From the IMG/VR virus record IMGVR_UViG_3300022493_000042, positions 1 to 6,578 of that record: a stretch of DNA of 6,578 bases, one strand, 5' to 3'. Below are positions 1-6,578 of the stretch, in pieces. The notes beneath the pieces were generated by a model. It saw only the letters and a program-made list of their open reading frames with translations. It had not been told where the DNA came from and made no database searches. Positions within the stretch are counted from its first letter, which is position 1. The number at the start of each line of letters is the position of its first letter. The DNA comes from a virus. The translations under genes were made by a program, and so were the position numbers.

Positions 1-127
1 ATTACGCCCGATGTCTACATATATCAGTTGCGGGCTATTTACTCTCGCATACACTCTCGCAAACTTGGTCGGTTTTACGACTGGTGCAACGATCACCCCG
101 ATAATTTGCCTCAGGCTATTAATGTAG
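1..127. repeat. Terminal redundancy: 127 nt identical to 6452..6578. The window wraps around a circular genome of about 6451 nt.
   Basis: Direct comparison of the first 127 and last 127 bases shows they are identical. The repeat stops exactly at the window edges. Confidence 0.95.
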
Positions 128-384
128 ACCCTTTCGCTCTTACAGATGTGCACCTCGGTGTACTGTGTAGCTCCGCTCTCTCGTCTTATTTCGGATACGA
201 TTTAGATGAGTGTCCTGATAATGACGACTTGCGTCGTCGCTCGTTTGATGAATCTGGATATCTGACCCACGTAGGCAGATATTCAAAGCTTTCGGATGAC
301 CGTGTGAAGCGTAAAAAGTTAAATGACTATCGCAAAGGTCTTAATGTGATGAAAATTTTTGTTTCACCTCATAATAATAATTAA
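1..384 (+). CDS. VP4: C-terminal 127 codons of the replication initiator Rep (VP4-like). It continues the ORF that begins at 5189 and runs off the window end. Stop TAA at 382-384.
   Basis: The frame is continuous with 5189..6578 through the 127-nt overlap; the codon at 6452 equals the codon at 1. The first stop in that frame is at 382-384. The ORF track starts this piece at an internal TTG only because the true start lies across the circular junction. Confidence 0.8.
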   Translation: MTPDVYIYQLRAIYSRIHSRKLGRFYDWCNDHPDNLPQAINVDPFALTDVHLGVLCSSALSSYFGYDLDECPDNDDLRRRSFDESGYLTHVGRYSKLSDDRVKRKKLNDYRKGLNVMKIFVSPHNNN

Positions 385-386
385 CT

Positions 387-2366
387 ATGGCTCAAAAGCT
401 TTTTGGCGTCAATAAGCCAAACACTAATCTGAGGAAGAATGTGTTTGACCTATCCGCCACTAACAAATTTACGCTCAGTGCCGGGATGCTCGTCCCTTGT
501 CTTGTGCGTGAATTGAACCCCGGTGAAAAGGTAGAGTTATCTCTTGCCTCAATCACTCGTGCACAACCGCTCAATACTGCTGCGTTCGTCAGAATGAATC
601 AGTATTATCACGCCTTCTTCGTGCCCTATAAGCAATTGTGGTCTCCCTGGGATAATTTTATAAACGGCGTGGATTATCGTCAGTCCACTCGTGCTCTCAA
701 GGCTGGAGAAAGTATTCCCGCTTTTACCTTTAAGGAGCTTTATACCCAGCTCTTTAAGGCTGGTATTCTTGCGGGTAAGGATGCTCGTGAAGGTGAGTTT
801 TCGTCTAAAAACGCCCTTGACGCTCTCGGCTACTCTTATGTCTACGGCATTTCTCGTCTTTTGGATATGCTCGGTTATGGGTTTGAAATTACCATCAAGC
901 CCAGCGACTATATCACTAATTGGGAGAAAGCAGATGATGATGATGTGTTTGTTGAAGGTCGTGGCGGTCACGTTGGTGAGTACCATTTTGACCATAGAGG
1001 CAAAGTGCCTACTAAGCAAAAAACGCCCCCTCCTGCTTCTGATATCCGAGTGCGTATTGCTTCGTTTGCAGATTTCTGCAAGTTCGTGTTTAACAATGCT
1101 AAGGTGTTCCTTGGTGTCAATAATACGGCTTATGCGTCATCTGCCCCAGCTGTGCAGGCTAAGCTTACTCAGCTTATTTACGATTGCTTCGGAGATTTCC
1201 GCTTTAACCCTTTCCGACTTCTTGCCTATCAAAAAATCTACTATGATTTTTATCGTAGACAGGACTACGAAGGTTCAAAGCCCGAACACTATAATATAGA
1301 CGATTTCAACGGTGACCTTATGAGTATGACCGACACTCAGCGTCTCCTTGGTATCTTCCAGCTTCGCTACAGATGGCTTGCAAAAGACTACTTTACAGGC
1401 GTTGTCCCCTCGGAGCTCTTCGGTACAGAAAATCTTGTAGCTAAGAATAATGTTAATAGCTTGCTCCCCGAGTTCCGCCAGGCTATGACTAATTCGTTTA
1501 ATGGTGCAGATAGTGCTACTATCTCGTCTATGCTCTCAGATGGTCGTGGTGTAAAGCTCGGTCATAATGCAGAGATTTCTACTCGCTCTATTCGTGCTAT
1601 CTACGCTATTGAGAAGCTTATGCGTCTCACTCGTAGAGCTGGTGACTACGATTATATCTCACAGACCTCCGCTCATTATGGTGTTGATGTCCCTAAAGGT
1701 CGTGGTGAAGAGGTGTCATTTTTAGGCGGTTGGTCGTCTCAGATTGATATCTCCGAGGTTGTCACTACTGCCCTCACCGAAAAGGGAGACCCCGCCCAAA
1801 TCTATGGTAGAGGCGTAGGCACTCAACAGGGAAAGGATATCAATTATGAGGCTAAGGAACACGGTCTTTTGATGGTCATTACGTCTATCGTCCCCGATAG
1901 CGATTACTCTGGCGTTGGTATGAATAACTTTAACGCTAAATTGTATCGTGGTGACTTCTTCCATCCTGAATTTCAGGATTTAGGACTGCAACCTATTATG
2001 TCTCACGAGTTGGCTTTTCAACCTCATAAGCTCAATCGTTCTGCTACGGATAAGTTCGGCGGTTCTGTCCTCCTCGGTTACGCTCCTCGTTATGCAGAGT
2101 ATAAGACTGCTTGTGATGAGTTGCACGGTGAGTTTAGAGCTGGTAAGGAGTTCTCCCCCTGGGTATCGTCTATCAAGGTGTTGGATAATGCTTTCTTCAC
2201 CTCATCAGGTATCAAGCCCTCGGCTCTCCTGGTGTCTCCCTCTCAGTTGGATAGTATCTTCTCAGTCCGTTTTGACGGTACGGAGAGTACCGACCAATTT
2301 ATGTGCGTGTGTAATAATATTTGTAAAATCATCCGCCCAATGTCAGTGACAGGGCAAAATCTCTAA
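387..2366 (+). CDS. VP1: Major capsid protein VP1 (F-like), 659 aa
   Basis: The N-terminus MAQKLFGVNKPNTNLRKNVFDLSATNKFTLSAGMLVPCLV has the R-N-x-FDLS...K-T...G-x-L-P signature of Microviridae major capsid proteins. It is 659 aa long, starts 2 nt after the Rep stop, and is the longest ORF in the window. Confidence 0.9.
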   Translation: MAQKLFGVNKPNTNLRKNVFDLSATNKFTLSAGMLVPCLVRELNPGEKVELSLASITRAQPLNTAAFVRMNQYYHAFFVPYKQLWSPWDNFINGVDYRQSTRALKAGESIPAFTFKELYTQLFKAGILAGKDAREGEFSSKNALDALGYSYVYGISRLLDMLGYGFEITIKPSDYITNWEKADDDDVFVEGRGGHVGEYHFDHRGKVPTKQKTPPPASDIRVRIASFADFCKFVFNNAKVFLGVNNTAYASSAPAVQAKLTQLIYDCFGDFRFNPFRLLAYQKIYYDFYRRQDYEGSKPEHYNIDDFNGDLMSMTDTQRLLGIFQLRYRWLAKDYFTGVVPSELFGTENLVAKNNVNSLLPEFRQAMTNSFNGADSATISSMLSDGRGVKLGHNAEISTRSIRAIYAIEKLMRLTRRAGDYDYISQTSAHYGVDVPKGRGEEVSFLGGWSSQIDISEVVTTALTEKGDPAQIYGRGVGTQQGKDINYEAKEHGLLMVITSIVPDSDYSGVGMNNFNAKLYRGDFFHPEFQDLGLQPIMSHELAFQPHKLNRSATDKFGGSVLLGYAPRYAEYKTACDELHGEFRAGKEFSPWVSSIKVLDNAFFTSSGIKPSALLVSPSQLDSIFSVRFDGTESTDQFMCVCNNICKIIRPMSVTGQNL

Positions 2367-2369
2367 GCT

Positions 2370-2822
2370 ATGCCTAACAGAAGCTATCTCAAGCGAACTC
2401 AGCCCTATATTGATGTAGAGGTGCAGGTTTCAGGTAATGATGCCCACGATATGGCTATAGGTGTCTACGATCCTGAATATGTCGCTATGCTTTACCCTAC
2501 GGACGCTCGTAGCGGTTTCCCGACTTCTGACCTTGCACGTGTGCTCTCTTCTGAGGTATCACAGGCTGATAAGGAGCGTATCCTTAATCGTCTTCAGAGA
2601 GAGGATGGACAGTTCTTGCCCTCCGACCTCACCGATGAGGATGTGTTTACTCTTGTACCTCCCCGCTTCGTGCTTGGCGACCAGGTCAATATCCAGCGCT
2701 GGCGTGACTATCTCGCTTCCGATGTCTTGCCATTTATGCGAGACGAGGTTAAGGCTATGGATGTAGTCCCCGATGTCAATTCTCCTTCTAACTCTAACGA
2801 TAATAACAATGGCACAGAATGA
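2370..2822 (+). CDS. 150-aa acidic protein, possibly an internal scaffolding protein (VP3-like). Function not established.
   Basis: The ATG lies 3 nt after the VP1 stop and the T-ending codon usage matches neighbouring genes. It is D/E-rich with an Asn/Ser-rich tail. Size and position between VP1 and VP2 match gokushovirus VP3, but no diagnostic motif was recognised. Confidence 0.5.
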   Translation: MPNRSYLKRTQPYIDVEVQVSGNDAHDMAIGVYDPEYVAMLYPTDARSGFPTSDLARVLSSEVSQADKERILNRLQREDGQFLPSDLTDEDVFTLVPPRFVLGDQVNIQRWRDYLASDVLPFMRDEVKAMDVVPDVNSPSNSNDNNNGTE

Positions 2823-2991
2823 AAACAAGCACTCTAAGTTGCTTTCTATCCTGATTTTCGTAGTACAGTTGCTTCCTACGATTATTCGGTTTCTTGGCAG
2901 TCTTGGTAAGGGATCTCCCGACCCTGTGGACGTACCTACGCCCGATACTCCTACGGATATTACTGATACTCATTTTCCTGACCCTCATTAA
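2809..2991 (+). CDS. Small membrane protein, 60 aa from ATG 2809 (72 aa from ATG 2773). Holin-like candidate.
   Basis: MAQNENKHSK precedes a 22-residue hydrophobic helix (LLSILIFVVQLLPTIIRFLGSL), followed by an acidic Pro/Asp/Thr-rich tail. There are two in-frame Met codons (2773 and 2809). The upstream one adds a short hydrophobic segment (SILLLTLTIIT) and overlaps the end of the preceding ORF. It ends 12 nt before VP2. Confidence 0.4.
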   Translation: MAQNENKHSKLLSILIFVVQLLPTIIRFLGSLGKGSPDPVDVPTPDTPTDITDTHFPDPH

Positions 2992-3002
2992 GTGTAGTCA
3001 AT

Positions 3003-4124
3003 ATGGCACTCCTTGAAACAGGAATAACTGCGGGCACCTCCTTAATTGGAGGTGTCCTCGGCTATTTTGGACAAAAATCTGCGAATGCAGAAGCTCTCAA
3101 GCGAATGCGAGAGCAAAACGATTTCGCTGAGCGAATGTGGAATAAAGGTAACGAATATAACACTCCTTACGAGCAACGTAAGAGGTACGAACTCGCTGGT
3201 ATTAATCCGTATCTCGCTCTTGGAAATATTCAGGCTGGTAATGCTCAAGGGAGCGTTACCCCCGCTCCTCCTGCTCCTGTTGGAAACGCTGGTGCGTTTC
3301 TTGGTTCAGGTGCAAATCAGGCTGTAAATGCTTACTTGCAGAATCAGCTTATATCCTCTCAGGTTGAGAAAAATCTTGCCGATGCCGACGCTGTGCGTAC
3401 TGATACTCCCTTTATCGGTCGTCGCAATGAGGCGGATATCGCCTCTACGGAAGCAAGCACGGAGAATACTCGTGCTAAAACTGATTTGGATAGAGCGAAT
3501 ACGCTTGTTGCTACGGCTAATCTTGACCGTCTTAAACAGATGACCCCTGTAGAAGTACAGTTAATGCAGGCTAACGTGGAAAATGTTACTGCTAATACGT
3601 CTCTTACCAAGTTGCAGGAGAAGATACAAGATTGGGAGTTCCGCTATATTAAGCCCCTGGAGGCTCAGGAGATTAAAGCACGTATCTCTCAAGCCTATGC
3701 GACTATTGGTTATCTTGTGGCTCAGCAACGTTTATCCGTTGCTCAGGCTGGTTTGGTTGCTAAAATGACGCTTACGGAAATTCAGCGAGAAAAAGGTGTC
3801 CGCTTGGATAATATGCTTAAGCAAGACGACTTCTCTCGCCGTGATGTAGACTTTTGGACTGAAATGGAGAATAAGCGTGCACAGACTAAGTACCTTAACT
3901 CTCAGTCCGATAAGACTGATGACGATAATGAACGTGCTTGGATGGGTTTCGTTATGGATTTATTTAGTACAGGTGCTTCTATGGCTATGCCTGCTCCTTT
4001 TGGTGTTGGTCCTGGTGCAGCTGGTTTTACTGGAGGTATCCCTAAAACAGGTACATTCCGTACTCCTCCGCCTGCTCCTCGTCCTACTCCTCCTCGTCCT
4101 CGAGGTATGCCTAATCGTAGATAG
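3003..4124 (+). CDS. VP2: Minor capsid / DNA pilot protein VP2 (H-like), 373 aa
   Basis: The motif NEYNTPYEQRKRYELAGINPYLALGN matches the conserved VP2 signature of gokushovirus-like phages. A long Ala/Gln/Thr-rich predicted coiled-coil lies in the middle, and a Gly- and Pro-rich basic C-terminus (PPPAPRPTPPRPRGMPNRR) follows. Confidence 0.85.
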   Translation: MALLETGITAGTSLIGGVLGYFGQKSANAEALKRMREQNDFAERMWNKGNEYNTPYEQRKRYELAGINPYLALGNIQAGNAQGSVTPAPPAPVGNAGAFLGSGANQAVNAYLQNQLISSQVEKNLADADAVRTDTPFIGRRNEADIASTEASTENTRAKTDLDRANTLVATANLDRLKQMTPVEVQLMQANVENVTANTSLTKLQEKIQDWEFRYIKPLEAQEIKARISQAYATIGYLVAQQRLSVAQAGLVAKMTLTEIQREKGVRLDNMLKQDDFSRRDVDFWTEMENKRAQTKYLNSQSDKTDDDNERAWMGFVMDLFSTGASMAMPAPFGVGPGAAGFTGGIPKTGTFRTPPPAPRPTPPRPRGMPNRR

Positions 4125-4125
4125 T

Positions 4126-4251
4126 ATGCTTCTGTATATCGTCTCCTCGGTGCTCTTTGTAGCTCTCGTCTTCGGTATCTCGTGTGCCTGGTGTAGTGCG
4201 CTCTCTAACTGCTATGCCAAGAGTGCAGACCCCCCTAAACCGACTGCATAG
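4126..4251 (+). CDS. 41-aa single-transmembrane peptide (MLLYIVSSVLFVALVFGISCAWCSALSNCYAKSADPPKPTA). Possible membrane or lysis accessory protein.
   Basis: The ATG lies 1 nt after the VP2 stop (TAGtATG), i.e. translationally coupled. About 25 consecutive hydrophobic residues are followed by a short polar tail. The stop is immediately followed by a hairpin. Translated by hand from the sequence; it is the real tail of the otherwise spurious track ORF 3877..4251. Confidence 0.35.
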   Translation: MLLYIVSSVLFVALVFGISCAWCSALSNCYAKSADPPKPTA

Positions 4252-4253
4252 CC

Positions 4254-4269
4254 CGTAACTCACGTTACG
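4254..4269 (+). terminator. Short hairpin CGTAAC-tcac-GTTACG (6-bp stem, 4-nt loop) 3 nt after the last structural-gene stop. Possible transcript end or processing structure.
   Basis: A perfect 6-bp inverted repeat is seen directly. No U-tract follows it, so it is not a canonical intrinsic terminator. Confidence 0.2.
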
Positions 4270-4350
4270 TTCGGAGCGTACTGCCCCGACTATCATCCAT
4301 CTAACTGCTCGTACCTGTCGTTTGACCCCCTAAAGTCACTGCGGTATAAA

Positions 4351-4415
4351 AGAGGTATAGGCGTATGACAATAAGCGACCAAAGGGAAGCGCCATTGCCA
4401 TACGAATATACCTCT
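4351..4415. repeat. Long imperfect inverted repeat: AGAGGTATAGGCGTATG (4351-4367) pairs with CATACGAATATACCTCT (4399-4415), 15/17 bp, around a ~31-nt loop. GGTATA / TATACC direct repeats sit within each arm.
   Basis: Seen directly. Arm 1 contains GGTATA twice (4344-4349 and 4354-4359). Arm 2 contains TATACC twice (4407-4412 and 4415-4420). It lies in the only sizeable non-coding region of the genome. Confidence 0.55.
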
Positions 4416-4514
4416 ATACCTTTGCGGTGCTTTAGTGGACAAATGCCAGGTACACGCTATTAGATGATAGTCGTGCAGTAGCTTCGGAGTTGCCCCTGAT
4501 GTTTCCCATTTCTC

Positions 4515-4550
4515 GGCGCAATAACGTAGTGCGCCCTACAAGCTTGATAT
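4515..4550 (+). promoter_or_regulatory. GC hairpin GGCGC-aataacgtagt-GCGCC (4515-4535) followed by CTTGATAT (4543-4550), which resembles the phiX174 gene A nick-site core CAACTTG^ATATT. Candidate Rep recognition or nick site.
   Basis: A perfect 5-bp GC stem, and an 8-nt identity to the phiX174 origin core. An 8-mer match in 6.5 kb is not by itself significant. Confidence 0.25.
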
Positions 4551-4612
4551 CTCTAAGGAAACATCATAACAGTCTAACCTACCCCCCTCGGAAATAGCCA
4601 CTTATAAAAACG

Positions 4613-4645
4613 TTTGGCGTTTCCGAGAAAAAGTATATATCTTTG
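4613..4645 (+). promoter_or_regulatory. Bacteroidetes-type promoter candidate: TTTG (-33-like, 4613-4616), 21-nt spacer, TAtcTTTG (-7 consensus TAnnTTTG, 4638-4645), just upstream of the lysozyme ATG at 4650.
   Basis: Motif spacing matches the sigma-A(Bfr) promoter architecture. No gene in the genome has a Shine-Dalgarno sequence upstream of its start. A second TAccTTTG lies at 4417-4424. Confidence 0.3.
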
Positions 4646-4649
4646 CGCT

Positions 4650-5186
4650 ATGGAATTGCTCGCTACCTATATAGACCAGCTGAAAGCCTTTGAGGGCTTT
4701 CGTTCTATGGCTTACCTCCCAAAAGGTGAGCCTGCGTCTGAGTATCTAACCATTGGTTATGGTACACGCCTGCCAAGGACAAAAGCTCTTGCGCTGTCTC
4801 CTATGGATGAGCAAGATGCGTCCTACTATCTTAATCAGTCTCTTTCTGAGATTACAAAATTTGTCCGTAGTTCTTTGCAGGCTATACCTTATACGCTCTC
4901 AGACGCTCAGTTTACTGCCCTGGTAGACTTTTGTTATAACTGTGGCACAGGCAACTATAAGCGTTCCACTCTGTATAAGATACTCAAGACTGTACGCTTT
5001 ACTGATGAAGATTTGAGACTTCATCCTCGTGATGAGTATGTTTCGGCAAAGGTTGAGGCTATTTGCTCAGAGTTTATGCGGTGGAACAAGAGCGGAGGCA
5101 AAGTCCTCCCAGGTCTTGTGACCCGCTGTAATTGGCGTGCCTACTGCTGGCGTTCTCGTGCTGTTGATTCACTCTATGCTAAATAG
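4650..5186 (+). CDS. Phage lysozyme, GH24 family (P22 gp19 / T4 e-like endolysin), about 178 aa from ATG 4650
   Basis: IDQLKAFEGFRSMAYL...EYLTIGYGT carries the catalytic Glu and the TIGYG motif. LSDAQFTALVDFCYNCGTGNYKRSTLYKIL and FMRWNKSGGKVLPGLVTRC match the conserved C-terminal blocks of P22/lambda-family lysozymes (F.RWNKAGGKVL.GL.RRR). There is no N-terminal signal or SAR segment. The TTG at 4614 given by the track is an unlikely start; the ATG at 4650 aligns with the family N-terminus. Confidence 0.88.
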   Translation: MELLATYIDQLKAFEGFRSMAYLPKGEPASEYLTIGYGTRLPRTKALALSPMDEQDASYYLNQSLSEITKFVRSSLQAIPYTLSDAQFTALVDFCYNCGTGNYKRSTLYKILKTVRFTDEDLRLHPRDEYVSAKVEAICSEFMRWNKSGGKVLPGLVTRCNWRAYCWRSRAVDSLYAK

Positions 5187-5188
5187 AT

Positions 5189-6578
5189 ATGTCTGAGTTC
5201 TCTTTATACGGTTGTTTTGCTCCGAGGAAGGTGTTTAACAAATACCTCGGTCGTGAAATTGTCGCTAATTGCGGAAAGTGTGCATATTGTCGCTCGCTCC
5301 GCTCTTTTGACCTTACCAGCCGTGTACAAAGAGAATTTGTAAATCAGGGTGCAAATACTGCACTCTTTATAACTTTGACTTATGACAACGACCACCTCCC
5401 TGTTTATCAGTACAACGGGCGTTCCCGCAAATGGCATTCAAACTGTGGTTATCCCGACTTCGGTGATATCCCCGAACAGTACGTGTCCGATTATCCCGCT
5501 CCCGTAGGTTATGATATTGATGCTAAAATGCCACTGCGTGCGCTCGGCACTCGCTCGGCTTCACGCTTTAAGATGCGCCCTGCGTTCGCTCATCTTTGCT
5601 ACCCCGATGTGCAAAAGTACATTAGCCTGTTGCGTGCTAAGTTTTTTGCTATCTGCGCTCGCTACGATGATAGCCCTTTACATATCGCTTACGAGAATAC
5701 TGATTTGACCTATGAGACATTTTCCCTGCGTTACGCTGTGTGCGGAGAATACGGACCCTCTTCGTTCCGCCCGCATTATCACGTTATTATTTGGCTCAAC
5801 CACCAGGCAAACGATAGACAACTTTCAGCACTCTCGCAAATCTTTTCTAAGAGTTGGACGCTTGGTAATATCGATGTGCAGACCGTTACCTCGGATGGTG
5901 TTTCAGGATATTTGGCTGACTACGTTACAGGCGTTAATGGCATTCCGCCTATACTACAAGGTAGAAGAGTACGTCCCTGCTTTCATTTCTCGCAAAGCCC
6001 TACTATCGGTATGCTCCGCTTGGGTGAAGATGAGGTACAGAAAATACTCTTTACAGGAGATGCTATCAGACGTAGATTTGATGACAGACGACAGTCTGTT
6101 ATTGTTGAGGAGCTTCCCCTTGCGACTCTCAATAAGTACTTCCCAAAGTGTAAAGGATATAGCACAGATGATTTTGCGCGCCTCCGTTATGTGTATGGAT
6201 ACGCTTACCGTTACTTTCAGGAGCGAGGACTTACCCACCGCCCCGATGAGGTAGATGCTCTTCGTCTTGTAGATGTCCCCTTTCCTGTGCGGTTGATGTC
6301 TGCTGATGCGTCAAGATATTACCGTGTTGCTCCTCGTCTCCTCGGCTCGTCTTTCAATTTCCCCGACAATGTTCGTGCTGGTCTTTGGACGTGGTGCCGT
6401 GCAGATAGGTACGCTTCGCTACAGTGTTATAGGATGTGTGTTAAGTATGGTATTACGCCCGATGTCTACATATATCAGTTGCGGGCTATTTACTCTCGCA
6501 TACACTCTCGCAAACTTGGTCGGTTTTACGACTGGTGCAACGATCACCCCGATAATTTGCCTCAGGCTATTAATGTAG
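5189..6578 (+). CDS. VP4: Replication initiation protein Rep (VP4 / gene A-like, HUH rolling-circle endonuclease), N-terminal 463 codons. The ORF runs through the window end and continues at 1..384, about 548 aa in total.
   Basis: Translated by hand: MSEFSLYGCFAPRKVFNKYLGREIVANCGKCAYCRSL...ALFITLTYDNDHLP (motif I-like), RPHYHVIIW (HUH motif, 5774-5782), and GYLADYVTG (two Tyr spaced i, i+4 as in phiX174 A Y343/Y347, 5909-5923). It is the first ATG after an in-frame stop at 5180-5182 and starts 2 nt after the lysozyme stop. The track omits it because no stop is reached inside the window. Confidence 0.88.
   Translation, partial: MSEFSLYGCFAPRKVFNKYLGREIVANCGKCAYCRSLRSFDLTSRVQREFVNQGANTALFITLTYDNDHLPVYQYNGRSRKWHSNCGYPDFGDIPEQYVSDYPAPVGYDIDAKMPLRALGTRSASRFKMRPAFAHLCYPDVQKYISLLRAKFFAICARYDDSPLHIAYENTDLTYETFSLRYAVCGEYGPSSFRPHYHVIIWLNHQANDRQLSALSQIFSKSWTLGNIDVQTVTSDGVSGYLADYVTGVNGIPPILQGRRVRPCFHFSQSPTIGMLRLGEDEVQKILFTGDAIRRRFDDRRQSVIVEELPLATLNKYFPKCKGYSTDDFARLRYVYGYAYRYFQERGLTHRPDEVDALRLVDVPFPVRLMSADASRYYRVAPRLLGSSFNFPDNVRAGLWTWCRADRYASLQCYRMCVKYGITPDVYIYQLRAIYSRIHSRKLGRFYDWCNDHPDNLPQAINV
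6452..6578. repeat. Second copy of the 127-nt terminal redundancy (equals 1..127). Marks the circular junction.
   Basis: Exact identity to 1..127. Confidence 0.95.

Follow-up and report, generated by a model that had tools for sequence, protein, structure and literature searches.

Which protein opens the cytoplasmic membrane for the lysozyme of this oral microvirus, and could it be the small membrane gene lying between the scaffold-like and pilot-protein genes? The window (the whole 6,578-nucleotide stretch analysed) is a circular genome, its two ends sharing a 127-bp terminal redundancy. The Rep gene runs over these ends, which accounts for its seeming absence. No holin has been described for microviruses, and Alpavirinae carry endolysin-like accessory genes between VP2 and VP4 (PMC3394797, PMC9239249). 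The genes relevant to this question are as follows.

2370..2822, + strand: ORF150, scaffold-like, its last 14 nt shared with the start of gene A
2809..2991, + strand: gene A, a 60-aa single-pass membrane protein (stop codon included), with its real start at ATG 2809
3003..4124, + strand: VP2, the DNA pilot protein (PHROG pilot-protein families, E = 3e-16), directly downstream of A and of the +1-frame ORF A' described below
4126..4251, + strand: gene B, a 41-aa membrane protein (MLLYIVSSVLFVALVFGISCAWCSALSNCYAKSADPPKPTA), mostly unannotated; a rival or partner lysis candidate
4650..5186, + strand: GH24 lysozyme, 178 aa from ATG 4650 (PF00959, E = 1.5e-24; PHROG endolysin)

Residue 9 of the lysozyme pairs with residue 11 of a solved lysozyme of 149 aa, which leaves no room for an N-terminal extension. 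The enzyme possesses no N-terminal signal, SAR or other hydrophobic segment, bearing out the original prediction of a SAR-less endolysin; some membrane-permeabilizing partner is therefore needed. Strongly hydrophobic segments are encoded in only four places in the genome: A, A', B and the pilot protein. In OR148992 a 'peptidase M15' annotation hinted at a swapped endolysin module, but that idea was rejected, the product being the same GH24 lysozyme.

The gene A product (MAQNENKHSKLLSILIFVVQLLPTIIRFLGSLGKGSPDPVDVPTPDTPTDITDTHFPDPH) has a single hydrophobic segment, with a 19-residue Kyte–Doolittle maximum of 2.30 (residues 23–41 of a 72-aa form that begins at an upstream ATG). AlphaFold2 builds one helix over residues 3–33 (pLDDT 83–89 across residues 11–30), followed by a tail of low-confidence coil. 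The N-terminus of the 60-aa form is short and polar, and charge distribution predicts an N-in/C-out topology. The 25-residue tail has a pI of 4.05, with six Asp/Glu, no Lys/Arg, seven Pro and five Thr. A is a bitopic inner-membrane protein, one long helix and then a disordered acidic tail, matching what had been predicted from the window alone (one transmembrane helix and an acidic Pro/Asp/Thr tail). At 60 aa with one predicted helix, it shows one trait of holins in the broad functional sense, that of a small phage protein with at least one transmembrane domain (TMD).

2815..2907, + strand: helix-coding part of gene A (residues 3–33), including the invariant Pro23
2908..2988, + strand: acidic Pro/Asp/Thr tail of A (frame 0), where constraint follows the +1 frame

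Size alone does not set this ORF above chance, since the window holds 52 ORFs of at least 30 aa. That frequency, and the lack of any family match, are what could be said for a chance ORF, a reading to which we give next to no credence. Homologues of A make up 39 protein clusters (68–92% identity), most of them called as 60–61 aa, and the gene is syntenic in 22/22 related loci, with position, length and sequence retained. Selection is frame-specific: dN/dS is 0.12–0.17 in the gene's own frame over the N-terminus and helix, and in the comparison of frames it is 0.16 versus 0.8 and 2.8 in the other two. This constraint equals that on VP2, Rep and the lysozyme (0.15–0.17). Homologues also occur in two further clades. 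Judged by these comparisons, A is a genuine gene, conservation being the evidence, and the chance-ORF reading is already refuted.

The family reaches a prophage of the Gram-negative Porphyromonas and the lemur 'Dulem' microviruses. A gene A profile run against 1.84 billion representatives found P0041 (E = 1e-6) as the only real relative outside the query's own cluster; its other two matches were rejected as repetitive junk. The 62-aa Dulem protein aligns to gene A in hhalign (95.3%). Most loci were obtained by exact-protein look-ups, with two more from scans of IMG/VR and three from JGI metagenomes; a profile scan of GTDB genomes gave none, and tblastn of GenBank phages with the Dulem and P0041 proteins gave nothing new. 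The Dulem protein and P0041 themselves match phrog_29597 only weakly, at the N-terminal end of that functionally uncharacterized family.

Pro23 does not vary among 40 sequences, nor in the P0041 or Dulem clades. Polar residues sit 10 and 3 positions before it and 4 and 11 after it, a heptad-spaced stripe common to all three clades. The positions are fixed while the identities vary from clade to clade (S/K/K, Q/K/N, R/K/E and K/R/S). An acidic tail is likewise present in all three; being conserved in character, it is not merely a passenger. The architecture of A is thus common to three microvirus clades with oral or gut Bacteroidota-type hosts.

The original prediction went further, proposing a dual start as in lambda S, where a longer product acts as antiholin. 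Both ATG 2773 and ATG 2809 do share the frame that closes at the 2989–2991 stop codon, and the upstream ATG does add 12 hydrophobic residues and overlap the low-complexity end of ORF150 in another frame.

2773..2808, + strand: upstream in-frame extension of gene A, 12 codons (MSILLLTLTIIT), start not conserved

Conservation separates the two starts. An equivalent of ATG 2809 is found in 22/22 loci; an ATG at the 2773 position occurs in 7/22, confined to the window and its closest relatives (L001, L004/6, L008 and L012/13), and is missing from the other 15. Six loci (L003, L009, L010/11 and L014/15) have no upstream in-frame ATG at all, and the remainder have one at other distances. Farther out, the Dulem viruses and L023 carry in-frame stops or no ATG upstream of gene A. 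The extension sits in the indel-rich, unconserved C-terminal tail of ORF150, a protein otherwise conserved at 71–85% identity (dN/dS 0.083) with a variable low-complexity C-terminus. Local context also differs: the sequence upstream of ATG 2809 is A/T-rich (aacgataataacaATGgca) and resembles that of the VP1 start, whereas that of ATG 2773 is G+C-rich and resembles neither. Gene A starts at ATG 2809 only.

Comparison with lambda S105/S107, a class I holin with a dual-start motif, points the same way. The likenesses are a small membrane protein in a genome with a soluble, signal-less muralytic enzyme and, in the window itself, two in-frame ATGs before the hydrophobic segment. Lambda S, however, has three TMDs (N-out, C-in) and A has one in the AlphaFold2 model. 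The lambda starts are one or two codons apart and add a basic residue (Met-Lys-Met), compared with 12 uncharged, unconserved codons here. In addition, A is not adjacent to the endolysin, and its C-terminus is acidic where that of S is basic. Sequence similarity to S is absent, with no holin family model matched in Pfam, PHROGs or NCBIfam at E ≤ 10. A lambda S-like holin whose ATG 2773 product is an antiholin, the ratio of the two starts setting lysis timing, is therefore a highly improbable reading, which the comparative data largely refute. ATG 2773 is a by-product of the ORF150 tail that lies over it, arising by chance in a handful of close relatives. The evidence does not support a holin/antiholin arrangement of the lambda S type.

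What, then, does A do? Our tentative choice, held at somewhat under even odds, is that A is a lineage-specific, pore-forming (holin-like) lysis membrane protein. The conserved membrane helix with its invariant proline, heptad polar stripe and acidic tail across clades suggests this, as does the need of the signal-less lysozyme for a partner when hydrophobic candidates are so few. Copies of the A helix would assemble in the cytoplasmic membrane, polar stripe against polar stripe, and, on reaching a critical concentration late in infection, would permeabilize it in the manner of a holin or viroporin. The lesion, made by A alone or by A and B, would let the lysozyme reach the cell wall. This scheme would involve no lambda-type pair from two start codons, and the lysozyme would be a later add-on to a pre-existing membrane-damage function. 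Since the A family seems to predate the lysozyme and to be more widely distributed, its activity could not depend on a phage lysozyme.

Known holins offer partial parallels. T4 gpT, a class III holin, has the single TMD and N-in/C-out topology predicted for A, but is 218 aa long with a large periplasmic domain. In pinholins such as S21-68, the wall of a small oligomeric channel is formed by a polar helix face, the role we propose for the heptad stripe; these proteins (S21-68/71) have two TMDs, the first a SAR segment, and work with a SAR endolysin, whereas A has one and its lysozyme no SAR. Holins usually end in a hydrophilic, highly charged domain, and in most characterized ones this cytoplasmic tail is basic, whereas the tail of A is charged but acidic. 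Further points count against a holin-like role. Scans of Pfam, PHROGs and NCBIfam with A, its 72-aa form, A' and B, taken as far as E ≤ 10, gave no holin, amurin or spanin family, and A resembled no other family either. A lies 1.66 kb upstream of the lysozyme, separated from it by VP2, gene B and a 0.4–0.5-kb conserved non-coding region, while distant relatives place a TM-plus-KKKK mini-ORF directly after an M15 peptidase, the classical holin position. A is also kept where an endolysin is lacking or unrecognizable: PV594042 is without precisely the lysozyme, and in Dulem viruses 235 and 259 no endolysin can be recognized.

Gene B is an equally good candidate. Its dN/dS is 0.19 in frame versus 1.6 in the other two frames, and its 37 variable columns fall 11/7/19 over codon positions 1/2/3, a clear coding signature, although it is called as a gene in only two database clusters. 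Every locus that spans this part of the genome has B, the Porphyromonas prophage among them. B is located downstream of VP2 and upstream of the lysozyme, nearer the latter than A; small TM ORFs directly after VP2 recur in the distant relatives L109, L110 and L112. A, by comparison, belongs to the structural module, with the scaffold-like gene on one side and the pilot gene on the other, and persists without an endolysin. It is accordingly conceivable, if doubtful, that A is not a holin and that B, alone or with A', permeabilizes the membrane for the lysozyme. Under that arrangement A would do something else at the membrane, such as excluding superinfection, tuning burst size as phiX174 K does, or, beside the pilot gene, anchoring assembly or DNA delivery. 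Phage phiX174 K is a 56-aa membrane-associated accessory protein, overprinted across the A/C junction. Like the product of gene A, it is small, membrane-associated and non-structural, with an uncertain role in its microvirus, but the two have no sequence relationship and the gene A helix is far more conserved than expected of a dispensable accessory protein. No positive evidence speaks for such a role of A. Moreover, B also persists in lysozyme-less PV594042, still lies ~400 nt from the lysozyme and belongs to no family, its PHROG matches being weak and to generic TM proteins. We considered B as a lipoprotein spanin and rejected this because the 'VSC' cysteine is not conserved (it is Leu in L003, L018-21 and L025, and absent in L022); the basic n-region is absent too. 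The description of A as the 'best holin candidate' in the genome was hence too strong: a holin-like role is possible and the lysozyme does need a partner, but A is one of two or three candidates.

Persistence in endolysin-less relatives, which must still lyse, also raises the idea that A is an endolysin-independent amurin like phiX174 E, the MraY inhibitor, its sequence-specific TM helix with the invariant proline binding and blocking a membrane-located step in building the cell wall. Little would then hang on the C-terminal tail, and the lysozyme would be accessory. Single-gene lysis is the only characterized strategy in the Microviridae (PMC3394797, PMC12596118). E belongs to the same virus family, has a constrained N-terminal TM helix with an essential proline (invariant in three clades in A), tolerates much change in its C-terminal part and works without a phage endolysin, a mode of action that would explain A in endolysin-less relatives. 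The nearly invariant helix and loosely constrained tail of A agree with this. We nonetheless regard an amurin as unlikely. No PF04517 (Microvir_lysis) match was found at E ≤ 10, and the heptad polar stripe is easier to reconcile with helices gathering around a pore than with docking to a target, a difference from E. The acidic character of the tail is conserved across clades, where the C-terminal domain of E is basic. E is overprinted within gene D, which encodes the scaffold; apart from the 14-nt ORF150 overlap, A occupies coding space of its own. Lastly, two independent clades keep a lysozyme alongside A.

Returning to a holin-like A, one further observation complicates the picture: in the window's clade the tail is under no purifying selection in its own frame (dN/dS 1.4–1.9). 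Three features describe the alternative frame.

2881..2894, + strand: invariant 14-nt stretch ATTATTCGGTTTCT, where the +1 frame opens
2903..3016, + strand: A', an ATG-less +1-frame ORF running from TTG 2903 to TGA 3014–3016, 14 nt into VP2
Within A': predicted +1-frame peptide LPTLWTYLRPILLR

Nucleotide diversity at codon positions 1/2/3 is 0.129/0.077/0.260 upstream and 0.246/0.169/0.099 in the tail, a flip of codon periodicity to the +1 frame (Mann–Whitney, position 3 < position 1, p = 0.0004, for only 17 unique sequences and 81 bases). Substitution classes behave similarly, with a dSN of 0.119 in the tail versus 0.456 in the helix part and a tail dNS of 0.316. A' encodes a hydrophobic peptide (LVRDLPTLWTYLRPILLRILLILIFLTLIKCSQYGTP); it is open, with TTG 2903 retained, in 17/17 unique relatives, and its mean pairwise amino acid identity is 0.77 versus 0.66 for frame 0 over the same bases. 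All 14 columns of ATTATTCGGTTTCT are invariant among the 17 sequences, third codon positions included, and a +1-frame stop (TGA 2879) lies directly upstream of it in 14/17. The flip is rare elsewhere, at 30 of 1,716 windows within five large genes, 28 of them inside another conserved +1 ORF, in Rep. RNA or DNA structure does not explain the synonymous constraint in the tail (consensus fold −6 kcal/mol; single-sequence z-score +0.5), and nothing in the window matches Rfam.

These patterns would be expected if the 3' third of gene A were read in the +1 frame in the window's clade, which is compatible with a lysis role. One route would be a +1 ribosomal frameshift inside 2882–2935, giving a two-helix isoform of ~68 aa; another would be initiation at TTG 2903, giving a separate 37-aa hydrophobic peptide. 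Overprinted lysis genes have precedents in MS2 L, phiX174 E in D and lambda Rz1 in Rz. MS2 L bridges coat and replicase, much as A' bridges the 3' end of A, a short spacer and the first VP2 codons, but those genes have canonical starts and demonstrated products, whereas A' lacks an ATG and its expression is inferred from substitution patterns. The candidate shift site (SD-like AAGGGA, UCU, CCC-G) is not universal, L001 having ACC and a weaker SD-like sequence. A frame rich in Pro, Asp and Thr automatically yields an open, Leu/Ile-rich +1 frame. A' is absent from the Dulem clade, and the tail in L022/L023 has ordinary frame-0 periodicity. An OLGenie-style dNN/dNS was discarded as a test: at 0.52 in the tail it is no lower than the 0.58 of the helix part, where stops close the +1 frame. 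Being non-discriminating, it was replaced by dSN, dNS and codon periodicity. We consider recoding distinctly unlikely overall. The same low probability attaches to its extension, in which the last third of gene A would be dual-coding and its acidic-tailed and +1-frame products would form a holin/antiholin-like timing pair, created through recoding instead of two start codons.

Lysis by microviruses is understood in one lineage only, through phiX174 protein E. Among the Bacteroidota associated with humans, Alpavirinae-type microviruses are abundant, and the endolysins that they have acquired sporadically lack a described membrane partner; the A and B families provide concrete, cheaply testable candidates for opening the cytoplasmic membrane. 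The frame-flip in the gene A tail and the matching one in Rep indicate that routine annotation of microviruses probably overlooks overprinted genes. That A and B outlast the endolysin suggests that the membrane step came first and that the endolysin was a later addition.

The window represents a complete microvirus genome, a circle of 6451 nt in circularly permuted form with a 127-bp terminal redundancy (bases 1–127 equal 6452–6578). Every gene lies on the + strand; a linear scan misses Rep as a single ORF because it spans the window ends. The nearest GenBank matches, OR148992 (89.6% identity) and PV594040 and PV594042 (~75%), are from human saliva and nasopharynx. No Shine–Dalgarno motif was found ahead of the genes in the window, and the starts have A/T-rich leaders, a pattern that fits a Bacteroidota host.

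Genes of the window
387–2366, +, VP1 (Phage_F)
2370–2822, +, ORF150, scaffold-like
between ORF150 and VP2, +, gene A, the small ORF under study
3003–4124, +, VP2 pilot protein
4126–4251, +, gene B, 41 aa, starting 2 nt past the VP2 stop
4650–5186, +, lysozyme, GH24
5189 onwards, wrapping round to 384, +, Rep (548 aa, HYHVIIW motif)

Gene A is a real gene. It starts at ATG 2809, and its conserved product crosses the membrane once, through a helix bearing a polar stripe, and ends in an acidic tail. As predicted, the 60-aa product has a single strongly hydrophobic segment (KD19 maximum 2.30) and a 25-residue acidic tail (pI 4.05; 7 Pro, 6 acidic and 0 basic residues). AlphaFold2, given a 12-sequence family alignment, models one helix (residues 3–33) and a coil tail (pLDDT ~60). 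Searching 5.8 billion proteins returned homologues in 39 clusters (68–92% identity), mostly called at 60–61 aa, and the gene sits between an ORF150 homologue and VP2 in 22/22 loci of the window's clade. Across the N-terminus and helix, dN/dS is 0.16–0.17 in the annotated frame versus 0.8 and 2.8 in the two alternative frames, and 0.12 by an overlap-aware estimator; values for the large genes are 0.075 (VP1), 0.083 (ORF150), 0.168 (VP2), 0.15 (lysozyme) and 0.174 (Rep).

The original prediction also gave A a lambda-like dual start. ATG 2773 and ATG 2809 do share a frame (stop 2989–2991), and the 12-residue extension between them, MSILLLTLTIIT, is hydrophobic, uncharged and overlaps the ORF150 tail; as a conserved feature of A, the arrangement is refuted. 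ATG 2809 has an equivalent in all 22 loci; at position 2773 an ATG is limited to the window, L001 (OR148992), L004/L006, L008 and L012/L013. In related loci L003 (PV594042), L009, L010/11 and L014/15 no in-frame ATG lies upstream, and L002/16/17, L005/7 and L018–21 carry one at different distances. The stretch upstream of ATG 2809 is the other frame of the low-complexity, indel-rich ORF150 C-terminus, with ATG 2773 arising from an Asp-Val codon pair. Upstream of more distant homologues there are in-frame stops (the lemur Dulem viruses) or no ATG (L023, prophage clade). The lambda S motif adds a single basic residue over two codons; A shows nothing comparable.

Profile searching across 1.84 billion representatives added a single genuine cluster, P0041 (54 aa, E=1e-6), whose locus is a microvirus prophage ordered VP1, ORF154, A-like, VP2, B-like, lysozyme, Rep. 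This prophage, L022 (6583–13264), sits in a Porphyromonas chromosome: the flanking MutS2 shares 98% identity with its counterpart in a Porphyromonadaceae MAG and 93% with the Porphyromonas pasteri protein. Its Rep is split by integration (N-terminal part 12296–13264, C-terminal part 6583–7377), placing the attachment site within Rep. Dulem viruses 259 and 235 (lemur saliva, faeces) encode a 62-aa protein at the same position as A, matching the A family profile with 95.3% probability. In all three clades (the window's, P0041, Dulem) the helix proline is invariant, polar residues lie at −10, −3, +4 and +11 from it (S/K/K, Q/K/N, R/K/E and K/R/S, respectively) and the tail is acidic and Pro/Ser/Thr-rich. 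The polar residues line up as a narrow stripe down one side of the helix, which is hydrophobic elsewhere, and from this we infer that the helix would self-associate and line a pore.

From ~2900 onward the substitution pattern switches frame. Over 2809–2907, codon positions 1/2/3 show diversities of 0.129/0.077/0.260, versus 0.246/0.169/0.099 over 2908–2988 (Mann–Whitney pos3<pos1 in the tail, p=0.0004); the latter half of the tail gives 0.256/0.166/0.056. Tail sites synonymous in frame 0 and non-synonymous in +1 change at a rate of 0.119, versus 0.456 upstream; those non-synonymous in frame 0 and synonymous in +1 change at 0.316. The +1 frame holds A′ (2903–3016), a hydrophobic ORF encoding LFGFLAVLVRDLPTLWTYLRPILLRILLILIFLTLIKCSQYGTP. 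In 17/17 unique sequences this frame stays open up to TGA 3014–3016 inside VP2, the opening lying just past a TGA at 2879 in 14/17. The A′ peptide is better conserved than the frame-0 tail (0.77 versus 0.66). There is no ATG in A′ in the +1 frame; TTG 2903 is present in 17/17 sequences, and the 14-nt stretch 2881–2894 is invariant. No RNA structure explains the tail constraint. In an empirical null from the five large genes, position 3 was lowest in 30 of 1716 windows, 28 of these 30 inside a conserved +1 ORF of Rep. As caveats, a P/D/T-rich frame by itself leaves +1 open and rich in Leu/Ile, dNN/dNS is not a discriminating estimator here, stops shut the +1 ORF in the Dulem clade, tail differences between L022 and L023, and between the Dulem viruses, follow ordinary frame-0 periodicity, and a prfB-like candidate site (AAGGGA-UCU-CCC-G) is not universal. 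Taking these points together, we therefore grade a +1-frame product under selection as likely, at about an even chance. That a recoding layer exists, which is compatible with other readings of A, is quite improbable. Separately, invariant CGGUUUC (2886–2893, in A) can pair with GAAACAGG (3015–3022, barely inside VP2); neither side varies, so covariation is absent, and the pairing may be by chance.

The Rep ORF (5712–6254, +; 180 aa) is conserved in all relatives, and the only other low-pos3 regions in the genome (5819–5893, 5948–5989 and 6080–6187) coincide with it. We regard this ORF as a candidate for an overprinted gene, comparable to B and K within phiX174 gene A. A 65-aa ORF at 5511–5708 is likewise kept open. 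The 0.4-kb 'non-coding' stretch ahead of the lysozyme (4252–4649) has a diversity of 0.07–0.29, versus 0.40–0.55 for the VP2 C-terminus, and no Rfam match. Its consensus fold is large, at −115 kcal/mol and 112 pairs, of which 10 show compensatory changes on both sides among only 7 sequences. The stretch may be a complementary-strand origin or structured RNA.

The endolysin is SAR-less, as proposed. It is a PF00959/GH24 enzyme whose N-terminus is not extended, its residue 9 falling opposite residue 11 when aligned to a solved 149-aa lysozyme; it therefore could not cross the membrane unaided. Its catalytic Glu (FEG) and TIGYG motif are kept (residues 14–38); the expected position of the canonical AYxD Asp reads AYLPKGEPASEY, with a 4-residue insertion, and the second catalytic residue may be displaced. 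The GenBank label 'peptidase M15' for OR148992 4295–4831 is wrong, the product being the same type of lysozyme as in the window. M15-type peptidases do occur in the more distant oral microviruses L110 (OR148994, 4216–4709) and L109 (PV067915, 4411–4856). Directly 3′ of these lies a 32–34-aa ORF whose product has a single TM helix and a tail with KKKK; this is the textbook holin position, which counts against A as the holin. Neither genome has an A-like gene.

Two points favour a holin role for A: the lysozyme would need help to cross the membrane, and strongly hydrophobic products in the window are limited to A, A′, B and the pilot protein. Against that role, A has no family matches, lies 1.66 kb from the lysozyme within the structural module, has an acidic tail, and has a rival in B. 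Assigning A to a known family of holins or amurins is not supported. The gene B product has a hydrophobic helix at its N-terminus and carries the motif WC-x-(A/L)-L-(S/T)-x-CY; dN/dS is 0.19 in frame versus 1.6 in other frames, and codon positions 1/2/3 hold 11/7/19 variable columns. B went uncalled in all collected loci and is called in only 2 database clusters; it is present in every related locus covering the region, the Porphyromonas prophage included. B is a candidate lysis gene, rival or partner to A; that B is the holin and A has another role is possible but unlikely.

Also against a holin role, A persists without an endolysin in PV594042 and the Dulem genomes, where tblastn found neither lysozyme nor M15 peptidase. 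In PV594042 the lysozyme is precisely absent (bases 147–634 correspond to window 4165–4651, and 633 onward to 5187 onward), and thus behaves as a removable cassette. At the junction (595–660 against window 4610–4665 and 5160–5215), the lysozyme's conserved leader joins the Rep ATG directly; both A and B are retained. Papers on microviruses (PMC3394797, PMC9239249, PMC12596118) describe endolysin-like accessory genes and no holin, phiX174 E being the sole characterised lysis mechanism. That A is itself an E-like amurin is improbable. As its most likely role we tentatively favour membrane permeabilisation during lysis, holin- or viroporin-like, which would be ancestral to the lineage and independent of the lysozyme.

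Follow-up and report, generated by a model that had tools for sequence, protein, structure and literature searches.

A conserved membrane micro-gene after VP2 in human oral and airway microviruses and its candidate role beside a signal-less GH24 lysozyme

The window analyzed here, a 6,578-nt stretch of DNA from a human-mouth microvirus (IMG/VR record IMGVR_UViG_3300022493_000042), very probably carries a genuine protein-coding micro-gene, ORF41, directly after the gene for the DNA pilot protein VP2, as judged by a conserved reading frame under frame-specific purifying selection. The family is limited to a single narrow clade of microviruses from the human mouth and airways, and annotation usually overlooks it. 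Its product, MLLYIVSSVLFVALVFGISCAWCSALSNCYAKSADPPKPTA, is a predicted single-pass membrane peptide and a tentative candidate for a lysis protein that would act, holin-like, in the inner membrane as the partner of the signal-less GH24 lysozyme encoded further downstream.

Location and annotation of ORF41

The VP2 gene terminates with TAG (positions 4122-4124 of the window) and, after a single T (4125), ORF41 starts with ATG (4126-4128) and stops with TAG (4249-4251), in agreement with a sequence-only reading of this DNA that placed the start 1 nt past the VP2 stop (TAGtATG). The remaining gene junctions in the window are as tight, with overlaps of up to 14 nt and gaps of up to 11 nt, and have no Shine-Dalgarno sequences. 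The features identified are collected in Table 1.

Table 1. Features of the VP2-to-lysozyme region, with positions in the window.
Feature	Position	Strand	Basis
VP2 / DNA pilot protein gene	3003..4124	+	PHROG pilot-protein matches E = 3e-16; OR148992 annotation "DNA pilot protein"
ORF41, 41 codons incl. stop, predicted single-pass membrane peptide	4126..4251	+	sequence; homologues in 13 distinct genomes
Predicted transmembrane helix, codons 2-22	4129..4191	+	KD19 2.46; AF2 helix pLDDT ~90; alignment
Juxtamembrane motif W-C-x-x-L-x-N-C-Y-[TA]-K-S, codons 22-33	4189..4224	+	alignment of 14 sequences
Direct-repeat copy 1 (TCTAACTGCT ... CCCCCTAAAnnnACTGC), within ORF41 tail	4204..4247	+	families D5, D1
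Small 6-bp hairpin CGTAAC-TCAC-GTTACG	4254..4269	+	begins 3 nt past ORF41 stop
Giant imperfect hairpin, ~220 nt, non-coding	4271..4489	+	fold z scores; compensatory changes; inverted repeats I1, I2, I6
Direct-repeat copy 2, giant hairpin left arm	4300-4342	+	repeat search
Bacteroides-type promoter pattern TTTG-N21-TAnnTTTG	4613..4645	+	sole match in window, 4 nt before lysozyme ATG
GH24 phage lysozyme	4650..5186	+	Pfam PF00959 E = 1.2e-24; PHROG endolysin E = 1.8e-28

According to the same reading, the frame is shorter than the size cutoff applied by standard gene callers, and ORF41 is indeed missing from most gene calls: it is unannotated in three GenBank records and uncalled in six Logan/ENA contigs, and in the window's own contig ORF60 was called and ORF41 was not. 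The cutoff is not general, however, since homologues were called as genes in three places (DAF24920.1, DAX60889.1, and P0084), the first two under spurious names, and a 43-aa gene was called in genome L034.

Conservation and coding evidence

An intact ORF41 was found in 13 distinct related genomes, with VP2 identities down to 43%, and scans of IMG/VR yielded just two clade members. Each of the 13 has a start and an open frame, which passes the conservation test set by the sequence-only reading; the start codon lies directly at the VP2 stop or close to it, with its position shifted in L027 and L028. Among the six frames only that of ORF41 was stop-free throughout, the other five having stops in 6 to 13 genomes. 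Purifying selection was specific to this frame, with a pN/pS of 0.39 (compared to 1.34-1.45 for the remaining two frames on the sense strand and 0.65-1.56 for those on the antisense strand) and dN/dS values of 0.14-0.57, in comparisons that are pairwise and not tree-aware. Random placement of the observed substitutions gave equally few amino acid changes with P ≤ 0.0004 for the pair of the window and L002, and in 0 of 20000 placements for the pair L004-L005.

Selection for hydrophobicity was indicated in the 5′ half of the gene, where synonymous divergence is at background level (pS 0.615, close to VP2; range 0.24-0.81 compared to 0.45-0.73 in the VP2 core) and pN is low (0.264). The helix retained a mean hydropathy of 2.0-2.5 despite changes in 42-54% of its bases and 10-14 of 19 residues, compared to 1.05-1.5 in simulations (P = 0.003-0.08 per pair). 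Frame conservation, purifying selection, and retained hydrophobicity support the proposal that ORF41 is an overlooked real gene for a single-pass membrane peptide, positioned behind VP2 such that its translation may be coupled.

An explanation of the hydrophobic frame by the Pro/Leu-rich end of VP2 was also checked. The last ~50 codons of VP2 are hypervariable, with pN ~ pS in a C-terminal region that cannot be aligned among relatives; the hydrophobic stretch inside VP2 is not conserved and is therefore regarded as a composition artefact, whereas ORF41 beyond the stop is conserved. A longer overlapping gene from the in-frame ATG at 3919 or GTG at 3877 was rejected on the same lack of conservation of the upstream open stretch, with stops just ahead of the ORF41 start in L003, L033, L002, L005, L028, and L032. 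An antisense ORF at 4111-4296 was likewise discarded, having stops in relatives and the antisense pN/pS of 0.65-1.56.

Database searches placed ORF41 outside described families, including those of holins: no match was found in Pfam at E ≤ 10, PHROG returned no family and only generic transmembrane matches (E ~0.02), and HMMER against 1.84 billion protein representatives recovered only its own family in two clusters. A host search of 185,579 representative genomes found neither the conserved DNA motif of ORF41 nor a relative of VP1.

Membrane helix and juxtamembrane motif

The product was described from sequence as one hydrophobic helix with a Cys-containing polar tail, in line with its hydropathy and structure model. 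The best 19-residue Kyte-Doolittle mean was 2.46 (residues 2-20) and the AlphaFold2 model, from an alignment input of 3 sequences, gave a single helix over residues 2-33 followed by a disordered tail (mean pLDDT 78). By both measures, ORF41 is predicted to span the membrane once, which suffices for a small phage protein of the holin kind. Across 14 sequences the helix varies in sequence while its hydrophobicity is kept, and in each genome 55-70% of its codons have T as their second base. A small residue (G/A/S) always occupies position 17, and S19 is invariant, as are W22, C23, L26, N28, C29, Y30, and S33 in the adjoining motif. The tail of ~19 residues after the helix is basic and disordered in the model.

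This architecture did not fit several identities suggested previously or considered here. An o-spanin or lipoprotein was rejected as there is no K or R ahead of the helix that could form a basic n-region, the tail has only 19 aa, four genomes (L003, L033, L028, and L027) have L or Y instead of Cys20 (in "GISC"), and W, which is not known to be allowed at position -1 of a lipobox, stands before the invariant Cys23. An i-spanin, with an N-in/C-out transmembrane domain and a long periplasmic coiled-coil, is incompatible with the short basic tail that is disordered in the model. The suggestion of a pinholin, as part of a SAR-endolysin system, also failed with one transmembrane domain instead of two and a lysozyme N-terminus (MELLATYIDQLKAFEGF) that is not hydrophobic. 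Finally, a phiX174 E-type amurin was rejected based on no homology, no conserved helix proline, and the free-standing position of ORF41 after VP2; phiX174 E has an essential conserved proline in its N-terminal transmembrane domain (Pro21) and its gene is embedded in the scaffolding gene.

Lysozyme context and a proposed lysis role

The GH24 lysozyme has no signal or SAR segment, the maximum 17-residue Kyte-Doolittle mean of its homologues being ~1.0, and would need a membrane lesion for access to the cell wall. All of its homologues derive from ~6.5-kb microvirus contigs. ORF41 and the lysozyme co-occur in 12 of 13 genomes and both lie in the VP2-to-VP4 interval, ORF41 being 398 nt upstream and separated from the lysozyme gene by conserved non-coding DNA that includes a promoter-like motif. 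This motif follows the Bacteroides-type consensus TTTG-N21-TAnnTTTG, with one match compared to 0.15 expected and at least one match in 28 of 200 shuffles. The genome without the lysozyme, L003, keeps ORF41 while the lysozyme ORF is precisely deleted, such that the stretch with the promoter pattern directly precedes VP4; this record is a single "partial genome". Conversely, L035 has a GH24 lysozyme and no ORF41. No holin is annotated in the ORF41-bearing genomes and none was described for lysin-bearing microviruses in the literature searched. ORF60, the only other small hydrophobic gene, also persists in relatives that have no lysin and is therefore less specific as a lysis candidate.

A lysis role for ORF41 is suggested by context, because the lysozyme is signal-less, there is no known holin, and the two genes mostly occur together. 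In the tentatively favored explanation, ORF41 would be the last cistron of a genome-long plus-strand message and would be translated by ribosomes fresh from VP2 termination, the peptide building up late and in proportion to structural-protein synthesis. It would insert in the host inner membrane with the uncharged N-terminus outside and the K/R-bearing tail, with its invariant W-C-x2-L-x-N-C-Y-x-K-S motif, at the cytoplasmic face, while a face of small residues (G/A/S17, S19, and A/V21) may pack against other helices. Permeabilization or depolarization of the membrane could then give the cytoplasmic lysozyme access to peptidoglycan, and ORF41 would set the timing of lysis. Against this role are the lack of holin similarity, a position not adjoining the lysozyme gene, the imperfect linkage in L003 and L035, a tail motif conserved in part as nucleotides, and the small size of the peptide. 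A transmembrane domain alone is also a poor predictor of lytic activity, as 178 of 293 candidates bearing one were inert in PMC7693330.

The favored lysis partner can be compared with several small membrane proteins of phages. Similar to single-transmembrane-domain holins of tailed phages, such as T7 gp17.5 (~67 aa) and the class III holin T4 T, ORF41 is a small predicted inner-membrane protein with one transmembrane domain and a charged hydrophilic end in a phage with a soluble signal-less muramidase. Unlike these holins, with which it shares no sequence relationship, it has 39-50 aa, lies away from the endolysin gene, and is imperfectly linked to the lysozyme; to our knowledge, this length is below that of any validated holin. 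Closer in genome position, and in favor of a lysis role, are the M15-peptidase microviruses PV067928 (L025 3747-3869) and PV067915 (L026 3788-3916), which have an unannotated 40-42-aa single-transmembrane ORF after VP2 that is conserved between the two although their VP2s are 31% identical. These ORFs resemble ORF41 in their slot between VP2 and the lysin, size, and single transmembrane domain, but are unrelated in sequence, start 33-60 nt past the VP2 stop instead of 1 nt, and have a charged N-terminus (MxEKxKLxKxLR) that implies the opposite orientation. A further analogy in favor of this role is Gp1 of the Rhodobacter microvirus Ebor, an isolate with an experimentally verified lysin (peptidoglycan hydrolase); Gp1 has 45 aa, is designated a "membrane protein" by TMHMM, and was not detected in virions (PMC11980548). 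Both are predicted single-transmembrane proteins of about this length in a microvirus with a peptidoglycan hydrolase; Ebor belongs to a different subfamily, the "Tainavirinae", with a host from a different phylum, and the likeness is an analogy only.

Non-lytic and stand-alone lytic alternatives

The coding evidence applies equally to a real membrane peptide without a lytic function, such as in superinfection exclusion, as a membrane tether for VP2, assembly, or replication complexes, or in modulation of a host membrane protein. The putatively coupled position directly after the pilot gene would fit a VP2-related role, the invariance of the juxtamembrane motif hints at a specific partner, and the genomes L003 and L035 fit a function independent of the lysozyme. 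However, no family match backs any such role, microvirus virions are without a membrane, and the clade is narrow while VP2 function is universal, with relatives at 30-35% VP2 identity managing without ORF41. A non-lytic function is considered rather unlikely. The sequence-only reading had also named an anchor for DNA injection and a virion micro-protein, which may stand as candidates beside a lysis component.

Single-gene lysis, in which the helix would block an enzyme of the host lipid II pathway as a "protein antibiotic" and the lysozyme would be a mere accelerator, is distinctly unlikely. The precedents include phiX174 E (91 aa), which blocks MraY, and LysM of levivirus M (37 aa), which blocks MurJ. 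Like these, ORF41 is tiny, orphan, narrowly distributed, easily missed, possibly recent or de novo, and carried by a minimal phage (ssDNA or ssRNA) with a single transmembrane domain; a small size, one such domain, and genus-level distribution are typical of newly and rapidly evolved single-gene-lysis genes (PMC7693330). What ORF41 shares with the class is this typical shape only. L003 keeping ORF41 after precise deletion of the lysozyme is in favor of this explanation, although it is one "partial genome" record, as is a tail that may derive de novo-like from a duplicated non-coding arm. The proposed N-out/C-in topology would also match that of phiX174 E. In contrast to both precedents, ORF41 is free-standing without homology or a conserved helix proline (such as Pro21 of E), and the phage also has a lysozyme, which in 12 of 13 genomes would be redundant beside a working single-gene-lysis peptide. 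In addition, the helix of ORF41 drifts while its tail is fixed, the reverse of the pattern in E.

Downstream hairpins and nucleotide-level constraint

A hairpin does follow directly after ORF41, as the sequence-only reading states, but two are to be distinguished. The small hairpin gathers mismatches in relatives with no compensatory changes and its structure is not conserved. The giant hairpin is very stable (z = -8.9 for the DNA fold and -9.75 for the RNA fold) and has 63 consensus pairs, of which 20 show compensatory changes across 11 genomes. Its left arm is repeated in the ORF41 tail, the direct repeats D5 and D1 being spaced by 95-96 nt with both copies kept in 11 of 11 genomes examined, such that the 3′ half of ORF41 is a diverged copy of this arm. 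Codons 22-33 show few synonymous changes (pS 0-0.46 compared to 0.45-0.73 in VP2), so conservation of the motif that they encode is partly at the DNA or RNA level. Between positions 3900 and 4750, neither an intrinsic terminator pattern nor a sigma-70 promoter was found, and no Rfam family was matched anywhere in the window. A phiX174-like nick motif, CTTGATAT, is intergenic at 4543-4550 and otherwise present only in L001, L004, L005, L034, and L035, and is therefore not a clade-wide feature.

These constraints raise the explanation that the open frame encodes no functional protein and is a by-product of an adjoining cis-acting DNA or RNA element for replication, packaging, or termination. In its favor, the non-coding DNA past ORF41 is more conserved than ORF41 itself, the tail duplicates the left arm in every genome examined and its synonymous sites are constrained, L032 has parallel changes in both repeat copies and the right arm, and most gene callers leave ORF41 uncalled. 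On the other hand, the 5′ half has background-level synonymous change and yet keeps its hydrophobicity, the periodicity of T at codon position 2, and the open frame, the start codon is kept in 13 of 13 genomes although the flanking VP2 end is hypervariable, and pN/pS in the tail is still 0.41. A by-product is considered improbable. Highly improbable is a regulatory leader-type ORF, in which translation to 4251 rather than the peptide would control hairpin folding and thereby termination or lysozyme/Rep expression: the stop lies 3 nt before the small and 20 nt before the giant hairpin and the tail, as a repeat of the left arm, might in theory pair with the right arm in its place, but the duplexes of the tail with the right arm are no better than shuffles, a terminator-like T-run is absent, and selection for hydrophobicity is unexpected in a pure leader. 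The corresponding conformational switch was not supported by the duplex energies (z of +0.8 to -3.1, mostly ~-1; -21 to -39 kcal/mol compared to -67 to -95 kcal/mol for the real arms).

Biological significance

In the literature searched, there was no account of how microvirus endolysins cross the inner membrane, and ORF41 offers a concrete, clonable candidate, a predicted membrane peptide of 41 aa, conserved and under selection, in a lineage that carries a lysozyme and for which L003 (without lysozyme) and L035 (without ORF41) are natural controls. The family further illustrates that real micro-genes are dropped from microvirus annotation or kept under nonsense names, and that amino acid conservation beside a replication-type hairpin can be partly at the nucleotide level. 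A broader proposal, slightly more doubtful than the lysozyme partnership itself, is that ORF41 may be a membrane effector of lysis outside the phiX174 group, either as the lysozyme holin or as a stand-alone peptide, with its C-terminal half possibly recruited from the duplicated arm of the neighboring structured non-coding element. If true, ORF41 would be the first such lysis component outside the phiX174 group and smaller than any validated holin known to us, and one stretch of DNA would double as the repeat of a cis-element and as coding sequence.

Genome Organization and Relatives

The window spans one complete, circular Microviridae genome with a unique length of 6451 nt, and its exact 127-nt terminal redundancy (bases 1-127 equal to 6452-6578) derives from the assembly of a circular genome. 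Every gene is carried on the + strand. Genes are closely packed at every junction of the window, with spacing between a 14-nt overlap and an 11-nt gap, and no Shine-Dalgarno sequence was found at any of these junctions. The nearest GenBank record was Microvirus D_HF4_124 from human saliva (90.8% nucleotide identity), followed by two nasopharyngeal Microviridae at ~77%. Relatives for comparison were drawn from GenBank phages, IMG/VR, JGI/ENA metagenomes, and Logan/ENA contigs found via VP2 homologues.

Gene content of the circular genome
Feature	Position	Strand	Remark
VP1 major capsid protein	387-2366	+	Pfam Phage_F
VP3-like gene	2370-2822	+	
ORF60	2809-2991	+	60-aa hydrophobic; overlaps end of VP3-like gene
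VP2 pilot protein	3003-4124	+	
ORF41	4126-4251	+	
Non-coding DNA			398 nt, between ORF41 and lysozyme
GH24 lysozyme	4650-5186	+	
Rep/VP4	5189 onward, across circular junction	+	

Conservation and Family Membership of ORF41

The sequence-only reading had proposed a peptide starting 1 nt past VP2 (TAGtATG), consisting almost entirely of one hydrophobic helix plus a polar tail and ending just before a hairpin, all of which was borne out. The VP2 stop TAG (4122-4124) is followed by a single T (4125) and the ORF41 ATG (4126), and the stop TAG (4249-4251) of this 41-codon frame precedes two hairpins (4254-4269 and 4271-4489). The product MLLYIVSSVLFVALVFGISCAWCSALSNCYAKSADPPKPTA reaches a maximum 19-residue mean hydropathy of 2.46 at residues 2-20, and its AlphaFold2 model contains a single helix (residues 2-33) and a disordered tail. 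The proposed check of start and frame in relatives identified a homologue at the same site in 13 distinct genomes with VP2 98% to 43% identical to that of the window, including an ATG 1-6 nt past the VP2 stop in 11 of the 13. The start in L028 is a GTG 4 nt past or an ATG 17 nt before the VP2 stop and in L027 an ATG 56 nt before it. The expectation that gene callers miss ORF41 held for the annotations of three GenBank records, the calls on six Logan/ENA contigs, and those on the contig of the window itself, in which ORF60 had nevertheless been called, but not for two called homologues. These MAG TPA entries (DAF24920.1 and DAX60889.1), retrieved from 5.8 billion proteins by word-indexed searching, are named “Mature oligodendrocyte transmembrane protein” and “GRB2-binding adapter (GAPT),” which we take to be spurious transfers.

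The ORF41 product had no match in Pfam and only generic transmembrane noise in PHROGs, and exhaustive HMMER searching of 1.84 billion representatives returned its own family plus the 46-aa form typified by L028 and nothing else. Membership of the lipoprotein/spanin, pinholin, and E-type classes was tested and failed, contrary to the earlier suggestion of a spanin- or pinholin-like peptide. ORF41 is missing from relatives with VP2 at 30-37% identity and lies outside every described family, which makes it an orphan gene of one genus-level clade, its kind being that of small phage-encoded single-pass membrane peptides.

Selection on the ORF41 Frame

The rival that ORF41 is a non-gene was weighed against several coding tests, for which the main statistical caveat is that they are pairwise rather than tree-aware, so that comparisons share branches. 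The ORF41 frame was the sole stop-free frame of six in 13/13 genomes and had a pooled pN/pS of 0.39 compared to 1.34-1.45 for the other sense frames and 0.65-1.56 for the antisense frames. Pairwise dN/dS, the alignment test proposed from the sequence, was 0.14-0.57. When the observed substitutions were re-placed at random, amino-acid changes were as few with P <= 0.0004 for the window and L002 and in 0 of 20000 trials for L004 and L005. Conservation starts at ORF41, since the last ~50 VP2 codons just upstream are essentially unconstrained (pN ~ pS).

The VP2 end (window ~3960-4121) was hypervariable in sequence and length between otherwise close genomes, with nucleotide identity to the GenBank relative OR148992 of 58-64% rising back to 86% from 4160, suggesting a recombination or diversification hot spot that ends at the VP2 stop.

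The two halves of ORF41 differed in the constraint they displayed. The helix (codons 2-21) behaved as ordinary coding sequence, with third positions varying at 20/20 codons, pS (0.24-0.81) at the VP2 core background (0.45-0.73), and a lower pN. T occupied codon position 2 in 55-70% of helix codons in every genome, and mean hydropathy was kept at 2.0-2.5 despite changes in 42-54% of bases and 10-14 of 19 residues, compared to 1.05-1.5 in simulations (P = 0.003-0.08 per pair). Codons 22-38 contained invariant W22, C23, L26, N28, C29, Y30, S33, and P36, but synonymous change was also suppressed (pS mostly 0.1-0.25), and the DNA 3' of the stop was even more conserved than ORF41. From these alignments we conclude that the helix half is under protein-level selection and that amino-acid conservation of the tail is confounded by nucleotide-level constraint. 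A second, unlikely rival is that ORF41 is a leader ORF.

Structured and Promoter-Like Elements in the Non-coding DNA

The ORF41 tail (4204-4247) repeats, in diverged form and direct orientation, the left arm (4300-4342) of the giant hairpin at 4271-4489, with copies of the form TCTAACTGCT ... CCCCCTAAA..ACTGC at a spacing of 95-96 nt kept in 11/11 genomes examined. A parallel change occurred in both copies and the right arm in the relative L032 (ACC to ATT, GGT to AAT). An alternative fold in which the tail pairs with the right arm was not supported, as the duplexes were no better than shuffles. The tail may have arisen by duplication, or the repeat may reflect gene conversion or a binding site common to both copies. 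The giant hairpin, an imperfect fold of ~220 nt, exceeded shuffles in stability by a wide margin (z = -8.9 for DNA, -9.75 for RNA), had compensatory changes at 20/63 pairs across 11 genomes while being nearly invariant between close relatives, and was without a match in Rfam. Candidate roles are a complementary-strand origin, a packaging signal, and a structured RNA. The 6-bp stem at 4254-4269 was not kept in relatives, and neither hairpin after ORF41 resembled an intrinsic terminator.

The octamer CTTGATAT (4543-4550), which matches the phiX174 Rep nick-site core exactly, lies in an intergenic stretch invariant among the window, L001, L004, and L005; it was also intergenic in L034 and L035 and not in the corresponding region of L002, L003, L027-L029, and L031-L033. 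The sole match in the window to TTTG-N17-23-TAnnTTTG, a Bacteroides-type promoter consensus, is at 4613-4645 and stops 4 nt short of the lysozyme ATG; 28 of 200 shuffles had at least one match somewhere. This motif points tentatively to a Bacteroidota host and to one promoter serving the entire + strand.

A search of 185,579 representative genomes turned up neither a prophage nor a match to the conserved DNA motif of ORF41, and the lysozyme homologues were all viral. The case for a Bacteroidota host goes no further than a suggestion, from the promoter motif, lack of Shine-Dalgarno sequences, and literature on related prophages (PMC3394797). A distant relative (L030 4523-11268, VP2 30% identical) was a prophage in a 453-kb metagenomic contig, flanked by aspartyl-tRNA synthetase and aminotransferase genes.

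Proposed Expression and Role in Lysis

Given the tight junctions, the lack of Shine-Dalgarno sequences, and the only promoter motif lying just before the lysozyme, the genome would be transcribed as one genome-length message with ORF41 as its final cistron, which ribosomes terminating on VP2 would translate. The ORF41 N-terminus is uncharged and its tail carries K32 and K38 in 13/14 sequences and R24 in 5/14, so that the positive-inside rule predicts an N-out/C-in orientation, and a small-residue face of the helix (G/A/S17, S19, A/V21) would permit helix packing.

The GH24 lysozyme has no signal or signal-anchor-release helix and would therefore need a membrane lesion. ORF41, found together with the lysozyme in 12/13 genomes, is tentatively favored as its holin-like partner; this context-based assignment is possible rather than probable. 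It looks like the small single-TMD phage lysis peptides, while working alike is a proposal. The other small hydrophobic gene, ORF60, annotated as hypothetical only, encodes ATGGCACAGAATGA, whose hydrophobic helix is LLSILIFVVQLLPTIIRFLGSL and whose tail is acidic and rich in Pro. ORF60 is less likely to be lysin-specific because its far wider family (consensus ILxFVVQxxPxxIxxLG), encoded in the VP3-to-VP2 interval of relatives that are much more remote, also occurs in lysin-less genomes and the L030 prophage. In two human microviruses with an M15 peptidase, VP2 is followed by unannotated single-TM ORFs of 40-42 aa (L025 3747-3869 and L026 3788-3916), which are 50% identical over the first 20 residues compared to only 31% for the VP2s and are analogous but unrelated to ORF41. 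Another small TM ORF immediately precedes Rep in both genomes (L025 4654-4830 and L026 4758-4856). The one microvirus whose lysin has been verified experimentally, Ebor, encodes a predicted membrane protein of 45 aa (PMC11980548), and the microvirus literature searched describes endolysins but no holin (PMC3394797, PMC11499846, PMC9512667, PMC9753089).

Three points argue against a holin-like role, to which the remaining rivals are another membrane role and a single-gene lysis-type inhibitor. Firstly, L003 (PV594042.1, labelled a partial genome) has lost exactly the lysozyme ORF yet retains ORF41 and ORF60 as a natural lysozyme-null variant; its promoter-like stretch ...CTTTGTGGTAT (560-640) runs straight into the VP4 ATG when compared to L033 and window 4600-5200. 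Secondly, the more distant relative L035 (3369-3776; VP2 35% identical) carries a GH24 lysozyme and lacks ORF41, its VP2 being followed instead by a classic terminator with a GC-rich stem and T-run (GGGGGCAAATCGCCCCCTTTTT). Finally, a TMD alone is a poor predictor of lytic activity (PMC7693330). As a candidate holin-like partner, ORF41 makes lysis in lysin-bearing microviruses experimentally approachable.

Follow-up and report, generated by a model that had tools for sequence, protein, structure and literature searches.

The window, that is, the whole 6,578-nt stretch of DNA that was analysed, is a complete circular microvirus genome of 6451 nt plus a 127-nt assembly overlap, and it belongs to a clade that is Alpavirinae-like and comes from the human mouth. 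All genes lie on one strand. As originally predicted, they leave only a single sizeable non-coding stretch, at 4252-4649; given a small conserved ORF at 4126-4251 (+ strand), it is the only one longer than about 11 nt. This ORF, which forms the left border of the region, encodes 41 aa with one predicted membrane helix. Its translation is conserved in six relatives, it has no Pfam match and it is without annotation in OR148992.1. The right border is the ATG at 4650 of a lysozyme gene with a match to Pfam Phage_lysozyme. The original prediction placed a structured cis-acting control region directly upstream of lysozyme-Rep, and both location and structure are supported by the results below. The suggestion that the element might be a bidirectional regulator finds no support: the genes share a single orientation, and beside the hairpin the minus strand has just one ORF (4296-4111), which is frameshifted or stopped in relatives; an antisense early gene transcribed from a single-stranded DNA promoter was rejected for the same broken frame. 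We also rejected an extension of the 41-aa ORF by read-through into the left arm of the hairpin, since that frame is not conserved, and a small hairpin at 4254-4269, which is broken in three relatives (L001, L002, L003). Scans of 4000-4800 for sigma-70 promoters and for intrinsic terminators (a short G+C-rich stem plus a T run) found none of either, and a scan of the whole window with the Rfam 15 covariance models (E <= 1) returned no matches.

The stem that had been noticed in this region is real: its arms, 4351-4367 and 4399-4415, form 15 of 17 possible pairs and enclose a loop of 31 nt. A repeat finder extends these arms to 22 nt (4351-4372 / 4394-4415, 86% complementary), and the stem at 4351-4415 is only the apex of an imperfect, rod-like hairpin of 215 nt (4272-4486, + strand), with a left arm at 4272-4377, an apical loop at 4378-4389 and a right arm at 4390-4486. 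The rod comprises approximately 94 pairs including G.T, 78 of which are Watson-Crick. Folded as + strand DNA it has a minimum free energy of -55.1 kcal/mol, compared with -23.3 +/- 3.3 kcal/mol for shuffled sequence (z = -9.8; none of 200 shuffles was equally stable). The minus strand folds nearly equally well (-54.5 kcal/mol), and the difference between strands is no larger than 5 kcal/mol with DNA parameters; the + strand is the more stable in six of seven relatives, with the bias reversed in L002. In Watson-Crick-only folds, isolated 1x1 mismatches are G/T in 17 cases and A/C in four, and an alignment of seven hairpin sequences contains about 41 G.T cells against about three C.A cells, with G.T making up approximately 8% of paired cells. 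We count the mismatch bias and the stability of the + strand in favour of a role in that strand, but note that an excess of G.T over A.C is equally compatible with a structure in + sense RNA.

The hairpin is a real, selected structure. Among seven close relatives, 75 pairs are kept, 17 are compensatory and 97.7% of cells are paired (slid controls: 0-2). Across 11 relatives, with capsid identity down to 64%, 62 consensus pairs are kept with 26 compensatory double changes and 94.5% of cells paired, compared to 5-11 compensatory pairs when the alignment is slid. Sequence conservation is uneven along the rod: the middle of the left arm (4296-4350, + strand), which contains CTAACTGCTCGTAC, CCCCCTAA and CACTGCGG, has a mean pairwise identity of 92%, against 82% for its pairing partner on the right arm. 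Conservation extends to both arms in certain blocks, such as GCTCGTACC/GGTACACGC, which has a fixed 2x2 internal loop. The apical loop is variable and holds no nick-like motif. Sister clades carry different hairpins at the same position (either a pair, each about 80 nt long, or several short hairpins), none with a promoter box. Searched as a 16-mer and as a gapped pattern, the hairpin sequence matches only related microviruses and one CRISPR spacer; it has no plasmid match, and only three phage relatives are in GenBank. One further hit from a metagenome pattern scan, L176, was a chance match, as were most matches to the 15-mer GGAAACATCATAACA.

The original prediction had likened the two hexamer copies in each arm of the stem to iterons and to binding sites for Rep or a regulator. 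The hexamers exist (GGTATA at 4343-4348 and 4354-4359, TATACC at 4407-4412 and 4415-4420), although one copy on each side lies outside the arms in which they had been placed. When relatives are aligned, the pairing of the stem is conserved but the apical hexamer is not conserved in sequence: most lineages carry unrelated yet complementary sequence at this position (e.g. TTGTCA/TGCAAC or GCTATC/TGTAGC), and the basal copy co-varies as base pairs, from GGTATA/TATACC to GGTGTA/TACACC. What is conserved is therefore the pairing and not the repeated word, and the iteron reading fails because the apical copy has no sequence conservation. Nor did we find conserved repeated words or a nick motif in the loop, as in iteron-type Rep origins of CRESS-DNA viruses and some RC plasmids.

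The 3' arm of the hairpin contains a promoter-like pair of boxes of Bacteroidota type, which we call P1 (4394-4424, + strand). Its ATTG box lies in the apical stem at 4394-4397 and is followed, after a spacer of 19 nt, by TACCTTTG at 4417-4424, the TTT of which (4421-4423) forms a conserved 3-nt bulge. The + strand of the genome has just four TAnnTTTG sites, P1 among them, and the arrangement ATTG-N18-20-TA(C/G)CTTTG with an unpaired TTT is kept in nine of nine relatives scanned, at capsid identities down to 55%; the spacer keeps its length of 18-20 nt and varies in sequence. In L001, L005 and L011, CACCTTTG replaces the -7 box, its first T having become C with compensation on the opposite arm, so that pairing outranks the motif at this site. 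Compared to the -33/-7 promoter consensus of Bacteroidota (PMC7366714), the -33 box is off (ATTG rather than TTTG); not every member of the Bacteroidota shows a recognisable -33 motif (PMC7366714). Agreement with a consensus does not in itself prove binding. Because the boxes lie on the 3' arm, the template would be the viral strand, namely the left arm, as a complementary-strand primer requires, and we count the greater conservation of this would-be template arm over its partner in favour of priming. There is no conserved gene on the strand that would be transcribed, so an RNA made from the hairpin would be a primer only.

A second pair of boxes, P2 (4613-4645, + strand), has TTTG at 4613-4616 and, after 21 nt, TATCTTTG at 4638-4645, and ends 4 nt before the lysozyme ATG. 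Equivalent TAnnTTTG sites occur upstream of the next gene in the window clade and, among the sister-clade and gut loci that we examined, in most. The window clade has P1 in addition to P2, whereas sister clades have P2 only; in one locus (L184) P1 and P2 both read TAGCTTTG. Given that the hairpins of sister clades lack a promoter box, a mechanism that relies on RNA polymerase would, if real, be specific to the clade. The -33 box of P2 is overlapped by a further hairpin, the inverted repeat CTCGGAAA ... TTTCCGAG (4587-4627, + strand; fold z = -3.4), which has a conserved loop (TAGCCACTT ... TTTGGCG) and in which a single pair has switched by compensation, from G/C to C/G, in L002 and L003.

Between the hairpin and P2, starting 10 nt 3' of the hairpin end (4486 to 4497), lies a Y-shaped element (4497-4566, + strand; fold z = -3.7) that is made up of an outer stem, TGATGTTTCC/GGAAACATCA (4497-4506 / 4557-4566), and an inner hairpin at 4515-4535. 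Its single-stranded 3' junction carries CTTGATAT at 4543-4550, a CTTGWTAT that occurs nowhere else in the genome. The analogy with phiX174, the origin sequence of which we located at 4299-4328 of gene A, makes this a probable nick site, with cleavage predicted between G4546 and A4547 (CTTG↓ATAT). The junction sequence CAAGCTTGATAT at 4539-4550 equals the phiX174 core CAACTTGATAT plus one extra base, and the Rep sequence contains HYH and YLADY, as in a two-tyrosine HUH Rep. The outer stem is 98% paired, with four of its nine pairs switched between clades. A structural descriptor of the element matches + strands only; when relaxed but required to contain CTTG, it matches the + strand in 59 of 87 related loci and the minus strand in one, and 59 of 87 genomes retain CTTG at this junction. 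The inner hairpins of two clades are out of register in the MAFFT alignment, so that covariation of the inner stem rests on descriptor matches. The original prediction had named an origin elsewhere, such as inside Rep, as evidence that would count against it. The best candidate for the Rep nick does lie elsewhere, in the separate Y element, yet this element is intergenic and not inside Rep.

Two further observations concern the left arm. A three-box direct repeat has one copy (TCTAACTGCT ... CCCCCTAA ... ACTGC; 4204-4247, + strand) inside the 3' end of the membrane ORF and another at 4300-4342 in the left arm of the hairpin; the boxes of both repeat families involved (D1 and D5) occur exactly twice in the genome at the same spacing, and both copies are found in all relatives. 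The arm also contains a protospacer (4289-4318, minus strand) that matches, at 30 of 30 positions, a spacer of a type II CRISPR array (cas9-cas1-cas2; 47-nt repeat) on a metagenomic contig, L008. The nearest named homologues of the Cas1 on this contig (61-65% identity) come from MAGs of Bacteroidales and other Bacteroidetes, and the spacer match ties the clade to a Bacteroidales-like host. Together with a sister-clade prophage in a Bacteroidaceae MAG and the occurrence of BMV proviruses in Bacteroidales (PMC3091885), we count it in favour of a host in the Bacteroidota.

How might these elements work together? We propose, by analogy with M13 and with the sso-dso pair of rolling-circle plasmids, and with a confidence that stops a little short of even, that the region is an intergenic control region in which the hairpin would be the complementary-strand origin and the Y element the Rep origin, with P2 placed before lysozyme-Rep. 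We infer these functions from the structures, their conservation and covariation, the positions of motifs, and synteny. The hairpin would act while the packaged (+) genome is single-stranded, and its likeliest role is that of the site where a host enzyme lays the primer that converts incoming single-stranded DNA to the double-stranded replicative form. It is an extensive imperfect hairpin in the packaged strand, like RNA-polymerase-dependent single-strand origins, and at 4486 it ends upstream of the candidate nick at 4546/4547, which is where an sso would be expected. How the primer would be made is a more doubtful matter. One possibility, to which we give rather limited credence, is that the hairpin is a single-stranded DNA promoter for the Bacteroidota primary sigma (-33/-7), from which host RNA polymerase primes the complementary strand. 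In this scenario, the folded stem would rebuild a duplex promoter (ATTG and, after a spacer of 18-20 nt, a TAnnTTTG already melted at its TTT), to which RNA polymerase would bind, transcribing toward the base of the stem on the conserved left arm as template; the replicative polymerase would then extend the resulting RNA. The same sequence might also be an early promoter on the replicative form. For its part, the Y element would present CTTG↓ATAT in a single-stranded junction to the two-tyrosine HUH Rep, and P2 would drive lysozyme-Rep.

The main rival to a complementary-strand origin is a role at the RNA level, which we regard as unlikely but worth weighing in full. Imagine that the hairpin worked in + sense read-through transcripts from the capsid-pilot genes, as a 3' stabiliser, a non-canonical terminator, or an RNase III site parting late from lysozyme-Rep messages. 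Its location, 20 nt past the last stop codon of the late operon and ahead of the next promoter-like site, would suit such a role, as would a very stable fold as RNA (about -108 kcal/mol) and the excess of G.U over A.C; moreover, phiX174 mRNAs end at intergenic hairpins. However, what comes after the hairpin is GCTTCGGAGTTGCCCC and not a T/U tract, the terminator scan came back empty, Rfam provides no match, and G.T cells are only a small share of paired cells. A role in RNA also leaves unexplained the promoter-like boxes, their fixed spacer, the invariant TTT bulge and the asymmetric conservation of the left arm. In a further rival, P1 would simply serve as a promoter in the double-stranded replicative form, regulated by cruciform extrusion or a repeat-binding protein, and would give lysozyme-Rep a long, structured leader that includes the Y element. 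In its favour, P1 comes about as close to the Bacteroidota consensus as P2 does and points toward the genes. Yet P2 is already present directly before the genes in every clade, a promoter in duplex DNA needs no complementary arm, even though 26 pairs co-vary, and a strand-biased spectrum of mismatches is not predicted for duplex DNA, all of which makes this an improbable account.

We think it equally improbable that the hairpin belongs to the plus-strand origin, as first suggested, be it as a site for Rep or a regulator with GGTATA/TATACC iterons or as an origin enhancer. It adjoins the probable nick site, the blocks conserved on both arms around the 2x2 loop could be protein contacts, and the three-box direct repeat also counts in its favour. 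But the apical hexamer is conserved in pairing only, the apical loop varies, the hairpins of sister clades are unrelated despite a homologous Rep and Y element, and some 94 pairs kept by covariation far exceed what a binding site needs. Even less probable, in our view, is a signal for packaging, condensation or ejection, with the duplex rod either tagging the genome for encapsidation or guiding it through the conduit of the pilot protein. The element would act in the + strand, which is the packaged strand, and M13 has its packaging signal, a hairpin of some 78 nt, in a comparable intergenic region; however, Microviridae, which couple packaging to Rep-driven synthesis, are for that reason not known to require such a signal, and the form of the element is not conserved across clades that have capsid and pilot proteins in common. 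A last possibility is that host XerC/D uses the hairpin as a folded attP of the CTXphi kind, in which inverted dif-like sites (11-6-11) form the stem, or that the hairpin is a MITE or some other mobile insertion. Related Bacteroidetes microviruses do integrate at dif-like sites, some of them with two (PMC3091885), and the sister-clade prophage L178 is flanked by TTATCATAATGTCCATTA. Against this, the dif-like motif CATAA-N6-TTAT has no match in 4252-4649, the att of the sister clade is a short site about 100 nt downstream of the Y element and not a hairpin, and the window clade yielded no prophage (L184, considered as one, was rejected as a scaffold join of bacterial and viral contigs through poly-C and an N gap). 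A MITE would be expected to have multiple dispersed copies in host or other genomes, and the pattern searches gave none, with matches to the hairpin sequence only in these microviruses and the one spacer. We consider both versions very improbable.

Alpavirinae-like microviruses rank with the commonest phages in the mouth and gut of humans, and as far as we could find no cis-acting replication signal has been mapped for any of them. The region described here provides candidates for both origins, the 215-nt hairpin for the complementary strand and, for Rep, a Y-shaped CTTG element that is common across the subfamily. If the hairpin is indeed a single-stranded DNA promoter, it would, together with the Y element, define the replication origins of Alpavirinae-like phages, and would place a mechanism of the M13/Frpo type in the Microviridae and in Bacteroidota, where no single-stranded DNA promoter has been described, making this possibly the first example of Bacteroidota type. 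Such elements are needed to build minimal replicons, phagemids and synthetic genomes for Bacteroidales and Prevotella.

Among known systems, phiX174 and G4 (Bullavirinae) belong to the same virus family and start the complementary strand at intergenic hairpins (n'/PriA primosome assembly in one case, the G4 primase origin in the other). The minus-strand signals of phiX174 are hairpins of 44-55 nt that lie in the F-G region and for which the recognising protein is PriA or DnaG rather than RNA polymerase, and the hairpin reported here is four times longer. The core of the Y element resembles the 30-nt origin in phiX174 gene A (CAACTTG↓ATATTAATAAC), but that plus origin lies inside the gene and needs no Y-shaped fold, whereas our candidate is intergenic. 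Use of intergenic hairpins for minus-strand initiation has been established or proposed for phiX174 and small microviruses (PMC9865509). In particular, reekeekee- and roodoodoo-microviruses have predicted hairpins with compensatory substitutions between the structural genes and Rep, which were proposed as candidates for negative-strand initiation (PMC9865509). These differ from ours in being 13-64 nt long, with no promoter-like boxes or adjacent Y element reported, and in coming from unrelated clades and hosts.

In form, the hairpin is like the ssoA, Frpo and ssi elements, which are imperfect palindromes of 150-300 nt, strand-specific and active only as single-stranded DNA. The sso is located just upstream of the dso in most RC plasmids (PMC4595007), and Frpo is a hairpin promoter for priming on single-stranded DNA, the stem of which rebuilds a host promoter with unpaired bases in the melting region (PMC11541004; Masai & Arai 1997). 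The host phylum and sigma factor are different here, and the hairpin has no sequence similarity to any known sso (RSB/CS-6), PAS or Frpo. The comparison with M13/f1/fd crosses virus families and Rep lineages, sets one 215-nt rod against two shorter hairpins without sequence similarity, and pairs boxes of the Bacteroidota -33/-7 type with boxes of the -35/-10 type. In overall layout, however, the intergenic region of these phages is likewise one large non-coding region upstream of the Rep gene (gene II in Ff) that holds all cis elements, and it has imperfect hairpins of the packaged strand (B and C in Ff) adjoining the nick site, much as the rod here adjoins the candidate one. The M13 hairpins mimic a promoter, from which host RNA polymerase makes the primer.

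The window is a complete circular microvirus genome with a unit of 6451 nt, the exact 127-nt direct repeat at its ends (1-127 = 6452-6578) being assembly overlap. Every gene lies on the + strand, in the order capsid (387-2366; Pfam Phage_F), two small ORFs, pilot protein (3003-4124), a conserved 41-aa membrane ORF (4126-4251), the non-coding region (4252-4649), lysozyme (4650-5186; Pfam Phage_lysozyme, PF00959, E = 1e-24) and, last, Rep (REP_ORF2-G2P). Read in one pass, Rep appears frameshifted; correctly joined, it is an intact 548-aa ORF that runs from 5189 to the end of the unit genome and on to 384. Because the packaged strand of Microviridae has the sense of the mRNA, the + strand is the virion strand. 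The closest relative, Microvirus D_HF4_124 from human saliva (OR148992.1), is 90.7% identical to the window, and two nasopharyngeal Microviridae are ~77% identical. The paper on the closest relative leaves the non-coding region unmentioned (PMC10537320), and GenBank has no annotation within it.

Two of the flanking genes deserve comment. The 41-aa ORF begins 1 nt past the pilot gene stop, encodes a single hydrophobic helix (MLLYIVSSVLFVALVFGISCAWCSALSNCYAKSADPPKPTA) and is retained in six relatives, albeit unannotated in OR148992.1; given that the lysozyme gene follows on the far side of the non-coding region, the ORF may encode a holin-like partner in lysis. The lysozyme homologue of one GenBank relative (L001, 4295-4831) is labelled 'peptidase M15' despite its Pfam assignment to Phage_lysozyme, and another relative, L003, has no lysozyme gene at all and keeps the whole non-coding region directly before Rep.

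The original prediction placed a stem at 4351-4367/4399-4415, closed by a loop and carrying the hexamers GGTATA and TATACC in its arms; a sequence check and repeat finding confirmed these positions. This stem is the tip of one imperfect rod-like hairpin, 4272-4486, whose ~94 pairs are interrupted by small bulges and internal loops and whose minimum free energy as DNA is -55.1 kcal/mol, against -23.3 +/- 3.3 in 200 dinucleotide shuffles (z = -9.8). Homologous regions came from GenBank (L001-L003), IMG/VR (L005, L011) and metagenomes (L175), and, via capsid homologues, from a further six genomes among L179-L185 with 77-55% capsid identity. Across seven close sequences 97.7% of cells are paired in a consensus fold of 75 pairs, of which 17 carry compensatory double changes; sliding the 3' partners by 1-3 columns cuts that count to 0-2. 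With more distant relatives included (11 sequences, lowest capsid identity 64%), 62 pairs remain (94.5% of cells paired), 26 of them compensatory compared to 5-11 in slid controls. The hairpin structure is real and under selection.

The hexamers had also been called iteron-like, and the architecture likened to Rep or regulator binding sites. The basal pair co-varies as a base pair, from GGTATA/TATACC to GGTGTA/TACACC, the apical copy is swapped in other lineages for unrelated, still complementary sequence, and the apical loop varies among relatives. Since it is the pairing that relatives conserve and not the repeated word, the iteron idea is unsupported. A different, three-box direct repeat (TCTAACTGCT, N14-15, GACCCCCTAAA, N3, ACTGC) occurs at 4204-4247 and 4300-4342, 96 nt apart; the first copy lies within the small ORF, at its coding 3' end, and the second falls in the left arm of the hairpin. 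Both copies are conserved in all relatives, the sequence between boxes being unrelated; a duplication long ago or a pair of binding sites could account for them.

On which strand might the hairpin act? Both strands can fold (+ -55.1, - -54.5 kcal/mol), and the + strand fold is the more stable in six of seven relatives. In folds of the relatives restricted to Watson-Crick pairs, the isolated 1x1 mismatches comprise 17 G/T and four A/C, and the per-pair table of the 7-sequence alignment gives a tally of ~41 G.T versus ~3 C.A cells. This bias speaks against a function confined to duplex DNA or to the minus strand; it would be equally compatible with + ssDNA and + sense RNA and does not separate the two.

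Several lines of evidence agree in pointing to a host in Bacteroidota. Window positions 4289-4318 match a CRISPR spacer (L008, 1657-1686) at 30 of 30 nucleotides. The array is type II, with 14 repeats of 47 nt, beside cas2, cas1 and the end of cas9, and the nearest named homologues of its Cas1 come from Bacteroidales and other Bacteroidetes MAGs (61-65% identity); the match ties the window clade to an oral, Bacteroidales-like host. A single genomic relative, L178, came to light: a prophage of a sister clade, in a Bacteroidaceae MAG, with the dif-like repeat TTATCATAATGTCCATTA on either side (7737-7755 and 14163-14183), in the same manner as BMV proviruses (PMC3091885). An apparent window-clade prophage, L184, was rejected: it is a bacterial contig joined to a circularly permuted microvirus genome, with a scaffold join at 8373-8395 (poly-C, ten N), and host assignment from this record calls for caution.

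This host evidence justifies use of the Bacteroidota primary sigma factor consensus, TAnnTTTG at -7 and TTTG near -33 (PMC7366714). TAnnTTTG has only four + strand sites in the window genome, two of them within the non-coding region. The promoter-like pair P2 (TTTG 4613-4616, a 21-nt gap, TATCTTTG 4638-4645, + strand) matches the consensus, and a box in the corresponding position is seen across the window clade and in the majority of the sister-clade and gut loci examined. Only 4 nt separate P2 from the lysozyme ATG, and transcription from P2 would thus yield an mRNA with little or no leader, a rare type in Bacteroides, where ~3.7% of 5' UTRs are shorter than 10 nt (PMC7366714). An inverted repeat, CTCGGAAA ... 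TTTCCGAG (4587-4627), could fold as a hairpin or serve as a palindromic operator; its conserved 25-nt loop holds the P2 -33 box, and L002 and L003 show one compensatory switch, G/C to C/G.

The second pair, P1, lies on the + strand in the hairpin's 3' arm (ATTG 4394-4397 in the apical stem, a 19-nt spacer, TACCTTTG 4417-4424), with TTT 4421-4423 bulged. ATTG-N18-20-TA(C/G)CTTTG with the unpaired TTT persists in nine genomes whose capsid identity goes as low as 55%, the spacer and its pairing partner being free to change; in L184 both P1 and P2 read TAGCTTTG. Three relatives (L001, L005, L011) are exceptions and have CACCTTTG, the T-to-C change being compensated on the left arm, and the sister-clade hairpins examined have no P1-like box. 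The middle of the left arm shows 92% mean identity versus 82% for its partner. An antisense early gene driven from P1 can be excluded because the sole minus-strand ORF downstream of the putative start is broken in relatives.

Ten nucleotides after the hairpin, on the + strand, is a three-part fold, the Y element (4497-4566), made up of an outer stem (TGATGTTTCC/GGAAACATCA), an inner hairpin (4515-4535) and a single-stranded 3' junction, CTACAAGCTTGATATCTCTAA. The sole CTTGWTAT of the genome, CTTGATAT at 4543-4550, matches the phiX174 origin core, CAACTTG|ATAT (the bar marks cleavage), with one extra base. A structure-only descriptor found the Y fold on + strands only, in the window clade and in a sister clade (~40% capsid identity), whose Y stems differ in sequence; in 11 sequences the outer stem is 98% paired, with four of nine pairs switched between clades. 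A relaxed descriptor requiring junction CTTG matched the + strand of 59 of 87 related Alpavirinae-like genomes, typical gut Alpavirinae included, and the - strand of one, the inner stems having many compensatory variants. Compensatory changes are abundant in both stems, and the junction CTTG is followed by an AT-rich run (examples are L096 6467-6531, L101 4238-4307, L178 14003-14070 and L102 188-255, among many others). Rep carries HYH and YLADY, motifs to be expected in a two-tyrosine HUH nickase like the phiX174 A protein, which makes the Y element the better candidate for the Rep origin. It is probably the Rep nick origin of the whole Alpavirinae-like group, and the searchable literature yielded no earlier description of the element. 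This candidate is intergenic rather than inside Rep, whereas the phiX174 origin sequence (4299-4328) is located within gene A.

Past the pilot gene, the order of elements is identical in every clade examined: hairpin(s), Y element, a dif-like site in temperate relatives, a TAnnTTTG promoter-like site (not found at all loci) and the gene(s) leading into Rep. The hairpin is a 215-nt rod in the window clade, two ~80-nt hairpins in the sister-clade viral contigs L096 and L098, and several short ones in L178 and gut Alpavirinae. L096 and L098 each have two CATAATACCGGTTA copies downstream of the Y element, those of L098 separated by a ~400 nt insertion.

What, then, does the hairpin do? We tentatively favour, at somewhat less than even confidence, a role as a signal in the genome while it is single-stranded, most likely as the origin of the complementary strand. 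That the hairpin works as an RNA-polymerase promoter mimic is possible but doubtful. Imagine RNA polymerase on the folded single strand at P1: it would move towards the stem base, copying the left arm, and with the boxes on the 3' arm the transcript would be the complement of the viral strand, as a complementary-strand primer must be. A primase or PriA-type signal is an alternative mechanism for the same origin.

An RNA-level 3' end or processing element, which the mismatch bias would suit just as well, strikes us as unlikely. We think it improbable that the hairpin is an accessory site for Rep, a role that its place beside the Y element might suggest but against which the poor conservation of the repeated word counts; the same goes for an ordinary promoter under cruciform control, where P1 would supply the boxes and the mismatch bias counts against action purely in duplex DNA. 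A packaging or ejection signal, also compatible with a + ssDNA fold, is very unlikely, and an Xer attP or mobile element extremely so, the sister-clade att site lying ~100 nt downstream of the Y element.

What is new here is a hairpin this large and this strongly supported by covariation, the putative Bacteroidota-type promoter mimic within it, and its pairing with a Y-shaped CTTG element common to the subfamily. Returning to the favoured complementary-strand origin, intergenic hairpins are already known as minus-strand signals in phiX174 and G4 and have been proposed as such in small microviruses (PMC9865509). The intergenic region of Ff phage has the same layout as the microvirus non-coding region, as do rolling-circle plasmids, in which the single-strand origin lies just upstream of the double-strand origin and hence turns single-stranded last (PMC4595007).

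Follow-up and report, generated by a model that had tools for sequence, protein, structure and literature searches.

A GH24-type lysozyme gene directly upstream of Rep in an Alpavirinae-like microvirus genome

The window, which is the whole stretch of 6,578 nucleotides analysed here, was found to contain an intact open reading frame of 537 nucleotides at 4650-5186, and profile matches together with a confident structural model confirmed its product as a true GH24 lysozyme. The gene was located directly 5′ of the Rep gene, where most of the relatives keep a wall peptidase, and the lysozyme is therefore a new enzyme type in a known wall-hydrolase slot and not a new mode of lysis. The following features were annotated.

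2809-2991, plus strand: ORF-A, 60 aa, apparently coding, containing one hydrophobic helix and a tail that is acidic and rich in Pro/Thr, between a 150-aa ORF and VP2
4126-4251, plus strand: ORF-B, 41 aa, apparently coding, containing one hydrophobic segment as well as the conserved motif WCxxL[ST]NCY, starting 2 nt past the VP2 stop
4272-4566, plus strand: non-coding region, structured and conserved, 3′ of ORF-B and 5′ of the promoter-like motif
4613-4645, plus strand: promoter-like motif TTTG-N21-TAtcTTTG, Bacteroidota-type, 4 nt ahead of the lysozyme ATG
4650-5186, plus strand: GH24 (T4/P22-type) lysozyme gene, 178 aa, ATG at 4650 and TAG at 5184-5186 (Pfam, PHROG, AlphaFold2, Foldseek, alignments, dN/dS)
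5189-6578, then 128-384 of the circle, plus strand: Rep (VP4), 548 aa (PHROG 942 replication initiation protein, E=7e-35; PF23343 on homologues)

Genome organisation and identity of the lysozyme

The window was identified as a microvirus by profile matches (Pfam and PHROG) to a Phage_F capsid protein at 387-2366, a pilot protein at 3003-4124 and Rep, which starts at 5189 and wraps to 384. A terminal repeat of 127 nucleotides was present, giving a circular genome of 6,451 nucleotides. The gene order VP1-VP2-VP4, the F-type capsid and the small circle were those of the Microviridae and of an Alpavirinae-like genome, and the tblastn matches of VP1 included five records with an organism name starting with 'Parabacteroides' in addition to oral and gut microviruses. 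The genome was assigned as Alpavirinae-like by these genes and VP1 matches. The study depositing OR148992, whose lysozyme is described below, assigned its own microviruses to Gokushovirinae, Alpavirinae and 'Pichivirinae' (spelling as in that study) (PMC10537320). The source niche is probably the human oral or upper-airway microbiota and the host probably a Bacteroidota bacterium, presumably Gram-negative. A scan of GTDB genomes for prophage copies of the lysozyme returned a single Oscillospiraceae match of 30% identity, which gave no host pointer, and Rfam and tRNA scans of the whole window returned no matches.

The 178-aa protein matched PF00959 (Phage_lysozyme) with E=1.5e-24 and 87.1 bits (cut-off 22.3) and PHROG 7 'endolysin' with E=1.8e-28, and its phmmer matches in the PDB were found to be GH24 lysozymes or endolysins only. 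The AlphaFold2 model had a mean pLDDT of 91.4 and a pTM of 0.86. The best Foldseek matches of this model in the PDB were 6et6 and 9kbs (TM-score by target length 0.83-0.84), followed by the presence of 8app, 7m5i, R21, P22 and T4 lysozyme (T4L) among the further matches, and the first 21 PDB matches (E<=1e-3) were GH24 lysozymes, muramidases or endolysins throughout. A preliminary description of this DNA had claimed a P22/T4-type lysozyme in a microvirus and had proposed profile searches and structure prediction as checks; the claim was borne out by the significant PF00959 match, the confidently modelled GH24 fold and the retained catalytic Glu. An alternative TTG start at 4614, adding 12 residues, was rejected because it is located within the conserved promoter-like motif, and the added stretch was not conserved as coding sequence.

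Among 25 homologues, Glu15 was invariant and aligned with T4L E11 (FEG or F/xEG motif), and Thr34 was likewise invariant within Thr34-Ile-Gly-Tyr-Gly (TIGxG motif) and aligned with T4L T26. The counterpart of T4L Asp20 was found to be Leu23 (HMMER) or Pro28 (MAFFT), both non-acidic and not conserved; in the same alignment Nf gp15 contained Pro and the endolysin of Bacteroides phage BT-TP2 contained Cys at this place. A clade-specific insertion of 4 residues at about 24-27 contained an invariant Glu27, the sole residue that could substitute for Asp20 judging from the alignment. A second clade-specific insertion, helical and of about 20 residues, was found at about 115-136, followed by the presence of a C-terminal helix that is cationic and aromatic (RCxWRAxxWRSR), where an RRxxE helix is usual. 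The word 'canonical', used for this enzyme in the preliminary description, fits its fold, Glu and Thr, but not the Asp20 position and the two insertions.

The N-terminus was found to be MELLATYIDQLKAFEG, in which the catalytic Glu (residue 15) is preceded by just 14 residues. It was not hydrophobic, the best 19-residue Kyte-Doolittle window of the protein reaching 1.01, and neither a signal peptide nor a SAR segment was found by N-terminal hydropathy and alignment, as had been claimed before. By Pfam and AlphaFold2 the protein is a bare catalytic domain; a structural or capsid-binding domain was absent. The position of Glu15 and the non-hydrophobic N-terminus predict a soluble, cytoplasmic-type GH24 muramidase.

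Probable transcription unit and conservation in the clade

The lysozyme stop codon was separated from the Rep ATG at 5189 by 2 nucleotides. The promoter-like motif upstream follows the TTTG/TAnnTTTG consensus of Bacteroides promoters. When both strands of the window were scanned for TTTG-N17-23-TAnnTTTG, one match was found (expected 0.15), and at least one match was found in 28 of 200 shuffled sequences; the motif by itself is statistically weak. Both of its elements were kept in all ten aligned clade genomes, and an identical motif was found directly ahead of Rep in the related genome L174 (PV594042.1), which does not contain the lysozyme. Because of the 2-nt spacer, the single conserved promoter-like motif and its abutment to Rep in L174, the arrangement was read as a lysozyme-Rep operon, and the two genes are very probably co-transcribed, in agreement with the earlier proposal for a gene placed immediately 5′ of Rep. 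A scan of 4100-5300 for sigma-70 promoters and terminators returned matches no commoner than in shuffled sequences.

The structured non-coding region was found to contain a rod-like hairpin of about 215 nucleotides (4272-4486) followed by a second hairpin domain (4497-4566). At the nucleotide level it was better conserved than the coding sequence of VP2. The consensus fold contained 86 pairs, with 95.8% of cells paired and changes on both sides in 24 pairs as compared with 3-5 in slid controls. No Rfam match was found for this region, which is possibly the complementary-strand origin.

About 20 protein clusters of the lysozyme were found at 67-96% identity on contigs of 1.0-9.3 kb, mostly 6.1-6.6 kb and nearly all not exceeding microvirus genome size. 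The gene order was identical on all full-length clade contigs read, namely those of seven independent metagenome assemblies, OR148992.1 and IMG/VR L093, and was consistent on IMG/VR L092, where it is cut by the contig end. The search for homologues in other microviruses, suggested in the preliminary description, was in this way productive. The median dN/dS over ten genomes was 0.18 for the lysozyme, 0.19 for Rep and 0.20 for VP2; the whole lysozyme is under purifying selection. Its divergence was found to track that of the rest of the genome across the clade, and the base composition of the ORF showed nothing unusual.

A search of IMG/VR with the lysozyme alignment returned 574 matches, of which the best 80 were all at most 40% identical and contained no microvirus capsid or Rep detectable with the window proteins; the two IMG/VR clade members carrying the lysozyme were found via VP1. 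A 153-aa protein on a 5.9-kb contig (P0023) was considered as another lysozyme of a microvirus and was rejected, the gene content of the contig being non-microviral. The closest GenBank relative was OR148992.1, in which the lysozyme gene is labelled "peptidase M15"; this label names the wrong family. No description of a lysozyme, GH24 or PF00959 in microviruses or Alpavirinae was found in the open-access literature, an absence that is not proof.

Wall hydrolases in the position upstream of Rep

Among 80 VP1 relatives in IMG/VR, an M15_3-type ORF was found in 64, nearly always directly 5′ of Rep, whereas the slot of the remaining relatives contained a DUF5675 ORF (three), GH24 (two) or none of these (11, some of them on incomplete contigs of 4.2-5.6 kb). 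The DUF5675 protein, present in a sister group, was considered as a wall hydrolase and is not claimed as one because it had no PDB sequence match and its function is given as unknown in PHROGs. Peptidases of the M15_3 type were described in Alpavirinae and Gokushovirinae in 2012, some of them in the VP2-VP4 interval, and an endolysin role was proposed for them (Roux et al., PMC3394797). Lysis-associated peptidases and amidases are recurrent accessory genes of microviruses (Kirchberger et al. 2022, PMC9239249), and degradation of peptidoglycan was demonstrated experimentally for Ebor Gp7 in 2025 (PMC11980548). In view of these three reports and of the M15_3 genes in 64 of the 80 relatives, the earlier statement that microviruses outside the phiX174 type have no recognised muralytic enzyme is outdated. 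The novelty claimed for the gene is narrowed to its GH24 type, which was found in two of the 80 relatives; wall hydrolases as such are common in this slot, and the gene had already been annotated as a hydrolase, under the wrong family.

In L174, exactly the 537-nt lysozyme ORF was found to be missing, with an AT microhomology at the junction, and this genome was nested among lysozyme-bearing genomes in the VP1 tree and in the Rep tree alike. This genome is a single partial GenBank assembly from a nasopharyngeal sample, and it may be misassembled or represent a defective variant. The lysozyme was absent from the outgroups Dulem virus 259 and Dulem virus 235, and a junction-specific pattern searched in IMG/VR for further lysozyme-less relatives returned chance matches on large contigs only. 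Since the loss in the nested genome is exact and ORF-B is retained, the lysozyme looks like a dispensable cassette.

Candidate membrane partners, alternative explanations and known systems

ORF-B was the closest gene 5′ of the lysozyme, with about 400 nucleotides of structured DNA between the two, and was present in 11 of 11 clade genomes including L174. In its hydrophobic segment, the changes between the window and the clade genome L001 were mainly synonymous or conservative, and its median dN/dS was 0.27. No similarity to a family or lysis protein was detected in a PHROG search. ORF-A (median dN/dS 0.38; hypothetical in OR148992) was kept in all clade genomes and had a counterpart by position and motif in both lysozyme-less Dulem outgroups; it is a lineage core gene unlinked to the lysozyme. 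Off-frame hydrophobic ORFs were found to be frequent in this T-rich genome. In the M15_3-bearing relatives a small hydrophobic ORF was present directly ahead of the peptidase gene, and a small hydrophobic ORF just past VP2 recurred throughout the lineage, whether or not a hydrolase was present.

The lysozyme has no signal or SAR segment and would therefore need a membrane lesion to reach the wall. For this lesion ORF-B is the best candidate, as a holin- or amurin-like protein, and ORF-A a second, weaker one. Because ORF-B is retained where the lysozyme is missing and ORF-A has counterparts in the lysozyme-less outgroups, neither of them appears to act as a dedicated holin. The separate holin-type partner implied in the preliminary description is thus retained as far as outside help is needed to cross the inner membrane, but ORF-A and ORF-B are not tied to the lysozyme. 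No spanin-like or lipobox-bearing ORF was recognised among the conserved ORFs by manual inspection.

We consider it fairly probable that the protein is a soluble cytoplasmic GH24 muramidase serving as the endolysin of an oral or upper-airway Alpavirinae-like microvirus of a probable Bacteroidota host, released upon a membrane breach and encoded by a horizontally acquired cassette. The promoter at 4613-4645 would drive a single transcript from at or near the lysozyme ATG into Rep, and the enzyme would build up harmlessly in the cytoplasm until a phage membrane protein, ORF-B in the first place and ORF-A with less support, breaches the inner membrane. The lysozyme would then meet the murein and cut the MurNAc-GlcNAc bonds, and the cell would burst. 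The gene would have been acquired horizontally, at the base of the clade, as a one-ORF cassette placed after the promoter and before the Rep start, and lost precisely in at least one nested lineage; from this precise loss it follows that the enzyme would improve lysis and not be strictly required.

The lysis of cells by phiX174 E requires growing cells. It is conceivable, though rather unlikely, that the lysozyme is a helper which speeds lysis or permits it in slow-growing cells such as those of an oral biofilm, the primary lysis being due to an amurin-like small membrane protein comparable to phiX174 E, or to another membrane-active peptide, e.g. ORF-B. This growth requirement fits such a division of labour, as do the apparently intact genome of L174 with its ORF-B, the lack of a recognisable wall hydrolase in 11 of the 80 relatives and in the nearest outgroups, and the recurrence of the small hydrophobic ORF past VP2 irrespective of a hydrolase. 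However, ORF-B had no detectable similarity to known lysis proteins, the sole lysozyme-less genome is possibly defective, part of the 11 contigs are incomplete, and a cytoplasmic lysozyme would still have to pass the membrane through a lesion, and amurins make none ahead of lysis.

The remaining explanations were given much lower probability. A catalytically impaired protein serving a purpose other than lysis, e.g. wall binding or interference with superinfection, would agree with the non-conserved Asp20 position and with the existence of non-enzymatic lysozyme-fold proteins, SpmX being among the matches; it is improbable given the invariant Glu15 and Thr34, the purifying selection across the whole protein and the annotated endolysins Nf gp15 (phi29-type) and BT-TP2, which likewise do not contain the Asp. 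The D20C variant of T4L is still active, and gp15 of phi29 is an active lysozyme, which also argues against impairment. Similarly improbable is an entry enzyme in or on the virion, digesting peptidoglycan locally at genome delivery as the virion-associated lysins of tailed phages do. The microviral wall hydrolase Ebor Gp7 is present in virions at trace amounts (PMC11980548), but the lysozyme contains no structural or capsid-binding domain, is grouped with the Rep transcript and not with the capsid genes, and is dispensable in L174, and a T=1 capsid with a 6.45-kb genome would have little spare room. That the ORF was joined to the genome by chimeric assembly from a tailed phage or a bacterium would be expected from nothing more than the general risk of metagenomic contigs. 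This explanation was refuted for practical purposes because independent assemblies (ENA, Logan, GenBank and IMG/VR) agree in the gene order of full-length clade contigs, and the lysozyme also co-diverges with the genome and is unremarkable in base composition.

The favoured endolysin reading was compared with known systems. The microviral M15_3 and peptidase or amidase genes (PMC3394797, PMC9239249) are similar in being horizontally acquired genes for peptidoglycan-degrading enzymes in the VP2-VP4 slot, and those of the M15_3 type also in having no signal peptide, a proposed endolysin role and a patchy presence among related genomes. M15_3 enzymes are zinc peptidases acting on the peptide stem or cross-link, whereas the GH24 enzyme is a glycosidase of unrelated fold that cuts the glycan strand. 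In these surveys of microviruses the acquired genes are given as peptidases, amidases and methyltransferases, and a lysozyme is not named (PMC3394797, PMC9239249). Ebor Gp7 ('Tainavirinae', PMC11980548) is similarly an accessory wall hydrolase with tailed-phage resemblance in a larger-than-usual microvirus genome, but it is another enzyme (HHpred match 6SSC) of a distant lineage infecting Rhodobacter, and its activity was shown, whereas the present lysozyme is known from its sequence.

Among the cytoplasmic GH24 endolysins of tailed phages, T4 E, P22 gp19, the catalytic domain of phi29/Nf gp15, AcLys (6et6), PHAb10/11 (9kbq, 9kbs) and BT-TP2 were compared. They share with the lysozyme the fold (TM-scores up to 0.84), the FEG Glu and the TIGxG Thr at 33-40% identity, a length of about 150-180 aa and the lack of an export signal, hence holin-dependent export. 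The lysozyme differs from them in the 4-residue insertion at the Asp20 loop, the helical insertion and the RCxWRAxxWRSR helix, and in being encoded by an ssDNA phage, in which neither a holin nor a spanin was recognisable next to it. The SAR endolysins P1 Lyz and R21 of phage 21 have the same GH24 fold and were both among the structural matches, but contain an N-terminal signal-anchor-release segment ahead of the Glu, which the non-hydrophobic N-terminus with Glu at 15 does not. The amurin phiX174 E, an inhibitor of MraY, also serves microvirus lysis, and ORF-A and ORF-B, likewise small single-pass membrane proteins, may play a comparable part, although no sequence similarity was found between them and E. 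In contrast to the present lysozyme, E is a non-enzymatic protein encoded by overprinting within gene D; the window genome also has a predicted muralytic enzyme gene.

With this gene a glycosidase joins the short list of genes captured by microviruses, for which the 2022 survey named peptidases and methyltransferases only, and the slot ahead of Rep was filled independently by different wall-degrading enzymes. The GenBank label on the closest relative needs correction. The presence of the exact ORF in some close relatives and its absence from others constitute a natural experiment on the share of an endolysin in ssDNA-phage lysis, and specific small membrane proteins are pointed to as the missing export or lysis partner. 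In practical terms, the gene predicts a compact, signal-less lysin whose target is probably oral Bacteroidota. More tentatively, the small membrane protein past VP2 (ORF-B in the window, the 'MKSNNIWKIIIGAVSAALGYILNAIGL' peptide in relatives that have a peptidase gene) might be the constant lysis effector, and the place 3′ of the promoter and 5′ of the Rep start codon a hot spot at which unrelated wall hydrolases (GH24, M15_3 and perhaps DUF5675) are exchanged as exact single-ORF cassettes. If so, the small peptides past VP2 would be a new class of lysis proteins, and the ssDNA phages would possess a minimal, evolvable system of a holin and an interchangeable endolysin.

Genome organization and relatives

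The window was found to carry an exact 127-nt direct repeat at its two ends (1-127 and 6452-6578), and from these identical ends the genome was taken to be circular, assembled past its own start, with a true size of 6,451 nt. It is the genome of a microvirus, and all its long ORFs were found on the + strand. The clade named below comprises the close microvirus relatives with the lysozyme, together with the nested, lysozyme-less PV594042.1.

387-2366, +, Phage_F major capsid protein (VP1; Pfam E=6e-32)
2370-2822, +, 150-aa ORF
2809-2991, +, ORF-A, 60 aa, conserved across the clade
3003-4124, +, DNA pilot protein (VP2; PHROG 8689)
4126-4251, +, ORF-B, 41 aa, 2 nt past the VP2 stop, unannotated
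4272-4486 and 4497-4566, +, structured non-coding region between VP2/ORF-B and the putative lysozyme promoter
4650-5186, +, lysozyme ORF, 178 aa (ATG 4650, TAG 5186)
5189, past the window end, finishing at 384, +, replication initiator Rep (PHROG 942; sequence)
5712-6254, +, alternative-frame ORF in Rep, 180 aa, ATG start

The closest GenBank relative was found to be OR148992.1 from human saliva (90.7% nucleotide identity), and PV594040.1 and PV594042.1, from nasopharyngeal swabs, were also among the nearest. VP1 matched many oral and gut microviruses and five records with an organism name starting with 'Parabacteroides', and the lineage was taken as Alpavirinae-like. The proteins of OR148992.1 were 99.5% identical in VP1 (387-2366), 93.5% in Rep and only 73% in VP2 (3003-4124), which suggests recombination or very fast pilot-protein evolution between otherwise near-identical genomes.

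The stretch of about 300 nt between ORF-B and the promoter-like motif was found to be conserved above the VP2 coding sequence. Its predicted fold contained a rod-like hairpin of about 215 nt (4272-4486) followed by a second hairpin (4497-4566), with 86 pairs, 95.8% of cells paired and compensatory changes in 24 of the 86 pairs vs 3-5 in slid controls. The region had no Rfam match and, as a guess, may serve the ssDNA genome as origin of the complementary strand or in packaging, as a signal. The alternative-frame ORF, which had no Pfam match, was exactly 180 aa in all eight clade genomes checked, Rep being only about 59% identical in the deepest pairs, and synonymous differences in the Rep frame, averaged over genome pairs, fell from 0.63-0.78 to 0.28-0.39 exactly over 5712-6254. 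From this constant length and synonymous drop the ORF probably represents a case of overprinting, like that of B and K within gene A of phiX174.

Family, fold and distribution of the lysozyme

The preliminary description of a GH24 endolysin gene in a microvirus was borne out by several concordant searches. The protein matched Pfam Phage_lysozyme (PF00959) far over threshold (87 bits, E=1.5e-24) and PHROG 7 'endolysin', and only GH24 enzymes were found in the PDB sequence search. An AlphaFold2 model built with 25 homologues was confident (pLDDT 91.4), and its top structural matches were all GH24 muramidases or endolysins (6et6, 9kbs, 8app, 7m5i, R21, P22 and T4L). The catalytic Glu15 (FEG) and Thr34 (TIGYG) were found to be invariant and were aligned with Glu11 and Thr26 of T4L. 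The pairwise median dN/dS over ten genomes was 0.18, close to that of Rep (0.19) and VP2 (0.20), which indicates that the protein is under selection.

The word canonical, also applied to the enzyme, holds for the fold, Glu15 and Thr34 but not for the whole protein. The position of T4L Asp20 was occupied by non-acidic Leu23 (HMMER alignment) or Pro28 (MAFFT alignment), and a clade-wide insertion of four residues was found there bearing an invariant Glu27, which may stand in for Asp20. Likewise, no Asp is present at this position in Nf gp15 (phi29-type), which contains Pro, or in the endolysin of Bacteroides phage BT-TP2, which contains Cys; the D20C variant of T4L is active, as is the phi29 lysozyme gp15, and for these reasons the absent Asp is not disqualifying. 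A second clade-wide insertion of about 20 residues was helical (about 115-136), and the last helix was unusually cationic and aromatic.

A search of a set of 5.8 billion proteins returned 20 lysozyme clusters at 67-96% identity on contigs of 1.0-9.3 kb, mostly 6.1-6.6 kb, beyond which identity fell to 38% or less. The order VP1, 150-aa ORF, ORF of about 60 aa, VP2, gap of about 500 nt, lysozyme and Rep was common to nine independent contigs that cover the full length of a clade genome and come from ENA and Logan assemblies, GenBank (OR148992.1) and IMG/VR (L093). A tenth from IMG/VR (L092) was consistent, its lysozyme being truncated by the contig end. The lysozyme is thus a trait of the clade and no artefact. 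No prophage copy was found in GTDB species representatives.

Wall hydrolases upstream of Rep

The premise that such phages have no recognised muralytic enzyme was found to be outdated. Peptidase_M15_3 genes were reported in 11 human-associated Alpavirinae and Gokushovirinae, lying between VP2 and VP4 (Rep) in four of six Alpavirinae, and were proposed to be horizontally acquired and to act as endolysins (Roux et al. 2012, PMC3394797). Lysis-associated peptidases and amidases are among the recurrent accessory genes of microviruses, with gene uptake limited to peptidases and methyltransferases (Kirchberger et al. 2022, PMC9239249). M15 peptidases have been reported in roseophage and Rhizobium microviruses, and Ebor Gp7 has been presented as the first wall hydrolase from an ssDNA phage to be verified by experiment (PMC11980548).

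Among 80 IMG/VR genomes fetched with the VP1 of the window, 64 contained an ORF of one BLAST cluster, from which two representatives were scanned, both matching Peptidase_M15_3; with few exceptions this ORF lay directly upstream of Rep. A DUF5675 protein occupied the pre-Rep slot in three, no such ORF was found in 11 (several of these contigs being incomplete), and GH24 was present in only two, both clade members. A pre-Rep wall hydrolase is therefore routine in the lineage, which lessens the novelty of the gene, and judged from these sequences the unusual feature is its enzyme class. No GH24 or PF00959 lysozyme of a microvirus was described in the open-access literature searched, and the gene was not discussed in the paper of the OR148992 depositors. 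The 95.5%-identical orthologue in OR148992.1 (4295-4831) was labelled 'peptidase M15' in GenBank, a wrong family because the only Pfam match of the window copy was Phage_lysozyme; the orthologue in PV594040.1 was unannotated.

The DUF5675 protein of the sister group L094-L096 (VP1 about 41% identical) contained 130 aa and lay directly upstream of Rep, as in L095 (1867-2256). It matched Pfam at E=4e-28 and the unannotated PHROG 1501, had no PDB sequence match, and could be a third type of occupant of the slot.

In PV594042.1, a single, partial GenBank assembly with a VP1 77% identical to that of the window, the alignment stopped at window position 4651 and restarted at 5187, so that exactly the 537-nt lysozyme ORF was missing (545-660 vs window 4560-5230). 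The window read ...TATCTTTGCGCT[ATG...TAG]ATATGTCT and PV594042.1 ...TACCTTTGTGGTATATGTCT, with AT microhomology at the junction. Neighbour-joining trees of VP1 and Rep placed PV594042.1 within the lysozyme-bearing clade, and the lysozyme-bearing L084, L086 and L088 branched earlier in both, by which loss in PV594042.1 is the simplest reading. Dulem viruses 259 and 235 (VP1 47%), the closest outgroups, contained no lysozyme, which places the gain at the clade base. The lysozyme would thus most simply be an exact single-ORF cassette, gained and then lost.

Expression, release and role

The lysozyme stop was found 2 nt before the Rep start, as expected of a gene described as immediately upstream of Rep. 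The Bacteroides-type promoter consensus is TTTG-N17-23-TAnnTTTG, and its sole match in the window (4613-4645) ended 4 nt before the lysozyme ATG; at least one match was found in 28 of 200 shuffles, so that the pattern alone is weak evidence. Both elements were kept in 10 of 10 aligned genomes, and the motif adjoined the Rep ATG directly in PV594042.1. Together with the 2-nt spacing, these features agree with the proposed co-transcription of lysozyme and Rep, which is the likeliest arrangement; their translation is probably coupled, and the motif supports a Bacteroidota host. The -7-like element TAtcTTTG (within window 4613-4650) ended only 4 nt before the ATG, so in the subgroup of the window the lysozyme transcript would have little or no leader; L084, L086 and L088 contained one of 20-40 nt instead.

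Only 14 residues, without a hydrophobic stretch, precede the catalytic Glu, which points to a cytoplasmic-type endolysin, neither secreted nor SAR, as had been described. In ORF-B the motif WCxxL[ST]NCY was conserved and one segment was hydrophobic, and its changes against the closest relative were mostly synonymous or conservative, a coding-type pattern (median dN/dS 0.27). ORF-A contained one hydrophobic helix, in which a Pro was conserved, and a tail that was acidic and rich in Pro and Thr; its median dN/dS was 0.38 and its synonymous divergence unusually low (median dS 0.43 vs 1.1-2.0 in larger genes). In M15-bearing relatives the peptidase was found to be immediately preceded by a small hydrophobic ORF of their own, the C-terminal part of this highly conserved ORF being MKSNNIWKIIIGAVSAALGYILNAIGL in most M15_3-bearing genomes, and other relatives contained one right after VP2. 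Small membrane protein and wall hydrolase may thus be a recurring pairing, and ORF-A, ORF-B and similar ORFs are plausible candidate membrane-lesion factors. In most M15_3-bearing genomes among the IMG/VR relatives L100-L171 the small hydrophobic ORF, peptidase and Rep followed directly on one another in this order (for example L121 4108-4332, 4329-4634).

A separate holin-type partner, implied earlier, did not emerge, the candidates being non-specific to the lysozyme: ORF-B was present in 11 of 11 clade genomes, the lysozyme-less PV594042.1 included, and ORF-A had a counterpart in the lysozyme-less Dulem viruses 259 (2332-2520) and 235 (2385-2573), the helix of this counterpart looking amphipathic rather than membrane-spanning. 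No spanin-like gene was seen among the conserved ORFs. The account that we moderately favour is of a functional, horizontally acquired GH24 endolysin that would be expressed with Rep, would get out where a small membrane protein of the phage has opened a lesion, and would be useful but non-essential. Its main rival, in which a small membrane protein does the primary lysis and the lysozyme acts as an accelerator, appears rather unlikely.

The endolysin account does not amount to a dsDNA-phage-like strategy newly acquired by an ssDNA phage, as once suggested, the pre-Rep position being already a usual site of wall hydrolases in this lineage. Microviral wall hydrolases were already known, and the novelty lies in the GH24 class.
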